From IMG/VR virus record IMGVR_UViG_3300046787_000200, positions 186,001 through 250,000 of that record: a DNA stretch of 64,000 nt. One strand, written 5' to 3'. Below the pieces are notes generated by a model. That model had not been told where the DNA came from. It saw only the letters and a list, made by a program, of their open reading frames with translations, and did no database searches. The position numbers were made by a program, and so were the translations under genes. This document shows positions 1 through 64,000 of this stretch, piece by piece. The first letter of the stretch is position 1. Every line of letters starts with the position of its first letter.

Positions 1-1
1 A

Positions 2-355
2 TTTGAAAAGATGAAGTCTCATCCTGCAGTTAAGCAGTATAAGAACGATATCGGTTTAGATCCAAAGTACGACCAACACTTGAAGACTTACTTTGATACA
101 GCAGTTCGTCAGAATCGTTACTACAGTGAAGACTGGACATTCTGTGAAAACTGGCGTGATATGGGTGGTAAGATTTGGGTTGACAAACGTGTATTGTTAC
201 GTCACTCAGGCTCTTATGTATTCTGTATGGAAAATCAACAACACTTGATGAATACAATTGGACCTATGTATGTTCAGGAACAGCAACAAAAAGCGGCTGC
301 AGAACAGCAAGTTGTCCCGGATGCATCAGGCAACGTAACACTAAAAATCTCTTAA
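2..355 (+). CDS. C-terminal part of a glycosyltransferase-like protein (truncated by window edge)
   Basis: Frame open from the window start; YYSEDWTFC..W...GGKIWVD..V.L.H.G resembles GT-A fold phage glycosyltransferase C-termini. Confidence 0.55.
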   Translation, partial: FEKMKSHPAVKQYKNDIGLDPKYDQHLKTYFDTAVRQNRYYSEDWTFCENWRDMGGKIWVDKRVLLRHSGSYVFCMENQQHLMNTIGPMYVQEQQQKAAAEQQVVPDASGNVTLKIS

Positions 356-361
356 ATGAGT

Positions 362-381
362 AGCCCCGAAAGGGGCTTTTT
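362..381 (+). terminator. Rho-independent terminator
   Basis: AGCCCC-GAAA-GGGGCT followed by a T run. Confidence 0.9.
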
Positions 382-400
382 CATATCTACTGAATAAAGC

Positions 401-406
401 TAAATA
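401..406 (+). promoter_or_regulatory. Putative late promoter core TAAATA (T4 TATAAATA-like)
   Basis: TAAATA 4 nt before ATG 411; same core recurs before many genes. Confidence 0.6.
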
Positions 407-410
407 CTAG

Positions 411-2621
411 ATGGACTTAAAAGAATTAGACTCGTTTAAAATGTCGGATGCGATAACATTCCACGATAAACTTAATCCAAAGTTATTTCGTGGCACTCAC
501 CTACAATCTGATGTATCAGATCAATTAAAAGTTATAGCACAAGATTTCTTAGAAGAATTAGGAATTAAAGGTTTAGATGTTAAAGACATAACTATATCCG
601 GATCTAATGCGGCATATAGTTATACACCTAACAGCGATTTAGACTTACACATATTAGTTGATTTAAGTCAGTATCCAGACGATGAGATATACCAAGAGTT
701 ATTTCACGCTAAAAAGACAATATACAATGATTCACACAATATCAAAGTTCACGGAATTCCAGTAGAATTATATGTGCAAGATAGCAACGAACCTGTAATA
801 AGTTTAGGTGAGTATAGTATATTAAAAGACAAGTGGCTTAGAATTCCTACTAAACGTAGAAGTAATTTAGACCAAACTGCTACTAAACAGAAATACGAAA
901 AGTTATTGAAGCTAGCAGAATATGCGTTAAAGTCAAAGAAATTAAGTAAAGTAAAACAAATATTACAAACTATCAAACGTTATCGTCAAGCTGGACTAGA
1001 TAAAGGTGGAGAGTTTGGTCCTGAGAATCTAGCATTCAAGGCATTACGTAGTCAAGGTATTATTACTAAATTGTATGATTTGCGTGACAAATTACATAGT
1101 CAACATTTGAGTATTGAGAGTATGTATTCTAATGATGTTGATGAAGATTATCATCCAAATGGTAAGCCACCTGGACCTGAGTTTAAACCCACAATGCCAG
1201 CCGGCACTGTTAGAGTAGATGTATCAGATGTATATGATTGGTATAAGTTAGGTCAAAACATCAGTGACCTTGGTAGAGCAGATCCTAATATGTTTGGTAA
1301 AGGACCTCCTAGCACTATTATGTCATTTGGGGACGAAGATACTGAACACAAATATATCAATGACTTAGAGAAGACTGGATTAACTACAACTGACATTGAC
1401 CCAGTTGATCCTAAGCAACCTAAAGGTATGAAGCGTCAGAAGACTGACCCTACTTACAATGTGTCGGAACAAGAAACAATGCAATATGCTGCCGAAAAGA
1501 TACCGGCAACTAATCCATATGGTGGTCTTAAAGATAGACAGTATCGTGGTAGTATATCAGAAATAAGAAAAAATCCAGAACAAAATCTTAAGTCAGAATC
1601 TGGTATGAAAGAATTAGCAAGTATTGCTAAGACTATTAGTGATCCAGAAAACTGGGCTATCAGTATGACCAGTGAACCCAAGTTAGGTATCAACCCACAA
1701 GTAGGTATTAGCGAAGACACCCCTAAAGGCATTTACTTCTATCCATTGAACTATGCATTAGGTAAGACACGCTATGGAAAATTGCCTTGGGGAAATGACT
1801 ATCCCTATATTCAGTTGTTTCAATATGATCGTTCACGTGAAATGACTAAACAAACAAAAGTTGACCCTGCTAAATTAAAACAAGCATTGCTTCAATATTG
1901 TCCTGAAGAAGTAATACAGCAAGCAATTGACGATCCAGAATACGACGGAACACCATACTGGTTCATTTACGATTGTTTAAGCAGACTAGGACAAAACGAC
2001 GAAACTAATATTGTTCGTTGGAATAAAATATTGCGTGATTTAGGCTTTACTAGCGTGTATGATGATGGTGATGGTTGGATTGCTTACAACGAACCAACAC
2101 AAGGTGTTGTATTAGATCCAAGAGTTATTAAACAACACAAGACTATTGTTAATAAGAAGCAATCAGGAGTAGTTACACCTGCCGCAATTGAACAGGCTAT
2201 ATTTGACACACTTGATATAGAGTTAGCCGCTAATAGAGCGTGGCAAGCATATGACCCAGACGGCAGTAAACTCAGATCGGCAGCCAAGGAATATGCCAAG
2301 GATCCTAAATTCAAACCATATTATGGAAAGCCAGGAACAGAAGAAATATTTAATAAAGCAGAAGGCTGGGGCAGGTATGGTGCAAGACAATTATCAGATA
2401 TTGCATACGAATGGTATAAACAACAACAAAGTCAGTCAAAAGTCAATGAAGCAAGTGGATATATCCCGAGCAACGCACAGAAAAATGACCCTAGATTCAA
2501 GACTGCATTAACAGTAGATGTTAAGCCTGATAGTATCAAAAAGAACGCAAAAGCATTTGCTTGGTTGACTGATAGGGCCGGCATTCCTCCCGCAGCCAAA
2601 GCAAACGGCAAAATCTCTTAA
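411..2621 (+). CDS. Pol-beta-superfamily nucleotidyltransferase fused to several additional modules
   Basis: SGSNAAYSYTPNSDLDLHILVD (GS + DxD) and VELYVQD; further blocks after Glu-ending linkers (VDE, VSE, ISE, VNE). Confidence 0.7.
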   Translation: MDLKELDSFKMSDAITFHDKLNPKLFRGTHLQSDVSDQLKVIAQDFLEELGIKGLDVKDITISGSNAAYSYTPNSDLDLHILVDLSQYPDDEIYQELFHAKKTIYNDSHNIKVHGIPVELYVQDSNEPVISLGEYSILKDKWLRIPTKRRSNLDQTATKQKYEKLLKLAEYALKSKKLSKVKQILQTIKRYRQAGLDKGGEFGPENLAFKALRSQGIITKLYDLRDKLHSQHLSIESMYSNDVDEDYHPNGKPPGPEFKPTMPAGTVRVDVSDVYDWYKLGQNISDLGRADPNMFGKGPPSTIMSFGDEDTEHKYINDLEKTGLTTTDIDPVDPKQPKGMKRQKTDPTYNVSEQETMQYAAEKIPATNPYGGLKDRQYRGSISEIRKNPEQNLKSESGMKELASIAKTISDPENWAISMTSEPKLGINPQVGISEDTPKGIYFYPLNYALGKTRYGKLPWGNDYPYIQLFQYDRSREMTKQTKVDPAKLKQALLQYCPEEVIQQAIDDPEYDGTPYWFIYDCLSRLGQNDETNIVRWNKILRDLGFTSVYDDGDGWIAYNEPTQGVVLDPRVIKQHKTIVNKKQSGVVTPAAIEQAIFDTLDIELAANRAWQAYDPDGSKLRSAAKEYAKDPKFKPYYGKPGTEEIFNKAEGWGRYGARQLSDIAYEWYKQQQSQSKVNEASGYIPSNAQKNDPRFKTALTVDVKPDSIKKNAKAFAWLTDRAGIPPAAKANGKIS

Positions 2622-2642
2622 GTTTCCTTTATATAGTATTTT

Positions 2643-2650
2643 GATAAATA
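2643..2650 (+). promoter_or_regulatory. Putative late promoter GATAAATA
   Basis: Motif 21 nt before ATG 2672, inside palindrome 2631-2656. Confidence 0.55.
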
Positions 2651-2671
2651 CTATATCAAACGGGATTCCAT

Positions 2672-4183
2672 ATGAAAATCAGTCAAATTATACAAGAAAC
2701 AACAACGTCAGGGTCAGTAGCACCTGTAGAATTAGGGTTTGTTAAAATGCAAACACGTAATCCAAGTGTATACGGTGACACTAAAGCAGGCAACTTACTA
2801 AAAGGTAAGAAAACAAATAAGCCATTTGCTAATAGCGTAAATGAGTCTAAAATGAAAGATTTAGCTTACGATATGGAAACAATGAAGCCTGCTGAGTTTC
2901 AAAAGAAGTATGGTAAAAGCAGAGAACAAATGAAGGCTTCTCCTATCAATAAGCCTGCTCAACCACAAAAACCAACTCCACTAGTCAACGAAGCTGACTT
3001 ACAAGAAGATGATGTAATATTAGTTCCTGGTCAGGGAAGAAAAACAAAGACTGGTTTTGTACCTCACGGAGAAAGTCGTGTAGACCACGAAGTAGAAATG
3101 GCTGTCAGCGATTTGTTCAGTGCAGGTAAGAATGCTGAGAAAATCTATAACATCGTAAGAAGTATCAGTGAAGAAGAAGGTCTTGAAGGCTGGGTACAAG
3201 AGAAGATTATTAAAGCTAATGACTATCTAAACACAGTCCGTGAATACTTAGAAGGTAAACAAGTTCAAGGTATGGCGGAAGGCTTGAATGATACTGTATA
3301 TCCTAACGCAGAAGTAATCAAAAGTAAAAATGGTAAGCCAGTTGGTGAGATATATCAAGATGGCAATAGTTGGGGTGCTTTTCACTATCGAGCAGACCGT
3401 GGATATGATATGATTGACAGTAGGGAAGATGCGATAGAAGCATTGAAAGATTTACATCAAGAAACAGGTCGCAGTCGTCCAGACTATACTATAAAAGGTG
3501 TGGCGGAAGGCTTACCACAGACTCTACGCAAAGTTGTTCCCGGACACGCCAAGCGTGAAATTGATAAGAAGATGGATGCTGGAAAATTTGGCAAAACTGA
3601 TGCTGATAAAGATGCTAACTTCCAACGCTACAAAAAGATTCAAGACAAGTTAAAAGAGCAAGGTGTGGAAGAAGGCTTTGGATTGAGGGGCACCGGTAAT
3701 CCAGGTATGCCAACTCCATATGACCAAGGACGAGCAGATGCCAAAAAAGGTCGTCCATATGACAATCCATATGACCAGCCAGGCGAAGAACAAGAACATA
3801 GAAACTATCGTAAAGGCTATGAGCAGGGTAAAGAGCAAGGTGTGGCGGAAGGCGCGGAACAAGTTTACAAGGTATTGGCTGTTGACAAGAGCAACGCATT
3901 GTCCAAACAAGTGAAGTTAAAGGTAAAAGCCAGTTCATTAGATGAAGTGTTTGAACGATTGGCAATCAATGATTGGTATCCTTTAGAAATCAACGGTGTA
4001 GAAGTAATCAACGGCAAGCGCCTAAAGCAAGGTGTGGCGGAAGGTGCTAAAGTAGATCGTATGGTTAAGCACATTGAAAAGTCTGAAAAGAAATTAGGCA
4101 AGTCTGAAAAAGAAGCAGAGAACATTGCTTGGGCTACAGCTAACAAACGTGGTATGTTAGATAACAAGAATAAGAAAGCGTAA
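2672..4183 (+). CDS. Modular polyprotein with QGVAEG-delimited cassettes, probable internal head protein
   Basis: Leader MKISQIIQE; five in-frame (Q/K)G(V/M)(A/E)EG linkers between unrelated segments. Confidence 0.75.
   Translation: MKISQIIQETTTSGSVAPVELGFVKMQTRNPSVYGDTKAGNLLKGKKTNKPFANSVNESKMKDLAYDMETMKPAEFQKKYGKSREQMKASPINKPAQPQKPTPLVNEADLQEDDVILVPGQGRKTKTGFVPHGESRVDHEVEMAVSDLFSAGKNAEKIYNIVRSISEEEGLEGWVQEKIIKANDYLNTVREYLEGKQVQGMAEGLNDTVYPNAEVIKSKNGKPVGEIYQDGNSWGAFHYRADRGYDMIDSREDAIEALKDLHQETGRSRPDYTIKGVAEGLPQTLRKVVPGHAKREIDKKMDAGKFGKTDADKDANFQRYKKIQDKLKEQGVEEGFGLRGTGNPGMPTPYDQGRADAKKGRPYDNPYDQPGEEQEHRNYRKGYEQGKEQGVAEGAEQVYKVLAVDKSNALSKQVKLKVKASSLDEVFERLAINDWYPLEINGVEVINGKRLKQGVAEGAKVDRMVKHIEKSEKKLGKSEKEAENIAWATANKRGMLDNKNKKA
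3266..4044 (+). repeat. Array of five 17-bp direct repeats, consensus CAAGGTGTGGCGGAAGG
   Basis: Copies start at 3266, 3494, 3659, 3836, 4028; periods 228, 165, 177, 192 nt, all multiples of 3. Confidence 0.95.
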
Positions 4184-4184
4184 T

Positions 4185-7100
4185 ATGAGCAGTATTCTAA
4201 AAGGTTTAAACGAATCCAATTCAGTATATGGACATAGTGATCCAGATAGAGAATACGGTGCACCTGCAACGTCATACAGTAAACGTGGTCCTTATTCACA
4301 CACAGATGATGACGATGATGGTAATCCATTCGCTGAATATGAACGTCAGCAAAGAATGTTTGCTGTTGGTCGTGCTGAGAAGGCTGCAAGAGAAAAAGCA
4401 CAGCGTGATAGTGACCACGATAGATTAGCAACCGGTACTAATGAAGAACAACTTGACGAACTATCAAATGAGAAGCTAGGTCAATATAAAACAGCCGCCG
4501 CTGCCGATGCAGGTAAAGCTGATTTAGCCGGTGACTATAAGAAAGCCGATAAACGTTTTAGTGGTATCGTAAAAGCGACTAAGAAACAGTTTGCTAATGA
4601 TGCTAAAACTGTCAAAGAAGATATTAATGCAGTATATAAAGAAGCTAAATCATTACTTACTCAATTAGATGAATCTACACAGCAACAAGTTATCAATGCT
4701 CTAAAAAAGAATGTGGATGCTGAAAAAGATAAACAAAAGAGCAAATATCCAAGACTTGATAATCCTAAAATTTTAGGAACAAATAATAAAGCTAAATCAA
4801 TATACTATCCACCAAGCAAACCTAATGTAAAGAAGTTAGATAAGCCATTACCAGAAAGCTTGGGTGATCAGCTTAAATCTAAATCATTAGATGCATTGCA
4901 ACAAGTTAAACAAAATATCGAACAAAAACGTATGGCTGATTTAGAGCAGTGGGAAAAAGATTTCAAACAAAATACTGTTTCTAAGTTTACAGCAAGACAA
5001 CCAAGTTTTATGCAACAACCTAAGCAAGTTGCAAGACCACTAGAGAAGCATTCAGTATTGAAAGCAAGATTAGCACAACTTGATAAAGCTATTGAGAAGC
5101 AAGCTGTATTAGACAAGATGTTGCAACGCCTTGATGCTAAAGGTCTATTAACACCTGCAATACAATCTGATACAGATACAAGTATGTTAGTGCGTGATGG
5201 TGCAAATGATAATTATGTTTCATTAAATCAGAAGTTGGACAAAGCATTAGAGTTCGTTAAGAACAGATTAATGACTAACAAAACCGCTTTTGCTAAACCA
5301 AAAGCGATTGATGAAAATGAAGAACTAGATGAAAATCTACACAAGTGGTTCAAAGAGAAGTGGGTTCGTTTCGGTCCAGATGGTAAGATTCGCGGTGACT
5401 GCGCTAGAGGTGATGATAGTGAAGGTAAACCAAAATGCTTACCACAAAGTAAAGCACATAGTCTAGGCAAGAAGGGTCGTGCTAGTGCGGCAAGTCGTAA
5501 GCGTAGAGAAGATCCTAATCCAGAGCGTAGTGGCAAGGCTATCAATGTCAATACTAAGAAAAATAGTAATGAAAGTGTGGTCCTTGGGCGAGATGAAGGT
5601 AACTTTGTAAGTGATACACCAGTCAATCTAGGTGGTGTAGTAGTTAAGAATTTAGGTATCGGTGATATTGTAAGTTACTTCGGACAAAAAGCAAAAATAA
5701 TTGCTATGTCTAAAACAGGAAATACATCTCGCATTACAATACCAAGTGGTATGGGTGGTGTTACTAAAGATGTTCTTACTAAAGATTTGAAACGCACAAG
5801 TTTATCTGAGGAAGAGTTAGACGAAGCCTGTTGGAAAGGTTATCACAAAGAGGGTAACAAGAAAATGTTTGGCAATCCATATCCTAACTGTGTAAAGAAT
5901 ACTAACGAAGAATTAGATATGACAGAAGGCTGGAAAGAAGAAGCACAAGATTTAGAAGACTGGTCTAAAGAAGTCAACATGAGACTGTACAGAGCGCATG
6001 AGAGTCAGCGCCCTGCACTAGCAAGACAACTAAGCAAATTAGAACAAAAACACTTTGGTAGTGAATTTACACATCCAAACTTAACTAATGTAGTTTGGTC
6101 AGCATTACGAGCATTACAAAAAGGTGAGATGGTTCACTATGATCCACAACGTGTAGGTCAAATGCCATTTGGTAATATAGTAGGTGATGATGCTAAAATC
6201 ATTGCACAGTATAATATAACTCGTGATGAACTTGCCGGTTATCGTATGTTACACGATAAAGGTATGGTAGATAATCTTGAACAATTTTTAAAGTTACGCC
6301 GTTTAGTACGTGCAAAATCATGGCCACTAGAGTATTATGAAGAATTAGAGAAGTTATCAACAGAAGAAGCATGGTTAAAAATGGCCAATGATTTGAATTG
6401 GTCCAAAGATGATATGAACGAATCAGTTCAAGCCAAAACTGATGACAACTTACGAGCATACTACGCACAACGTAAAGCAGAAAAAGAAAAGCAACATAGC
6501 GAAAGTTGCCCACATTGCGGTGGCGAAATGGTTAGTGAAGAACTAATGAATGAAAAGAAAGATGCTTGCTACTATAAAGTAAAGAGCCGTTACAAGGTAT
6601 GGCCAAGTGCTTATGCTAGTGGTGCGTTAGTTAAGTGCCGTAAGAAGGGCGCAAGCAACTGGGGCAACGGTGGTAAGAGTAATGAAAGTGTTGCGGAAGA
6701 CGATGCCGGTGATGTTGAACAGCGTATGATTGCTAAAATAGAAAAAGAAAAACAGCGTCTAGCAAAACTAAAGCAGACAGATCCAGAAGCATACAAGCGT
6801 GAAATAGAAAAGCGTAAAACTTCATCTAGAGTTCCTCCTGTGTCTACATTTGAAGATCAAGGTGTGGCGGAAGGGCCTGGTTTTGATAAATGGGCAGATG
6901 ATAGAGCGGCATCACAACTACACAAACTAAAACCCGGGATGGTTCAAGACCGCAAGACCGGCAAGTGGTATGATCCTAACAAAGAGTTTGACAAGAAGAT
7001 GAACAGTCCTGAAGTCATGGCTCAAATGAAGCGTATGGCACAGAAAGAAAGCATCGAAGAAGACCAACTTGATGAAAAGTGGACTAAGAAATACAAAGAT

Positions 7101-7199
7101 AGCATCAACTGTAGTAATCCAAAAGGCTTTAGTCAAAAAGCACATTGTGCTGGTAAACAGAAAAATGAAAGTGCAATATTGAAAGGGCTTAAATTATGA
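4185..7199 (+). CDS. 1004-aa modular polyprotein, probable internal head protein
   Basis: Short basic or Cys-containing modules separated by LDE/NES/MNE/VAE linkers; one exact 17-bp repeat. Confidence 0.7.
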   Translation: MSSILKGLNESNSVYGHSDPDREYGAPATSYSKRGPYSHTDDDDDGNPFAEYERQQRMFAVGRAEKAAREKAQRDSDHDRLATGTNEEQLDELSNEKLGQYKTAAAADAGKADLAGDYKKADKRFSGIVKATKKQFANDAKTVKEDINAVYKEAKSLLTQLDESTQQQVINALKKNVDAEKDKQKSKYPRLDNPKILGTNNKAKSIYYPPSKPNVKKLDKPLPESLGDQLKSKSLDALQQVKQNIEQKRMADLEQWEKDFKQNTVSKFTARQPSFMQQPKQVARPLEKHSVLKARLAQLDKAIEKQAVLDKMLQRLDAKGLLTPAIQSDTDTSMLVRDGANDNYVSLNQKLDKALEFVKNRLMTNKTAFAKPKAIDENEELDENLHKWFKEKWVRFGPDGKIRGDCARGDDSEGKPKCLPQSKAHSLGKKGRASAASRKRREDPNPERSGKAINVNTKKNSNESVVLGRDEGNFVSDTPVNLGGVVVKNLGIGDIVSYFGQKAKIIAMSKTGNTSRITIPSGMGGVTKDVLTKDLKRTSLSEEELDEACWKGYHKEGNKKMFGNPYPNCVKNTNEELDMTEGWKEEAQDLEDWSKEVNMRLYRAHESQRPALARQLSKLEQKHFGSEFTHPNLTNVVWSALRALQKGEMVHYDPQRVGQMPFGNIVGDDAKIIAQYNITRDELAGYRMLHDKGMVDNLEQFLKLRRLVRAKSWPLEYYEELEKLSTEEAWLKMANDLNWSKDDMNESVQAKTDDNLRAYYAQRKAEKEKQHSESCPHCGGEMVSEELMNEKKDACYYKVKSRYKVWPSAYASGALVKCRKKGASNWGNGGKSNESVAEDDAGDVEQRMIAKIEKEKQRLAKLKQTDPEAYKREIEKRKTSSRVPPVSTFEDQGVAEGPGFDKWADDRAASQLHKLKPGMVQDRKTGKWYDPNKEFDKKMNSPEVMAQMKRMAQKESIEEDQLDEKWTKKYKDSINCSNPKGFSQKAHCAGKQKNESAILKGLKL
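6858..6874 (+). repeat. Sixth copy of the 17-bp repeat, exact consensus
   Basis: CAAGGTGTGGCGGAAGG, in frame as QGVAEG. Confidence 0.95.
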
Positions 7200-7315
7200 G
7201 AGATTACACATTTACAGCAGAATGCAACAGCGGTCAGGTAAAGACCTTTACATTTCAGGCTGCCAACTACAGAGCCGCTAGAACTAAACTAGAAGAATTA
7301 ATAGCGGCAAACTAA
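7196..7315 (+). CDS. 39-aa hypothetical protein (not in ORF track)
   Basis: ATGA overlap with upstream stop; MRDYTFTAECNSGQVKTFTFQAANYRAARTKLEELIAAN. Confidence 0.6.
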   Translation: MRDYTFTAECNSGQVKTFTFQAANYRAARTKLEELIAAN

Positions 7316-7359
7316 AATGAAAGACTATGACTTCTATTGGAATAGGTTAGGTTACCCTA

Positions 7360-7800
7360 ATGGCACTAAGTTGGCGAGATAAACAAAAACAATTTTTAGT
7401 TGATTCAATAGAATTCGACCAAGATGCTAGGATTTTAAATTGGATTGATAATAAACCAACATACTTTTTAGGTGACTCTAATTATTTCAAACAACATGCC
7501 TCCGAAACTAATATCAATAGTGCAACACAAGCAATATTGATATTCAATCATCAAATACTAACCAGTGATTTAGAAAATATATTAAAAGCAACAATACATA
7601 TTCCTAAATTATGTATTGCTATTAATAAGTTTTTAATCATACCGGACAAAACATTTGAATGTAATGACAATTATGATATTGCATTATTTGATTTTGTGCA
7701 GAACATTTTTCCCGACAGGCATATAGATTATTATTATAACAAAAACGTTAAAGATACTAATTTTAATTTTGCAAGCCCCACAACACAATTTTACCTATGA
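7360..7800 (+). CDS. Hypothetical protein (AT-rich)
   Basis: 146-aa ORF. Confidence 0.6.
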   Translation: MALSWRDKQKQFLVDSIEFDQDARILNWIDNKPTYFLGDSNYFKQHASETNINSATQAILIFNHQILTSDLENILKATIHIPKLCIAINKFLIIPDKTFECNDNYDIALFDFVQNIFPDRHIDYYYNKNVKDTNFNFASPTTQFYL

Positions 7801-8375
7801 TATTGAAATCTGATATCAGAACTAATTACCTACTATATAAAAACTCTCAACCATTGTTTAAAAAATGGATTAAAGAGAAACACAAGACAATACTCACTGA
7901 TAAGTATTCAAAGTTTATATTAGGCAATTTACCTCAGGGTAGAAGTGTATGGTTTGATTCATTTGGTTATTGCTTCAAAACATTCAATAAAGACATATAT
8001 TCGGTTGAACTAAGGATGCGTGAATCGTTTTTAAAGAATTTACCGGATATTCTATGTGAGGATGATTTCTATGAAAACATGGATGCACACAGATATTATG
8101 CTAATACATTGAATCCAAAATCAATAGTGTTATATGATTCAGGAATGTTAAAGTATTATAATATTGACGAATATGTGTCGTTCTTTAAAAATATGCAAGA
8201 AATATATAACGTTCCTATTTTTATTAAAATTAATTTAGTATTTTTAGATTTTAACAGACTAAAATACAGATACAGTGACATTGGTAATATCATAGAAAAT
8301 ATGATTCCTAATTCAAAAATAGAGTTTAAAGTCAATAATTTGAATAGGACAGCACTACATTATTGGGAACCCTAA
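7797..8375 (+). CDS. Hypothetical protein (AT-rich)
   Basis: 192-aa ORF, ATGA-coupled. Confidence 0.65.
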   Translation: MILKSDIRTNYLLYKNSQPLFKKWIKEKHKTILTDKYSKFILGNLPQGRSVWFDSFGYCFKTFNKDIYSVELRMRESFLKNLPDILCEDDFYENMDAHRYYANTLNPKSIVLYDSGMLKYYNIDEYVSFFKNMQEIYNVPIFIKINLVFLDFNRLKYRYSDIGNIIENMIPNSKIEFKVNNLNRTALHYWEP

Positions 8376-8428
8376 TCAATTTATAAAAGATAGATTTGTT
8401 GATAAATACTATGATATAGAGGCATATT

Positions 8429-8869
8429 ATGTTATCGGACAATTTAAAAGTATTATTAGCAAGTACACAAAGTTTTGCAATCAAGTCACAGAACTTCCAT
8501 TGGAATGTTGAAGGTAGTAACTTTCCCCAATACCATGAATTTTTTGATACACTATACAGTGACATAAGTGGTACCATTGATCGTATAGCTGAATACATCA
8601 GAATACTAGGTCACTACACACCTGGTAGCTTAAAACGCTACTCAGAACTAAGTGTCATTGAAGACCAAATAAAAATTCCACGTGCTGAATTAATGTTTGC
8701 TGAATCATTACAAGACTGTGAAACAATGCTTCAGTTAGTAACCGCAATGTTTGATGAAGCGGCAGACGAAAAGCAACACGGTATAGAAAACTATATGGCT
8801 GAATTACAAGATTTGTACGGCAAGAAAGCTTGGTTCATTCGTTCAGTATTGAAGAAAGAACGTGAATGA
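8429..8869 (+). CDS. dps: Dps/ferritin-like DNA protection protein
   Basis: NFHWNVEG..F..YHEFF and D.IAE.IR.LG ferroxidase signatures; TAAATA at 8403. Confidence 0.9.
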   Translation: MLSDNLKVLLASTQSFAIKSQNFHWNVEGSNFPQYHEFFDTLYSDISGTIDRIAEYIRILGHYTPGSLKRYSELSVIEDQIKIPRAELMFAESLQDCETMLQLVTAMFDEAADEKQHGIENYMAELQDLYGKKAWFIRSVLKKERE

Positions 8870-9735
8870 GAGCAAATGAATTTTTAATTGAACGTGCAAC
8901 TAGTGTAGTGTTTCATTACACCGGTACTAATGCCGCATTAAAGATTCTAAAATCAGGTAACTTTGAATTAGCAAGCACAACAGGTAATCGTAGCGAAGAA
9001 CAATATGCACCAAAAGGTTATCCATACTTCTTAAGCTTAACACGCACACCAACTGGTGATTATCATAGATATGTTGGTACAGGTGGCGTTATGTTTAAGA
9101 TTGACGGTGATTGGCTAAACAATAGATATGTTGTAAAGCCAATAGACTATTGGGATCGTGCTTGGTTACATAGTGATGGTACACGTTCACGTGAATCAGA
9201 AGATAGATTGTTTAGTAAACAACCCACAGTTCCAGTTACACCTGTAACAGAAGTTCACGTATTGTTAAAAGAACAAGATGAGTTTCGTAGTCCACAAACA
9301 CGACAAATAATGATATCCGCTAAACAAAGAGGTATCCCGGTATATCTTTATACCGATGAGAAAGCTTGGAGACTATTAGATACACGTAAGAGTATTCAAC
9401 CAAGCCAAGCTAAAGATGTATTAAAAGGTCAACAAGGTCCTGGCTACAGTCGTAAGCCAACTGATTTTGTTAAACCCTGGATTGAGTTGATTGAAAAGGA
9501 TCGTGAAGAATATCTAAGCGATAGAGCTAAAAGACAACTAAAGAACTTATTATGGTATCCTGATGCGTCCGGAGATCATAACATAGGTGTAGATTTATCT
9601 AACGCACGTAAGCCAGACGCAGGAGATAGAGCGAGTGCCGTGAAGTTGATTAAATATATGAACGACAATAATATTAAGAATACAGTAGAACTTAAAAACG
9701 CTATTGTCGATAAATGGAATAAGATAAAAAAATGA
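8866..9735 (+). CDS. Putative ADP-ribosyltransferase-fold protein with capsid-targeting-like leader
   Basis: MRANEFLIE; FHYT ... LSLTR ... ESEDR (H-S-ExE arrangement). Confidence 0.5.
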   Translation: MRANEFLIERATSVVFHYTGTNAALKILKSGNFELASTTGNRSEEQYAPKGYPYFLSLTRTPTGDYHRYVGTGGVMFKIDGDWLNNRYVVKPIDYWDRAWLHSDGTRSRESEDRLFSKQPTVPVTPVTEVHVLLKEQDEFRSPQTRQIMISAKQRGIPVYLYTDEKAWRLLDTRKSIQPSQAKDVLKGQQGPGYSRKPTDFVKPWIELIEKDREEYLSDRAKRQLKNLLWYPDASGDHNIGVDLSNARKPDAGDRASAVKLIKYMNDNNIKNTVELKNAIVDKWNKIKK

Positions 9736-10604
9736 GATTAGTTGAGTTTGTTACTGAAGCCGTCGGAGGTGATTACATTTATCATAGTGTAGCACAGCCT
9801 AACCAGATCTGGAACATACTTAGAAAAGGTGTAATACAACCACAAATATCTGAAACAGATGAAGAAGGTGGTTGGGAGATACCAGTTATCAGTGCAAGTA
9901 GAAGTCAATATTATAGATACCCATATGGTGGTGGTAGTATTCAACTTGTTTTAGATAGAAATGCATTACGTCAAGCCGGTTTCAAAGTATTGCCATTCTC
10001 TTATATGCAGTTTTACAATCAAGCTGATGGCAGTGGCCCTACAGCAAGTAATCCAATGTATAAACAAGAAACAGAAGAACGTATCTATCATCCAAAAGGT
10101 ATAGGTATTCCTGTTAAGAAACCATATGTCGTGGGTATACAGATACGTAAAGAGCTAATGGATAAAGTTCCAGAAGGTCTATTGAAGTTGATTAGTGATG
10201 CTGGATTAACATTAACACCAATGAAAGATGATCCTACTAACAGAGAAAAGTTTTCACGTAAGTTAGCTAAACCACCATTGAATCCGGCACACTATTACAA
10301 ACCAAATGAAGTTCAAATAGTAGCAAGGCGAGACAATCCAAATGGATATACATTATGGAGTGTTAAACCTGATGGCTACATCTTGCCGATTGGTGATACC
10401 GGTGAGTTTAATAAGGGCGGTTTGACAAAACAAAAAGCAATAGATGCATTTAAGAGACTTACCGGTGCCAATCCAAAAGAAGTTCAAAACGTTATTAAAT
10501 ATGATGGTACGTTTAACCCAAATTATTACCACGATGAATCCGGCGGTCCAAGCAGAGAACTATACAACTGGGTTCCTCAGATAGTAAATAGTAATACACA
10601 ATGA
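9732..10604 (+). CDS. Second putative ADP-ribosyltransferase-fold protein with capsid-targeting-like leader
   Basis: MRLVEFVTE; IYHS ... ISASRS ... ETEERI. Confidence 0.5.
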   Translation: MRLVEFVTEAVGGDYIYHSVAQPNQIWNILRKGVIQPQISETDEEGGWEIPVISASRSQYYRYPYGGGSIQLVLDRNALRQAGFKVLPFSYMQFYNQADGSGPTASNPMYKQETEERIYHPKGIGIPVKKPYVVGIQIRKELMDKVPEGLLKLISDAGLTLTPMKDDPTNREKFSRKLAKPPLNPAHYYKPNEVQIVARRDNPNGYTLWSVKPDGYILPIGDTGEFNKGGLTKQKAIDAFKRLTGANPKEVQNVIKYDGTFNPNYYHDESGGPSRELYNWVPQIVNSNTQ

Positions 10605-10614
10605 GATATTTAAA

Positions 10615-12993
10615 ATGAGAGCATTAGACTTTATATTAGAAAATACAGAGGTACTTGACGAAGTAGCGATGAATCCTACTCGTTTAAAGCAAGAAGCTGC
10701 CAAGACTGGTGCTCAAGCTGGTATGGAATTCGAAATGATTGTTCCAAACGTTAAATCAGAGGACGTAGATAACGATCCAGAACCAGACTATGATAGTGAT
10801 GAATCTGCACGTGATATAGATGATATAGCTAGGTTCTTTCGTGACGGCGAATATAACAGTCGTAGACAAATAGATGAGTTAGTAGACCAACTACGTGATG
10901 GTTACTATGAGTGGGCTGACGAACAACGTAGCGAACAATGGGATCGTGAAGGAAAAGATTATTTACGTGAATACATTGAAAATGAAGGCGAGTTTGATGA
11001 AGATGCTGCCTTAGATGAAGCTTATGACCAATTAGGTTTTACTGATGAACAAAAAGAAGCGGCAAGTAAAGCCGGTGCAACAATAACAAAACGCTCAGAT
11101 GCAGTAGGTAATGAAGATTGGGAGCATTGGAAAGAAGCACAAGATTTAGTTGGCGAAAAGTTAGACCAGTTTGTTGAAGAACAATGGGATGAGAGAGGTC
11201 GCCTATACGACAATGCATATGAAAAGTGGACTGATGAAGCTGATTGGCCTGATGAAAGTGATTGGTTAGACAGTCAAAACCTTCAGACAATGCAAGACAT
11301 TGAAAGTAACTATGATGTTACTTGGCCACATTGGCAATATCCTGATTCAGGTGGCGAATTGAGTATTGACGATGTTGCTGATGAGTTCAGCAGAATGATC
11401 GGTAAGCCAATCAATTCAAGTGAGCGTTATCACGGTGCTCGTAGAGAAGCAGGCCATTATGTTGTTGAACCTGATGGTAGCTTAGAACCAGATGATAGTG
11501 ATGATGCTGGATTAGAGTTTGTAAGCCCACCAATGCCCATAGATGAAATGTTAAGTGACTTCAATAAAGTTGTTGCTTGGGCAAAAAGTAAAGGTTGCTA
11601 TACTAATGATAGTACTGGATTGCACATAAATGTAAGCGTACCTGATTTTAGTAGAGATAAACTTGACTATGTTAAGTTAGCAATATTATTAGGTGATGAG
11701 TATGTTCTAAAAGAGTTTGGTCGTGAAGGTAATACTTACACTAAGAGCGCATTGAAACGAGTTAAAGATAACATTAGAAGTCGCCCAGAAGATGCCAAAC
11801 GTTTGTTAGACAGTATGAAGGCAGGCTTAAATGATATTGCTAGTAAAGCTGTTCATAGCGGTGCTACAGACAAATATACAAGTATCAACACTAAAGATGG
11901 TTATATTGAGTTTCGTAGTCCCGGTGGTGATTGGTTAGATGCTGATATCCCTAAGATTGAGAATACATTGTTACGATTTGTTGTAGCATTAGATGCCGCA
12001 GTTGATCCACAGAAGTATAGAAAAGAATATCTAACAAAGCTTTATAAGTTGTTGTCACCGAGCAAAGACGCTACTGATACTATTCAATACTTTACTAAGT
12101 ATGCCGCAGGTGAGTTACCAAAGGCTGCATTACGTAGCTTTGTTAAACAAGCACAGTTAGAACGTAAGATTAAATCTGATAAAGAACAAGGTAAGAAGTA
12201 TTGGTGGCGTGTTGATAAAGAAGGTCAAGGACGTTCTGGTGCAAGCTTAGAAGTTGTTGCTACAAGTAAAGAAGAAGCATTAGAAAAAGCAGCCAGTGAA
12301 TGGAATATTCGTTTAGGTGCATTGACACAAGCTGATGCTTATCCTATTCGTAAGTTTGAAGAACCTGCAAGCAATACACCAAGATATGAAATCTTCAACT
12401 TGAATACAAACAATAGTGTAGAAGATGCTGAAGGAATTACCAATGATAGAGACGCATTGATTCGATTAAATGATTATTTACAACATGGTCCACATAGATT
12501 ATCGGCTGATCAGGCTAGAAATACATTTGGAATTAGACGTGTAGGTGATAGTGAACCTATACTAGCACAACCAATTAGTCGAGGTGGTAATGAACCACAG
12601 TCAAGGTTTGAAATCTATCGTATCAGTGACGGTCGATCATTAACAAGACGAGGAGAACCATTACAAATCGTTGCTAATGGTGTTGAGGGTGCTGAACGTC
12701 AGATGATAGAAATAATACGCAGTCTCGATTTTGGCGCACCTGAACTATTTGCAGTTCGTAGTGTAATAGAACCTCCGGCGCAGCCGGGCAGCACAACTGA
12801 CATACAACAACAACGTGCGGCAGGTGGTGCATTCACTGGTGCTTGGAAAGTATTAGCTGATGGACGTGAAGTATATCGTTTCAGTGGCGTAGGCAATCAA
12901 CAAAGTGATGCTAATCGTGTAGCTATTCAATGGCTAAGAAACAACGGGTACGATCAAAGTACCGAAGTTGAAGTTGTACCTATAATGAGCTAA
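10615..12993 (+). CDS. Putative amidoligase (COOH-NH2 ligase family) with acidic insert and C-terminal repeated domains
   Basis: GMEFE, EPDGSL, GLEFVSPP, STGLHINVS, YIEFRSPGG; leader MRALDFILE. Confidence 0.8.
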   Translation: MRALDFILENTEVLDEVAMNPTRLKQEAAKTGAQAGMEFEMIVPNVKSEDVDNDPEPDYDSDESARDIDDIARFFRDGEYNSRRQIDELVDQLRDGYYEWADEQRSEQWDREGKDYLREYIENEGEFDEDAALDEAYDQLGFTDEQKEAASKAGATITKRSDAVGNEDWEHWKEAQDLVGEKLDQFVEEQWDERGRLYDNAYEKWTDEADWPDESDWLDSQNLQTMQDIESNYDVTWPHWQYPDSGGELSIDDVADEFSRMIGKPINSSERYHGARREAGHYVVEPDGSLEPDDSDDAGLEFVSPPMPIDEMLSDFNKVVAWAKSKGCYTNDSTGLHINVSVPDFSRDKLDYVKLAILLGDEYVLKEFGREGNTYTKSALKRVKDNIRSRPEDAKRLLDSMKAGLNDIASKAVHSGATDKYTSINTKDGYIEFRSPGGDWLDADIPKIENTLLRFVVALDAAVDPQKYRKEYLTKLYKLLSPSKDATDTIQYFTKYAAGELPKAALRSFVKQAQLERKIKSDKEQGKKYWWRVDKEGQGRSGASLEVVATSKEEALEKAASEWNIRLGALTQADAYPIRKFEEPASNTPRYEIFNLNTNNSVEDAEGITNDRDALIRLNDYLQHGPHRLSADQARNTFGIRRVGDSEPILAQPISRGGNEPQSRFEIYRISDGRSLTRRGEPLQIVANGVEGAERQMIEIIRSLDFGAPELFAVRSVIEPPAQPGSTTDIQQQRAAGGAFTGAWKVLADGREVYRFSGVGNQQSDANRVAIQWLRNNGYDQSTEVEVVPIMS

Positions 12994-12994
12994 T

Positions 12995-13861
12995 ATGAGA
13001 GCAACAGATTTCATAATCGAACAAGAAAATCCTAAAGTAGATTTGACACCTAACTATCCTAACTATCAAGTATTAGTAGGTGAGTATGTTGGTGTAAAGA
13101 AGAATAGATTACTATTCAAAATACTTTCAGCAGAACTAAAGCCAGGACAAGGTGCAACAGATAAGATTGTTAAATCATTAGCAACTGGATTACCATTTGG
13201 TATTGATATTGAACGTGTTAGAAATCGTAAAGTATTAGAAGATTTAACTCGTAGGGGCTTCTTAGGTGGATTAGGCGCAGCCGCATTAGGTGCCACAGGA
13301 GTAGCACAAGCTAAACCAACACAGCCTGCACAACAAAAATCTGAGCCAGTTAATATGTTGAGTAATCATCCTCAACACGAAGCACTATTGCAACGTGCGG
13401 CTAAAGCTGCCGGCATTAAAGGCACGGAGTTAGCACAGTTCATGGCACAAACCAACCATGAATCATGGGACTTTAGTAGATTAAAAGAAAAAGGTATGGG
13501 TAAAGGTTACTTTGCTAAAAAGTATGACCCTAAGTTTGCCCCACAGACAGCTAAGATATTAGGCAATAAACAAGTAGGTGACGGGGAGAAGTATCGCGGT
13601 AGAGGATTCATTCAATTGACAGGACGTGATAATTATCGTATGGCACAACAAGCATTAAAGATACCGTTGTTACAACAGCCCGAGTTAGCAGAGCGTCCAG
13701 ATGTTGCGGCAAAGATTGCTGTATGGTATTGGAATACACGAGTTAAGCCCCATATACAAAACTTTAACGACACTAAAGCAGTAACGCAAAAGATTAATCC
13801 AGCAATGCGTGGCTTACAAGATAGACACGCAAAGTTTATTGATTACAAGAATATTTTATAA
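12995..13861 (+). CDS. GH19 lysozyme/chitinase-family hydrolase with leader and internal twin-arginine segment
   Basis: FMAQTNHES and YRGRGFIQLTGRDNY; MRATDFIIE; TRRGFLGG at residue ~85. Confidence 0.85.
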   Translation: MRATDFIIEQENPKVDLTPNYPNYQVLVGEYVGVKKNRLLFKILSAELKPGQGATDKIVKSLATGLPFGIDIERVRNRKVLEDLTRRGFLGGLGAAALGATGVAQAKPTQPAQQKSEPVNMLSNHPQHEALLQRAAKAAGIKGTELAQFMAQTNHESWDFSRLKEKGMGKGYFAKKYDPKFAPQTAKILGNKQVGDGEKYRGRGFIQLTGRDNYRMAQQALKIPLLQQPELAERPDVAAKIAVWYWNTRVKPHIQNFNDTKAVTQKINPAMRGLQDRHAKFIDYKNIL

Positions 13862-13871
13862 AGAGAGTTAG

Positions 13872-14309
13872 ATGAGAAAAATAATAACAATAGCATTACT
13901 AGCAATATCAACAGTTGCGTTCGCACAAAAACAAAAGCCAATGAATATCTATGATTTCCCAATCACCAGAGTTATTGACGGCGATACAGTAGCGTTTCAA
14001 GCACCGTTCTTACCACCACCATTAAAGCAAGAGTTAAGTATACGTGTATTTGGTGTTGATACACCTGAAAAGGGTCATAGAGCAATGTGTCCACAAGAAG
14101 ACCAACGTGGTCAGGCAGCTACTGCATTTACAAAAAATGCAATTACCAAGGCACAAAAACGTCAAGTAGCTATTGCTGATTGGGATAAATATGGCGGTCG
14201 TGTTTTGGGTGACGTATTATTAGATGGACAAAGTTTAAGAATGATGTTAATACAGAACGGATTTGCAAGAGAATATTACGGAGAAGCTAAGACTTCTTGG
14301 TGTAATTAA
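13872..14309 (+). CDS. Thermonuclease (SNase-like) with signal peptide
   Basis: RVIDGDT, IRVFGVDTPE, DKYGGRVLG; hydrophobic N-terminus ending AFA. Confidence 0.9.
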   Translation: MRKIITIALLAISTVAFAQKQKPMNIYDFPITRVIDGDTVAFQAPFLPPPLKQELSIRVFGVDTPEKGHRAMCPQEDQRGQAATAFTKNAITKAQKRQVAIADWDKYGGRVLGDVLLDGQSLRMMLIQNGFAREYYGEAKTSWCN

Positions 14310-14354
14310 TAATATAACGATTTTTAGATAAATACTTACTATAAGGAGACTATT

Positions 14355-14642
14355 ATGTCAGAAACAGTTCAAAAAACGATTGATCCTATTCAGCCAGACG
14401 CTGAAGGAAGATTGCATACATTTAAGTATGAAGCGGATACTTTTATTCCGTTACTTGATTGGATACAAGCTAACAAAACAGCAGAAGAATATGCTAGTTG
14501 GATGGCAAATGATCAAGTCGGTACACATACTGATGCAGGCGCAGAGTATTATATTGAGTGGCTTCTTGCTCAAAAGATGGTACATATTATAAATCGCCCA
14601 GACGGTATCGTTGTAACAAACGATTATAAAGACTATCTATAA
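14355..14642 (+). CDS. Hypothetical protein
   Basis: AAGGAG RBS; TAAATA at 14329. Confidence 0.75.
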   Translation: MSETVQKTIDPIQPDAEGRLHTFKYEADTFIPLLDWIQANKTAEEYASWMANDQVGTHTDAGAEYYIEWLLAQKMVHIINRPDGIVVTNDYKDYL

Positions 14643-14647
14643 TCTAA

Positions 14648-15220
14648 ATGCGATTTAATCAGATACTATCAGAATCCGCTGCCACTGAACTAGCTAAAAA
14701 ATTGCCTAGTTTAGAAAAGCATAATTACAATACCATTGACAAATTAATGCGTGGTATTGCGAAGAAGCACAGCATTACCGGCAAAGCTTTACATGATTTA
14801 TTCATACGAAAATATCATAGAAGCCCTGATAGTTGGATTAAAAATAAACTAGATGAAACTGGGGATAGTGAGTTACAGCAAGAAGTTGATAAATTTGCTG
14901 AATGGGCAAGTAGTAAATTACACTTGCAACAAGTCCCCAAAATTGAACTAAGTATGGATACAGAAGAGGCTCAGAATAATCATCACACCGGCGGACATAA
15001 AATGGGTGATGATAAGATTTGGGTCTATGTCAACAACCGCAACTTAGTAGATATATTACGAACAGTATTCCATGAATTAGTTCATGTACGCCAAGGTGAA
15101 CTAAATATGATTGAACCAGGCGATAGCTATCCCGGTAGTCCAATCGAAGCAATGGCGGATATGCTAGCTGGTAAATATATCAAAATATATGGTGAGCAAA
15201 ATCATCATATATTTCAATAA
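14648..15220 (+). CDS. Zincin-like (HExxH) metallopeptidase-domain protein with capsid-targeting-like leader
   Basis: MRFNQILSE; RTVFHELVH ... E. Confidence 0.65.
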   Translation: MRFNQILSESAATELAKKLPSLEKHNYNTIDKLMRGIAKKHSITGKALHDLFIRKYHRSPDSWIKNKLDETGDSELQQEVDKFAEWASSKLHLQQVPKIELSMDTEEAQNNHHTGGHKMGDDKIWVYVNNRNLVDILRTVFHELVHVRQGELNMIEPGDSYPGSPIEAMADMLAGKYIKIYGEQNHHIFQ

Positions 15221-15221
15221 A

Positions 15222-16163
15222 ATGCTGACATACAATACACTTTACAAAAATCAACCAATCGCAATCAAAATAAAATTACTTAATAATTCATTTGTAACAA
15301 CATGGAAAGATTATGTAATACGAACTTCACAACGTTTACCTAACCTACATTGGTCAGTGCATCCTCATCATGTTATCGAACAGTTATCAAAGGATGTAAA
15401 TTATAAGATTTTTATCACTAATTTATTAAAGTCTTTTATATTATTAGGCAAACATTATAATATTGATTATAGTAAAGAAATTTCAGAGCTTAAAAATTTC
15501 TTAATAGATTATAGTAATTTAACACAGCAAGATTTAAATAGATGGCATAGGCATTTTACTTCATTAGGTAAATTACTTAATCCATTCACTACTGTTGAAA
15601 CATTTACCGAATTACCTCAACATATAATTCATCATTCCGTACATGAACTAAACAATAATACACATTTATTAGAAACATTAACTTACCCAAAATTATCAAG
15701 GTTAACTAAGTTTTCACCTAATCATTTGAATTATGGTATACATGCAACATCTACTAATCAAATGAGTGATAAAGAATCAATATGGGGTTCCGAAACAGTT
15801 GAATATATTAACGAAGAATTTGATTTTAATAACAGTTCATATGACCACGATGTTTGGTTAACCGATGATATTCTGGGCAAAGACCATTTTAAATGTTGGT
15901 TTGAAGAAGATGATCCTATCAATGATGATATAACCGGAAATCTATTACTAACACCAAACATAACATTGGATCCTAATAAGATATTTAAACAAACAATAGA
16001 TGATATTGAATTTCAAAAATTTGTAACCAATTCAAACAAGAAACTTAATAGATTTCCATTAGGTGATATTTTAAACATAAATGAAATTCCTTGGCAGAAT
16101 ATCACTGAATGTCAATTGAAAAATATTGAACTAGATGGTAATATATTATGGAACAATGCATGA
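15222..16163 (+). CDS. Hypothetical protein (AT-rich)
   Basis: Long ORF; start moved to the ATG just after the upstream stop. Confidence 0.65.
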   Translation: MLTYNTLYKNQPIAIKIKLLNNSFVTTWKDYVIRTSQRLPNLHWSVHPHHVIEQLSKDVNYKIFITNLLKSFILLGKHYNIDYSKEISELKNFLIDYSNLTQQDLNRWHRHFTSLGKLLNPFTTVETFTELPQHIIHHSVHELNNNTHLLETLTYPKLSRLTKFSPNHLNYGIHATSTNQMSDKESIWGSETVEYINEEFDFNNSSYDHDVWLTDDILGKDHFKCWFEEDDPINDDITGNLLLTPNITLDPNKIFKQTIDDIEFQKFVTNSNKKLNRFPLGDILNINEIPWQNITECQLKNIELDGNILWNNA

Positions 16164-16207
16164 CCAAATAACTTTCAATCATTAAATGAATGTGATATAA
16201 TCTATAA

Positions 16208-16804
16208 ATGATTAAAATCACTGTACCCTTACCCAAACAAATCACAATCGCATGTAGTGGTGGTGTAGATAGTATGGCTATCGTTGACTTTCTAAGTCGC
16301 AAACATGATGTTACTATTGCCCATTTTAATCACGGTACACAACACGGTAAGAAGGCGGCTGAGTTTGTTGCTAAATATTGTACCGATAATAACATCCCTA
16401 TGATTGTAGGTCATTGTGTTACCGAAAAATGTAATACATTATCACAAGAAGAATATTGGCGTAATGAACGCTATAGATTTTTCAAGGGATTAGGACCGGT
16501 CATTACCTGTCATCACTTAGACGATTGTGTTGAAACATATATTTGGTCAGCATTAAACGGTACGCCTAAGGTTATTCCGTTAACACGTAACAATGTGTTA
16601 CGCCCATTCTTAACTACACGTAAACAAGATTTTGTTTATTGGTGTGAAAGTCACAATGTGCCTTGGATTGAGGATGAATCAAACAAAAACTCACGCTATA
16701 CAAGAAATTACATTCGCAATGAATTGATGCCACATGCACTACGAGTTAACCCAGGATTGCATACTTTGGTCAAGAAGATTGTAGAAGGTAAGCAAAATAC
16801 TTGA
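16208..16804 (+). CDS. tilS: tRNA(Ile)-lysidine synthetase-like PP-loop ATPase (minimal)
   Basis: CSGGVDS, HFNHG, HHLDDCVET, RPFL, DESN...YTRNYIR. Confidence 0.8.
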   Translation: MIKITVPLPKQITIACSGGVDSMAIVDFLSRKHDVTIAHFNHGTQHGKKAAEFVAKYCTDNNIPMIVGHCVTEKCNTLSQEEYWRNERYRFFKGLGPVITCHHLDDCVETYIWSALNGTPKVIPLTRNNVLRPFLTTRKQDFVYWCESHNVPWIEDESNKNSRYTRNYIRNELMPHALRVNPGLHTLVKKIVEGKQNT

Positions 16805-16829
16805 CTTCTCTACGCAGTTCAAGTACACT
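16801..16829 (+). promoter_or_regulatory. Sigma70-type promoter
   Basis: TTGACT-17-TACACT. Confidence 0.65.
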
Positions 16830-16852
16830 AACTAATTATTTAAGGAGAACCT

Positions 16853-17119
16853 ATGTCAGACTATAACCGTTCGTTTAACAACGAAGCTAAAATCAAACTA
16901 ACACAATTGGTAAATGAGGGCATGACAGTCCTACATGAAATCGATACATTGAATGGTGGTTTGAATGATACTATCAAAGCAGTTGCAGAAGAACTTGAAA
17001 TTAAAGCAAGTACTTTGAAGAAAGCAATTAAGATTGCTCACAAAGCAAGTCTCGGTCAGACTAACAAAGACCACGATGAACTCAACACTATCTTGGAAAC
17101 TGTGGGCAAAACACTTTGA
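16853..17119 (+). CDS. Small helical protein, possibly T4 DsbA-like dsDNA-binding protein
   Basis: AAGGAG RBS; size, helical pattern, position before the polymerase. Confidence 0.45.
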   Translation: MSDYNRSFNNEAKIKLTQLVNEGMTVLHEIDTLNGGLNDTIKAVAEELEIKASTLKKAIKIAHKASLGQTNKDHDELNTILETVGKTL

Positions 17120-19824
17120 GCTACATTGACGCTATTCACAGCAGGGATGAAGATCGTATCTATGTTGTAGAACGAGATAAAGACGGTAAGCGCCAATACA
17201 AAGAATTCCCTACGAATTACGTATTCTATTATCCTGATCCTAAGGGTAAACAACGTAGTATTTTCAATGAACCAGTAAGTCGTTTTAGCACACGCAGACG
17301 ACAAGAATTTGAAAAGGAACGAAGAATTCATGGCAATAAGAAGTTGTATGAAAGCGATGTGAATGTAGTATTCCGTTGTCTTTCAGAAAACTATCTTGGT
17401 GTTGATGCACCTAAGCTTCATACATGCTTTTTCGACATTGAAGTAGACTTTGATCCTGTCAAAGGATTTAGTCCTACAAGTGATCCATTCAATCCAGTAA
17501 CTGCTATCAGTTGCTACTTAGATTGGCTAGATCAATGTATCACTCTGGTCATTGCACCCAAGCATATGACAAGTGAAACAGCAAATGAAATCGTAAGTGA
17601 GTTTGAAAACACAATGTTGTTTGAAAACGAAAAGGATATGTTTGATGTTTTCTTTCAACTAATTGAAGATGCTGATGTGTTGACTGGTTGGAACTCAGAG
17701 GGCTATGATATTCCCTACATGGTCAATCGTGTTACACGTGTTATGAGCAAAGATGATACACGCAAGTTCTGCTTGATGGGTCAATTGCCTAAACCACGAG
17801 AATACGAACGATTCGGCAAAAGTGAAACAACATATGACCTAGTAGGTCGTATTCACATGGACTATTTGCAATTGTATAAGAAATACAATTACGAATCACG
17901 CCACAGTTACAAACTAGATTCTATCGGCGAGATGGAAGTAGGCGAGAACAAAACACAATATGAAGGTACACTTGATCAATTGTATAACAAAGACTTTAAA
18001 AAGTTCATTGAATACAACAGACAAGATACCATGTTGTTGGTGAAGATTCACAACAAATTAAAATTCTTAGACTTGGCAAATGCTTTGGCACATGAGAATA
18101 CAGTATTATTACCCACTGTGATGGGTTCAGTAGCTATGATTGAAATGGCTATTATGAATGAAGCACACGAACGTGGATTAGTTGTTCCCGATAAAAAACG
18201 AAAGGTTGAAAATGCAGAAGAAGTCCAGCAAGCGGCAGGTGCCTTTGTTGCTACGCCGAAAAGAGGAATGCACGAATGGGTTGGTGCAGTTGACATTAAC
18301 TCGCTCTACCCCTCGGTTATTCGTGCCCTCAACATGGGTGGAGAAACAATTGTCGCACAAGTCAGACAGACACTAACGGATCAGTACATGAAAGAAAAAG
18401 GTGCTAAACTAGCACGTGAAAAGAAGTACTACAAAGAAGGTGACGATGACGTAACAGGCGCAATTCTATGGGAAGGACTGTTTGGTGCACTAGAGTACAC
18501 CGCAATTATGAACCAAGAACGTGGTACTATTTTATATGTTGATTTTGAAGATGGTCGTACTGAAGAAATGAGTGCGGCAGAGATTTGGAAGATGATCTTT
18601 GATAGTCATAAGCCCTGGATGTTAAGTGCAAATGGCACAATCTTTACTTATGAAAAAGAAGGAATCGTACCTGGTCTACTTACTCGCTGGTATACTGAAC
18701 GTAAAGCTATTCAGAAACAGGCTAAGGAAGCATATGGTACTGATATGTTTGAGTATTATGATAAGCGACAACTTGTTAGAAAGATTTTGCTTAACTCAGC
18801 ATACGGTGCATTGTTGAATGAACATTGCCGTTTTTATGACAAGCGTATCGGTCAATCTGTTACCCTAAGTGGTCGTCAGATTGTTAAACATATGATGAGT
18901 ATCATCAACGAAACAGTTGAAGGTATATACTCACATGAAGGCAATGCGATTGTTTATGGTGATACTGACTCATGTTATTTTACAGCATATACAACACTTA
19001 AAAAACAAATCGAAGACGGTGAATTAGAGTGGGACAAAGAAACCTGCATTGGTTTATATGATGGTATAGCTGAACAAGCGAACGATAGTTTTCCTGGTTT
19101 CTTAGAAAAGGCATTTCATGCCCCTAGAAAGAACGGTGCTATCATTAAAGCTGGTCGAGAACTGATTGGTGATCGTAGTATCTTTATCACTAAAAAACGT
19201 TATGCTATTAACATCTTTGATAAAGAAGGTAAGCGTAAAGACAAAGACGGACAACTAGGTGATATCAAAGCTATGGGTCTTGACTTGAAACGTGCTGATA
19301 CTCCTAAATATGTACAAGAGTTTTTGATGGACGTACTAAGTATGGTTCTTCAGCGTGGTAAGGATCGTACTGATGTTATTGAACGTGTCAAGGAATTCAA
19401 GCGTGTCATGGTTGCACAAGATAGTTGGACTAAAGGTTCACCTAAGTCAGTAAACAACTTGACTAAACATACACAAGTATTTGATAAAACAGGTAAGTGT
19501 GGTGTTGGTCATGCTAGAGCCGCTATCAATTGGAACTATCTACGTAAAATGAATAGTGATAATTACAGTCAACAAATTGTTGACGGCATGAAGATTATTG
19601 TTTGTAAACTTAAACCAAATCCTTTAGGCTTTACAAGCGTAGCTTATCCAGTTGACGAACTTAGACTTCCTCAATGGTTCAAAGAACTACCATTTGATGA
19701 TGAAGCAATGGAATCGACATTGGTTGATGAAAAGATTGACAACTTACTTGGTGTGCTTGATTGGGATATAAAGAGCAACATTGACGTTAAGTCTACATTC
19801 GATGATTTATTCAGCTTTGGGTAA
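17116..19824 (+). CDS. Family B DNA polymerase
   Basis: FFDIEV exo I, GWNSEGYD exo II, DINSLYPS, KILLNSAYG, YGDTDS, KKRYA; TTG start. Confidence 0.97.
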   Translation: MSYIDAIHSRDEDRIYVVERDKDGKRQYKEFPTNYVFYYPDPKGKQRSIFNEPVSRFSTRRRQEFEKERRIHGNKKLYESDVNVVFRCLSENYLGVDAPKLHTCFFDIEVDFDPVKGFSPTSDPFNPVTAISCYLDWLDQCITLVIAPKHMTSETANEIVSEFENTMLFENEKDMFDVFFQLIEDADVLTGWNSEGYDIPYMVNRVTRVMSKDDTRKFCLMGQLPKPREYERFGKSETTYDLVGRIHMDYLQLYKKYNYESRHSYKLDSIGEMEVGENKTQYEGTLDQLYNKDFKKFIEYNRQDTMLLVKIHNKLKFLDLANALAHENTVLLPTVMGSVAMIEMAIMNEAHERGLVVPDKKRKVENAEEVQQAAGAFVATPKRGMHEWVGAVDINSLYPSVIRALNMGGETIVAQVRQTLTDQYMKEKGAKLAREKKYYKEGDDDVTGAILWEGLFGALEYTAIMNQERGTILYVDFEDGRTEEMSAAEIWKMIFDSHKPWMLSANGTIFTYEKEGIVPGLLTRWYTERKAIQKQAKEAYGTDMFEYYDKRQLVRKILLNSAYGALLNEHCRFYDKRIGQSVTLSGRQIVKHMMSIINETVEGIYSHEGNAIVYGDTDSCYFTAYTTLKKQIEDGELEWDKETCIGLYDGIAEQANDSFPGFLEKAFHAPRKNGAIIKAGRELIGDRSIFITKKRYAINIFDKEGKRKDKDGQLGDIKAMGLDLKRADTPKYVQEFLMDVLSMVLQRGKDRTDVIERVKEFKRVMVAQDSWTKGSPKSVNNLTKHTQVFDKTGKCGVGHARAAINWNYLRKMNSDNYSQQIVDGMKIIVCKLKPNPLGFTSVAYPVDELRLPQWFKELPFDDEAMESTLVDEKIDNLLGVLDWDIKSNIDVKSTFDDLFSFG

Positions 19825-19831
19825 ATTGATG

Positions 19832-19860
19832 TTGCTTTATGCAATAAACTCCACTATAAT
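19832..19860 (+). promoter_or_regulatory. Sigma70-type promoter (late TAAATA also at 19878)
   Basis: TTGCTT-17-TATAAT. Confidence 0.65.
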
Positions 19861-19901
19861 ACATAACATAAACTGCCTAAATAGGTATACAAAGGAAAAA
19901 C

Positions 19902-20633
19902 ATGAAAGATTATTTACAAGATTTAATTACACACACTAATGGTCTAGGCAACGTAGACTTGATTAAAGTATCAGGTACTGATACTGAAACTAGTATCAAT
20001 GCAATCGCAGAGAACAAATCTGTTATTGTGTCAGGTACATTGAATAACCCTATCGCTGATTTCATCGGTGTCTTTGGTATGCCTAACTTAGGTAAACTAA
20101 AAACAATTCTAGGTTTTGACGACTATGATGAGAATGCTAAAATCTCAGTAGTACGTACTGACCGTGATGGTGTTAGTGTCCCATCTACAATTCACTTTGA
20201 AACTAAAGATGGATCTTTTGTCAATGATTATCGATTGATGACTAAATCAATCGTTGAAGAAAAAGTTAAAAGTGTCACATTCAAAGGTACTAGCTGGAAC
20301 GTTGAATTTGAGCCTACTATCGCAGGTATTCAACGACTGAAAAAGCAAGCAAGTGCAAATAGTGAAGAAGAACATTTCACATTCACAACAGTTAACGGTG
20401 ACTTGAAGATTAACTTCGGTGACCCGTCAACTCACTCAGGTAACTTTGTGTTTCAGCCGGGTGTTACTGGCTCATTGAGCAAAGCTTGGAACTGGCCTGT
20501 TAAGGTGTTCTTGGCTATCATGGACTTGCCGGGTGATAAGAAGGTTCGTATCGCTGATGCAGGTGCAACAGAGATTATTGTTGATAGTGGCTTAGCTACT
20601 TACACATATCTATTACCAGCTAATTCAAAATGA
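19902..20633 (+). CDS. Putative sliding clamp (gp45/PCNA-like)
   Basis: 243 aa, beta-rich, follows polB, ends in YLLPA like PCNA-type clamps. Confidence 0.55.
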   Translation: MKDYLQDLITHTNGLGNVDLIKVSGTDTETSINAIAENKSVIVSGTLNNPIADFIGVFGMPNLGKLKTILGFDDYDENAKISVVRTDRDGVSVPSTIHFETKDGSFVNDYRLMTKSIVEEKVKSVTFKGTSWNVEFEPTIAGIQRLKKQASANSEEEHFTFTTVNGDLKINFGDPSTHSGNFVFQPGVTGSLSKAWNWPVKVFLAIMDLPGDKKVRIADAGATEIIVDSGLATYTYLLPANSK

Positions 20634-20992
20634 TTGACTACGTATACGGAGGTGAGTTCCTAATCATTAATAGTAATAGGGGTTCATCACCTTATATTAA
20701 CAATAGTAACCCTATTACAGGTACTGTAGCATACGACTCTAGTAGTCAGACGTTGAAAGTCTATGATGGTAGTAGTTTTCAAACATTAGGTGGTGGAAGT
20801 GCTCATATCAATCTAACACCTAATGCTATCGACATCTTAAGGTGGGCTGAACAGAAAATGCTAGAAGAAGCCGAGCGCAACAAATTAGCAGAAACAAATC
20901 CCGCTATTAAAGATTTGATGGAACAGATTAAACAAAAAGAAGAACAAATTAAAATTGTTCAAGCATTGATTAAAGAAGAAGTAAAAGTTTAA
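20630..20992 (+). CDS. Hypothetical protein
   Basis: Coupled 120-aa ORF. Confidence 0.75.
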   Translation: MIDYVYGGEFLIINSNRGSSPYINNSNPITGTVAYDSSSQTLKVYDGSSFQTLGGGSAHINLTPNAIDILRWAEQKMLEEAERNKLAETNPAIKDLMEQIKQKEEQIKIVQALIKEEVKV

Positions 20993-22545
20993 TGGAACAA
21001 GTTAATCTATCAGCCGAACACAAGCCCGATTGGGCATTGTTTCTACCCGCAGTCAGTAGTTTCTACATTGCTGGCTTGGGCAAACAACGTAAGGGAGAAA
21101 ACTATTTCCCACCTGAACGTATTCCTGCAGGCTTTAACGGTGATGTAGAAAAACTAAACTTTCTTAATAGTAAAGAAGGTCTATACACTTATAAGTGGGG
21201 CTTGTATTCTGCAGGTCACGCTAACTTAGATACTACCAAAGACGATTCTAGTGAATCAATCATTAGAGAACGTGAAGAAGGTACATTCATGTTGGGTGAC
21301 AGTGGTGGATTTCAGATTCTTAAATGTCAATGGCCTGCTGACTGGAAAGATCCTAACTGCCCACGTGCTATGGTAAAGCGTAAAGCTGTATTGAACTGGA
21401 TGGACACATACATGGACTATGGTATGTGTTTAGATATCCCATCACAATCTCTCACAACTTATCATATCAAGGATCCTAAGACAGGTAAGAGTGCTCACGG
21501 TATCTCAACTATTGAAGAAGCTATTACTGCAACTCACATCAACAACGAATACTTTATTCAAAATCGTAATGGCAAATGCAAGTTCTTAAACGTACTGCAA
21601 GGTCGTAATCATACACAAAGTGATGATTGGTATGAAGAAATGAAGAAGTATTGTGACCCTAATATTTATCCAGATAATCACTTTAATGGTTGGGCGTTCG
21701 GTGGTCAGAACAAGATTGATGTACATTTGATGTTGCGTAGATTAGTGGGTATCATCCATGATGGACTATTGCAACCAGGCAAACATGATTTGATTCACTG
21801 TTTGGGTGTAAGTATTATGGAATATGCCGTATTGTTTAGCGATATTCAAAAAGCTATTCGTAAGTATCACAACCCAAATCTACAGATTACGTTTGACTGT
21901 GCAAGCCCATTCTTTAGTGCGGCTAAAGGATTAGCTTATTTTAACAACAGCATTGAACACGATAAGAAGTGGGCATACAGTATGGAAAAGACGGCTGAAA
22001 ACAAAGATTATGCTAATGATAATCGGAAATTCAGTGATGCTGTATTAGCTGATGGTATACATGACAAGTTTACAGACAGCCCGGTAACGGACCGTATGTT
22101 GATAAAGGACCTTTGCTATCGAGGTAAAGGCTTCATCGGTCAGCATGGTAAAGAAACTAAAACAAGTTGGGATACACTAAGCTACACCTTACTACAAAGT
22201 CATAATGTTTATATGCATATGACTGCTGTACAAGAAGCTAATCGTCAATATGATAACGGTATCATGCCCAAAATGGTTATGAGCAAGTTTGATGATGAGC
22301 ATTTCGGTCAAATTGTTGATAAGATATTTGCACAAAAAGATAGACAAAAGAGCCTAGATATGATAGAATCACATAGTAGCTTCTGGATGCAAATGAAGTC
22401 AGGTAGTCAGGGCTTAAGTGGTAAGAAAGCAATGAATGCTATGACTATGTTTGATCAATTATTTGAAGTAGCTGATAGTGAGCCGGAAGTTGAAGAAATT
22501 ATTGAAGATAGTGATGATGCTATCAATGAAGTTTTAGGAGACTAA
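20992..22545 (+). CDS. dpdA: TGT-fold guanine transglycosylase, DpdA-like
   Basis: MLGDSGGFQ, CLDIP, LNVLQG, GWAFGG, IHCLG, ITFDCAS; clustered with folE/queD/queE. Confidence 0.75.
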   Translation: MEQVNLSAEHKPDWALFLPAVSSFYIAGLGKQRKGENYFPPERIPAGFNGDVEKLNFLNSKEGLYTYKWGLYSAGHANLDTTKDDSSESIIREREEGTFMLGDSGGFQILKCQWPADWKDPNCPRAMVKRKAVLNWMDTYMDYGMCLDIPSQSLTTYHIKDPKTGKSAHGISTIEEAITATHINNEYFIQNRNGKCKFLNVLQGRNHTQSDDWYEEMKKYCDPNIYPDNHFNGWAFGGQNKIDVHLMLRRLVGIIHDGLLQPGKHDLIHCLGVSIMEYAVLFSDIQKAIRKYHNPNLQITFDCASPFFSAAKGLAYFNNSIEHDKKWAYSMEKTAENKDYANDNRKFSDAVLADGIHDKFTDSPVTDRMLIKDLCYRGKGFIGQHGKETKTSWDTLSYTLLQSHNVYMHMTAVQEANRQYDNGIMPKMVMSKFDDEHFGQIVDKIFAQKDRQKSLDMIESHSSFWMQMKSGSQGLSGKKAMNAMTMFDQLFEVADSEPEVEEIIEDSDDAINEVLGD

Positions 22546-22546
22546 T

Positions 22547-22759
22547 ATGCCATATAAAAATCGTATTAAGACATTAGAAGAATCAGTTAGATTACTAGAT
22601 AATCAAATCTTTCAATTAGAGAAAGCCGGTAATAGTGATCCTGAGAAAATTAAAAAGTTGAGAGAGACTAAAGATAAGTATTTTACCGAATTGCGATTAA
22701 TGAATAGAGCGCAATGGGACAATGACCATAACACAGTAGATTTCGGAGATGACCGATGA
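22547..22759 (+). CDS. Hypothetical coiled-coil protein
   Basis: AGGAG RBS; 70 aa. Confidence 0.7.
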   Translation: MPYKNRIKTLEESVRLLDNQIFQLEKAGNSDPEKIKKLRETKDKYFTELRLMNRAQWDNDHNTVDFGDDR

Positions 22760-23211
22760 ACGAACAAGTATCACAAGCATTAGCTGAAAAACGTCAGCGT
22801 ATTAAAGATAAAGCAATTCGTACAATTTTTGTACGTTTTCAAAAAGAAGGTATTCATAAGTACCCAGCGGCTGCAACAGACCCTAACTTGGCAACAGGTG
22901 ATGAGTATGATGTTAGCTTTCTAGCAACTCCACATCGACACATCTTTCACTTTGAGGTGTCGATTGAAGTGTTTCACAACGACCGTGATATCGAGTTTAT
23001 TCAATTCAAGCGATGGTTAGAGAATCAATATTCTCAAGGCATTCTTGCATTGGATTACAAAAGTTGTGAAATGATTAGTGATGACCTCTATGAAGTTATT
23101 GCAACTCGATATCCAGATCGTAATATCGTTATTCAAGTATCAGAAGATAATGAAAACGGTGCTACGATTGTTTATAACACAACACAACCTTATCAACATC
23201 TAGCTATTTAA
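22756..23211 (+). CDS. dpdL: QueD paralogue, DpdL-like putative CDG decarboxylase
   Basis: LATPHRHIF (LxxxHRHxF instead of CxxxHGH), DRDIEF, SCEM, VSEDNENGA T-fold tail. Confidence 0.7.
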   Translation: MNEQVSQALAEKRQRIKDKAIRTIFVRFQKEGIHKYPAAATDPNLATGDEYDVSFLATPHRHIFHFEVSIEVFHNDRDIEFIQFKRWLENQYSQGILALDYKSCEMISDDLYEVIATRYPDRNIVIQVSEDNENGATIVYNTTQPYQHLAI

Positions 23212-23224
23212 AGGAATTAATAAA

Positions 23225-23431
23225 ATGGCAAAACAACAATATCAATCTAACCCTCGTGTTAATCAAATTTTCGAGGACCTTGAGAACTACTTGGCATTCT
23301 GCCAAGACTTTGGTTACAAGTTTGACGAATCAACCTTGTACGATATGCGTAGTTTCGCATATCGCCAGTTCACTAAAGCAGTGGTAGGCAAGTGGGCTAA
23401 AGATCAATGGGCTGAGGATACTCGTCCATGA
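23225..23431 (+). CDS. Hypothetical protein
   Basis: AAGGA RBS; 68 aa. Confidence 0.7.
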   Translation: MAKQQYQSNPRVNQIFEDLENYLAFCQDFGYKFDESTLYDMRSFAYRQFTKAVVGKWAKDQWAEDTRP

Positions 23432-24195
23432 ACATTGTCTTAGTCACAGGCGGCTTTGACCCACTACATACAGGTCATATCGCTTATTTTAATGCCGCAA
23501 GACAACTAGGCGACAAGCTTATCGTTGGCATCAATAGTGACGAATGGTTGGCTCGCAAGAAGGGTCAACCTTTTATGCCTTATGATGAACGTGCAGGAAT
23601 CATTTGGGCGTTACAAGATGTAGACGGTATCATTAAGTTTGATGATAGTGATAACAGTAGCCGTGATGCTATTGTTAAATTACGTGAACAATGTCCCGAT
23701 GATACTATTATCTTTGCTAATGGTGGCGATAGAAATCAAACAAATATCCCTGAAATGCAAGGATTTGAAGAAGATGCAAACATTCTATTCGCTTTCAATG
23801 TAGGCGGTGATGACAAAAAGAACAGTAGTTCTTGGATTCTACAAGAATGGAAAGCACCCAAAACAGAACGAGATTGGGGATACTATCGTGTTCTACACGA
23901 AGTAGATGGTACTAAAGTAAAAGAACTTACAGTAGAACCAAAACAATCTCTTAGTATGCAGAAACATTCAAAGCGTAGTGAACATTGGATCGTTACTGAA
24001 GGCAAATGCAAGATACGCCGTTATGCTGAAACGGGTGAATTGACTGAGACAGTTCTAAGCAAACATGATACAATCACTATTCAACCTGATGAATGGCATC
24101 AGCTAGTTAACACGTTTAGCAAACCATGTAAAATCGTAGAGATTCAATATGGTAAGAAATGTGTAGAAGAAGATATTAAGAGACAAAATGCGTAA
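23428..24195 (+). CDS. Cytidylyltransferase fused to a mannose-6-phosphate-isomerase-like cupin
   Basis: TGGFDPLHTGH, ANGGDR, NSSS; WGYY, LSMQKH..RSEHW, IVEIQYG. Confidence 0.85.
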   Translation: MNIVLVTGGFDPLHTGHIAYFNAARQLGDKLIVGINSDEWLARKKGQPFMPYDERAGIIWALQDVDGIIKFDDSDNSSRDAIVKLREQCPDDTIIFANGGDRNQTNIPEMQGFEEDANILFAFNVGGDDKKNSSSWILQEWKAPKTERDWGYYRVLHEVDGTKVKELTVEPKQSLSMQKHSKRSEHWIVTEGKCKIRRYAETGELTETVLSKHDTITIQPDEWHQLVNTFSKPCKIVEIQYGKKCVEEDIKRQNA

Positions 24196-25387
24196 ACTAT
24201 TTTACATGGGCCTTGAGCCTTACAAAGCACGATATACATTGCAGTTACAAGACTGGAATGAAGCTGTATTCAAACGCAGGGGCATTGACTATGTTATTGT
24301 TCCGGGCGAAACATTATCTAATGACCAAGCTATTGTTACAGGTCAAGTACTAGACGCACATGGTCGCACATACTTTGGTATGAGTCAACTTATGAATCTA
24401 GTTAAGATGATGAAGCAAGGTGATGTAGGCGCAGGTGATATAGTTTATTTTGAAGATATGTTTCAGCCGGGCATTGAATCATTGCCCTACATTATGAAAC
24501 AGATTCCGATCACAAGTCGTCCTAAGATTTTTGTTCGATGTCTAGCACAATCTATTGACCCTGATGATTTCGTACACGTATGGGGTATGAGTGAGTTCAT
24601 GGGTCACTATGAGAAGATGGTTGATAGTTTTGCTGATGGTGTGCTTGCTAGTAACGAAGAAATGGTCATGCATATGAAGATTGCGGGTTGGAAGGCACCG
24701 ATCTACAATATCTCAGGCTTAGCGTTTGGTAAGAGTGAAGTACGAGGACGTGTCGGTAATGCTATCAAACCATTCAATGAGCGTAAGATGCGTATTGCAT
24801 TCAGTGCTCGTTGGGATCAGGAAAAGCAACCAGACTTCTACATGGATGTGATTGAAGAATTCTTTGACCGTTATGGTTATAAGGATCGTTATGGTGTACC
24901 TCGCAATGTAGAATTCTGTGTATTCAGTGGCAGTGCTTTAAAAAGCAACAATGATAGTTACATGAAGCGCACCAAAGAAATGCAAAGTCGTGGTATGTTA
25001 CGTATATACGAAGACCTAGATAAGAATGCATATTATGGGTTGTTGAATGATACTAGAATATTGTTTAACTGTGCTTTGCAAGATTGGGTAAGTAACACAG
25101 TAAGTGAAGCAGATGCATTGGGTTGTAATGTATTGTATCCCGCATATCGTAGTTTCCCTGAAACATTTGCGAATGACTATACAAGACTTTATACGCCCTG
25201 GAGTGTTGAAGATGCGGCAATTAAGTTGTATAATATGTTACATCAGCCGCATATGAATCAAGGAAAGATTAGTGATTGGACTGATGGTACAATCGATAGA
25301 ATTTGCGATATCCTAGAAGGTAACGGACAACAATGGTTGCGTATGGATAGTGATTATCGTAAACACACCCGTGAAGCAAAATATTAA
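24188..25387 (+). CDS. GT-B fold glycosyltransferase
   Basis: ARWDQEKQP; QDWVSNTVSEADALGC; YRSFPE. Confidence 0.75.
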   Translation: MRKLFYMGLEPYKARYTLQLQDWNEAVFKRRGIDYVIVPGETLSNDQAIVTGQVLDAHGRTYFGMSQLMNLVKMMKQGDVGAGDIVYFEDMFQPGIESLPYIMKQIPITSRPKIFVRCLAQSIDPDDFVHVWGMSEFMGHYEKMVDSFADGVLASNEEMVMHMKIAGWKAPIYNISGLAFGKSEVRGRVGNAIKPFNERKMRIAFSARWDQEKQPDFYMDVIEEFFDRYGYKDRYGVPRNVEFCVFSGSALKSNNDSYMKRTKEMQSRGMLRIYEDLDKNAYYGLLNDTRILFNCALQDWVSNTVSEADALGCNVLYPAYRSFPETFANDYTRLYTPWSVEDAAIKLYNMLHQPHMNQGKISDWTDGTIDRICDILEGNGQQWLRMDSDYRKHTREAKY

Positions 25388-25397
25388 GGAGAAAATT

Positions 25398-25592
25398 ATG
25401 AGCGCACAAAATGATATTGAAACAAGCTTGGCAGCATACAATGCTGAGAATGATAAGTTTAACAAAGGTAATGCAGCCGCTGGCACTCGTGCTCGTAAAG
25501 CATTAGCAGAGTTAGCTAAAGCAGTTAAGGCTCGCCGTAATGAAATTACAGCAGAAAAAGCCGCACGTGCTGAAGCAAAAGCTAAGGCTTAA
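25398..25592 (+). CDS. Histone H1-like (Hc1/HctA family) protein
   Basis: KFNKGNAAAGTRARKAL.EL; AAGGAG RBS. Confidence 0.75.
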   Translation: MSAQNDIETSLAAYNAENDKFNKGNAAAGTRARKALAELAKAVKARRNEITAEKAARAEAKAKA

Positions 25593-25594
25593 TC

Positions 25595-25825
25595 ATGGCA
25601 ACCAGCAAGAAGAAATCAGGTAATGTTCCTTCTGGTGGTTGGCCCAAGATAGTTCAGGGTACTCATCTCACTGTGAAAACATTTGAAGATGGGCACACTG
25701 AATTAGTTTGGGATTGGGACGCATTAGTTAATGAAGTCCGTGAAGCTTGTGCTAATGTAGAACTTGCTAACATGAAGCCTGCAGTTCGGGCTAAATCTAA
25801 AAAATCAGTTACTAAATCAAAGTGA
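25595..25825 (+). CDS. Hypothetical protein
   Basis: 76-aa ORF in the operon. Confidence 0.65.
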   Translation: MATSKKKSGNVPSGGWPKIVQGTHLTVKTFEDGHTELVWDWDALVNEVREACANVELANMKPAVRAKSKKSVTKSK

Positions 25826-25857
25826 TAAATAATTGTGCTACACAACGGTAGCACAAT
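25826..25857 (+). promoter_or_regulatory. Late promoter core plus perfect 10-bp leader hairpin before folE
   Basis: TAAATA then ATTGTGCTAC-ACAACG-GTAGCACAAT. Confidence 0.55.
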
Positions 25858-25891
25858 GTCAAAACAAAACCATCACAAAGGAAGGTTATCT

Positions 25892-26572
25892 ATGAGTTAT
25901 AATAAAACAAAAACAGATCCAGAGTTGGGTCAACAAGTGCATGAGCACTTAGTAAAAATGGGTGTTGAGACACCCACAAAACCAAACAAACTTATTCGCA
26001 CAGATAAGATTCATATCATTGAAGGTCATTTCAAATCTATCATGGAAACTCTAGGGTTAGACTTAGAAGATGATAGTCTTATGGATACACCTAAGCGTGT
26101 TGCTAAGATGTATGTAAATGAAATCTTTTGGGGACTTGATTACGAAGCATTCCCTAAATGTACAACAGTTGACAACAAGATGCAATACAACGAAATGGTT
26201 GTAGAGCGTAATGTTAATGTTCAATCTAACTGTGAACATCATTTTGTAGTAATCGATGGATTGGCTACTGTAGCTTATGTCCCTAAGCAAAAAGTTTTAG
26301 GGCTTAGTAAGATTAACCGTATCGTAGAATATTTCAGTAAACGTCCTCAAATTCAGGAACGCTTAACAGAGCAGATATTTCACACCTTACAGTTCATCCT
26401 TGATACAGAAGATGTTGCAGTTATGATTGATGCACAACACTATTGCGTGAAATCACGTGGTGTAGAAGATACAGGTAGCTCTACTGTTACATGTCGTTTA
26501 GGTGGTGGATTCAAAACTGACCCAGCCGCAAGACAAGAATTCTTGCAAATTGCTAATAAAGGTTGCAAATGA
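25892..26572 (+). CDS. folE: GTP cyclohydrolase I
   Basis: TPKRVAKM, SNCEHHF, GLSKINR, RPQIQERLT, HYCVKSRGV. Confidence 0.97.
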   Translation: MSYNKTKTDPELGQQVHEHLVKMGVETPTKPNKLIRTDKIHIIEGHFKSIMETLGLDLEDDSLMDTPKRVAKMYVNEIFWGLDYEAFPKCTTVDNKMQYNEMVVERNVNVQSNCEHHFVVIDGLATVAYVPKQKVLGLSKINRIVEYFSKRPQIQERLTEQIFHTLQFILDTEDVAVMIDAQHYCVKSRGVEDTGSSTVTCRLGGGFKTDPAARQEFLQIANKGCK

Positions 26573-26700
26573 TTCTCACTCTACTAATCTCAATCGCAGT
26601 AGTGGTTGGTGTTGTAGTGTTGTTTGCTACAATGCCAAATAATAGTAAATGTAACGGCAATTGCAATCAAGGTCGTAATTGCACATGTAAGGATCAATAA
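26569..26700 (+). CDS. 43-aa membrane peptide with CxxxCNQGRxCxC motif (not in ORF track)
   Basis: ATGA-coupled; hydrophobic N-terminus, Cys-rich tail. Confidence 0.65.
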   Translation: MILTLLISIAVVVGVVVLFATMPNNSKCNGNCNQGRNCTCKDQ

Positions 26701-26918
26701 TGGGACTAGTATATAAAGAAGTTGAAGTTGATGTTGATTTAGAAGATTTTGACACTGACGAACTGATTGAAGAATTAGAACGCCGAGGTACTGGTGCTGT
26801 AGATTATGGTAATGGTACAGAAGTGTTACAAACAATCTATGAAAAGCGTAGACTAGGATTAGATTATCAACGAGAACTAGACCAATTAATATGGCTAGGT
26901 TTAGGGAGAGTTGTATAA
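26700..26918 (+). CDS. Hypothetical protein
   Basis: EVEVDVDLEDFDTDELIEELERRG; coupled. Confidence 0.7.
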   Translation: MGLVYKEVEVDVDLEDFDTDELIEELERRGTGAVDYGNGTEVLQTIYEKRRLGLDYQRELDQLIWLGLGRVV

Positions 26919-27154
26919 TGGGGTATCGTAAACAAATGGATTATAACGCAGTACATCATCAAATCTATATGAGTGGTGTAGAATTGCATAGCAACTACAA
27001 TGATGGTTTCAATCAATTTGAAATCAAAAAAGACCTACATCGCATCAAGTGGTTGTTAGATGAGATTCTAGTAGACAGTCCTACATTCGTTGGTGAAGAA
27101 GAATTCTTAAAAGAACACGAACAAACTAAAATGTGGAGGACTCTTTCAAAATGA
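26918..27154 (+). CDS. Hypothetical protein
   Basis: TAATG coupling; GGAG RBS. Confidence 0.7.
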   Translation: MGYRKQMDYNAVHHQIYMSGVELHSNYNDGFNQFEIKKDLHRIKWLLDEILVDSPTFVGEEEFLKEHEQTKMWRTLSK

Positions 27155-27624
27155 TTTTCAATCACATTAAAGAATTAAAAGCACAAGGAAAGAAGATCGG
27201 TATTACTTTTAGTACATTTGATCTTTTACATGCCGGTCATGTAGCTATGTTGAGTGAAGCAAAGAATCATTGTGATTACTTAATTTGTGGACTGCAAACT
27301 GACCCTACAATTGATCGACCTGATACTAAGAACAAACCAATTCAAAGTATTGTAGAACGACAGATTCAATTAGCGGCTTGTCGCTATGTTGATGAAGTAG
27401 TTGTATATCAAACTGAACAGGACCTCATTGACCTACTGCTTATTCTACCATTAGATGTTCGCATTTTGGGCGTAGAGTATGCAGATAAAGAGTTTACCGG
27501 AAGATGGGAAGGTAGTGAGCGCGGCATTGAACTTGTGTTCAATGGTCGTGACCATAGTTTCAGTAGTAGTAGTTTAAGAAAACGAGTAGCAGATGCTCAA
27601 ATTATAAATACACTTAATAAATAA
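27151..27624 (+). CDS. Glycerol-3-phosphate cytidylyltransferase-like (TagD family)
   Basis: TFDLLHAGH, CRYVDEV, RDHSFSSSSLR. Confidence 0.85.
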   Translation: MIFNHIKELKAQGKKIGITFSTFDLLHAGHVAMLSEAKNHCDYLICGLQTDPTIDRPDTKNKPIQSIVERQIQLAACRYVDEVVVYQTEQDLIDLLLILPLDVRILGVEYADKEFTGRWEGSERGIELVFNGRDHSFSSSSLRKRVADAQIINTLNK

Positions 27625-27625
27625 T

Positions 27626-28420
27626 ATGCCAAAAAGAATACTAATAATGGGTCTTCCAGGATCCGGAAAAACATACCTAGCACAGCACATTGTAGACCAT
27701 CTACAAGCTGAAAAGAAAAAAGTTGGTTGGTTAAATGCCGATGACGTTCGTAAAAAGTACAACGATTGGGACTTTAGTACTGAAGGTCGTATTCGTCAAA
27801 GCCATCGTATGCGTGAATTAGCAGATGCAATGACTAATGTTGATTATGTGATATGTGACTTTGTTGCACCACTTGTTGAAATGCGTAACAACTTCAAAGC
27901 AGACTGGACTATTTGGGTTGATACCATTGACAAAGGTCGTTTTGAAGATACTAATAAAGCCTTTATTCCACCTGATGTATATGACTTTAGAATCACAGAA
28001 CAACATGGTGAAAAGTGGGGTGAGTTCATTGCCGCACATATCTTAGATAATAGACGCAGACCGATATTTGATTGGCAAAAAGAAACAGTACAGATGTTAG
28101 GCCGCTGGCAACCATGGCATGAAGGACATCGTAAATTATTTGAACGATCTATTGCCAAGACAGGACAGGTTGTAATACAGATACGTGATTGTCAAGGATG
28201 GAATGGTTCTAATCCATTTGCCATCGAACAAGTAAAGAACTTTATTAAACGTGATTTAGATATGTTATATCAAGGTCAATATGAAATTCAAATTGTTCCA
28301 AATATTGTTAATATTACATATGGTCGTGATGTTGGATATAAGATTGAACAAGAAACTTTTGATGATGCTACACATTCTATTAGTGCCACAAAGATTCGCA
28401 AGGAGATGGGCCTTAAGTAA
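27626..28420 (+). CDS. Adenylylsulfate-kinase-like P-loop domain fused to an HxGH nucleotidyltransferase
   Basis: GLPGSGKT, LNADDVRK, DFSTEGR; GRWQPWHEGH, ISATKIR. Confidence 0.8.
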   Translation: MPKRILIMGLPGSGKTYLAQHIVDHLQAEKKKVGWLNADDVRKKYNDWDFSTEGRIRQSHRMRELADAMTNVDYVICDFVAPLVEMRNNFKADWTIWVDTIDKGRFEDTNKAFIPPDVYDFRITEQHGEKWGEFIAAHILDNRRRPIFDWQKETVQMLGRWQPWHEGHRKLFERSIAKTGQVVIQIRDCQGWNGSNPFAIEQVKNFIKRDLDMLYQGQYEIQIVPNIVNITYGRDVGYKIEQETFDDATHSISATKIRKEMGLK

Positions 28421-29010
28421 TGTTTTCTGATTTGAAGTTACCTATAGTAATTATTTCATCAATACGTACAGGATCTACCGGCCTTCTTTTTGAATTAGAA
28501 AAGATATTTTTAGAAAAGGGTATCAGTCCTGTAGTATTAAATGAACCTATAGTATATAACAACAAATCAGATTCAGTTATACCATTTTTAAAATCTATCA
28601 ATACTAATCAATTTATTCTTAAAGTACATGCATATGATTTACAATATTACCCAAAATATTTTATTAAAAAACTAGAAAATAATTCATATAATATTATAAG
28701 ATTGCGTAGAAAATCAATAATTGATCAATGCTTAAGTTTATATATTAGTCTATATACAAAAATTTGGATTAATACTACTGAAACAAATAAACAGTTAGAA
28801 AATACTACTATTGAAATATCTGAACAATTATTACATAAAACAATTGAGGATGTTAAAAAATTTAATAAAGCTATTGATAATTGTGCATATAAATTTTCAT
28901 TAGATTTAATCTATGAGGATTTGGAATTAACAAAAACGTTTACGGTAAAAAGAAAAACGTCAATAACATACGAAGAACTAAGAAGTCGTATTTCCAAAAT
29001 GATTACATGA
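28420..29010 (+). CDS. Sulfotransferase-like protein (AT-rich)
   Basis: SSIRTGSTGL 5'-PSB-like loop; LRRKSIIDQCLS 3'-PB-like; YEDL. Confidence 0.6.
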   Translation: MFSDLKLPIVIISSIRTGSTGLLFELEKIFLEKGISPVVLNEPIVYNNKSDSVIPFLKSINTNQFILKVHAYDLQYYPKYFIKKLENNSYNIIRLRRKSIIDQCLSLYISLYTKIWINTTETNKQLENTTIEISEQLLHKTIEDVKKFNKAIDNCAYKFSLDLIYEDLELTKTFTVKRKTSITYEELRSRISKMIT

Positions 29011-29023
29011 GTTAAATATCACA

Positions 29024-29089
29024 ACCGGTCTCTTTGGGCTCACCCCGGTATACAAATTCTGCGTCCTATGCTATAATCTAACATAGGAG
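29024..29089 (+). ncRNA. Candidate preQ1-I-like riboswitch variant with anti-SD hairpin
   Basis: ACCGG/CCGGT stem, loop U...CACC, A-rich tail; TCCTATG/CATAGGA stem covers the SD; TAAATA at 29013. Confidence 0.5.
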
Positions 29090-29095
29090 AAATCA

Positions 29096-29578
29096 ATGGC
29101 AAATAAAAAATTCTTTTCAACAAAAACATACAGACAAATAGGTCCTGTCGCATACCGTCAATGGCGTGCTGATAGTCATTGTAATTTGATTCATGGCTAT
29201 GCTATGAGTTTTCACTTTGAGTTTGAAGCCGACACACTAGATGCTCGTAATTGGGTAACTGACTTCGGTGGACTACGCCCACTTAAAGATAAACTAGAAG
29301 AATGGTTTGACCATACTCTATTAGTCGCACAAGATGATCCTATGCGTGATGAACTATTGCGTTTAGGTGAATTGAAACTAGCAAAGATTACAGAAGTAGA
29401 ACGCACTGGCTGTGAAGGTATTGCTGACTTCTTGTATGAATACATTAACACAATCTTCTTGCCCAATTGCGGTAGTGAAGAAGCTAAACGTGTATGGTGC
29501 TGTAGAGTAGAGGTCCGTGAGACTGATAGTAATATGGCAGGGCGTGGTGGTCACCGAGAAGATAGAGAGTTTGAATGA
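29096..29578 (+). CDS. queD: 6-carboxy-5,6,7,8-tetrahydropterin synthase
   Basis: SHCNLIHGY (CxxxHG), WVTDFGGL, FDHT, VEVRET. Confidence 0.9.
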   Translation: MANKKFFSTKTYRQIGPVAYRQWRADSHCNLIHGYAMSFHFEFEADTLDARNWVTDFGGLRPLKDKLEEWFDHTLLVAQDDPMRDELLRLGELKLAKITEVERTGCEGIADFLYEYINTIFLPNCGSEEAKRVWCCRVEVRETDSNMAGRGGHREDREFE

Positions 29579-30750
29579 GCAAAAGAGTAGCAGTAATCGG
29601 TGCAGGCATTACCGGCATCACAACAGCATATTACCTTGCTAAACAAGGTTATCAAGTACACGTGTACGAACAAGAGCCTTACCCCGCAATGCGTACTAGC
29701 TTTGCTAACGGGGGTCAGGTCTCTGTAAGTAACAGCGAAGTATGGACTACATGGAGTAACGTCAAGAAGGGCATCAAGTGGCTCTTTAAGAAAGATGCTC
29801 CACTACTCATTCGCCCTCGTTTAGATTTCAAACAATGGAAGTGGATCGCAAAGTTCTTATACAATACTGCCACCAATCAGTATGAAAAGAACACTAGCGA
29901 AACAATTAAAATGGGCCTAGAATCTAGTAAGTTGTACAAAGAGATTATTTACACAGAGAAACTATCGTTCGACCAATCACCTAGTGGCATCTTGCACTTC
30001 TACAAAGACGACCAATACTTTGAAGCCGCTAAACAAGCACAAACTATCTATCGTAGTAATGGTTGCGAGTGGGATATTGTTAGTACACAAAAAGTTAAAG
30101 AACTAGAAAGTAAACTAGAATCTGTTAAAGGTATTGTAGGTGGTGCTTGGACATTAAGTGATTGGACCGGAGACATTCACAAGTTTTGTATTGAACTAGA
30201 GAAAGTATTAAAGAAGAAATACGGTGTAGCCTTCATTTACAATACAACAGTTACCAAAGAGTATATGCAACAGCTAGTTAATTTGTATGATAGTGTTGTT
30301 GTGTCAGCGGGTGTAGGTAGCGTTGAAATTGCTAAGTATGTCGGTGATAACCTTGATATATATCCAGTCAAGGGTTATAGTATCACTATTAACAACGTAG
30401 ATAAGAAACACTTACCTATCGTTAGTCTATTAGATGACCAGGCAAAGATTGTTACATCAACATTGGGCAACAAGTTCCGTGTTGCAGGTACTGCTGAACT
30501 TGCAGGTGAGAACTACGATATCAGACACGATAGAGTTAAACCACTATTAGATTGGGTAAGAACTAACTTCCCGAATATCAATACGCATGATTACAGTAGT
30601 TGGGCTTGCTTGCGACCAATGACTCCTAATATGATGCCTATTACCAAATGTAGTGACAAGAATAGTAAAGTGTACTATAATACAGGACACGGTCACTTAG
30701 GCTGGACATTAGCACCATACACAGCAAAACTTATTTCGGAACAAATATGA
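29575..30750 (+). CDS. dadA: D-amino acid dehydrogenase (FAD-dependent)
   Basis: GAGITG, TSFANGGQ, YPVKGYS, RVAGTAE, LRPMTP, NTGHGHLGWT. Confidence 0.88.
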   Translation: MSKRVAVIGAGITGITTAYYLAKQGYQVHVYEQEPYPAMRTSFANGGQVSVSNSEVWTTWSNVKKGIKWLFKKDAPLLIRPRLDFKQWKWIAKFLYNTATNQYEKNTSETIKMGLESSKLYKEIIYTEKLSFDQSPSGILHFYKDDQYFEAAKQAQTIYRSNGCEWDIVSTQKVKELESKLESVKGIVGGAWTLSDWTGDIHKFCIELEKVLKKKYGVAFIYNTTVTKEYMQQLVNLYDSVVVSAGVGSVEIAKYVGDNLDIYPVKGYSITINNVDKKHLPIVSLLDDQAKIVTSTLGNKFRVAGTAELAGENYDIRHDRVKPLLDWVRTNFPNINTHDYSSWACLRPMTPNMMPITKCSDKNSKVYYNTGHGHLGWTLAPYTAKLISEQI

Positions 30751-31595
30751 GTCATTTAAAAGTATCAGAGTTATTTTACAGCATTCAAGGTGAGGGTAGA
30801 TACATGGGTGTTCCCTCCGTGTTCTTACGAACATATGGATGTAATTTTACATGCGGTGGATTCGGCATGTCTAAGGGAGAAGTTAGTAGTGAGAGAGATG
30901 TTATTGCGATTAAAGCAGAAGATTATACAGATTATAAATCCCTACCGCTTGTCAGTACGGGATGTGATAGTTACGCAAGTTGGGACCCTAGGTTTAAACA
31001 TCTTAGTCCTGTGCTCACTACCGATGCTATTGCTAGTAGCATTATGGATATACTTCCTCATGGGCGTTGGATGGATGAGCATCTTGTTATTACAGGTGGT
31101 GAACCTCTTCTCGGTTGGCAAAGAGCGTATCCAGAATTACTTTCGCATGAAAAAATGAAGGCATTGAAAGAGATTACATTTGAAACTAACGGCACACAAG
31201 AACTGAGTCAAGACCTTAAAGTATATCTACAACAATGGAAGATCAACAGAGAAAAGAATGCATTAACATTTAGTGTAAGCCCTAAATTAAGCATTAGCGG
31301 TGAGAAGTGGGAAGAAGCAATTCGTCCTGAGATTATTCATCAATATGAAAGTATAGGCTTTGTATATTTGAAGTTTGTTATTGCTACGAGTGAGGATGCA
31401 CTTGAAGCAGATAAGGCAGTTAAAGAATATCGTCACAGAGGATTTAGAGGGCCAGTATACTTTATGCCATGCGGTGGTGTAGAATCACTTTACAATCTAA
31501 ATGCTAAGAATGTAGCTATTGAAGCAATGAATCGAGGATATAGATACAGTGATAGATTGCAAGTGCCGTTGTTTAAAAATGAATGGGGAACATAA
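30747..31595 (+). CDS. queE: 7-carboxy-7-deazaguanine synthase (radical SAM)
   Basis: ELFYSIQGEG, FLRTYGCNFTC...CDS (insert in the Cys motif), TGGEP, ETNGT, SPKL. Confidence 0.92.
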   Translation: MSHLKVSELFYSIQGEGRYMGVPSVFLRTYGCNFTCGGFGMSKGEVSSERDVIAIKAEDYTDYKSLPLVSTGCDSYASWDPRFKHLSPVLTTDAIASSIMDILPHGRWMDEHLVITGGEPLLGWQRAYPELLSHEKMKALKEITFETNGTQELSQDLKVYLQQWKINREKNALTFSVSPKLSISGEKWEEAIRPEIIHQYESIGFVYLKFVIATSEDALEADKAVKEYRHRGFRGPVYFMPCGGVESLYNLNAKNVAIEAMNRGYRYSDRLQVPLFKNEWGT

Positions 31596-31777
31596 TGAAA
31601 GAAATAGTAATAACAAGAAATCAATTTGAGAAATTAAAAGAAGTTTTTGAAATGTACGACCTTGATAGAGTTGTTTGGAAAGAAAATTCATCTAGTGGCA
31701 TCGGTCCCACAGTTACAATTGAATTTGATCCAAAGAGCACAATGAAGATGGACATCACCGATGTTGATAGTTGGTAA
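31595..31777 (+). CDS. Hypothetical protein
   Basis: TAATG coupling; SSGIG...DITDVDSW. Confidence 0.7.
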   Translation: MKEIVITRNQFEKLKEVFEMYDLDRVVWKENSSSGIGPTVTIEFDPKSTMKMDITDVDSW

Positions 31778-31794
31778 TAATATAAAGGAAATTA

Positions 31795-32895
31795 ATGAGT
31801 TATTTATTTACAAGTGAGAGCGTATCGGAGGGACACCCTGATAAAATTGCAGATGCAATTAGTGATAAAGTATTAGATTTAGTAATGACACATGAGGATC
31901 GAGCATTACGTTGTGCATGTGAAACATTGGTTACTACTAATCGTGTTATTGTTGCAGGTGAGTATAAAGGAGTATTGCACAACGAAGCCGTAGAAAATGC
32001 TGTACGTGATGTTATTAAAGATGTAGGTTATGAACAATTAGGTTTTGATTGGCGTACAGTAGAGATTACTAATCTATTGCACGGACAAAGTGCTGATATT
32101 GCGTTAGGTACAGATACGTTTGGTGCAGGTGATCAAGGATTAATGTTTGGCTATGCATGCAATGAAACAGATGTACATATGCCCTCAGCTATCTATTGGG
32201 CGCATCGTATTGTAGAAGAACTAACACAGATTCGTAAGTCAGGGTCAGTTGAATGGTTAGGTCCAGATGCTAAAAGTCAAGTAACATTTGAATATAACGA
32301 TGACAATACACCTAAGCGTATTAGTAAAGTAGTGTGTTCAACGCAACACAGTGAAGGTATTGATATCAATTCAGTTAGAATGGGTGTTGAGAATATCATT
32401 CGAGGAATACTACCGGAACAATATTTAGACAATGAAACTGAATTCTTTATTAACCCAACTGGTCGATTTGTTATCGGTGGTCCTGATGGTGACACTGGGC
32501 TTACTGGCCGTAAGATTATCGTTGATACTTATGGTGGGTATAGCCCTCATGGTGGCGGAGCCTTCAGTGGCAAAGATCCTACTAAAGTGGATAGGTCTGC
32601 TGCCTACATGATGCGATATATTGCTAAAAATATTGTAGCAAGCGGACAAGCAAACTGGGCTACTTGTCAGATTAGTTATGCTATTGGTATGGCACAACCT
32701 ATGAGTTTCTACATTGAAACTGCACATACTGAACAAAGTCGCACACTAACAAAATGGGTACAAGACAATGTTGATTTGACACCTAACGGTATCATTGATC
32801 GTTTTGATTTGTTTAGACCGATCTATAGTAGCACAACTAACTATGGTCACTTTGGTAAGCCAGACTTGCCTTGGGAAAAAGTAGATTTGTTCTAA
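31795..32895 (+). CDS. metK: S-adenosylmethionine synthetase
   Basis: FTSESVSEGHPDK, GAGDQG, GGGAFSGKDPTKVDRS. Confidence 0.98.
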   Translation: MSYLFTSESVSEGHPDKIADAISDKVLDLVMTHEDRALRCACETLVTTNRVIVAGEYKGVLHNEAVENAVRDVIKDVGYEQLGFDWRTVEITNLLHGQSADIALGTDTFGAGDQGLMFGYACNETDVHMPSAIYWAHRIVEELTQIRKSGSVEWLGPDAKSQVTFEYNDDNTPKRISKVVCSTQHSEGIDINSVRMGVENIIRGILPEQYLDNETEFFINPTGRFVIGGPDGDTGLTGRKIIVDTYGGYSPHGGGAFSGKDPTKVDRSAAYMMRYIAKNIVASGQANWATCQISYAIGMAQPMSFYIETAHTEQSRTLTKWVQDNVDLTPNGIIDRFDLFRPIYSSTTNYGHFGKPDLPWEKVDLF

Positions 32896-32896
32896 A

Positions 32897-33127
32897 ATGC
32901 CACTAGACGAGTTTATATCACAGGCAGATGATTATTTCTATAAGAGATGTTTGGGGGCCGAGCTTAAATTTGCTTGGTTGCCCAAGACTTGTTATATATC
33001 CGGTAAAACTATTTGGTTGAAATACGGGTACAAAATGACAGCCATGTGGACTGGCCCTGATGATCCTGTCTTTGAACACAGATGGCACGATAAGAATACC
33101 CATATTATATGGAAACTAACGAGGTAA
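32897..33127 (+). CDS. Hypothetical protein
   Basis: FAWLP..C..SGK.IWL. Confidence 0.65.
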   Translation: MPLDEFISQADDYFYKRCLGAELKFAWLPKTCYISGKTIWLKYGYKMTAMWTGPDDPVFEHRWHDKNTHIIWKLTR

Positions 33128-33131
33128 ATAC

Positions 33132-33311
33132 ATGTATGAGTTAAGATATCTTGTCCGTCCTGGTTGGGATGGACCTGAAAAAGTGTTACAATATAGAACA
33201 CAGATTGAAGTTTCTGATTATAGTGCAGTAAATCCTAGAACTAGTGACTATATTAGAAAACTTGAATGGACAGAATGGCGTGACGTGCCAGTAGTAGATG
33301 AAACAAAATGA
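33132..33311 (+). CDS. 59-aa hypothetical protein (not in ORF track)
   Basis: GAGG RBS; VLQYR...EWRDVPVV; ATGA-coupled to the next gene. Confidence 0.65.
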   Translation: MYELRYLVRPGWDGPEKVLQYRTQIEVSDYSAVNPRTSDYIRKLEWTEWRDVPVVDETK

Positions 33312-34639
33312 GAACATACGATAAACGCATTGGATTTTTAGTAAGCTATCAAACACTAATACCGCATGGTGGTATTGGACAATTTACAAAAAGTTTTTGT
33401 GAGTTGATGGATAGTCATAACATTAAAGTAGATATCATTACTGATAAGTTACCCCAAGACAATGAGTTTATTAAATCTATTCCGACTAATATTATAGCAC
33501 CAGCAGAATCATTACGATATACTGAGCATAGTAATATTTTTATGTATGGTGATACTTTCTGTTATGAACGTATGGCTAACTTCCGTAATAGTATTATTAA
33601 AGCATTGAGTAGTAATTTATATGATGCATTAGTTTGCAATACATACGAGACTGTTCAAGTGGCTAGCACTATGGGTCTTGATGATTGCATTCAAATCATC
33701 GCATATACTCATTTAGAAAGTCAAATCTTTAAAGATACAAAGAACCCTTTCTTATACAATACAAATGCAATGATGCGACAGCAATTAGATACACCGGGAG
33801 TATATGTAGGGACTCAAAGTAAATTTAATCAATTGAATATCAGTGATACTGCGTATCATCTTCCTATCCCTATTACAGAGAAATCATTATTAGAAGAATA
33901 TCACGGACCACGTGAAGGTGTATTATTCGTTGGTCGTTGGGAAGAAGGCAAGAACCCTGAATTGTTTATTGACTTAATTGAACAGACTGGGTTGCCTGCT
34001 AAGGTTATGACTAGTCCTAATGGTGTAAAGAAGTTTGAAGATAGACTAGCAAAAATTGGTGCTGTGTTTGATGTTCGTTCTAGTATCATTGGTCAAGAGA
34101 AAGTTGATTTCATCAAGTCAAGTCGTATTGCATTTAATCCTAGTGTAGTCGAAAGTTATGGCATGGCATTCTATGAACAACACATTCAATTGCCTACGTT
34201 AGTATTAGAGAGCCAACGATGGACTAAAAACTTCAATGAAGATTTCTTTTACAAATGCACAAAGAAAGACATGGCTAAGAGTGCACAAGAGTTATATGAT
34301 AGTTTTGAGAAACCAGAAACTTGGTATAACTTAGGATCATTGGATCATGCTAAACAGCAAGAAGATAGTGTATTTCACAAGTGGAATAGTTGCTTCCGTG
34401 AATTTCAGCCTAAGTTATCTAACAGTAATACAGCTAAAATTTGTAATGAAACAACTATTACACATTCTGACTTCATTGAAAATCTAGGTCGTAGTGTAAT
34501 TTGTATTGATGATGTTCGTAGCGTGTTGACCAACAAACATAAGTTTAGAGTTATCTATACAGACAATGACACTTATTTAACTAAAGATCCAGTCTTTGAA
34601 CCAGCAGAAGAAACTAGTGAGGAATTATTTCAGTGGTAA
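33308..34639 (+). CDS. GT4-like glycosyltransferase
   Basis: HGGIGQF, LFVGRWEEGKNP, PSVVESYGMAFYE. Confidence 0.8.
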   Translation: MRTYDKRIGFLVSYQTLIPHGGIGQFTKSFCELMDSHNIKVDIITDKLPQDNEFIKSIPTNIIAPAESLRYTEHSNIFMYGDTFCYERMANFRNSIIKALSSNLYDALVCNTYETVQVASTMGLDDCIQIIAYTHLESQIFKDTKNPFLYNTNAMMRQQLDTPGVYVGTQSKFNQLNISDTAYHLPIPITEKSLLEEYHGPREGVLFVGRWEEGKNPELFIDLIEQTGLPAKVMTSPNGVKKFEDRLAKIGAVFDVRSSIIGQEKVDFIKSSRIAFNPSVVESYGMAFYEQHIQLPTLVLESQRWTKNFNEDFFYKCTKKDMAKSAQELYDSFEKPETWYNLGSLDHAKQQEDSVFHKWNSCFREFQPKLSNSNTAKICNETTITHSDFIENLGRSVICIDDVRSVLTNKHKFRVIYTDNDTYLTKDPVFEPAEETSEELFQW

Positions 34640-35466
34640 AAAAAGTTTTAATTACAGGTAACAGTGGTTACATAGGTTCACATCTTACTAAGATGTTAAA
34701 GAATGATTATGAAGTTTATGGATTAGATAAAGTAGAGCCACAAGAGTCACCTCATACATTCTATCATTGTGATATCAATCGTCAGTTTAGTTTAGAAGAT
34801 GAGTTTGATTGTGTGATTCATTTAGCCGCATTGGTTAATGTAGGTGAAAGCGAAATCAAACCTATTCCATATTACATTACTAATTTGAATGGCACAATGA
34901 ATGTGTTGAATAAAATTAAAACAAAGAACTTTATCTTTGCAAGCACAGGAGCCGCACAAGATTGTTGTAGTGCATACGGAATTAGTAAACGTGCGGCAGA
35001 AGATGTAGTTAGAGAATATTGTATCACCCATCGTCCAACACCATATACAATCTTTAGATTTTATAATGTTATTGGAAGCGAAGGCTTTGCTCCCACTAAC
35101 CCCGATGGATTGATGTATAATCTAATTATGGCTATGCAATCAAAACAGTTTACTATATTCGGTAATGATTATGATGTATCACCTGATGGCACTTGTATTA
35201 GAGATTATGTTCATGTAAATGAAATATGTGATGCATTAAAACAAGCTATTGAGAAACCTAGTAATAGTGTAGAATGTTTGGGTCACGGAGTAGGATATAC
35301 TGTAAAAGAGATTGTTGATGAGTTTCAAAAAGTCAATAATATCAACTTCAACGTGAAATACGGTTCAAGAAGAAAGGGTGATGTGGCCAGTAGTGTATTA
35401 GAAGATGTATCTCCTTATATGCGTAATTTGTATACAATAGACGAGTTGCTAAAGGTTGACAAATAA
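34633..35466 (+). CDS. NAD-dependent epimerase/dehydratase (GalE-like)
   Basis: TGNSGYIG, HLAA, YGISK, RFYNV, DGTCIRDYVHV. Confidence 0.9.
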   Translation: MVKKVLITGNSGYIGSHLTKMLKNDYEVYGLDKVEPQESPHTFYHCDINRQFSLEDEFDCVIHLAALVNVGESEIKPIPYYITNLNGTMNVLNKIKTKNFIFASTGAAQDCCSAYGISKRAAEDVVREYCITHRPTPYTIFRFYNVIGSEGFAPTNPDGLMYNLIMAMQSKQFTIFGNDYDVSPDGTCIRDYVHVNEICDALKQAIEKPSNSVECLGHGVGYTVKEIVDEFQKVNNINFNVKYGSRRKGDVASSVLEDVSPYMRNLYTIDELLKVDK

Positions 35467-35484
35467 TACATTTGGGTATATAAT
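35456..35484 (+). promoter_or_regulatory. Consensus sigma70 early promoter
   Basis: TTGACA-17-TATAAT. Confidence 0.85.
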
Positions 35485-35518
35485 AGAGTCTTATTCAGTT
35501 GATTTACAGGGTAACAAA

Positions 35519-35680
35519 ATGTCAGAAAAAGTAGAGCTTTATTGCACCCAAAATGACGAAGGTCAATGGCTTGTTTGGTTCCCTCATCCCTTAGGCGGTA
35601 TGAATGTCTTGGAAACATTCGACAATGAAACCGACGCTAGGGCTTTTCACCAAGATCAAATTGATAGTGCTGAAATTTGA
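35519..35680 (+). CDS. Small hypothetical early protein
   Basis: Lies between two promoters; its stop is inside the next -35 box. Confidence 0.65.
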   Translation: MSEKVELYCTQNDEGQWLVWFPHPLGGMNVLETFDNETDARAFHQDQIDSAEI

Positions 35681-35705
35681 CAATAAATGGCAATTGTGCT
35701 ATAAT
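35677..35705 (+). promoter_or_regulatory. Consensus sigma70 early promoter
   Basis: TTGACA-17-TATAAT with extended TG. Confidence 0.85.
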
Positions 35706-35739
35706 ACTTGTATTGAGTTAATTAAAGGAATATAGATAT

Positions 35740-36411
35740 ATGGTTACGCAAACTAAATCGTTCAAATTGCCTAAAAATTTTCCACCAGTGGACAATGGTA
35801 GTGTATACAAAGAAATTACAAAAGTCATTAAAAACAATGAATTTGTATTTGATTTGGATAACCAAATATCAATGTTGGCATTACAAAAAATGTTACCAGA
35901 GTATCCTTTTACTAAGGTTGCTGATTGTGTTTTGAATGTAGCTGAAAACTTTTTAGGTAAAAGTCTCTCTAGAAGAAAATATATTGATAGTATGTCATTT
36001 CAAGGTAATCTAGTTGATTATATTCCGGTAGCTGATATCAAAGCTTTGTGGGACGCTAGTCCTAAAGAATGGGTATACACTATTGTATACAATGGTAAAA
36101 TTGTTAAAATTGGCATGACTAGTTCGGGATTATCATCTAGGTATACTTCATATAAATCCGGAACTACCTTAGCAATGATTAAGGGTAGTTGTGCTACAAC
36201 TAATTTTGTAGTTACACAATGCAATTATCTCGCATTATTGAAGAATATTAAGGTTGAAATTTTTGCATATGAAATTCCTCAGTTGATTACTGAGCAGATT
36301 ATTTTTGGCAAAAAAGAAAAAGTGCTAAATAAAGTAGCACATCAATTTGAATCTACCTTAATCAATATATACAAAGATTCAAAAGGATATATTCCACCTT
36401 TGTGCGGATAA
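35740..36411 (+). CDS. GIY-YIG-family endonuclease, putative restriction enzyme
   Basis: WVYTIVYNGKIVKIGMT...LSSRY; HQFESTLI; adjacent MTase. Confidence 0.6.
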   Translation: MVTQTKSFKLPKNFPPVDNGSVYKEITKVIKNNEFVFDLDNQISMLALQKMLPEYPFTKVADCVLNVAENFLGKSLSRRKYIDSMSFQGNLVDYIPVADIKALWDASPKEWVYTIVYNGKIVKIGMTSSGLSSRYTSYKSGTTLAMIKGSCATTNFVVTQCNYLALLKNIKVEIFAYEIPQLITEQIIFGKKEKVLNKVAHQFESTLINIYKDSKGYIPPLCG

Positions 36412-36424
36412 TTATAAAAACTTA

Positions 36425-37342
36425 ATGAAAACTAAATCTTTAATCAAAGCGCAGACTGTTGCTAAAATAAAAATAAAAAAAGAATTGGATAAGTTTTACA
36501 CACATCCAGACATTGCAAAGAAATTTGTTGATTATATAAATGCGTTAGTACCTTTATCTAACTTCGGCACAGTATTAGAACCTTCTGCCGGCTCAGGAAA
36601 CATATTACAATTTCTACCGAACACTGCAATTGGAATGGACCTATACCCAGAATCAAAGAATATTATTCAACAAGATTTTTTCACATATGAACCGGAAGGG
36701 TACCCCTTTCCAGGGGTACCGATAGCGTGTGTAGGTAATCCACCATTCGGTAACGGTTATATGAATCCGTTGGCTAAAGGATTTTTTAATCATGCGGCTA
36801 AATTCAGTGATGTAATAGCATTTATTGTTCCGGCAAAATGGCACACATCGTGGAAAGTTCATAAACAATTAGATACTAGATTTGGATTATATTTTAGCGA
36901 AATTCTTCCTAAAAATAGTTTTTTATTAAATGATATAGCATATGATGTAAACTGTTGTATGCAAATTTGGAGTAAGAACGCATTAGGTACCAATTTAAGA
37001 ATTATTACGAAACCAAAAACATCGCATGAAGATTTTGATTTCTTTTTGACTTGTGACAATGTTCCCAGAAAAAAAGAAGTTATCCAACAATTAACTAATA
37101 AAGAATATTGGGAATTTGGTTTGAAATACTGGGGAAAGATTGGTTTATGTGAGATCACTGACGTGCCGATAACCACTACAACTCATTACTTGTTTAAATC
37201 TAAAAAGCCCTATGTTAGGTCTATCTTAGAGCAAATTGATTGGATGAAATATGTTTCTAATATGGGAGCCCCTAATATCGGTGGCAAGTCTATTCTTGTC
37301 AAAGCATATGAAGATAAAAAACACGAACTACAAATTAAATAA
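36425..37342 (+). CDS. N6-adenine DNA methyltransferase (gamma order)
   Basis: DKFYT, LEPSAGSG (motif I), GNPPF (motif IV). Confidence 0.85.
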   Translation: MKTKSLIKAQTVAKIKIKKELDKFYTHPDIAKKFVDYINALVPLSNFGTVLEPSAGSGNILQFLPNTAIGMDLYPESKNIIQQDFFTYEPEGYPFPGVPIACVGNPPFGNGYMNPLAKGFFNHAAKFSDVIAFIVPAKWHTSWKVHKQLDTRFGLYFSEILPKNSFLLNDIAYDVNCCMQIWSKNALGTNLRIITKPKTSHEDFDFFLTCDNVPRKKEVIQQLTNKEYWEFGLKYWGKIGLCEITDVPITTTTHYLFKSKKPYVRSILEQIDWMKYVSNMGAPNIGGKSILVKAYEDKKHELQIK

Positions 37343-37771
37343 TTATAATTGATTACGTTTCTTAGCTAAGAACTGTTCAGCAATCATCACCAACTCTTGC
37401 ATTTGCTCAATACTCTCACAGTTCCATCTACGCAAACTCTTGTTAATGTTACTATTTGGATCTCTCGCTGTCTTGGCGCTAGTTCTGCTTTTCTTCATGC
37501 CCTTCATTCTAGCACAGAATGATTTACGGCGTTTAGCGGCTTTACTGCCCTTTTTAAGTTTGCTAGGTTTAGTAGTAACAGCAGTTTGAATCTTGCTACC
37601 AGGATGACTACGACGGTAGCTGGCTACACTCTTTTTACTCATGCCACCAACTCGTTTGTTATTATGCTTTGACCAATTTTCGCCTTCTTCTACATGCTCA
37701 CACTCACATGGATTTTTTCCACAATGTGGACACATGTTGCTTGATTCAGTTAAAATTTCACTTATTCTCAT
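37343..37771 (-). CDS. Basic protein with capsid-targeting-like leader and CPHCG knuckle
   Basis: MRISEILTE; RRKSFCARM...INKSLRRWNC; minus-strand TAAATA at 37828-37833. Confidence 0.75.
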   Translation of the reverse strand: MRISEILTESSNMCPHCGKNPCECEHVEEGENWSKHNNKRVGGMSKKSVASYRRSHPGSKIQTAVTTKPSKLKKGSKAAKRRKSFCARMKGMKKSRTSAKTARDPNSNINKSLRRWNCESIEQMQELVMIAEQFLAKKRNQL

Positions 37772-37789
37772 AGTATCATCCGTAAATAG

Positions 37790-37818
37790 TTGACTTTATT
37801 GCGTAAACGTGTTACAAT
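37790..37818 (+). promoter_or_regulatory. Sigma70-type promoter
   Basis: TTGACT-17-TACAAT. Confidence 0.65.
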
Positions 37819-37848
37819 ATATCTTATTATTTATCACTTCTTATTCTT

Positions 37849-38880
37849 ATGCACTCATTTGACACTACTAACAAACGTATCGGTTTCGCCTGTAAATGGG
37901 CAGAAATCAATAAAAAAGGTGAGATTGTATCTGCCGAAGGTCTTAACACTGGTGGTACTACACAAGCTTGGGCAAAGCGTAATAGTCGTAGTGTAGTAGA
38001 AGAAAAGATTATGGATGTTGCTAAACGTAACATTATGAATACTCACGCATTGGTTAAGAAAGTTGCTACACTTGAACCCGAACTACGAATGTTGCGTCTT
38101 ACTAGTGATATGCTCAGTTTCTATACTATGGATGAATACAAAGACTTTTGGCATTCAACTGATGTTCAGAATTCGCTTGAACGTTGGATGGCTCCTATCG
38201 GTGAAACTGCTCGGGCTAATGACGTTCGCTTGTCATTTCATCCTGACCAATTTGTAGTTTTAGCAAGTGACCGTGAAGAAGTAGTAAATAAGAGTATAGA
38301 TGAATTTGAATATCACGTTGACATGGCTAGATTTATGGGTTATGGTCAGAAGTTTCAGGATATCAAAATCAATGTTCACATTTCTGGTCGTAAAGGTCCT
38401 CAGGGCATCAGGGATGTGTATGGTAGACTTAGCCCTGAGGCACGAAACACACTAACACTAGAGAATGAGGAATACACACATGGACTTACTGACTGCTTAT
38501 CATTATCTGACCTCGTACCTACGGTCATGGACATACATCATCACTGGATTCGTGAGGGAGAATACATCGATTGTAATGACGTACTTGTTAAAAGGGTTAT
38601 TGACAGTTGGCGTGGCGTACGCCCTACTTTACATTATTCTGTCAGTAGGGAAGATTGTCTTGTTGAACACTCCCGAAATGAACGTCCCTCCCATAATGCG
38701 TTGATTGAGGCAGGATACAGTAAACAGAAGCTTAGGGCACACAGTGATTACTATTGGAATGATGCAGTGAACGATTGGGCATTGACATTTATTGATAGTT
38801 TTGATATGATGTGTGAAAGCAAAGCTAAGAACTTAGCTAGCTTTAAATTACTAGAGAGATACAAATGTTTGAAAAATTAA
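37849..38880 (+). CDS. uvsE: UV-damage endonuclease
   Basis: IGFAC, RLTSD, RLSFHPDQF, LENEE, DIHHH, AHSD, MCESKAKNLA. Confidence 0.92.
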   Translation: MHSFDTTNKRIGFACKWAEINKKGEIVSAEGLNTGGTTQAWAKRNSRSVVEEKIMDVAKRNIMNTHALVKKVATLEPELRMLRLTSDMLSFYTMDEYKDFWHSTDVQNSLERWMAPIGETARANDVRLSFHPDQFVVLASDREEVVNKSIDEFEYHVDMARFMGYGQKFQDIKINVHISGRKGPQGIRDVYGRLSPEARNTLTLENEEYTHGLTDCLSLSDLVPTVMDIHHHWIREGEYIDCNDVLVKRVIDSWRGVRPTLHYSVSREDCLVEHSRNERPSHNALIEAGYSKQKLRAHSDYYWNDAVNDWALTFIDSFDMMCESKAKNLASFKLLERYKCLKN

Positions 38881-39275
38881 AAAACTTATTTAAAAAGCCA
38901 GAACCTATCAAGGAACCTGCACCCAAGAAGGTTAAAGAAAAGAAAGTTGTAGCCGAGCTTACTGCTAAAGAGAAAGCTACTCAAGCAGGTGAGCCATACA
39001 TTAACATACTGAGTCTAGAAATTGACCCGGCTGATGTTAACAACGGTGCATTTGAATTAGATTGGAATGATAAGTTTATTCTAAATTTAATTCGTGCAGG
39101 TTACAAACAAAAAGATACTGACACTGATGATGTGATAGTTGATCGGTGGTTTCAAACAGTATGTAGAAATATTGCTTTAGAAGTATATGAGCAACAACAA
39201 GCTGATCCTACGAACCGTGACTTGCGAGTGGTAAGGACCAAGAACTTGGGTGGCGGCCGCACAGAGGTAAGTTGA
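38865..39275 (+). CDS. Conserved phage hypothetical protein
   Basis: GAFELDWNDKFI..L..AGY, IVDRWF. Confidence 0.75.
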   Translation: MFEKLKNLFKKPEPIKEPAPKKVKEKKVVAELTAKEKATQAGEPYINILSLEIDPADVNNGAFELDWNDKFILNLIRAGYKQKDTDTDDVIVDRWFQTVCRNIALEVYEQQQADPTNRDLRVVRTKNLGGGRTEVS

Positions 39276-39697
39276 TGAATAAAGTAGAAATTAATGTACA
39301 TAATGCCTTAGTACGCAATAAACAGCATGTAAATTGTTCATTGATTTTAAAAACGTCATACAAAGATGCATATAATTATGCGTTGTATTGTAGTGACCAT
39401 GATCACTTTTTATGTTGGGCTAGTTATGATGATTTTGATAACTATGCAAAACTAGGTATTAACAAAGTAGAATATACAGATAATGATAATTATTTAGGTG
39501 CATGTATCATACCTAGTAATAATTGGGCATTCGAAGACCATACTCCTAGTGGATTAGTCAAAACAAAAACAACTAAAGTTACTAATTATAAGACAGGCAA
39601 GAAAACTGAAATTTGGGTAGCTTTTAAGGGAAACAAACTCCGAGACCCGTCAATGCCCGAATATTGGGAATTTATTGAAAAAGCACAAAAAGGTTGA
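39275..39697 (+). CDS. Hypothetical protein
   Basis: TGATG coupling. Confidence 0.65.
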   Translation: MNKVEINVHNALVRNKQHVNCSLILKTSYKDAYNYALYCSDHDHFLCWASYDDFDNYAKLGINKVEYTDNDNYLGACIIPSNNWAFEDHTPSGLVKTKTTKVTNYKTGKKTEIWVAFKGNKLRDPSMPEYWEFIEKAQKG

Positions 39698-39722
39698 CAA
39701 CTAATGGTATTTCTGCTATAAT
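39694..39722 (+). promoter_or_regulatory. Consensus sigma70 early promoter
   Basis: TTGACA-17-TATAAT. Confidence 0.85.
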
Positions 39723-39752
39723 TAATCTATTAAATCATATAACGGATTACAA

Positions 39753-40544
39753 ATGGCAGCTATATCGTTCAATCTCTTTAAAAACTCATGTGAAGAACGT
39801 GGGTATACCGAACGGGTATATGAAGAACAAAACAACTGTGTGTTGTATACAAACAACGGTGTAAAGTGTGAGATTAAAAAGAACCACTATACCGTAGGTT
39901 GGTTGGCCCGTCCAGAAGACGTAGCCGAAATGCGTAGCCGCATTTTATCCCAAGGCTTTACTGAAAAAATTGGTAAACGTTCTCCGACCAGAAAAGATGC
40001 TAAAGATTTTATTAACATTAACTTTGACGGTGATGTACTAGAAAACTTTTGGATCATTGTTGGTACCATTGAAGCTATTGAAACCATTGTACGCAAGGTA
40101 CGTGGTCAAGCTATCAAGCCTATTCCACGTGAAGTATCCGAACGTAACATCTTTGAGAAAATCGCAAAACGTTTCAAATACTTTATCGATAATGAAGATG
40201 GGTTTGGTCTAGAAAATACTCGTGCCTTACTTGAAGGGGATAGCATCGACCATTTGATTACTATCGGCGAATCAGTTAAGCGCACCAAAGAAAATACATA
40301 CCGTGAACATATTGTTCCTTGTATTATGATTTACAATCAAGCGGTTACTATGACTATGGAAAAGCGTAGTGTAACTGAAGTAGCACAAATGATTAAAAAC
40401 AATTTGGCTATTGTGTTGATTACTAATGAAGAAGCTACATTGCTTGACAATGAATTAGATATGCAGACTAGTATGCCCGAAGGTTGGGTGTTCGGTGACG
40501 ATGTGTTTGCACGATTGTCAACTGCCCAAATACAATTGAAATAA
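39753..40544 (+). CDS. Hypothetical protein with HNH-like REHIVP motif
   Basis: 263-aa ORF; YREHIVP. Confidence 0.55.
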   Translation: MAAISFNLFKNSCEERGYTERVYEEQNNCVLYTNNGVKCEIKKNHYTVGWLARPEDVAEMRSRILSQGFTEKIGKRSPTRKDAKDFININFDGDVLENFWIIVGTIEAIETIVRKVRGQAIKPIPREVSERNIFEKIAKRFKYFIDNEDGFGLENTRALLEGDSIDHLITIGESVKRTKENTYREHIVPCIMIYNQAVTMTMEKRSVTEVAQMIKNNLAIVLITNEEATLLDNELDMQTSMPEGWVFGDDVFARLSTAQIQLK

Positions 40545-40564
40545 TCTAAATAGTAGTATATAAT
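40536..40564 (+). promoter_or_regulatory. Sigma70-type promoter
   Basis: TTGAAA-17-TATAAT. Confidence 0.6.
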
Positions 40565-40570
40565 AAACAT

Positions 40571-41584
40571 ATGAAATACGCACTAATAGACACAGCTAAC
40601 ACATTCTTTCGTGCCCGTCACGTTGCCTCACGTAACAGTGATCCTTGGGAAAAGGTGGGCATGGCACTACATCTTACACTTGCATCAGTCAATCAAATGG
40701 TGCGTAAGTTTGGAATTGATCACGTAGTATTCTGCTTAGAGGGCCGTAGCTGGCGCAAAGATCATTACGAGCCCTACAAGAAAAATCGTGTAGTTGATGC
40801 ACTATCACAAACTGAAGCAGAACGTGAAGAAAATGAAATGTTTTGGGATACATATGAAAAGTTTACTACGTATCTTAAAGAGAAAACTAATGTTTCAGTA
40901 TTGAGACACGAACGTGCCGAGGCAGATGACTTGATTGCTCGCTTCATTCACTTGCATCCTAATGATGAACATTTTATCATCAGTAGCGATACCGACTATG
41001 TTCAACTTATCAATGAAAATGTTAAACAATATAATGGTGTAGCTGGTCAACTAATTACGCTTGAAGGTTACTTTGATGATAAGGGTAAAGTAGTTAAAGA
41101 CAAGAAAACTAAAGAACCCAAGCTACTCGGTGACCCTCAATGGCATCTATTTATGAAATGTATGCGTGGTGATAGTAGTGACAATGTATTCAGTGCTTAT
41201 CCCGGTGTGCGTGAAAAAGGTACTAAGAATAAAGTTGGCTTGACTGAAGCGTATGCTGATAGACATAAGCAAGGCTTCAATTGGAACAACATGATGTTGC
41301 AACGTTGGGTTGACCACAATGAGGTTGAACACCGTGTTAAAGATGATTACGAGCGCAACCGTGTACTGATTGACTTGACTGCACAACCACAAGAAATCAA
41401 AGATGCAGTTGATGCACGTATTAAGGAGAGTGTTCGTGTAACTACTATACCTCAAGTTGGTATTCACTTTATGAAATTCTGCGGAAAATATGAACTTACT
41501 AAAATTTCTGAACAAGCCGAAACGTATGCTAAATGGCTTAATTCGCCCTATAACGGAGCCCTTCATGTTACCGAACGTACTTAA
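40571..41584 (+). CDS. rnh: T4 RNase H-like 5'-3' exonuclease (FEN family)
   Basis: LIDTAN, SWRK..Y..YKKNR, EADDLI, ISSDTDYVQL, GDSSDNV. Confidence 0.9.
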   Translation: MKYALIDTANTFFRARHVASRNSDPWEKVGMALHLTLASVNQMVRKFGIDHVVFCLEGRSWRKDHYEPYKKNRVVDALSQTEAEREENEMFWDTYEKFTTYLKEKTNVSVLRHERAEADDLIARFIHLHPNDEHFIISSDTDYVQLINENVKQYNGVAGQLITLEGYFDDKGKVVKDKKTKEPKLLGDPQWHLFMKCMRGDSSDNVFSAYPGVREKGTKNKVGLTEAYADRHKQGFNWNNMMLQRWVDHNEVEHRVKDDYERNRVLIDLTAQPQEIKDAVDARIKESVRVTTIPQVGIHFMKFCGKYELTKISEQAETYAKWLNSPYNGALHVTERT

Positions 41585-41801
41585 AAAACAAATTTATGCC
41601 GGTATACTAGAGGTTTTGAAAGATAGACGATGCTATTATCGCAGTACTGTTGGTGGCGGTTCCTATTCTTACTTCACTGAAGAAGGAGAAAAGGCAATTA
41701 TGCATTATATTAAAACAATGGCACCGACTATATTGGACCAGCATGATTATGAGATGAATGAGATTGCTAAGAAGATGGTTTGGGAAGAGTTAAAGAAGTG
41801 A
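41565..41801 (+). CDS. Hypothetical protein
   Basis: GGAG RBS before ATG 41565. Confidence 0.65.
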   Translation: MLPNVLKKQIYAGILEVLKDRRCYYRSTVGGGSYSYFTEEGEKAIMHYIKTMAPTILDQHDYEMNEIAKKMVWEELKK

Positions 41802-41899
41802 ACGATAAAATATTCTTTGGAACTGTCTTAGCATTGTTTGTTGCTATGACTGGACATCCTTGGATCGCATTGATTATATTTTGGTTGAGTATTATATGA
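41798..41899 (+). CDS. 33-aa membrane peptide (not in ORF track)
   Basis: GTGA/ATGA coupling on both sides; hydrophobic. Confidence 0.5.
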   Translation: MNDKIFFGTVLALFVAMTGHPWIALIIFWLSII

Positions 41900-42123
41900 C
41901 ATTCACAACTAATGAAATCAAGTTTAAAAAAATCAAACGAGGTGAGGCAGACTTTTTGATGACTGATGGGATAAAAGTTGTACCACGAGCCACTATCGAA
42001 ATCAGTCAATGTTGTCCAGATAACTATAAAAGTTTGATTAATGAATGCGTTGAGCACGGTTGGATTAGACCAGTAGCATATATGAAAGAATCAGAATTTG
42101 TTTGGGAAAAATTAGGAGAATAA
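41896..42123 (+). CDS. Hypothetical protein
   Basis: Coupled ORF. Confidence 0.7.
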   Translation: MTFTTNEIKFKKIKRGEADFLMTDGIKVVPRATIEISQCCPDNYKSLINECVEHGWIRPVAYMKESEFVWEKLGE

Positions 42124-42124
42124 T

Positions 42125-42370
42125 ATGGATGAAAACGAACGAGAAATAAATATCAATGGATTGACTCCTGAAGAAGTTCAAATGCTTGATATGATGTGGA
42201 GTATTGAATCAATTGAAGATATGGAAGATTGGGTAGCAAGTCTTAATAGAGATGAGCGTCTGATGGTATATCGTCTTAGGATGCTATTGATTGCAGAAAT
42301 GATTGATTACGATAATGTGCAGGATTTGTCACAAGCTAGAAACTATTTGAAAAAATTTCAGTTGAAATGA
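42125..42370 (+). CDS. Hypothetical protein
   Basis: AGGAG RBS. Confidence 0.7.
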   Translation: MDENEREININGLTPEEVQMLDMMWSIESIEDMEDWVASLNRDERLMVYRLRMLLIAEMIDYDNVQDLSQARNYLKKFQLK

Positions 42371-42831
42371 AAAAGCTTTATTACATTAAAGAAGGTAGAA
42401 AATATGTTCCAGTTTCAGAATATGATAACGAACTTTTGGATTCATTTACAAAAGGTAATCACTTGGTGTGCGTATATCCCGGAGGCAGTAGTCGCAGGTA
42501 CAATATTGATCCTAACTATGCCGCGATGATTGCCGCAGGTCGTGTCGCAGAGGATGCTATCTGTGATTCATTGATGAAATCTAGTGAATTACGACCAATG
42601 AAAGCCCCTATAACAGAAGCACAATCTAAAGCTTGGAAGAACTTTGCTAAAGAAATGGGTGATGATATCTGTGCGTTATCTTATGGCAGTACCCGTGACC
42701 ATGCTGAAGCGGCTGTAAAAGCTATGCAGGAAGAAGCACTGAAACTAATGACCAACCCTGCAGTAAAGAAAGCGTATGAACATTTTATGTTAGTATGTGA
42801 ATTAACCAAAGAACATAATGAAAACACGTGA
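42367..42831 (+). CDS. Hypothetical protein
   Basis: YIKEGRKYVPVSEYD; coupled. Confidence 0.75.
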   Translation: MKKLYYIKEGRKYVPVSEYDNELLDSFTKGNHLVCVYPGGSSRRYNIDPNYAAMIAAGRVAEDAICDSLMKSSELRPMKAPITEAQSKAWKNFAKEMGDDICALSYGSTRDHAEAAVKAMQEEALKLMTNPAVKKAYEHFMLVCELTKEHNENT

Positions 42832-43114
42832 AGAAATTATTACTGAGATGTGTTATACATATCGACACGACTATGGTTTAGACAAAGACCCTAACGATCC
42901 GCCTTGGACAGCAGGCATGACACCCGACGAGCGTAACGGCCTATATACTACAATGAGACAAATCTATGAACATAACATTGAACCAATGTTGAATCAATAT
43001 AAAGATTTACAAGAAGGCAATAGCGTTGTTATTCCTAAAGATAAAGAACATGCTGAAGCGATGGTAAGAATTGGTATGTTTTATTTGGAGCAAAAGAATG
43101 GCAAGCCTAGCTGA
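42818..43114 (+). CDS. Hypothetical protein
   Basis: MCYTYRHDYGL. Confidence 0.7.
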   Translation: MKTREEIITEMCYTYRHDYGLDKDPNDPPWTAGMTPDERNGLYTTMRQIYEHNIEPMLNQYKDLQEGNSVVIPKDKEHAEAMVRIGMFYLEQKNGKPS

Positions 43115-43373
43115 GTACTTTGAAAAGAATCGTTACAAGCCTGTATATGAATTCATGGCTAGAGTTACTGGTATGTACGGTAAGATTCGTTGGGTAGGTA
43201 GTGTGGGCAATGATACTGTTATCAGCGAACTACGTGGTCCTGAATTGCATATTCATTTGGATTTACCATTAAAGATTGACGGCAAGTATACTTATGTGTT
43301 AATATGTAAGCATAAGGGTGTAACACGATTAATAAATTTTGATGACGAAATCGTATCAAAGAAAAGGAAATAA
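43098..43373 (+). CDS. Hypothetical protein
   Basis: GGAG RBS before ATG 43098. Confidence 0.7.
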   Translation: MASLAEYFEKNRYKPVYEFMARVTGMYGKIRWVGSVGNDTVISELRGPELHIHLDLPLKIDGKYTYVLICKHKGVTRLINFDDEIVSKKRK

Positions 43374-43376
43374 ACT

Positions 43377-43844
43377 ATGACTAATAAAACACTAATTGCA
43401 AAACCTGTAGTAAAAAATCAATTCTGGATTGTAACTGACGGCAATGAAAAAGTAGGCAATGTACTTGCTGATGGGTCGGGCTTTGAAGTTAAACTTAATG
43501 GCAACAAGACACATTATAAAAATACCAAAGCTATTCAAAAAGTAGCTAACATTGAATTTCAAAATTTCAGTAGTTTTAGTAGTTCTAAAAAAGAAACACC
43601 ATTAAGTGAATATCCAACTACAGGTAAAGTATCTAATTCAGTATTAGATATTAAACGTAAATTGCATTTATTTACTAAAGGAACTAAAAGTAAATGCTAC
43701 TATGCCGCTGGGTGGTATACGTTTAAGCAAGGATCAGAAGAAAAAGTAATTTTTTGTCCAAAATACATCTTTATTCAACGTTATGAATATCGTGGTCCAT
43801 TTAAAACAAAAGACGAAGCAGAAGCATTGATAAATAATATATGA
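43377..43844 (+). CDS. Hypothetical protein
   Basis: AGGA RBS; FCPKYIFIQRY..GPFKT. Confidence 0.75.
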   Translation: MTNKTLIAKPVVKNQFWIVTDGNEKVGNVLADGSGFEVKLNGNKTHYKNTKAIQKVANIEFQNFSSFSSSKKETPLSEYPTTGKVSNSVLDIKRKLHLFTKGTKSKCYYAAGWYTFKQGSEEKVIFCPKYIFIQRYEYRGPFKTKDEAEALINNI

Positions 43845-44035
43845 TTATTATAAAGCGTTTCATTGATAAAGTAGCATCCACCCGTGGTACTAATTTAGTT
43901 TTACCCATAGATGAGGCTAAAATGTTACGAGATGAGATTGCAAAATTACTAGCAGATAATTACGAGTTACTTAATAAAGAAAGTTCACAAGATAATACTG
44001 TTATACAACTAGAAGTTAACGGTGGTAAATTTTAA
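43841..44035 (+). CDS. Hypothetical protein
   Basis: Ends GGKF; TAAATA at 43831. Confidence 0.7.
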   Translation: MIIIKRFIDKVASTRGTNLVLPIDEAKMLRDEIAKLLADNYELLNKESSQDNTVIQLEVNGGKF

Positions 44036-44328
44036 TGAGTAGAACACAACCCAAAGTACTACTAGAATTAGTAGACAAAAATACATATAAATGTGACCAA
44101 ATAGTTGAAGCATCAGGTATATGGGCAGTATTCTATGACGGTCAGCCTATCAATTTAAAAAGTCAGCATTACCAAGATCCAGATGCAACTCCTAAATATA
44201 AAAAGACTAGTTTCAGTAATCCTGGTCATGCAAGAAATCTGTGTCGTAAACTAAACGCACAATTTAAAACTGATAAATTTAGCGTTGTTTTTATGAACAA
44301 CGGCAGTAAAGTATATCCGGACGATTGA
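44035..44328 (+). CDS. Conserved phage hypothetical protein
   Basis: PKYKKTSFSNPGHA.NL. Confidence 0.75.
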   Translation: MSRTQPKVLLELVDKNTYKCDQIVEASGIWAVFYDGQPINLKSQHYQDPDATPKYKKTSFSNPGHARNLCRKLNAQFKTDKFSVVFMNNGSKVYPDD

Positions 44329-44331
44329 TAT

Positions 44332-44928
44332 ATGGCTAATGAGTTTCTTTATAAAATAAATATTCCACCTTTCATTGATATAGTTAGAGATGATTGGAAA
44401 CACAATTTAAATTGGAATTCACTAAAAAAATTGCCAGCTGTGATACCTGCCAATGTTTTGATGCAGGATCAGTATTTGAATTTTAACAATATTGAATGGA
44501 AAAATATTGTTCGTTTGCCTTTAAATCCAACTATAGAAACATTCATCCATTCTGATAACTCCGGTGATTCGATTGATCCAAACTTAGAAAATCCTAAAAT
44601 GATATGGTTTGCAATTAATTTCGTTTTATCAGGCTCAGGTAGAATGGATTATTATTTACCATCGCAGTTAGATCCTGAATCATTCTCTGATCCAGATGAT
44701 CCTTATCAGCAAAAAAATTGGACTACGAAACAACAACCATATAAAAGCTATGAGATGACACCGGGTGCATATTTAGTAAATGCTACAATACCACATAGAG
44801 CTACAGCATACAATGAAAGAATTGTATTGTCAGTAAGACCGAATCGTATGGGGGAACAAGGTATCTTACTTTGGAATAAAAGTTGGGATAATATTGTAGA
44901 TATGTTCAAAGAATACATAGTTGAATGA
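44332..44928 (+). CDS. Putative 2OG-Fe(II) oxygenase / cupin-fold protein
   Basis: IHSD, AINF, IPHRA, RIVLSVR. Confidence 0.55.
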   Translation: MANEFLYKINIPPFIDIVRDDWKHNLNWNSLKKLPAVIPANVLMQDQYLNFNNIEWKNIVRLPLNPTIETFIHSDNSGDSIDPNLENPKMIWFAINFVLSGSGRMDYYLPSQLDPESFSDPDDPYQQKNWTTKQQPYKSYEMTPGAYLVNATIPHRATAYNERIVLSVRPNRMGEQGILLWNKSWDNIVDMFKEYIVE

Positions 44929-45329
44929 CAGAACGTGTTACTAGTAAAAAACATATAACAGAATTAGTACTGGCTGAACTCCCTGACAAACATAAATTAG
45001 ATTCTAGTGCAGATGCACTTATGGTTCGTATATGGGCTAGTGGGAGACAAGAAGGTTTAAGATTGACTGAGTATGGTGATTTTATATTCAGAATGGCTGA
45101 TATTGAATATTACCAATCAGATTTTAAACTACGTGATGGTATATCAGACCATGCATACCTACTAGAAATAAACAAAAAAATCAAATGCCCATACTATTTG
45201 GGTGTAAATAAGATTGAAGGAAAGAAAAAGCAACCATATATAAGATTATATGATAGCAAGATTGCTATGATGATTGAGCTATATGGTGATATTATAACTT
45301 ACTTAGATTCAATAAAGGTAAAAAAATGA
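44925..45329 (+). CDS. Hypothetical protein
   Basis: GLRLTEYG; CPYY. Confidence 0.75.
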   Translation: MTERVTSKKHITELVLAELPDKHKLDSSADALMVRIWASGRQEGLRLTEYGDFIFRMADIEYYQSDFKLRDGISDHAYLLEINKKIKCPYYLGVNKIEGKKKQPYIRLYDSKIAMMIELYGDIITYLDSIKVKK

Positions 45330-45502
45330 CTGAAGAAAAGAAAAGCAAGAACCCGTTTATCAATATGGCTAGAGAAGCAAAAGCACGTGATATGAAATTA
45401 GCCCCAGAGAAAGCTACTCAGATACAAAAAGCTAAAGCACCTAAACCAAGTAAAGGCTTCGGTGGTGCTAGTGTAGTTCGTAGAACCGGTCGTGGTGGTT
45501 AA
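45326..45502 (+). CDS. 58-aa basic peptide ending RRTGRGG (not in ORF track)
   Basis: ATGA-coupled, AAGG RBS. Confidence 0.65.
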   Translation: MTEEKKSKNPFINMAREAKARDMKLAPEKATQIQKAKAPKPSKGFGGASVVRRTGRGG

Positions 45503-45996
45503 TACCAAACACCCTCATTACGCATACGTTTAATATAAGTTAAGAATCCACTACATACCCCGTAGCTTCTTACCTTTACCATAGAATATAAACTACGGTC
45601 GTTTATTTCCGGTAAAAACATAACACTATTATTGTTAATAGGAACTGTTCCGGGCGTTATTAGTTTACCATTACTAGCAGTCACATATGCAGGTGGAGGT
45701 GTAGGGGTTTCAAACCAAAAATAATTTGGATACACACTAATGGATTGGTCTGAAATCCAAGTCTGCATATCTTCATTCTTAGCATTAATCCAGAATCTAG
45801 GACCTTTTATATAGTCAGCACTAACTTCAAATTGCGGTACAGGTTGTCCGTTGCCTACATACAATTTATTATCTATTCTCCAAACATCAATTAAACATGA
45901 ATATCCGGATCCTAGTGCTTTGTTTATTTGTTTGGGTAGATTGGCATCTTGGTAATTGGTACCATCGTAAATTCCCTGGTAAGATATATATAACAT
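45499..45996 (-). CDS. Degenerate phosphodiesterase (GDPD-like) / hypothetical protein
   Basis: ISYQG...N.P..I..AL..GY...IDVW; minus-strand TAAATA at 46003-46008. Confidence 0.55.
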   Translation of the reverse strand: MLYISYQGIYDGTNYQDANLPKQINKALGSGYSCLIDVWRIDNKLYVGNGQPVPQFEVSADYIKGPRFWINAKNEDMQTWISDQSISVYPNYFWFETPTPPPAYVTASNGKLITPGTVPINNNSVMFLPEINDRSLYSMVKVRSYGVCSGFLTYIKRMRNEGVWY

Positions 45997-46087
45997 AATA
46001 TGTATTTATGTCAACGTATATAATAGCTGCCGCGTTATATATATGTAGACAATAAATTCTACTTCATTAACATAAAGGAAACTTAAA

Positions 46088-46348
46088 ATGAAAACATTAG
46101 CAATCGCAACATTAACAGCATTATCTTTCACAGCATTTGCCGCAGAACCAGCTAAAGCCCCTGCAACACCTGCTCCGGCAGTAGTAGCACCGGCTGCACC
46201 TGCTAAAGCAGAAGCACCAAAGACTGAAATGAAGTTGGCTAAGAAGAAAGAAGATAAAAAGGCAGATGCCACTAAAAGTGCCCCTGCCAAGACAGAAGCG
46301 GCTCCAGCAACAACTGCTCCAAAACAAGACGCCAAGCCAACTAAGTGA
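46088..46348 (+). CDS. Secreted Ala/Pro/Lys-rich low-complexity protein
   Basis: Signal peptide ending AFA; AAGGA RBS. Confidence 0.75.
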   Translation: MKTLAIATLTALSFTAFAAEPAKAPATPAPAVVAPAAPAKAEAPKTEMKLAKKKEDKKADATKSAPAKTEAAPATTAPKQDAKPTK

Positions 46349-46547
46349 AGTAGATGATGACGAAAGCTACGATACGGTCGAAATTGACTTACATCGTGGC
46401 TTTAGTCGCCCGAAACTAATCACAGTTAATCTTTGGGATGATGATACTGAACTACCTGAACATATCACAAAAAGACTTGAAAACGCAAGAATTAAAGCAT
46501 TGATGGCATATCATAGTAAATATACAAATGATTTTACCAAAGATTAA
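46266..46547 (+). CDS. Overlapping ORF with uncertain start
   Basis: Protein-like sequence after 46345 fills the gap; no convincing RBS or start. Confidence 0.4.
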   Translation: MPLKVPLPRQKRLQQQLLQNKTPSQLSEVDDDESYDTVEIDLHRGFSRPKLITVNLWDDDTELPEHITKRLENARIKALMAYHSKYTNDFTKD

Positions 46548-47244
46548 GCTTATCACCTTTTCAAATCAATGTTTAGAATATTCAGGGTTAGACACATTAG
46601 AAGATTGTTTTGATAAAGAGCATTTTTTAAACTATCCATATAAAGTTGAATATAAGTACAACTCTAGGGGATTCAGAGGGCCTGAATGGCCTTCTGATTT
46701 AACCAACGTATGTTGGTGTGTGGGAGATAGTTTTACAGCCGGCCTAGGCTCACCATTCAATCATACTTGGCACTATGTATTAGCAGAGAAATCAAATATA
46801 CAAACTGTAAATGTAAGTATGGACGGTGCTAGTAATTCTTGGATTTGTCGTAAAACTTTAGACTTGTTAACAATAAAACCAAAAAATATTATAATACAAT
46901 GGTCATATATTCATCGTAGAGAAACAGATAATATACATGATTTGGATGAAGTAAGGCGCATATATTCAATCAATACAACAACTGAGCAGGATATGCAACA
47001 TATTATTGATTGTATTGATAAAGTAGAATCAAATAAAGAACAAACAAATATAATTCATACATTTATACCAGCATGTGTTCCTGAATCAGAAAAGAAACAT
47101 TTTAAGGCACTAATAGAAAAGATGGATATAAACGTAGTTTTGTTTGACCAAGTAGATCGGGCAAGAGACGGTCATCATTATGATATCCAAACTAGTAGCA
47201 ACTTAGCAGAAAAGTTGATACAATCTAAATATATAAATATTTAA
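46528..47244 (+). CDS. SGNH/GDSL hydrolase-like protein
   Basis: NSRGFR, GDSFT.G, DGASN, RDGHH. Confidence 0.65.
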   Translation: MILPKIKLITFSNQCLEYSGLDTLEDCFDKEHFLNYPYKVEYKYNSRGFRGPEWPSDLTNVCWCVGDSFTAGLGSPFNHTWHYVLAEKSNIQTVNVSMDGASNSWICRKTLDLLTIKPKNIIIQWSYIHRRETDNIHDLDEVRRIYSINTTTEQDMQHIIDCIDKVESNKEQTNIIHTFIPACVPESEKKHFKALIEKMDINVVLFDQVDRARDGHHYDIQTSSNLAEKLIQSKYINI

Positions 47245-47328
47245 CGACATTTTTGTTGTATAAATAATTATGAAGTTAGGGTTCTTCATAAAAACCCAAC
47301 ACTTAAACACACACATAGGAGATATAAA

Positions 47329-47595
47329 ATGTTTAACACAGCAACTCACGCCTTTATCGACGGCGTTTCAGACTTCAAAAAGAAATTCGTAGAACAAACA
47401 GTTCAACACGATGGAATCAAAAATGCATTAAACGGTTTCGTTGATGCACAAACAAAATACACTAAATCAGCCGCAGATGCAGGTATGCAATCAGCAATGG
47501 CTTTGGGTTTGATTTTCTCAAGCAAAGATTTCTATACAGAAATGGGTGACCAGTTCAAATCAATGGTTCCTGCTTTCAACAAGAAAGCAAAGTAA
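47329..47595 (+). CDS. Helical hypothetical protein (phasin-like appearance)
   Basis: TAGGAG RBS; TATAAATA at 47259. Confidence 0.6.
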   Translation: MFNTATHAFIDGVSDFKKKFVEQTVQHDGIKNALNGFVDAQTKYTKSAADAGMQSAMALGLIFSSKDFYTEMGDQFKSMVPAFNKKAK

Positions 47596-47597
47596 TC

Positions 47598-47762
47598 ATG
47601 GTTGATGTATTAATGGCATTTGCCGCACTAATGGTCATCGCCTGTTTTGGTATGTTCATTGCTTTCATGCGCACACATAGTTTTGAGTTATCTAATACTT
47701 TTAACAGTGTTATGGAAGCGATAGAAGATATCAAATCTTACAAAGCGTCTAAGATGAAATGA
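47598..47762 (+). CDS. 54-aa membrane peptide (not in ORF track)
   Basis: Hydrophobic N-terminus; ATGA-coupled to the next gene. Confidence 0.55.
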   Translation: MVDVLMAFAALMVIACFGMFIAFMRTHSFELSNTFNSVMEAIEDIKSYKASKMK

Positions 47763-48334
47763 TTTACACATACCGCACGAACATATATAAGATACTTGAT
47801 TACAGTAGGCATTTAAAAAATCTTACTGACGAAGATAAAATTAGTCGCTTTGGATATCTGATTACAGATCACATGATAGACCAATTGATTTTAAATATGT
47901 GTTATAATCCTAGCGAACATGAATTATGGTATGCTAGAACAGATGATACACGTGTGGGATGGGGACACTTAGCAAGAAATCCCGACGGTAGTTGGGAGCT
48001 TGCTGTCTCGGTTGACCGAGAATTTCAACGACAAGGAATAGGAAACAAACTGATTTCAGAAATGTTAGAGTTTGCTAAATTCCATCATATATCCGAAATC
48101 TATATGCATTGCATTGAAGATAATCGTGTCATACAACATTTAGCATCAAAGCATGATTTGACTACAAGAGAACGAGGTGCAGGTGAGCGTACAGCCGCAT
48201 TGGAAGTTCCCGAGCCTACATTTGTTGAAGCTAATAAACAACTCTGGAAGGAACAAACAGAGATACTAAAAGAAATGGGTAAGTTACGCAGTCGTTTAAC
48301 AAACTTGTGGACTAATCCAATATTACCGAAATAA
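47759..48334 (+). CDS. GNAT-family acetyltransferase
   Basis: ELAVSVDREFQRQGIG acetyl-CoA motif. Confidence 0.85.
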   Translation: MIYTYRTNIYKILDYSRHLKNLTDEDKISRFGYLITDHMIDQLILNMCYNPSEHELWYARTDDTRVGWGHLARNPDGSWELAVSVDREFQRQGIGNKLISEMLEFAKFHHISEIYMHCIEDNRVIQHLASKHDLTTRERGAGERTAALEVPEPTFVEANKQLWKEQTEILKEMGKLRSRLTNLWTNPILPK

Positions 48335-48392
48335 TTGTATAACAATATAAAACTGTTATACTCAATACACATACACTTTTTAAGGAAATAAA

Positions 48393-48662
48393 ATGTCAGA
48401 CTTTACACCAAAAGTACCCGAAGTTAAATTTAACAAAAACGGTTACGAAATCCGATCAGATATCTTAGCTATGGCTAAAGACCTAGTTGGTCAAGAATAT
48501 CAAATGAAATTTCATGGTTGGGAAATGAGCGCCAAACGTGATGAGAAAACAGGTCAACTTGTTTCAACAGTTAACATGCCTGAGTTTCCAGGTCTAGAAA
48601 AGATTTTGGAAACTGCTGAAAAGATGTATGGCTTTGTAAATCAAAGTCAAACTAAAAAATAA
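48393..48662 (+). CDS. Conserved phage hypothetical protein
   Basis: NKNGYEIRSDILAMAK; AAGGA RBS. Confidence 0.75.
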   Translation: MSDFTPKVPEVKFNKNGYEIRSDILAMAKDLVGQEYQMKFHGWEMSAKRDEKTGQLVSTVNMPEFPGLEKILETAEKMYGFVNQSQTKK

Positions 48663-48679
48663 TTTATATTTAATTATTG

Positions 48680-48709
48680 AATAGGGTCTATTTTAGGCCC
48701 TATTTTTTT
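48680..48709 (+). terminator. Rho-independent terminator
   Basis: AATAGGGTCT...AGGCCCTATT plus T run. Confidence 0.8.
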
Positions 48710-48724
48710 GTAGATAAATACCAC

Positions 48725-49828
48725 ATGAATGTATTAATATTAACCCCAGATAGAGTAGGAAGTACCCTATTACAAAGACTGATAACTGTATACATGGCAG
48801 GACACAACTATGATAAACCTGTCATTAACCTACATGAACTCACTAATGGAATTGAGCCTTATTACAGTGATGTGTATAACCGAGAAGTATTAGGTAAACC
48901 AAAAAGCAGAGAATGGGGTTATTACCAAAGCCTAGAAGAAATAACAAATCTATTACATACTTCCGACCATTATAAAACATGTAGATTGGCTAGATATCAT
49001 ATCGTTCAACGTGGTGATAGTATGGCTGATCAAATTCAGTTTTACAAATATATCAATGATAACTTTTATGTTATATCTGCACGTAGAAATAATTTATTTG
49101 AACATGCTATTAGTTGGGGCATAGCAGGTGTCACTAAAAAATTAAATGTGTTTACGCATGAGGAAAAAATTGATACATTTTATAACATATATAAAAACGG
49201 TATAACTATTCATCCAACTAATTTAACCAATCATTTATATAGTTACAAAGAGTATATAAACTGGTGTGATACTTATTTTCAAGTAACATCATACTTTGAT
49301 TATGAAAAAGACTTAAAGAATATTGAACAATATATTTTAGGGTTAGATATATTCCCGGAACAAGAACGTAGAAGTTGGGAAGATATATTTTCAATTCCAT
49401 GGAGTGATTGGAATAAATGTCATAAACTAGTAAGTGATTTCGGTGCTACTGATATGAAATTACTTGCAGATTATAGCAATAAAGAAACATCAAAAGAATT
49501 AACTCCTGCATTATTGCAAACCAATTTAAGTTTAGCCGATCAAAATTATCTAGCCACACACGGTAAAAAATATGTAAGTGCATATAAAGGTATTGAGCAA
49601 TTAGTAAGACAGGGTGCATTAGTTTCAGGTGTACCTATTAAATTACAGACACTAGCAGAAAAGAAAAAAATCATAAAGAACTTTGATGAATGTGTTGAGG
49701 TATATAATAAATGGGTAGATGAAAACAACATGGGTGAGAAGTACACTAATGAGGAAATAAAACTGTTAGCTAATAATGAAGTCAAAGAATGGTATAGTGA
49801 AGTTCCGCAGACATTATTGATATCATAA
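48725..49828 (+). CDS. Sulfotransferase-like P-loop protein
   Basis: LTPDRVGSTLL; RRNNLFEHAISW; TAAATA 4 nt upstream. Confidence 0.55.
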   Translation: MNVLILTPDRVGSTLLQRLITVYMAGHNYDKPVINLHELTNGIEPYYSDVYNREVLGKPKSREWGYYQSLEEITNLLHTSDHYKTCRLARYHIVQRGDSMADQIQFYKYINDNFYVISARRNNLFEHAISWGIAGVTKKLNVFTHEEKIDTFYNIYKNGITIHPTNLTNHLYSYKEYINWCDTYFQVTSYFDYEKDLKNIEQYILGLDIFPEQERRSWEDIFSIPWSDWNKCHKLVSDFGATDMKLLADYSNKETSKELTPALLQTNLSLADQNYLATHGKKYVSAYKGIEQLVRQGALVSGVPIKLQTLAEKKKIIKNFDECVEVYNKWVDENNMGEKYTNEEIKLLANNEVKEWYSEVPQTLLIS

Positions 49829-49893
49829 GTTTTTTTTAGACACAACTAAAATATGATAACTACATGTGTAAAATATATTTTAGAGGAACCAAA

Positions 49894-50097
49894 ATGTCAG
49901 AACAAACGTCTAGTGATTCACTTACATTAACAATGAGCCCGGCTGATTTATCAGTTATGGCTAAAGCAATGGAAAAATCTGTGATTTCAATGCAAATGGA
50001 ATTTGCAGAATTAGAAAAAAAGGCAGTTATACTTAAACAAGATATAGACCGCCAAGTTGCTATGCTTAATATAATTAAATCGTCACTTAAAAGTTGA
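49894..50097 (+). CDS. Small coiled-coil protein
   Basis: GAGG RBS. Confidence 0.6.
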   Translation: MSEQTSSDSLTLTMSPADLSVMAKAMEKSVISMQMEFAELEKKAVILKQDIDRQVAMLNIIKSSLKS

Positions 50098-50125
50098 CAA
50101 TAATTAAACAAAAATACTACTTTTT

Positions 50126-50150
50126 GCCCCGTATCTTATGGGGCTTTTTT
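50126..50150 (+). terminator. Rho-independent terminator
   Basis: GCCCC-N9-GGGGC plus T6. Confidence 0.8.
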
Positions 50151-50161
50151 GTAGCCAAAAT

Positions 50162-50190
50162 TTGACAATAAATCATTTTGGGTCTATAAT
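50162..50190 (+). promoter_or_regulatory. Consensus sigma70 early promoter (repeat cassette)
   Basis: TTGACA-17-TATAAT; near-identical to the 50432 copy. Confidence 0.9.
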
Positions 50191-50219
50191 ACATGTATAG
50201 ATTGATTAAAGGAACTGAT

Positions 50220-50435
50220 ATGAACTTCACACAATACATGCTTGATTTTTATGGTCCAAATGGTATCTATCCACTGGGTTTCAATGCAACACAAATTAGT
50301 TTAGCTACCCAACTTTACAAAACCCGTCTACCCGAGGGTGAAGAATTCTACGGAGATACAGTAGACCGTGAACGTGTCCGTGATATCATCTTGGCCGCAC
50401 GTGAATCAGTGGTTCCCGAATACGCCAAAATTTGA
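50220..50435 (+). CDS. Hypothetical early protein
   Basis: FYGPNGIY...FYGDTVDRERVRDII; AAGGA RBS. Confidence 0.75.
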   Translation: MNFTQYMLDFYGPNGIYPLGFNATQISLATQLYKTRLPEGEEFYGDTVDRERVRDIILAARESVVPEYAKI

Positions 50436-50460
50436 CAATAAATCAGTTTGGGTATATAAT
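50432..50460 (+). promoter_or_regulatory. Consensus sigma70 early promoter (repeat cassette)
   Basis: TTGACA-17-TATAAT. Confidence 0.9.
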
Positions 50461-50492
50461 AGAATCTTAGACAGTCAACTAAAGGACACAAA

Positions 50493-50753
50493 ATGAAAGT
50501 AGAAACAGCATTGAAACAGATCCAAAAAGAAGCACAATTCTTGGGTCTGGGTGTTATGGAAACATTGCAGTTTATTGCACAAAATCCCTTAGCACAACCC
50601 GCTAAGACTTTGGAAGCTTTCAAGGTTCTCAACCCCAACTTTCAGTTCCCAAAGAAAAAGGTCAAGAATTTGATGACCGGCAAGGAAATTGAAATTGATG
50701 CAGATACCCCTAACTGTTGCAACCCTGCATCGGAAACTTATTGGTCAATGTAA
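50493..50753 (+). CDS. Hypothetical early protein
   Basis: VKNLMTG.E.EI..DTP.CC.P.SETYWSM. Confidence 0.75.
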   Translation: MKVETALKQIQKEAQFLGLGVMETLQFIAQNPLAQPAKTLEAFKVLNPNFQFPKKKVKNLMTGKEIEIDADTPNCCNPASETYWSM

Positions 50754-50754
50754 T

Positions 50755-50783
50755 TTGACATTAAATGGGCATTGTGCTATAAT
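50755..50783 (+). promoter_or_regulatory. Consensus sigma70 early promoter (repeat cassette)
   Basis: TTGACA-17-TATAAT. Confidence 0.9.
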
Positions 50784-50815
50784 AGAATCTTAAACAGTCA
50801 ACTAAAGGAAATAAA

Positions 50816-51082
50816 ATGTCAGCATTAACAAAGTATTTGGATCGTAAGAATTCTTTTGCTACACTCTTTGGTAGCAAGGTACTTAGCCTGCAAAATGCTA
50901 AGGATCGTCAAAGTATTGCCGATTCAATTGATTGTGACTTGAGTCCAGAGAATTTGACTTGTGACGGTGAGTTGCCCCGTAGCTTAGTTCAATCACGTTA
51001 TAAGGAATTGACTAAGGCGGCTTTTGAGTTGAAGAAATTGGATCCTTCAGTTAAGTTTTACGAATACGGTACAGAAGTTTAA
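50816..51082 (+). CDS. Hypothetical early protein
   Basis: LSPENLTCDGE. Confidence 0.75.
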   Translation: MSALTKYLDRKNSFATLFGSKVLSLQNAKDRQSIADSIDCDLSPENLTCDGELPRSLVQSRYKELTKAAFELKKLDPSVKFYEYGTEV

Positions 51083-51092
51083 GGAGAGACAC

Positions 51093-51836
51093 ATGCCAGG
51101 ATTTGTTAACGTATCACACATGACCAATCGTCAGATCCAACGCATGGGTCACGCTGATGACGACGGTGGCAATACATATCGCACAAGAACCAACACTAAG
51201 AAAATTGTGTTGAATTACAATGCCGACGATGTATGGGGTGCGGCAGTTCAGGCACAACGTATCAATAATGCTTATGTTAAGTTGAGTATGATTTCAGAGT
51301 CGGATCCTAATCTTACAAAACTATCCAATCGTATGATTGTTGAAAAGTTGTTAGCTGATCCATTCACTATTACCGATGAAGACCGTGAAGAAGGTAAAAA
51401 GGTTCGTGCATACTATCAAGCATTCACTTTCAAAATCTTGCAAGGCAAACGATTGAATGAGTTTGATAATACCGCAATGTTGATTGCCAACAGGGATGCT
51501 ATTACTAGCACTTATGATATTGCAGTTATTGCTAGTTTGCCCTCTGTATACGAGCGTGGTGTTAAACGTCAAACGGTTGATCAACGTATTAGTTTTGCTA
51601 AAGGTGGCTATATTAGTGCAATTGGTAATAAAGTATCACTTACTGTTGAAGTACTGAGGTCAATTTATTCACTTAAGTGGGCTACAACCTATATTACCGG
51701 TATTACAGATGATGACCAAGTTGTATTCTTTGCATATAAGAATGAATTAGAAGTAGGTAAGATGGTTGACATTTACGGTACTGTCAAAGCACATAGAGAT
51801 AATACTACCCAACTTAATCGTGTAAAGGTTATTTAA
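51093..51836 (+). CDS. Hypothetical protein with C-terminal OB-fold-like domain
   Basis: GTVKAH...TQLNRVK. Confidence 0.65.
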   Translation: MPGFVNVSHMTNRQIQRMGHADDDGGNTYRTRTNTKKIVLNYNADDVWGAAVQAQRINNAYVKLSMISESDPNLTKLSNRMIVEKLLADPFTITDEDREEGKKVRAYYQAFTFKILQGKRLNEFDNTAMLIANRDAITSTYDIAVIASLPSVYERGVKRQTVDQRISFAKGGYISAIGNKVSLTVEVLRSIYSLKWATTYITGITDDDQVVFFAYKNELEVGKMVDIYGTVKAHRDNTTQLNRVKVI

Positions 51837-52063
51837 TGAATACAGAATTGATTCAGAAATTGAAGTCGCAATGTATCTTCCGTGAACAACGAGGTACTAC
51901 TGCTTTTAACAGTTATATGGTTGATCGGTTTGATAGTGAAAAGTTTGCAGAACTGATTGTGAGAGAGTGTGACCGTTATGCCCGTAGTGTGTGGGAACAT
52001 GGTCCGTTGTTGGGTAGGGATTTGTTAATCCATTTTGGAGTTGAGGAGATGAGTGATGATTAA
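51836..52063 (+). CDS. KFAELIVREC/HFGVEE family small protein
   Basis: Shared motifs with the 55.5-58.4 kb paralogues. Confidence 0.75.
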   Translation: MNTELIQKLKSQCIFREQRGTTAFNSYMVDRFDSEKFAELIVRECDRYARSVWEHGPLLGRDLLIHFGVEEMSDD

Positions 52064-52184
52064 TTTTATTGTAGGTGTTATTGTAGGTATTGTTATTGCC
52101 ACTGTTGGATTTAGCGGTATCGCTAAAATGGCAGACAAAGGTGTTGACAAAGTTAAAGAAGTAACTATTGAACAGGTGAAATAA
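52056..52184 (+). CDS. 42-aa membrane peptide (not in ORF track)
   Basis: GAGGAG RBS; hydrophobic N-terminus. Confidence 0.6.
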   Translation: MINFIVGVIVGIVIATVGFSGIAKMADKGVDKVKEVTIEQVK

Positions 52185-52637
52185 ATGGGACTTGATATGT
52201 ATGCTTATGTTGCCAGCAAAAAAGGTCAACAAAGTGAGTTTTATGAAACTGCTGAGTTTGATGCAACCACTAGTGAGTTTGTAAGTAAAACAGTTACCAA
52301 GCCATACGAAATTGCTTATTGGCGTAAGCATCCTAACTTGCATGGTTGGATGGAAAAGTTGTGGTTACGCAAGAATGGGTACCCAACAAATTCTAATGAC
52401 CAATTCATTGAGGGTAAAGAACCACCAAGCTTCAATGGTATTGAACTTGAGCTAACGTGGGATGATTTGGATGAACTTGAACGAGTTATTCGTCATGGTC
52501 AACTTCCAAACACAGAAGGTTTCTTTTTTGGTAAGCCTTCTGATAATCGTTACTATGAACAAGACCTTGAGTTTGTAAACAACGCTAAAGCAGAAGTGTT
52601 CTTAGGATTAAAAGTATTTTATAATAGTAGCTGGTGA
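52185..52637 (+). CDS. Conserved phage hypothetical protein
   Basis: MGLDMY, YWRKHPNLHGWM, GFFFG, YNSSW. Confidence 0.8.
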   Translation: MGLDMYAYVASKKGQQSEFYETAEFDATTSEFVSKTVTKPYEIAYWRKHPNLHGWMEKLWLRKNGYPTNSNDQFIEGKEPPSFNGIELELTWDDLDELERVIRHGQLPNTEGFFFGKPSDNRYYEQDLEFVNNAKAEVFLGLKVFYNSSW

Positions 52638-53077
52638 TGCATAAGTTTTATTTCGCATATGGTATGAACACAAACATTGCCGAGATGGCTAATCGTTGCC
52701 CAAAAGCAACCAGTCTCGGTAAGTGTATATTAGAGAACTTTGAGTTAAGGTTCCGTACTCATGCAGATATTGACTTAGTGCCCGGCAGTTGTATGGAAGG
52801 TGTGCTATGGGAGATCACACCTGAATGTGAAGATGCATTGGATAGATTAGAAGGCTATCCTTATTATTACAATAAGATTAATGTAGTGGTCAATGACAAT
52901 ATCATTGCTATGGCTTACATTATGAATCAAAAAGGTAAAGAAGAGCCTCCCGGTTTAAGTTATGAAAAGTGTTTGATTGAAGGATACACATCACACGGAT
53001 TGAATGTTGATTGGTTGACAGAAACTATTGATGATGTTATAATGAATTATGAACTTAACGAAATACAGCAAAAATAG
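52637..53077 (+). CDS. Gamma-glutamylcyclotransferase-like (AIG2/GGCT)
   Basis: YFAYGMN, GVLWEI, LDRLEGYP. Confidence 0.85.
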   Translation: MHKFYFAYGMNTNIAEMANRCPKATSLGKCILENFELRFRTHADIDLVPGSCMEGVLWEITPECEDALDRLEGYPYYYNKINVVVNDNIIAMAYIMNQKGKEEPPGLSYEKCLIEGYTSHGLNVDWLTETIDDVIMNYELNEIQQK

Positions 53078-53444
53078 AGTAATGGAAACGTTTCAGCATT
53101 GGCATGTTCCTCGTGACTTTGCTGAGCCAATGTATAACTACCTTGTGTTTGGATACTATCCGGGTAGTTGTTTTACAAGTGTCCTTGCCAATGATTTTTT
53201 AGGTGCTATGTTCCGTAGTCATCCTAGCAATACTATTGAAGCATTTAAGGCTCTTGCTGGTTGGATGACTGATACTATCCCTAAACAAGCGCAAGGTAGT
53301 TACGGTGCAGTTGAAGATTGGATTAAGTTAGATGATGATGAACGCAGAACTATCCTTGAAAAGCACGATTTGATTTTCACTACTGAAAATGAATCTTGGA
53401 TGATTCTTAAAGATGAACCTATCAATGAAGTTGTATTATATTAA
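53049..53444 (+). CDS. Hypothetical protein
   Basis: PGSCFTSVLANDF. Confidence 0.75.
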   Translation: MNLTKYSKNRVMETFQHWHVPRDFAEPMYNYLVFGYYPGSCFTSVLANDFLGAMFRSHPSNTIEAFKALAGWMTDTIPKQAQGSYGAVEDWIKLDDDERRTILEKHDLIFTTENESWMILKDEPINEVVLY

Positions 53445-53453
53445 GGAAATGTA

Positions 53454-53939
53454 ATGGCTATACTATATCGTATTAAACCTGTAGACAAAAAATCAGTTGA
53501 AGCATTTTATGATGTTTACAAGCAAATGCCTGATGGCACTATCCGTGGTTGGAGTGTGACTGAACTCTATCGGTGGGGGCAAGGCTTTGTTGAAAATGAA
53601 GATGAACTGCCTTTTAGTGATGACCGGTATCATTGTGTCGATCCTACAATTGGTTGGGGATGTGAACTTGATGACCTCTGTGCAGTAGACTTTGAGTTTG
53701 ATGACAGTTTTACAGACGAAGAAAAGGCCGAGATTGAACAACACTGGGAAGACGGTGGTGCTGGATGGCTCTACGACGGGGAGCATGATTGGGAAGTTGA
53801 AGAGGATACATTCACTATTTTGGGTCCGTTCACGGTTGACAAAATAGACGAAGATGTGTATAATGTTAGTATTGAAACAGTAGAACTTAAACAGCGTCCA
53901 CCATTTGTAGCAACAACAGCGTGGCCATTCTCAGGATAA
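53454..53939 (+). CDS. Acidic hypothetical protein
   Basis: AAGGA RBS. Confidence 0.75.
   Translation: MAILYRIKPVDKKSVEAFYDVYKQMPDGTIRGWSVTELYRWGQGFVENEDELPFSDDRYHCVDPTIGWGCELDDLCAVDFEFDDSFTDEEKAEIEQHWEDGGAGWLYDGEHDWEVEEDTFTILGPFTVDKIDEDVYNVSIETVELKQRPPFVATTAWPFSG
53836..53864 (+). promoter_or_regulatory. Consensus sigma70 promoter inside a CDS, upstream of the ligase
   Basis: TTGACA-17-TATAAT with extended TG. Confidence 0.75.
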
Positions 53940-53942
53940 AAT

Positions 53943-54143
53943 ATGACAAATTTAGAAGTAAGAGAGAAGCTTTTGCAGGCACAAGATTTACTATCCGATG
54001 TTTATCATTGGGCTAAGCAACCACATACCAAGTTTACTGGTATGGATATGAATAGTCAGATAGCTAGGTACACAAGCGATGCCGATTCTTCTATTAATGA
54101 TTCCCTTGAGGAATTAAAACATCCCAATGGATGTATGCCTTAA
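53943..54143 (+). CDS. Hypothetical protein
   Basis: AGGA RBS. Confidence 0.65.
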   Translation: MTNLEVREKLLQAQDLLSDVYHWAKQPHTKFTGMDMNSQIARYTSDADSSINDSLEELKHPNGCMP

Positions 54144-54153
54144 GGAGTTAAGA

Positions 54154-55503
54154 ATGAGTGCAAGTTGGATTAATAAACTAAACGAATCAGATAGTCGCCT
54201 TCATAAGGAAGATGTACTCAAACAGGCATTAGAGGCAAGTGTCCTCGGTAGTGACAATGCTATCAAATTTTTGACATTGACTAAACTTACATATAATCCC
54301 TATGTGACATTCGGTGTCAGAAAAGTTCCTGATACTGTGGGCATCGTTGATGCAGAAAATCCTTGGGAAGACTTTGATAAACTATTGTGTGAGTTAGGTT
54401 CACGAGGCTTGTCAGGTAATGCCGCACTTGATGCTATCAATGAAATGAGTGAGCGGTTTAACAGTGACGAATGGAATACATTCTGTGCTCCTGTTATTCG
54501 CAGAGACTTACGAGCAGGTATTAGCGATAAGACAATCAATAAAGTTTGTAAAAAGACTGACTACGAGATTCCTGTATTCGGTTGTCAGTTAGCAACTAAC
54601 TGTGAAGGTCGCCCAGAGATGAAGGGTACTAAGCGTTTAGAGCCTAAACTTGATGGTGTGCGTGTATTGATGTTTGTGATTCCCGGTGCAGATTTCGGCA
54701 TCACTACAGTTTGCTATAGTCGTAATGGTAAAGTGTTTGATAACTTTACACATATTGAACAACAAGTTAGTGATAACTTTGTTAAGATTGTTCGTGCTTG
54801 TAATGGTACCGATCAAGGTCGTAGTTTGATTGATGGCTTTGTATTAGATGGTGAAGTGATTGGTAATACATTCCAAGAACTGATGCGACAGGCACGCCGT
54901 AAGACTGATGTACAAGCCGATGATAGTGTGTTTAATATCTTTGATATTATTCCATTAAGTGATTTCCGTCAAGGTCATTATAATGCACAATTGCGTAAGC
55001 GTATCGCATTACTTGATAGTATGCGCCCAGTCGTTGACGAAATGCCCAATGTAGAGTTGTTGCCACACATCATGGTTGACTTAGATACTGCGGCAGGCAA
55101 GGATCAGTTCAATAGATATTGTAGAGATATGGTAGAAGCTGGTTTTGAAGGTGTGATGATTAAAGAGTTAGAAGCACCATACATCTGTAAGCGTAGCACT
55201 GATTGGATGAAATATAAACCCACATTAACGGTAGATTTGGAGGTCGTATGTGTTGAAGAAGGTACTGGTAGAAACTTGGGAAGACTTGGAGCATTGGTTT
55301 GTCATGGAGTTGACGACGGGAAAGAAATTACAGTCAATGTGGGTAGTGGCTTTAGTGATGGTGATCGAGATGATTACTGGACTAATCGCAATCTGGTCAT
55401 TGGTCGAACTGCTGAAGTATTGTGTGATGTGATTACACAGAACAGGGATGGTACTTACAGTTTGCGTTTCCCTCGCTTTATTAGATTCAGGGATGACAAA
55501 TGA
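54154..55503 (+). CDS. ATP-dependent DNA ligase
   Basis: EPKLDGVR, SRNGK, LDGE, EGVMIK, WMKYK, VGSGFSD, SLRFPRF. Confidence 0.96.
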   Translation: MSASWINKLNESDSRLHKEDVLKQALEASVLGSDNAIKFLTLTKLTYNPYVTFGVRKVPDTVGIVDAENPWEDFDKLLCELGSRGLSGNAALDAINEMSERFNSDEWNTFCAPVIRRDLRAGISDKTINKVCKKTDYEIPVFGCQLATNCEGRPEMKGTKRLEPKLDGVRVLMFVIPGADFGITTVCYSRNGKVFDNFTHIEQQVSDNFVKIVRACNGTDQGRSLIDGFVLDGEVIGNTFQELMRQARRKTDVQADDSVFNIFDIIPLSDFRQGHYNAQLRKRIALLDSMRPVVDEMPNVELLPHIMVDLDTAAGKDQFNRYCRDMVEAGFEGVMIKELEAPYICKRSTDWMKYKPTLTVDLEVVCVEEGTGRNLGRLGALVCHGVDDGKEITVNVGSGFSDGDRDDYWTNRNLVIGRTAEVLCDVITQNRDGTYSLRFPRFIRFRDDK

Positions 55504-55760
55504 ACGAAAAGATTAAACTACTTGCCAAACAGGCTGGAGGCAATCCTAACTATAAAGCATTCAGGGGCCACCCCTTACCTCCCCCACCTGACTACATCGA
55601 TCCTGCTACAGTAGATTTGGCTAAGTTCGCAGAGTTGATTGTTCGGGAATGTGCCAGAGTTATTGATCGTGGCGATGGTGAAATGTCAAGTATGGATGAA
55701 ACCATTTGGTGCAATGTGTGTAGAGACGATATTTTAGAACATTTTGGAGTGGAAGAATGA
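55500..55760 (+). CDS. KFAELIVREC/HFGVEE family small protein
   Basis: Shared motifs. Confidence 0.75.
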   Translation: MNEKIKLLAKQAGGNPNYKAFRGHPLPPPPDYIDPATVDLAKFAELIVRECARVIDRGDGEMSSMDETIWCNVCRDDILEHFGVEE

Positions 55761-55990
55761 CTTATGAAGAAGCAAAAAATCTTAAATCGTTTAAGAACTA
55801 TTGCAACTGTGGTGGTAGTGCTTGGACGATGAATGATCGTAATCCTGCAAGACCACATATGAGTTGGTGCCCACAGATTGAAGAATACAATGAGTGGTAT
55901 GATTTAGTTGGGGCAGAACTTATTGCCAAAGACAGAAAAGAAACTAAAAGTAAGTTGGGTTATAGTAGAATAGGATTGGGGAATGTATGA
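55757..55990 (+). CDS. Hypothetical Cys/His protein
   Basis: CNCGG...PHMSWCPQ; ATGA-coupled. Confidence 0.7.
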   Translation: MTYEEAKNLKSFKNYCNCGGSAWTMNDRNPARPHMSWCPQIEEYNEWYDLVGAELIAKDRKETKSKLGYSRIGLGNV

Positions 55991-56214
55991 AAGTTGAGAT
56001 TTGTCGGCCAGACGGAACACCATATCTAACCCTGCGTAAGGATGATAGGTTAGCTTATATCCAAATACACGATTATGATTTTTTGGGAGATCCCATTGAG
56101 TTTAACTTTGATAGGCGAACTATCCCAGCACTGATTGATGCACTCAGCAGACTTCAGCGTGGAGAAGATAGTTCAACCATTCGCACCCACTACTTTAATC
56201 AGGATATAGAATGA
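55987..56214 (+). CDS. Hypothetical protein
   Basis: ATGA-coupled. Confidence 0.65.
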   Translation: MKVEICRPDGTPYLTLRKDDRLAYIQIHDYDFLGDPIEFNFDRRTIPALIDALSRLQRGEDSSTIRTHYFNQDIE

Positions 56215-56390
56215 TACACATTACTGAAGAAGGCGGAGTGATTCGCAATGGTTTGAATTTTTACCCGCTAACGGATAAAAGCAGTTTTGGGTTTAGGTTT
56301 CGTTATGGATCAAAAATCTTTTGGTTTCGGTATAGCCGAATCACTCAACGCTGGACCATTAAAAACAGCACCAATCTGGTTGATAGTTAA
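56211..56390 (+). CDS. 59-aa hypothetical protein (not in ORF track)
   Basis: AGGA RBS; ATGA-coupled. Confidence 0.6.
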   Translation: MIHITEEGGVIRNGLNFYPLTDKSSFGFRFRYGSKIFWFRYSRITQRWTIKNSTNLVDS

Positions 56391-56432
56391 AAATTTACTT
56401 TGGTATTGCCCTAAAATTTACTTTGGTATTGC
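56390..56432 (+). repeat. Perfect 20-bp direct repeat x2
   Basis: AAAATTTACTTTGGTATTGC at 56390 and 56413. Confidence 0.9.
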
Positions 56433-56462
56433 TCCGGTATAAGAGTAATACTTTTTGCTGAC

Positions 56463-56491
56463 TTGACACAAAATCCATTTGGTTGTATAAT
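56463..56491 (+). promoter_or_regulatory. Consensus sigma70 early promoter
   Basis: TTGACA-17-TATAAT. Confidence 0.88.
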
Positions 56492-56522
56492 ATACACATA
56501 GACAGACAAAAAGGAGAGAAAA

Positions 56523-56726
56523 ATGCGTAGTATCAAAGAAGTCAAAACAGAACTTGAAAAACTCCGTGAAGAATACGAAAGTAAAGTTTCCTTGCTCAAA
56601 ACTGAAATAGTAAGTATCCGTGAAAGTCGTGGATATAAACTCAAAGTACCCAAGTATGAAACTTATTACGAACCAGGACGCTCAACAATGCCCACACCCT
56701 CAGGTGGTATGGGTGCAGGATATTAA
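56523..56726 (+). CDS. Hypothetical early protein
   Basis: AAGGAG RBS. Confidence 0.7.
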   Translation: MRSIKEVKTELEKLREEYESKVSLLKTEIVSIRESRGYKLKVPKYETYYEPGRSTMPTPSGGMGAGY

Positions 56727-56728
56727 GG

Positions 56729-56757
56729 TTGACAATAAATGAGTATTATGTTATAAT
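56729..56757 (+). promoter_or_regulatory. Consensus sigma70 early promoter (repeat cassette)
   Basis: TTGACA-17-TATAAT followed by AGAATCTTAGACAGT as at 50461. Confidence 0.9.
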
Positions 56758-56790
56758 AGAATCTTAGACAGTAAAGAAAAGGACTAACAA

Positions 56791-57030
56791 ATGAACAAAC
56801 GAATTAAAGAACTTGCTGAACAATGTACTACAATCAATGATTCTACAACTATTCCAGTTGATAAGGATTTTGACTATGAAAAGTTCGCCGAGTTGATTAT
56901 TGCTGAATGTATTGATGTATTCAGTAAAGATTTACCGGATACTACAAGCCCGGATTATCAACTAGGTAGCCTTCCAGAAGTCGTCAATCGTATCGCTAAT
57001 GTAGCAGAACATTTCGGAGTTGAACTATGA
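56791..57030 (+). CDS. KFAELIVREC/HFGVEE family small protein
   Basis: Shared motifs. Confidence 0.75.
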   Translation: MNKRIKELAEQCTTINDSTTIPVDKDFDYEKFAELIIAECIDVFSKDLPDTTSPDYQLGSLPEVVNRIANVAEHFGVEL

Positions 57031-57398
57031 TCGTTCCGGATTTAATCAAAGCAGTTGAACAAGGATTCAGGAAACATACTATGATTGCCGCAAAAGAAGC
57101 CAAAGCACTCTACCACTATAGTGGTGCAGAGGTTGAACAGTTTCTAAAAACTGAAGTTGAGCCTCGAGTGACTGAAGCCGCAAAAGGTGGTAAGAGGTCG
57201 GCTATGATTCATCTTGGCTCAAAAGGTCCGTACGAATATCTTAGTCAATTAGTTACTCCACAACAAATGGCAGCGGTAGCCAGATTGATTGAATTGGGCT
57301 ATAGTGCTCAGATTCAATTGTACGATGAAAAGTATGTTCCAGGCGGTCCAGCTGACGGATCTTTTGAAGCATTCTATGGCATTCAAATTGGGTGGTAA
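57027..57398 (+). CDS. Hypothetical protein
   Basis: L.ELGY...IQIGW; ATGA-coupled. Confidence 0.7.
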   Translation: MIVPDLIKAVEQGFRKHTMIAAKEAKALYHYSGAEVEQFLKTEVEPRVTEAAKGGKRSAMIHLGSKGPYEYLSQLVTPQQMAAVARLIELGYSAQIQLYDEKYVPGGPADGSFEAFYGIQIGW

Positions 57399-57401
57399 AT
57401 T

Positions 57402-57545
57402 ATGAATTGGCAAGAAGATCCTGATAATCCATTGAAAGAAAAGTTCGCCGAGTTGATTGTTCGGGAATGTGCGTTAGTTATACAAAAGAAAGTTGGACCA
57501 AAGTCTGCCTTAGATGTATTAGAACATTTCGGAGTTGAAGAATGA
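57402..57545 (+). CDS. 47-aa KFAELIVREC/HFGVEE family protein (not in ORF track)
   Basis: MNWQEDPDNPLKEKFAELIVRECALVIQKKVGPKSALDVLEHFGVEE. Confidence 0.75.
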   Translation: MNWQEDPDNPLKEKFAELIVRECALVIQKKVGPKSALDVLEHFGVEE

Positions 57546-57676
57546 GTTGCGATATTATTCCACCACCACCAAGACAGAGATGTGAAGGTTGTGGGCCGTT
57601 AATTAATGGGAAACATACAAGTGTTGTTTGCAAATTTTTACAATGGGTTGATAAACATTTCGGAGTTAAAGAATGA
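57542..57676 (+). CDS. 44-aa protein ending HFGVKE (not in ORF track)
   Basis: Flanked on both sides by the 23-bp junction repeat. Confidence 0.7.
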   Translation: MSCDIIPPPPRQRCEGCGPLINGKHTSVVCKFLQWVDKHFGVKE

Positions 57677-57903
57677 ACGAACGAATTAGAGAACTTTTTA
57701 AAAAGGCTGGCGGAAAAACATCCACCCGTAATCTCGCAAGCAACCCTGTCCAAGTGGTAAAAACACATGAACTTTGGGATGACCGTATTGAAAAGTTCGC
57801 CGAGTTGATTGTGAAAGAATGTATTGATATTGCTGAACAAACAAGATACGATGGTAAAGTAGTAGCCGAGCGAATCAAGTTTGTTTTCGGAGTTGAAGAA
57901 TGA
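57673..57903 (+). CDS. KFAELIVREC/HFGVEE family small protein
   Basis: Shared motifs. Confidence 0.75.
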   Translation: MNERIRELFKKAGGKTSTRNLASNPVQVVKTHELWDDRIEKFAELIVKECIDIAEQTRYDGKVVAERIKFVFGVEE

Positions 57904-58100
57904 ACGAAAATATAAAGGCAGGGGCAAACATTCACGCAGGTGATGGTGGGTATAGTGAAGGCACACAAGAAGCATACGATGAGTTTGTAAAGATCCGCAA
58001 CTATCAAGTTATTTGCCCTAAGTGTGGAGTAGATAGACTTAAAGTTGATTGTCCCAATATCAATAGATTAGATTGTGGTATTAAGGTAGAAGCACAATGA
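57900..58100 (+). CDS. Small protein with CPKC zinc-ribbon tail
   Basis: CPKCGVDR.K..CP......C....EAQ. Confidence 0.7.
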   Translation: MNENIKAGANIHAGDGGYSEGTQEAYDEFVKIRNYQVICPKCGVDRLKVDCPNINRLDCGIKVEAQ

Positions 58101-58423
58101 AAGAACTGATTAGAAAGTTTGAAAAAGAATCTGGCCTTGAAATCTACGGACTCGGAGCGAGACGAGAAAAGTGGGAACACTGTATGGAAAAGTTCACTGA
58201 GTTGGTTGTTCGGGAATGTGTTTCTATCTGTAAAGATAAAGAACGCCCAAATCTATATGGTATTAAAGAAGTTGAAGTAGCGATTAAACAACATTTTGGT
58301 ATTATTGAACCTAAAGGCTGGGTCTGCCCCAAATGCAAGGCTGATAGAACTAAGATTCCTTGCCCATTAGGTTTTGGAGCACAAGTAGATGGTCGTTGCC
58401 CTATGACTGCGGAGGCACAATGA
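58097..58423 (+). CDS. KFTELVVREC family protein fused to a CPKC zinc-ribbon tail
   Basis: Both motif sets present. Confidence 0.75.
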   Translation: MKELIRKFEKESGLEIYGLGARREKWEHCMEKFTELVVRECVSICKDKERPNLYGIKEVEVAIKQHFGIIEPKGWVCPKCKADRTKIPCPLGFGAQVDGRCPMTAEAQ

Positions 58424-58596
58424 TTAAAGTATTATTTGCATTTGTATTACTATTTGCTGTATTTTATGCGGGTATTACACTTGCCCGAAAAATGACAGGT
58501 AAAGAGGCATTAGCCTTGACAAAAATTGCAGGATACAGTATACTATCTTCATTACTGACACTTGCAGTATTAATCTCAATCGTTGTAATTTTTTAA
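58420..58596 (+). CDS. Two-TM membrane protein
   Basis: GGAGG RBS; hydrophobic; contains internal TTGACA-17-TATACT at 58516-58544. Confidence 0.7.
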   Translation: MIKVLFAFVLLFAVFYAGITLARKMTGKEALALTKIAGYSILSSLLTLAVLISIVVIF

Positions 58597-58604
58597 GGAC
58601 TATA

Positions 58605-58691
58605 ATGTTTCCTGAATTTCTTGTGAGACCATTATATTTTATTCTTGGTTTCGTATTTTGTTTCTTTCTTTTTGTAAAAGGTATTATCTAA
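58605..58691 (+). CDS. 28-aa membrane peptide (not in ORF track)
   Basis: AAGGA RBS; hydrophobic. Confidence 0.5.
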   Translation: MFPEFLVRPLYFILGFVFCFFLFVKGII

Positions 58692-58692
58692 A

Positions 58693-59505
58693 ATGAATCG
58701 TTCTATTAAACTCTCTCTTATCGCTATCGCAGTTGCATTGACTAGTGCTTGCACCCGTATTGAAACTGGTGAGGTCGGTGTTCGTGTTGGCTTTGACAAA
58801 CAAGTCAAGCCCGGTGAACTTGAACCCGGTAGCTTCAACCAAGTGCTTGTCGGTGATGTGTTGACCTTCCCATACAAGGATGTTAATATCACTATTGACA
58901 ATATGACTCCTGTTGCGAAAGACAACAGCACTATGAAAGACCTTGATGCGGTGATTGTTTACAACATCAACAAGAATCAAGCCGCTGAACTGTATTCTAC
59001 CAAGAACCGCAGTTTCCACGCTGACTTCAAAGGCGACACTTACTTGATGTATAACTACATTGTTCAGAATGCCCGTAATGCTATCTACAAGTCTGCACGA
59101 AAGTATGAAGCATTGGATATGGCAGACAATCGCACTGAGATGGAGAATTACATCAAAGATGAAATCACACGCAACCTTGCAGAAGAAAAACTAGATGGTA
59201 GTATCACTATCACACAGGTTATGATTCGTACTGTAGTTCCAAGTGATACAGTTGTTGCAAGTGCAAATGATTTGGTTCGTAGTAAAAACGAATTGAAGCA
59301 AAAAGAAGTTGAAGTTAAAACTGCTGAAGCAGAGGCCCGTCGTATTGCGGCTCTAGCACAAAATGCAGGTGCTATTCAATATATGGATGCTCAGGCTCGT
59401 ATGAAGCAAGCAGATGCGGCACTTGAAACTGCTAAGGCTATTGCATCATTCAAGGGTAATACTCTTGTGATTGGTGCTGGAACTAATGTCAATGTAGGTA
59501 AATAA
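58693..59505 (+). CDS. SPFH/band-7 (prohibitin-like) membrane protein
   Basis: RIETGEVGVRV.F; C-terminal AEAEA coiled coil; lipobox-like TSAC. Confidence 0.85.
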   Translation: MNRSIKLSLIAIAVALTSACTRIETGEVGVRVGFDKQVKPGELEPGSFNQVLVGDVLTFPYKDVNITIDNMTPVAKDNSTMKDLDAVIVYNINKNQAAELYSTKNRSFHADFKGDTYLMYNYIVQNARNAIYKSARKYEALDMADNRTEMENYIKDEITRNLAEEKLDGSITITQVMIRTVVPSDTVVASANDLVRSKNELKQKEVEVKTAEAEARRIAALAQNAGAIQYMDAQARMKQADAALETAKAIASFKGNTLVIGAGTNVNVGK

Positions 59506-59508
59506 ATA

Positions 59509-59613
59509 GCATGTACCGACTATTCTATAAAATAGGATATGAGGTCGGTACATGCCTCTCATTATTATTGAGCAGGCAATCAATCACAATGTGGGCTATG
59601 CTCACAATTTTTT
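59509..59613 (+). ncRNA. Candidate small structured RNA
   Basis: TAAATA at 59503; perfect 12-bp stem, second stem, terminator hairpin plus T run. Confidence 0.45.
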
Positions 59614-59634
59614 ATATTTTAAAAGGAAATTAAA

Positions 59635-59952
59635 ATGGCAACAAGAGTAATGATGAAGAATACTAAAACAGGTATTCGCAAAGAAGGTTATTTTGGATTC
59701 AGTTGGACATACTTGTTCTTTGGATTCTGGGTACCATTGTTTAGAGGTCACTTCCCAATGGCAGGTATTCACCTAGTCATTAGTTTCATCAGTGTCTTTA
59801 TGTTTGGAATTCCACAACTTGTTCTTGCTTTCTTCTTCAATAAGTTTTATACTCTAAGACTCATTGAAGATGGTTATGAATTTGATGATGATGAACAATT
59901 AGTAAAAACTGCATCTACCATCTTAAATATCGCACAACCTACAAAATCATGA
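59635..59952 (+). CDS. Membrane protein (DUF2628/HrgC-like)
   Basis: GFSWTYLFFGFWVPLFRG, FYT..LIEDGY. Confidence 0.7.
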   Translation: MATRVMMKNTKTGIRKEGYFGFSWTYLFFGFWVPLFRGHFPMAGIHLVISFISVFMFGIPQLVLAFFFNKFYTLRLIEDGYEFDDDEQLVKTASTILNIAQPTKS

Positions 59953-60083
59953 TGACCTTGAACGAATTCTCTATGTTTGTCGCTGGAGTTATCTGGGGCA
60001 TCTTTATTATTAAGCCGTTATGGGAAATAGGGGCAAAGATTTACAAGAACGCTAAGGAGGCGCAAAATGGTAACAATCGTTAA
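59949..60083 (+). CDS. 44-aa membrane peptide (not in ORF track)
   Basis: ATGA-coupled; hydrophobic. Confidence 0.5.
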   Translation: MMTLNEFSMFVAGVIWGIFIIKPLWEIGAKIYKNAKEAQNGNNR

Positions 60084-60342
60084 ACATGAGTGGCATCAAC
60101 ATGATCGCCAATACGCAATTGAACTTGATGAGGCACTATTAAGTGAAATCTATCCTGATTTGGATGAAGATGAAATCGCACAGAAACTTGCTGATATTGA
60201 ATCAGGTGAAGTTGATTACGAAGAAGTTATCAACGATGCCTACGAGAATGATGTAGAGATTGAATGGGACTTTCAATATGATGATTGTTGGACTGACCGC
60301 AAAGGTGGTTATGATGTTACATATGAATTGGTCAATAAATGA
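60067..60342 (+). CDS. Acidic hypothetical protein
   Basis: AAGGAGG RBS. Confidence 0.75.
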   Translation: MVTIVKHEWHQHDRQYAIELDEALLSEIYPDLDEDEIAQKLADIESGEVDYEEVINDAYENDVEIEWDFQYDDCWTDRKGGYDVTYELVNK

Positions 60343-60542
60343 CTGACGATCCTAACTTATTAGTTGGTAAATCGTTTGTCTTTGAGGATGGGGCTGAAAT
60401 AACAGTAACACAGGCTAAGTTACGTGATGAAGGTATATATTGGGTAACATATATTACTAAAACAGGTCCCGGTATACCCGTAAGATATGTAATGAGACAT
60501 GAAGAATTTATCAATACATATGGTCATTTGTTTAAAGACTAA
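60339..60542 (+). CDS. Hypothetical protein
   Basis: ATGA-coupled. Confidence 0.7.
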   Translation: MTDDPNLLVGKSFVFEDGAEITVTQAKLRDEGIYWVTYITKTGPGIPVRYVMRHEEFINTYGHLFKD

Positions 60543-60549
60543 ATATTAG

Positions 60550-62118
60550 ATGCGCTTAAAATTCCTATCTTTTTCAAATCTTACATTATTGGTTGCACTA
60601 TCATTAAGTTCAGTAGCAGCCTGGTATAGTATCATTGGCTTAACCGCTATCTTTGCAGGTGCGGTTATTCCTGTTATCATTATGGGTTCTATACTCGAAG
60701 TAGGTAAGATTACTACTACAGTATGGTTACGTAAATACTGGCATCGTGCTAGTTGGGTACTCAAACTATATCTTGTTCCTGCTGTTGTAGCATTAGCATT
60801 ACTCACAAGCATGGGTATCTTTGGCTTCTTAAGTAAAGCGCACATGGACCAAGGTATCACATCAGGTGATGTGCAGGCTAAGTTAGCACTTTATGATGAG
60901 AAGATAAAGACACAAAGAGATAATATTGAGTTAGCACGTAAAGCATTAACTCAAATGGATAACCAAGTTGACCAACGATTAAGTAGAGGTGATAGTGAAA
61001 CTAGTGCTGAACGTGCAGTTGCTATTCGTAGACAACAAGCAGGTGAACGTAGTAAACTACAAAAAGATATTGGTGATGCACAAACACAAATTGCTAAACT
61101 AAACGAAGAACGTGCGCCTATTGCGGCAGAGAATCGTAAAGTAGAAGCAGAAGTAGGTCCTATCAAATATATTGCCGCATTAATTTATGGTGATACTGCT
61201 GATAATAATATGTTAGAAAGTGCGGTAAGATGGGTTATTATATTATTGGTTGTTGTATTTGATCCATTGGCAATTGCACTTGTTCTTGCCGCTAATGCAA
61301 GTAAAGAATGGGATCTTGAAGAACCCGCAGAATATGATAAACCAGATGCATGGGTTGCTGATGTAGGTGAAAAACCTACTGTAGAAGAAATTGAACCAGC
61401 ATACGAGCCAGATGACGGTCCATTAACTGAAGAACAGATTGAACAAATCAAAGAAAGTGTCGATCCTGCTCCACCTGGATGGATGTTTGAGAAAAGTTCT
61501 ATTATAAAAGATGAACCAGAAAAGTCAGTTGCAGAGTTGCATCCATACTTGAATCAGCCGTTCACACACTTTACTGATACTAAGCCAATGGTTGCGCCCA
61601 AAGAAGAAGTAAAAGAAGAACCTATCGTTGAGAAAAAGCTAAAGAAGAAACGTGCTAAGAAAAAGGTTGAGCCAACTATTGAAACAGTAGACGTAACTAC
61701 TGAAGAAGTTGTATTGCCTCCGGTAACAAAGTATAAAGAAATGCCTGGTGGTTATGTTGACTTTGAAGGTAAGCAGATTCAAAAAGATGCATTAAAGAGT
61801 TTGCGTCCGGATTTGTTTATGGTTAAACCAGACAGAACAAATGGGCAAGTTGAAACAGATTTTGGAACAAAGTTCCCCGAAACAGCAAAACGTGGTAATA
61901 TCTTTGTTCGTGTAGATGTTTCTCCCAATCGTGTCTATAAGTTTGATGGCCGTCAATGGATTGAAATGCAAAAGGAACAAACCGATACATACCTTCACAA
62001 CCAAAAGTATATTGAATTCCTAGTAGGAAAAATAGAAAAAGGTGAGTATGATATCGAGTTATTGTCCGATACCGAACGTGAAGAAATTGCCCAATATTTA
62101 GGTAACCAAAAGAGTTGA
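60550..62118 (+). CDS. Multi-TM membrane protein with coiled coil and acidic linker
   Basis: TSMGIFGFLSKAH, EVGPIKY, VFDPLAI; TAAATA 4 nt upstream. Confidence 0.8.
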   Translation: MRLKFLSFSNLTLLVALSLSSVAAWYSIIGLTAIFAGAVIPVIIMGSILEVGKITTTVWLRKYWHRASWVLKLYLVPAVVALALLTSMGIFGFLSKAHMDQGITSGDVQAKLALYDEKIKTQRDNIELARKALTQMDNQVDQRLSRGDSETSAERAVAIRRQQAGERSKLQKDIGDAQTQIAKLNEERAPIAAENRKVEAEVGPIKYIAALIYGDTADNNMLESAVRWVIILLVVVFDPLAIALVLAANASKEWDLEEPAEYDKPDAWVADVGEKPTVEEIEPAYEPDDGPLTEEQIEQIKESVDPAPPGWMFEKSSIIKDEPEKSVAELHPYLNQPFTHFTDTKPMVAPKEEVKEEPIVEKKLKKKRAKKKVEPTIETVDVTTEEVVLPPVTKYKEMPGGYVDFEGKQIQKDALKSLRPDLFMVKPDRTNGQVETDFGTKFPETAKRGNIFVRVDVSPNRVYKFDGRQWIEMQKEQTDTYLHNQKYIEFLVGKIEKGEYDIELLSDTEREEIAQYLGNQKS

Positions 62119-62143
62119 AAACAATTAAGTATTAGTATATAAT
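62115..62143 (+). promoter_or_regulatory. Sigma70-type promoter
   Basis: TTGAAA-17-TATAAT. Confidence 0.65.
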
Positions 62144-62173
62144 ATACATATTGTAACAACTATCGGAGTAATT

Positions 62174-62794
62174 ATGAAGCTCACGCTTATCGCATTGTCT
62201 TGTGTAATCTTTGCAGGATGTGCTAGTAATAAAGGTGAAATTCCTACTATTGAATCACAATCATTCAAAATCAGTAAAAATGAATCAATCAAAATTGATA
62301 AAGCATGTGGTTGGATTCAACGAGATAAATGTACTATTGAAAGAATCGAAGCTGTTGGTGTTCAACCATCAGTAGGTGCAACACGTTCATTGCAAAAATC
62401 AACTACACTTATGGCTTGTGATAACGCTAGAGCCAACGTAGTTAGTTATGTGTTCGGCACTAATGTTAGTGAGAATAGAGTTGCACGAACAAAGAACAAG
62501 CAGAATGAAAATCAAAAAGACCGTGTAAAGTCTAAGACTGAGATTGGTCAAGATGTTGATATGGCAAGTGATGACAATGAGAAAGATACTAATTACAGTA
62601 TCCGAGAAGCATTGATTAACTCTGACATTGATATGGTTCGAACAATCACTACATCTAGTCAAGGTAAATTAGTTGGATTTAGGATTGAAGATGCTAGACC
62701 AATTGATGCTAAAACAATTGCTTGTACTATCACTTGGAGCAAGAATGATAGCCAAGATTTGAAGAAAGTCCGTAGTTTAATTTCAGGACAATAA
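62174..62794 (+). CDS. Lipoprotein
   Basis: Lipobox FAGC after hydrophobic leader. Confidence 0.8.
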   Translation: MKLTLIALSCVIFAGCASNKGEIPTIESQSFKISKNESIKIDKACGWIQRDKCTIERIEAVGVQPSVGATRSLQKSTTLMACDNARANVVSYVFGTNVSENRVARTKNKQNENQKDRVKSKTEIGQDVDMASDDNEKDTNYSIREALINSDIDMVRTITTSSQGKLVGFRIEDARPIDAKTIACTITWSKNDSQDLKKVRSLISGQ

Positions 62795-63762
62795 TGAAAA
62801 AATTACTATCAGGATTGTTATGTCTGGTAGCTACAACTGCAGGTGCTATACAAGTTACTGGCGAAGGTTCTACGTTTGAAGAAGCAAAACAAAATGCTTT
62901 TAAAACAGCAATTGAATTTGAAGCTGGTGCGGTTGTAGTTAGTGAACGTGAAAGCAGTAACTATAAATTAGTAAGGAATGAGATTCTAGTTTATAGTTCT
63001 GGCTACATCACTGATTATAAAATCATTAGTTCCATTAATCAAGGCAATCAATTCAAGGTATTAGTAGATGTTCAAGTTGCTAGTAACAAACTAGCTGATA
63101 GGATATTGGGTGTAGGTAAGGATGCTAAAACTTTTGATACTGACAAACACAGTAATCAATATAATAGTTATTTGCAGGGTAAACAAAACGGTGATAGATT
63201 GTTACAACAACTATTAAATGATTACCCTAAAAAAGCATACAATCTTACACAAGGTGTTCATCAGTTAAAAGTTGATGTTAATCGTAATGGTATCATTGAA
63301 ATCCCATTAGAGTTACGTTGGAACTATAAGTTTATTGAATCATTTAATGAGGCACTTAAAATTTTAGAAGATGGTAGTAATGGTTTATTAAAAGCTAGTC
63401 CGAGTAACGTTACAGTAATGGCGAAGGATCCTAAAGATTGGGTAATAGGTAGTAAAAATCAGTATAAGTTTAATGATATGAATACTGTATCTATGATTAC
63501 GCAAACATTACAGAACAATCAACCTAGAATTTTAGTTAGCATTAAGAATCTTAATAACAAGATTGCATTTCAACAATGTTATATTCCCGACTCAATGTCA
63601 GGAAAGAAGCCGGCATTTTATGATGCTAGCAATCACGTTGTAGTATATGGAAATCGTGTTGAGAAGAATAAAATTTTCTTAAATTTTGTAAACATGCACG
63701 AAGTAATTAAAGAGATTCAAAGCATAGAACTAAACATTGTAGCAGATAATAACTGTCCATAA
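62794..63762 (+). CDS. Secreted protein (LPP20/FlgT-N-like start)
   Basis: Signal peptide; VTGEGSTFEEAKQNAFKTAIE. Confidence 0.65.
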   Translation: MKKLLSGLLCLVATTAGAIQVTGEGSTFEEAKQNAFKTAIEFEAGAVVVSERESSNYKLVRNEILVYSSGYITDYKIISSINQGNQFKVLVDVQVASNKLADRILGVGKDAKTFDTDKHSNQYNSYLQGKQNGDRLLQQLLNDYPKKAYNLTQGVHQLKVDVNRNGIIEIPLELRWNYKFIESFNEALKILEDGSNGLLKASPSNVTVMAKDPKDWVIGSKNQYKFNDMNTVSMITQTLQNNQPRILVSIKNLNNKIAFQQCYIPDSMSGKKPAFYDASNHVVVYGNRVEKNKIFLNFVNMHEVIKEIQSIELNIVADNNCP

Positions 63763-63800
63763 AAAATCATTCACATAAAAAAACACAGATAAGTATTAAT

Positions 63801-64000
63801 ATGTCAACAGAAAACAAACTCAATCATTGCTCATTTTGTGATAAACACAAAGATGATGTTAAGAAACTAATTGTTAGCGAAGAAGTGGCAATTTGTAGTG
63901 ATTGCGTAGAACTATGCAATTCACTTATGTTAGATGATGATGGTAAAAGTGAATTTGTATCGGAAGATACTGTATCATATGATCCAGAATCAATTAAAGA
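63801..64000 (+). CDS. clpX: ClpX ATPase, N-terminal zinc-binding domain (truncated by window edge)
   Basis: CSFCDK.KDDVKKLIV....AICSDCVELC. Confidence 0.8.
   Translation, partial: MSTENKLNHCSFCDKHKDDVKKLIVSEEVAICSDCVELCNSLMLDDDGKSEFVSEDTVSYDPESIK

What the first reader, a model, noticed from the sequence alone, without database searches (positions are those of the whole stretch)
55500..58423. Second cassette system: early mini-genes built from two DNA-conserved blocks, one carrying SD + stop + next start
Seen: block A (AAGTTCGCCGAGTTGATTGTTCGGGAATGT-like, KFAELIVREC) at 51941, 55623, 56881, 57441, 57793 and 58190. Block B (AACATTTCGGAGTTGAAGAATGA-like, HFGVEE*) at 52031, 55738, 57008, 57523, 57654 and 57881. 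Block B contains GGAG and usually an ATGA overlap, so any sequence placed behind it is translated and any sequence in front gains a stop. The segments between the blocks are unrelated, and 57542-57676 is an unrelated ORF bracketed by two B blocks. GC-rich codons (GCC, CGG, TTC) are kept. Inference: recombination at these blocks shuffles hypervariable segments and captures new genes, paralleling the QGVAEG array.
Basis: partly seen in the sequence, partly recalled or inferred. Interest (0 to 1): 0.72.

Follow-up and report, generated by a model that had tools for sequence, protein, structure and literature searches.

The report
Shuffled mini-gene family in freshwater phages
A cluster of tiny early genes in a 352-kb freshwater jumbo phage belongs to a very large, unnamed phage protein family whose three constant segments are also conserved as DNA and mark the points where the two variable segments are swapped between genes and between phages.

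Summary
Block A lies at all six stated coordinates and block B at the six stated places; both are far above chance (0.05 and 0.03 matches expected).

There are three conserved blocks, not two. They are the constant parts of a real 65-90 aa protein family with at least 6,896 clusters at 50% identity. It has no Pfam, PHROG or NCBIfam name, no solved fold match, and was found only in uncultured, mostly freshwater phage contigs.

Synonymous sites in all three blocks are conserved across about 107 otherwise unrelated viral contigs (GCC 84% against 19% background, CGG 54% against 6%, CGA 91% against 12%, GGA 98% against 23%).

The variable modules assort almost freely: 175 N-modules and 227 C-modules occur in 306 combinations. 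DNA identity falls from 80-95% to random exactly at the block edges. One metagenomic contig is a chimera of two of this window's genes, crossing over inside the 33-nt block A.

The two closest relatives lack the whole 4.56-kb segment that carries the cluster.

Block B supplies a ribosome-binding site and an ATGA stop/start overlap.

The biochemical function is unknown. The shuffling reading is supported; "capture of unrelated genes" is only weakly supported.

The parts
55503..60066 (+). 4.56-kb accessory segment of about 20 small genes that carries the cluster. It begins at the ligase stop (AAATGA, overlapping the g55500 start) and ends at the start of the MVTIVKHEW gene.
   Evidence: It is absent from the two closest relatives (L001 and the 348,701-bp record G001/L132). 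Both are 75-87% identical on either side and have about 25 nt between the ligase and that gene. Its GC content is not unusual.
51836..52063 (+). g51836, a full-length family member (75 aa) that lies outside the cluster.
   Evidence: Family profile E 6.5e-24. An ortholog is present in relatives L001-L008 and G001. Its block A has drifted at synonymous sites (76% identical to the family consensus).
55500..55760 (+). g55500, a full-length member (86 aa): N block 55500-55535, proline-rich N-module, block A 55623-55652, C-module, block B with ATGA at 55740-55760.
   Evidence: AlphaFold2 model pLDDT 85.4. Its N-module is found with 29 different C-modules elsewhere.
56791..57030 (+). g56791, a full-length member (79 aa): N block 56791-56822, block A 56881-56910, block B 57010-57030 (ends CTATGA).
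   Evidence: It sits behind a consensus sigma-70 promoter at 56729-56757. In one metagenome its N-module is replaced while the flanks stay near-identical (X7 record 26).
57402..57545 (+). g57402, a truncated member (47 aa): block A 57441-57470, C-module and block B 57525-57545. It has no N block and no N-module.
   Evidence: Profile positions 26-71, E 1.4e-18. Its block A equals the family DNA consensus at 33 of 33 positions.
57542..57676 (+). g57542 (44 aa): a new Cys-rich N-terminus joined to a family C-half and block B 57656-57676.
   Evidence: Profile positions 43-71, E 9e-7. Both its start and its stop are ATGA overlaps.
57673..57903 (+). g57673, a full-length member (76 aa): N block 57673-57696, beta-hairpin N-module, block A 57793-57822, block B 57883-57903.
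   Evidence: Profile E 1.6e-29. AlphaFold2 model pLDDT 92.7. Its N-module type occurs with 36 different C-modules.
57900..58100 (+). g57900 (66 aa): an N-block-like start (ATGAACGAAAAT, MNENIK) followed by a Cys-rich CPKC..DR.K..CP module.
   Evidence: Its start is a copy in repeat family D2. The Cys module is shared with the tail of g58097 (BLASTP E 2e-6).
58097..58423 (+). g58097 (108 aa): a family member (block A 58190-58219, degenerate internal block B at 58292-58309) fused to a C-terminal Cys-rich extension.
   Evidence: Profile positions 1-71 match residues 1-71, E 6.6e-27. There is a weak rubredoxin-like hit in the extension.
56425..56491 (+). A terminator-like hairpin (56425-56452) directly followed by a perfect TTGACA-17-TATAAT promoter (56463-56491), inside the cluster.
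   Evidence: A 20-nt tandem duplication lies at 56390-56432.
56729..56790 (+). A perfect sigma-70 promoter plus a conserved leader, driving g56791. It is one copy of a dispersed promoter and leader cassette.
   Evidence: Other copies are at 50432 and 50755, and it matches repeated elements in L001 and G001.
55757..57398 (+). Non-family small ORFs interleaved in the array (55757-55990, 55987-56214, 56211-56390, 56523-56726, 57027-57398). Most are joined to their neighbours by ATGA overlaps.
   Evidence: They have no Pfam, PHROG or PADLOC assignment, except that g57027 matches phrog_5321 (unknown function).

Best explanation
The cluster is an array of members, some truncated or fused, of a very large, unnamed, phage-only family of 65-90 aa early proteins.

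Each protein has three constant segments:
- an N-terminal helix (MNERIKELAEQAG);
- a central helix (EKFAELIVREC);
- a C-terminal helix end (IKEHFGVEE).

These three are inferred to make up the common scaffold and to carry two replaceable modules of unrelated sequence and even different structure.

The three constant segments are also conserved as DNA, at synonymous sites, across the whole family. They are the places where homologous recombination, within arrays and between co-infecting phages, exchanges the N-module, the C-module and whole genes in frame. The family therefore exists as a combinatorial library.

The 3' block has a second job. Its GGAG lies 7 nt before an ATG that overlaps the TGA stop. 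The 5' block begins ATGA(AC). Each unit therefore runs from ATGA to ATGA and is translationally coupled to whatever follows it.

In this genome the array lies in a 4.56-kb accessory segment transcribed from consensus sigma-70 (early-type) promoters.

Shown: the family, the DNA-level conservation, the module assortment, the breakpoints at the blocks, the gain or loss between relatives, and the coupling signals.

Inferred: that homologous recombination is the mechanism; that keeping the blocks recombination-proficient is why their synonymous sites stay fixed; and that the modules bind varying (host) targets.
For: Family:
- At least 7,992 clusters at 90% identity (capped search) and 6,896 clusters at 50% identity at E<=1e-3, mostly full-length matches of 65-90 aa.
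- Atlas clusters are 100% viral. BFVD matches are all uncharacterised proteins of uncultured phages.
- dN/dS is about 0.12 in shared modules.

Fold:
- g57673 model: pLDDT 92.7, with helices at 3-11, 36-56 and 61-72 and a hairpin at 15-33.
- g55500 model: pLDDT 85.4, with the same three helices but a coil or short helix in place of the hairpin.

DNA-level conservation:
- In 141 genes from 107 viral contigs of 34-51% GC, the block A codons are AAG .93, TTC .80, GCC .84, GAG .86, TTG .86, ATT .99, CGG .54, GAA .92 and TGT .94.
- Background for the first five and CGG is .35, .30, .19, .25, .25 and .06.
- Block B has GGA .98 and GTT .98. Block N has CGA .91 and CTT .73.
- One Glu position prefers GAG and the other Glu positions prefer GAA, so codon bias cannot be the explanation.
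- The same bias is seen in 146 further members that were not selected by the DNA pattern.

Shuffling:
- Of 1,603 protein pairs with N-modules at least 70% identical, 1,212 have C-modules under 30% identical.
- 175 N-clusters and 227 C-clusters give 306 combinations. One N-type occurs with 36 different C-types, and there are five four-gamete squares.

Breakpoints:
- Pairs that share neither module are 28% identical in the flanks and about 90% identical in the 30 nt of block A.
- Pairs that share only the N-module fall to random at position +30. Pairs that share only the C-module rise at position -3.
- Linkage also breaks at blocks N and B.
- In four other metagenomes, contigs pile up on the blocks, and their joints and loose ends sit at the block edges.

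In this locus:
- Contig L133 is 89.6% identical to 55499-55652. It then switches, inside block A, to 56878-57031 (85%).
- Relatives lack 55503-60066. They carry other family members at other sites, one of them inserted exactly at an ATGA.

Coupling: 103 of 144 genes end in ATGA. 91 of 99 downstream frames are at least 40 aa, and only 22 of 103 are family members.

Promoters: two sites match the sigma-70 consensus at 12 of 12 positions.
Against: - No recombination event was observed directly. Everything is inferred from comparison of assembled sequences, and assemblers can themselves create chimeras at shared 30-nt repeats. Logan contigs are built from 31-mers. Against this, the chimera L133 is 10-15% diverged from the window on both sides, and the same pattern holds across IMG/VR, JGI and ENA assemblies.
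- Identity of the blocks within a genome is barely higher than between genomes (0.85 against 0.83). Local gene conversion is therefore not what keeps the blocks alike, and a cis-acting nucleotide function cannot be excluded.
- In pairs that share a module, synonymous identity in the module (0.66-0.71) equals that in block A (0.71). The blocks therefore do not evolve measurably more slowly than recently shared DNA.
- The binomial tests treat genes as independent.
- The function of the proteins is unknown: no family, defence or fold match was found.
Confidence: 0.72

Rival explanations
1. This is an ordinary tandem paralogue family. The blocks are simply the conserved protein motifs, and the DNA similarity in the window is left over from recent local duplication or local gene conversion.
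For: The blocks are the conserved core of a real protein family. The five clustered copies share codons that the distant copy g51836 does not share.
Against: - The clustered copies match the family-wide DNA consensus rather than each other. g57402 matches it at 33 of 33 positions, and identity within loci (0.85) is about the same as between loci (0.83).
- The variable parts are at random identity right up to the block edges, and they differ in predicted structure.
- Modules recur in other combinations in other phages.
Confidence: 0.06
2. The synonymous sites are fixed because each block is a cis-acting nucleic-acid signal: a ribosome-binding site with coupling for block B, a translation-initiation region for block N, and an unknown protein- or RNA-binding site for block A. 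On this view shuffling is a by-product of the resulting identity, not its cause.
For: - Block B contains GGAG 7 nt before an ATGA, with GGA 98% and GTT 98%.
- 72% of genes end in ATGA, and real-length ORFs follow.
- Block N covers codons 1-12, where mRNA sequence affects initiation.
- CpG is 1.8-fold enriched in the blocks.
- Block identity is family-wide rather than local.
Against: - Block A lies in mid-gene and has no conserved pairing partner. Its predicted pairs fall mostly in the variable parts.
- No inverted repeat or promoter-like element was found in it.
- The vertically inherited g51836 lineage has drifted at the block A synonymous sites (4-5 of 10 third positions match the consensus, and WIN and L001 differ from each other).
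Confidence: 0.17
3. Diversification is programmed. A phage nuclease, for example the small stand-alone GIY-YIG protein that often lies nearby, or another dedicated enzyme, cuts at or near the conserved blocks and drives repair-mediated module exchange, as free-standing homing endonucleases do.
For: The commonest neighbouring gene family (20 of 107 loci, always on the same strand, typically about 1 kb away) is a 104-115 aa GIY-YIG protein. This genome has one copy. The blocks are CpG-rich with recurring TTCG/CGAA.
Against: - In this genome the GIY-YIG gene lies 45 kb from the array, and 87 of 107 loci show none in the fetched stretch.
- No enrichment test against contigs that lack the family was possible.
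- Small nucleases are common in phage early and DNA-metabolism regions anyway.
- There is no reverse transcriptase in the genome, so a diversity-generating retroelement is excluded.
Confidence: 0.05

Closest known systems
gp38 adhesins and distal tail-fibre genes of T-even phages: hypervariable segments separated by conserved glycine-rich motifs (PMC3157838; the work of Tetart et al. 1998 on recombination between conserved motifs is cited there)
   Same: One protein in which short, strictly conserved motifs are thought to form the structural core and to separate hypervariable segments. Each segment draws on a limited palette that is re-assorted between phages by recombination at or near the conserved motifs.
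   Different: - No sequence or fold relation to gp38.
- These are 65-90 aa early-region proteins, not virion adhesins.
- There are only two variable modules, on a scaffold with three constant helices.
- The family runs to thousands of clusters and occurs as tandem arrays.
- The 3' conserved motif also serves as ribosome-binding site and stop/start for the next gene.
PeSL mobile regulatory cassettes of T4-type phages (PMC2839356, PMC4122927)
   Same: Short DNA-conserved elements, repeated among small non-essential early genes in hyperplastic regions, at which recombination inserts, deletes and replaces ORFs between close relatives. The window also has dispersed promoter and leader cassettes and a terminator-promoter composite.
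   Different: PeSLs are intergenic promoter plus stem-loop elements. Here the joints are coding, in frame, and part of the protein scaffold, so recombination makes chimeric proteins as well as new gene orders. No mini-circles were looked for.
Pilin antigenic variation in Neisseria (pilE/pilS mini-cassettes); from general knowledge, not tested here
   Same: Variable mini-cassettes are bounded by short DNA-conserved coding segments that serve as homology for exchange.
   Different: That is a one-way gene conversion from silent copies into a single expression locus within one genome. Here all copies appear to be expressed genes, and the exchange pool spans many phages.
Modular theory of phage evolution with conserved 'linker' sequences at module borders (Susskind and Botstein); from general knowledge
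   Same: Homologous recombination at short conserved sequences that flank interchangeable modules.
   Different: Here it applies within a gene of about 230 nt, at 24-36-nt joints, rather than between functional gene blocks.
Integron gene cassettes and diversity-generating retroelements
   Different: There are no attC-like inverted repeats at the joints and no reverse transcriptase in the genome. The variation is by replacement of whole segments of different length, not by adenine-specific substitution.

Membership tests
The MNERIKELA / KFAELIVREC / HFGVEE small phage protein family (unnamed; defined here) | Full-length match to the family profile (N helix, central helix, C-terminal motif) in a protein of about 65-90 aa | tested here: met
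   g51836, g55500, g56791, g57673 and g58097 match profile positions 1-70/71 at E 1e-24 to 1e-29. g57402 and g57542 match only in part. There are thousands of full-length relatives.
The MNERIKELA / KFAELIVREC / HFGVEE small phage protein family (unnamed; defined here) | Family-wide DNA consensus in the blocks, including synonymous sites | tested here: met
   The five clustered copies are 88-100% identical to the 33-nt consensus of block A, and g51836 is 76% identical.
PeSL regulatory cassettes (T4-type phages) | The repeated element is an intergenic sigma-70 early promoter joined to a stem-loop terminator | tested here: not met
   Blocks N, A and B lie inside reading frames and contain no promoter or terminator match. 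Separate promoter and terminator elements do exist in the cluster (56425-56491 and 56729-56757).
PeSL regulatory cassettes (T4-type phages) | Indels and replacements between close relatives end at the repeated elements | tested here: met
   This was tested for the blocks and the ATGA joints, not for the promoters. L133 crosses over within block A. Indel junctions lie on ATGA at 55503, 52058 and 58420.
gp38-type adhesin design (conserved motifs and hypervariable segments) | Homology to gp38 or a role at the tail-fibre tip | tested here: not met
   No Pfam or PHROG tail-fibre or adhesin hit. The genes lie in an early region next to DNA ligase and behind sigma-70 promoters.
gp38-type adhesin design (conserved motifs and hypervariable segments) | Conserved motifs form the structural core and the variable segments between them are re-assorted | tested here: met
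   In both models the three blocks are the three helices, while the modules between them differ in structure. Modules are re-assorted. Coordinates were not inspected for helix packing.
Diversity-generating retroelement | A reverse transcriptase plus a template/variable repeat pair that differs at adenines | tested here: not met
   No RVT_1 match in the 352-kb genome. The variable segments differ in length and are unalignable.
Integron cassette array | attC imperfect inverted repeats at cassette borders, with an integrase and attI | tested here: not met
   Only direct repeats were found at the borders and no inverted repeats at the blocks. An integrase was not searched for.
Known anti-defence or defence protein families | A profile match | tested here: not met
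   No PADLOC hit for the family members or their neighbours. Anti-defence libraries were not available.

The most novel reading that the evidence does not exclude
The three blocks are maintained, at the level of their synonymous sites, because they are recombination joints. On this reading a community-wide pool of freshwater phages keeps a plug-compatible, in-frame combinatorial library of hundreds of N-modules and hundreds of C-modules on one scaffold of three constant helices. This library would supply fast-changing early proteins that bind variable host targets, for example defence or takeover targets. The joints would then be an evolvability device, comparable to exon shuffling without introns, possibly stimulated by a co-resident small GIY-YIG nuclease.
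Probability: 0.3. Interest if true: 0.85.

Novelty: new variant of a known kind. Interest (0 to 1): 0.7.

Why it matters
Modular shuffling at conserved sequences is an old idea in phage evolution, but clean and quantifiable cases are few. The main ones are tail-fibre adhesins and the PeSL promoter cassettes.

This case is a very large family (at least 6,900 clusters at 50% identity). It is invisible to Pfam, PHROGs and NCBIfam, and no match was found in the GenBank phage collection searched. In it the joints, the modules and the breakpoints can be read directly from metagenomes. Synonymous-site conservation of 24-36-nt coding joints can be measured against a random-identity background a few bases away.

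This makes three questions testable:
- how short a homology natural phage recombination uses;
- whether selection can hold synonymous sites in order to keep genes exchangeable;
- what a phage gains from a combinatorial set of small early proteins.

The practical gains are a profile for annotating thousands of hypothetical proteins, and a warning that short-read assemblies of these regions can be chimeric.

Tried and rejected
- **Family and defence libraries.** Pfam, PHROGs, NCBIfam and PADLOC gave no hit above noise for any family member.
- **Fold searches.** Foldseek against PDB gave a best E of 0.32. VIA-align against 48,161 chains gave a best Z of 4.3. BFVD and the Atlas returned only unnamed relatives.
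- **GenBank phages.** There was no megablast match for the cluster and no tblastn match for two members, even at E<=1. The family was not found in that collection of 50,697 records at this sensitivity.
- **Bacterial genomes.** There were only 12 hits in 185,579 species genomes. All were on short contigs of freshwater MAGs from unrelated phyla and are most simply explained as binned phage DNA, so they give no host clue.
- **Literature.** No paper contains the motifs.
- **RNA structure as the reason for block A conservation.** Its base-pair probabilities go mainly to variable sequence and there is no conserved partner. This is a weak test.
- **Local concerted evolution.** Rejected, because identity within loci is about equal to identity between loci.
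- **Foreign composition of the 4.56-kb segment.** None was seen.
- **Diversity-generating retroelement and integron readings.** Rejected.
- **Ascertainment bias of the degenerate DNA pattern.** Checked with 146 members found by profile only; they show the same codon bias.
- **Technical failure.** The search for related loci with the 7-sequence alignment failed because it had no conserved stretch, so a degenerate DNA pattern was used instead.
- **Not run.** A complex prediction (no binding claim is made), a metatranscriptome look-up, and a scan of metagenome contigs.

Full report
**Setting**

The window is bases 186,001-250,000 of a single 352,012-bp virus record with 36.6% GC. Nearly all of its long ORFs are on the + strand. 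The finding lies just downstream of an ATP-dependent DNA ligase at 54127-55503, which is only about 33% identical to any ligase in GenBank phages. The closest relatives are freshwater-lake metagenome contigs and a 348,701-bp IMG/VR record.

**Checking the observation**

Reading the sequence and its ORFs confirms block A at 51941, 55623, 56881, 57441, 57793 and 58190. Block B has its H/F-F-G-V codons at 52031, 55740, 57010, 57525, 57656 and 57883.

- An 18-nt core of block A with up to 3 mismatches occurs five times, against 0.05 expected.
- An 18-nt block B pattern occurs five times, against 0.03 expected.
- The repeat finder returns the same families without prior knowledge. It also returns a third family at the gene starts (ATGAACGAA...; D2).
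- The clustered copies share codons that are rare in this genome: CGG is 1% of Arg, GCC 10% of Ala and GAG 21% of Glu.
- The distant copy g51836 uses other codons.
- Within the window, the segments between the blocks are 3-35% identical, which is unalignable.

**What the genes are**

A profile of the seven ORFs finds no further copies in the 352-kb genome. It finds an enormous family outside it:

- at least 7,992 clusters at 90% identity in a capped search;
- 6,896 clusters at 50% identity at E<=1e-3, most of them 65-90 aa and matched end to end.

All members are unnamed. No Pfam, PHROG, NCBIfam or PADLOC model matches. Atlas clusters are 100% viral. BFVD matches are uncharacterised proteins of uncultured phages.

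The family gave no tblastn match in 50,697 GenBank phage records. In 185,579 prokaryote species genomes it occurs only on 12 short contigs of freshwater MAGs from unrelated phyla. No paper contains the motifs.

AlphaFold2 with a 120-sequence alignment gives a confident model of g57673 (pLDDT 92.7):

- helix 3-11, which is the N block;
- a beta-hairpin at 15-33, which is the N-variable module;
- helix 36-56, which is block A plus the start of the C-variable module;
- helix 61-72, which is the end of the C-module plus block B.

g55500 (pLDDT 85.4) has the same three helices, but a proline-rich coil with a short helix in place of the hairpin. The blocks are therefore the constant scaffold of a real protein, and the modules are structurally different inserts rather than diverged copies of one another.

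No solved structure resembles the fold (best Foldseek E 0.32, best VIA Z 4.3). Shared modules evolve under purifying selection, with dN/dS about 0.12.

Within the window:

- g57402 lacks the N block and the N-module.
- g57542 keeps only a C-half (profile positions 43-71, E 9e-7) behind a new Cys-rich N-terminus.
- g58097 carries an extra Cys-rich tail, which it shares with the neighbouring g57900.

**DNA-level conservation across the family**

A fully degenerate back-translation of KFAELIVREC was scanned over IMG/VR. This gave 144 complete genes from about 107 contigs of 4-348 kb and 34-51% GC.

The third codon positions were left free by the pattern, yet they are nearly fixed (background in brackets):

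| Block | Codon frequencies |
|---|---|
| A | AAG .93 (.35), TTC .80 (.30), GCC .84 (.19), GAG .86 (.25), TTG .86 (.25), ATT .99, CGG .54 (.06), GAA .92, TGT .94 |
| B | CAT 1.0, TTC .82, GGA .98 (.23), GTT .98 (.38) |
| N | AAC .86, CGA .91 (.12), CTT .73 (.17) |

- One Glu position prefers GAG and the others prefer GAA, so codon-usage bias cannot be the cause.
- The blocks have the same GC content as the variable parts.
- The bias holds across the GC range.
- It also holds in 146 further members that were found by profile only and so were not selected by the DNA pattern.
- The exact 30-mer of g57402 is the commonest form in the sample, seen 27 times.

**Shuffling**

Among 349 distinct proteins, similarity of the two modules is bimodal and largely uncoupled.

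- Of 1,603 pairs with N-modules at least 70% identical, 1,212 have C-modules under 30% identical and 366 have C-modules at least 70% identical.
- Single-linkage clustering gives 175 N-types and 227 C-types in 306 combinations.
- One N-type (that of g57673) is seen with 36 C-types. Another (that of g55500) is seen with 29.
- There are five four-gamete squares.

Anchoring DNA pairs from different contigs on block A gives a clean picture:

- Pairs that share neither module are 28% identical in the flanks and about 90% identical in the 30 nt of the block.
- Pairs that share only the N-module are 78-95% identical up to the end of the block and random from position +30.
- Pairs that share only the C-module are random up to position -3 and 80-88% identical afterwards.

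Linkage also breaks at the other two blocks:

- At the 3' joint, 9 pairs share the C-module but not the downstream DNA, 3 share the downstream DNA but not the C-module, and none share both.
- At the 5' joint the corresponding counts are 17, 9 and 2.

Contigs of four other freshwater or aquatic metagenomes were laid on 55300-60200. They pile up on the blocks, and their joints and loose ends fall at 56822, 57437/8, 57470/2, 57521/3, 57545, 57653/4, 57696, 57789/90 and 57822/4, which are the block edges. One 742-nt contig matches 56508-56796 and 56877-57007, the latter without a single difference. The 81 nt of the g56791 N-module between them are replaced.

**Evidence within this locus**

Protein P0012 combines the N-module of g55500 with the C-module of g56791. 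Its contig L133 relates to the window as follows:

- 89.6% identical to window 55499-55652;
- equally similar (0.8) to both registers over the 30 nt of block A;
- 85% identical to 56878-57031;
- then continues into 58419-59508 and 59945-60299.

L133 is therefore related to the window by an exchange between the two direct copies of block A that lie 1,258 nt apart, plus a second indel whose junction is the ATGA after block B.

The two closest relatives (75-87% identical in the flanking genes) lack 55503-60066 entirely. The left junction of that segment is the ligase stop overlapping the g55500 start.

The relatives also carry family members where the window has none. One lies at L001 2159-2371, with a block A 88-94% identical to the window's. 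A diverged member is inserted exactly at the GTGATGA after the g51836 ortholog. Synteny is therefore not fixed.

**Block B and the ATGA joints**

Family-wide, 103 of 144 genes end in ATGA. GGAG lies 7 nt before that ATG. The frame that opens there is at least 40 aa long in 91 of 99 cases, and it is a family member in only 22 of 103.

Because the genes start ATG-AAC/T, their own start is also an ATGA. Units therefore run from ATGA to ATGA, and they abut in arrays. The profile search found 331 family ORFs in the fetched loci.

The cluster contains two perfect TTGACA-17-TATAAT promoters and a terminator-like hairpin, which fits early transcription by the host polymerase.

**Interpretation**

- *Shown:* a real protein family; three constant segments that are conserved as DNA; free assortment of the modules with breakpoints in those segments; gain and loss of members between close relatives; and a coupling signal in block B.
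- *Inferred:* the exchanges are homologous recombination at the 24-36-nt joints (47-60 nt where block B abuts block N), and the synonymous sites stay fixed because members whose joints drift drop out of the exchanging pool.
- *Consistent with this:* the vertically inherited g51836 lineage, which always has the same module pair, has the most drifted block A (4-5 of 10 third positions match the consensus, and WIN and L001 differ from each other). Shuffled members keep 8-10 of 10. This rests on three genes.
- *Against a purely local mechanism:* block identity within a genome is hardly higher than between genomes.
- *Main rival:* a cis-acting role for the nucleotides. This is clearly true for block B and plausible for block N. 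For block A I found no conserved RNA partner, inverted repeat or promoter.
- *Lead only:* a nuclease-driven version rests on a small GIY-YIG gene being the commonest neighbour (20 of 107 loci).
- *Caveat:* short-read assemblers can create chimeras at 30-nt repeats. The divergence of L133 from both parents and the agreement between independent assemblies argue against this, but reads were not examined.

**Comparison with known systems**

The design works like the T-even gp38 adhesin, where conserved glycine-rich motifs form the core and separate re-assorted hypervariable segments (PMC3157838). At the level of gene order it works like PeSL-mediated shuffling in T4-type hyperplastic regions (PMC2839356, PMC4122927).

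It is a member of neither. It has no homology to gp38 and no virion role, and its joints are coding rather than promoter/terminator elements. Diversity-generating retroelements and integrons are excluded.

I rate it a new variant of a known kind: intragenic, in-frame, DNA-conserved joints in a very large unannotated family of small early proteins.

**Verdict**

The claim of gene capture is only suggested. The biochemical function is unknown.

Noticed in passing
window 50162, 50432, 50755 and 56729 (also 35456, 35677, 39694, 53015, 53836, 56463): There are ten perfect TTGACA-17-TATAAT sites on the + strand of the window and none on the - strand. Three of them (50432, 50755, 56729) also share the leader TATAATAGAATCTTAGACAGT...AAAGGA. 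This is a dispersed promoter and leader cassette that also recurs in relatives L001 and G001. The site at 50120-50190 follows a terminator hairpin.
   Followed up: partly
window 58420-60083: The rest of the 4.56-kb accessory segment encodes small membrane-like proteins (58420-58596, 59635-59952, 59949-60083) and a 270-aa SPFH/Band_7 protein with a lipoprotein-like N-terminus (58693-59505; Pfam E 1.4e-18). The same TM plus Band_7 pair follows a family gene on contig L133.
   Followed up: partly
loci L011-L126 (for example L095:4084-4410); G000 289727-290065 (-), outside the window: A 104-115 aa stand-alone GIY-YIG protein is the commonest neighbour of family genes. It occurs in 20 of 107 loci, always on the same strand, 0-5.6 kb away. 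This genome has one copy 45 kb from the array. It could be a recombination-initiating nuclease or merely a frequent early gene.
   Followed up: partly
window 57900-58100 and 58310-58423: A second shared module: the Cys-rich CPKC..DR.K..CP segment of g57900 recurs as the C-terminal extension of g58097 (BLASTP E 2e-6), and both end in EAQ. In metagenome X5, a contig replaces 58000-58118 with 31 other letters.
   Followed up: partly
family alignment A2 (g57673 residues C50 and H71): One Cys (in R-E-C) is invariant and the His of H-F-G-V is present in at least 90% of 120 members. Many C-modules add further Cys residues. This may be a metal site or a dimer contact. It was not tested.
   Followed up: no
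blocks N, A and B family-wide: The odd synonymous choices (TTC-G, GCC-G, CGG, CGA) make the blocks 1.8-fold richer in CpG than the variable parts at equal GC content. TTCG/CGAA recurs five times in the roughly 90 nt of consensus.
   Followed up: partly
It was not analysed further.
   Followed up: no
window 52634-53077: A 147-aa AIG2/GGACT-like (gamma-glutamyl cyclotransferase fold) protein (Pfam E 7e-9 and 2e-8). The 52635-54141 stretch is another variable spot: G001 lacks most of it.
   Followed up: no
L001 17833-20228 (relative; matches window sequence up to 63916 and extends beyond the window end): The relatives encode a ClpX-like AAA protein, a ribosomal protein S21 homologue and an HSP70/DnaK-like protein just downstream of the region studied.
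   Followed up: no
window 57027-57398; protein P0178: The N-terminus of g57027 (MIVPDLIKAV...) recurs in another metagenomic protein as a 26-aa leader fused in frame to a family member. g57027 itself matches only phrog_5321 (unknown function, E 6e-7).
   Followed up: no
proteins P0121, P0130 and P0175: Some metagenomic members are in-frame tandem fusions or partial duplications with two block A copies, as expected from unequal exchange between blocks.
   Followed up: no
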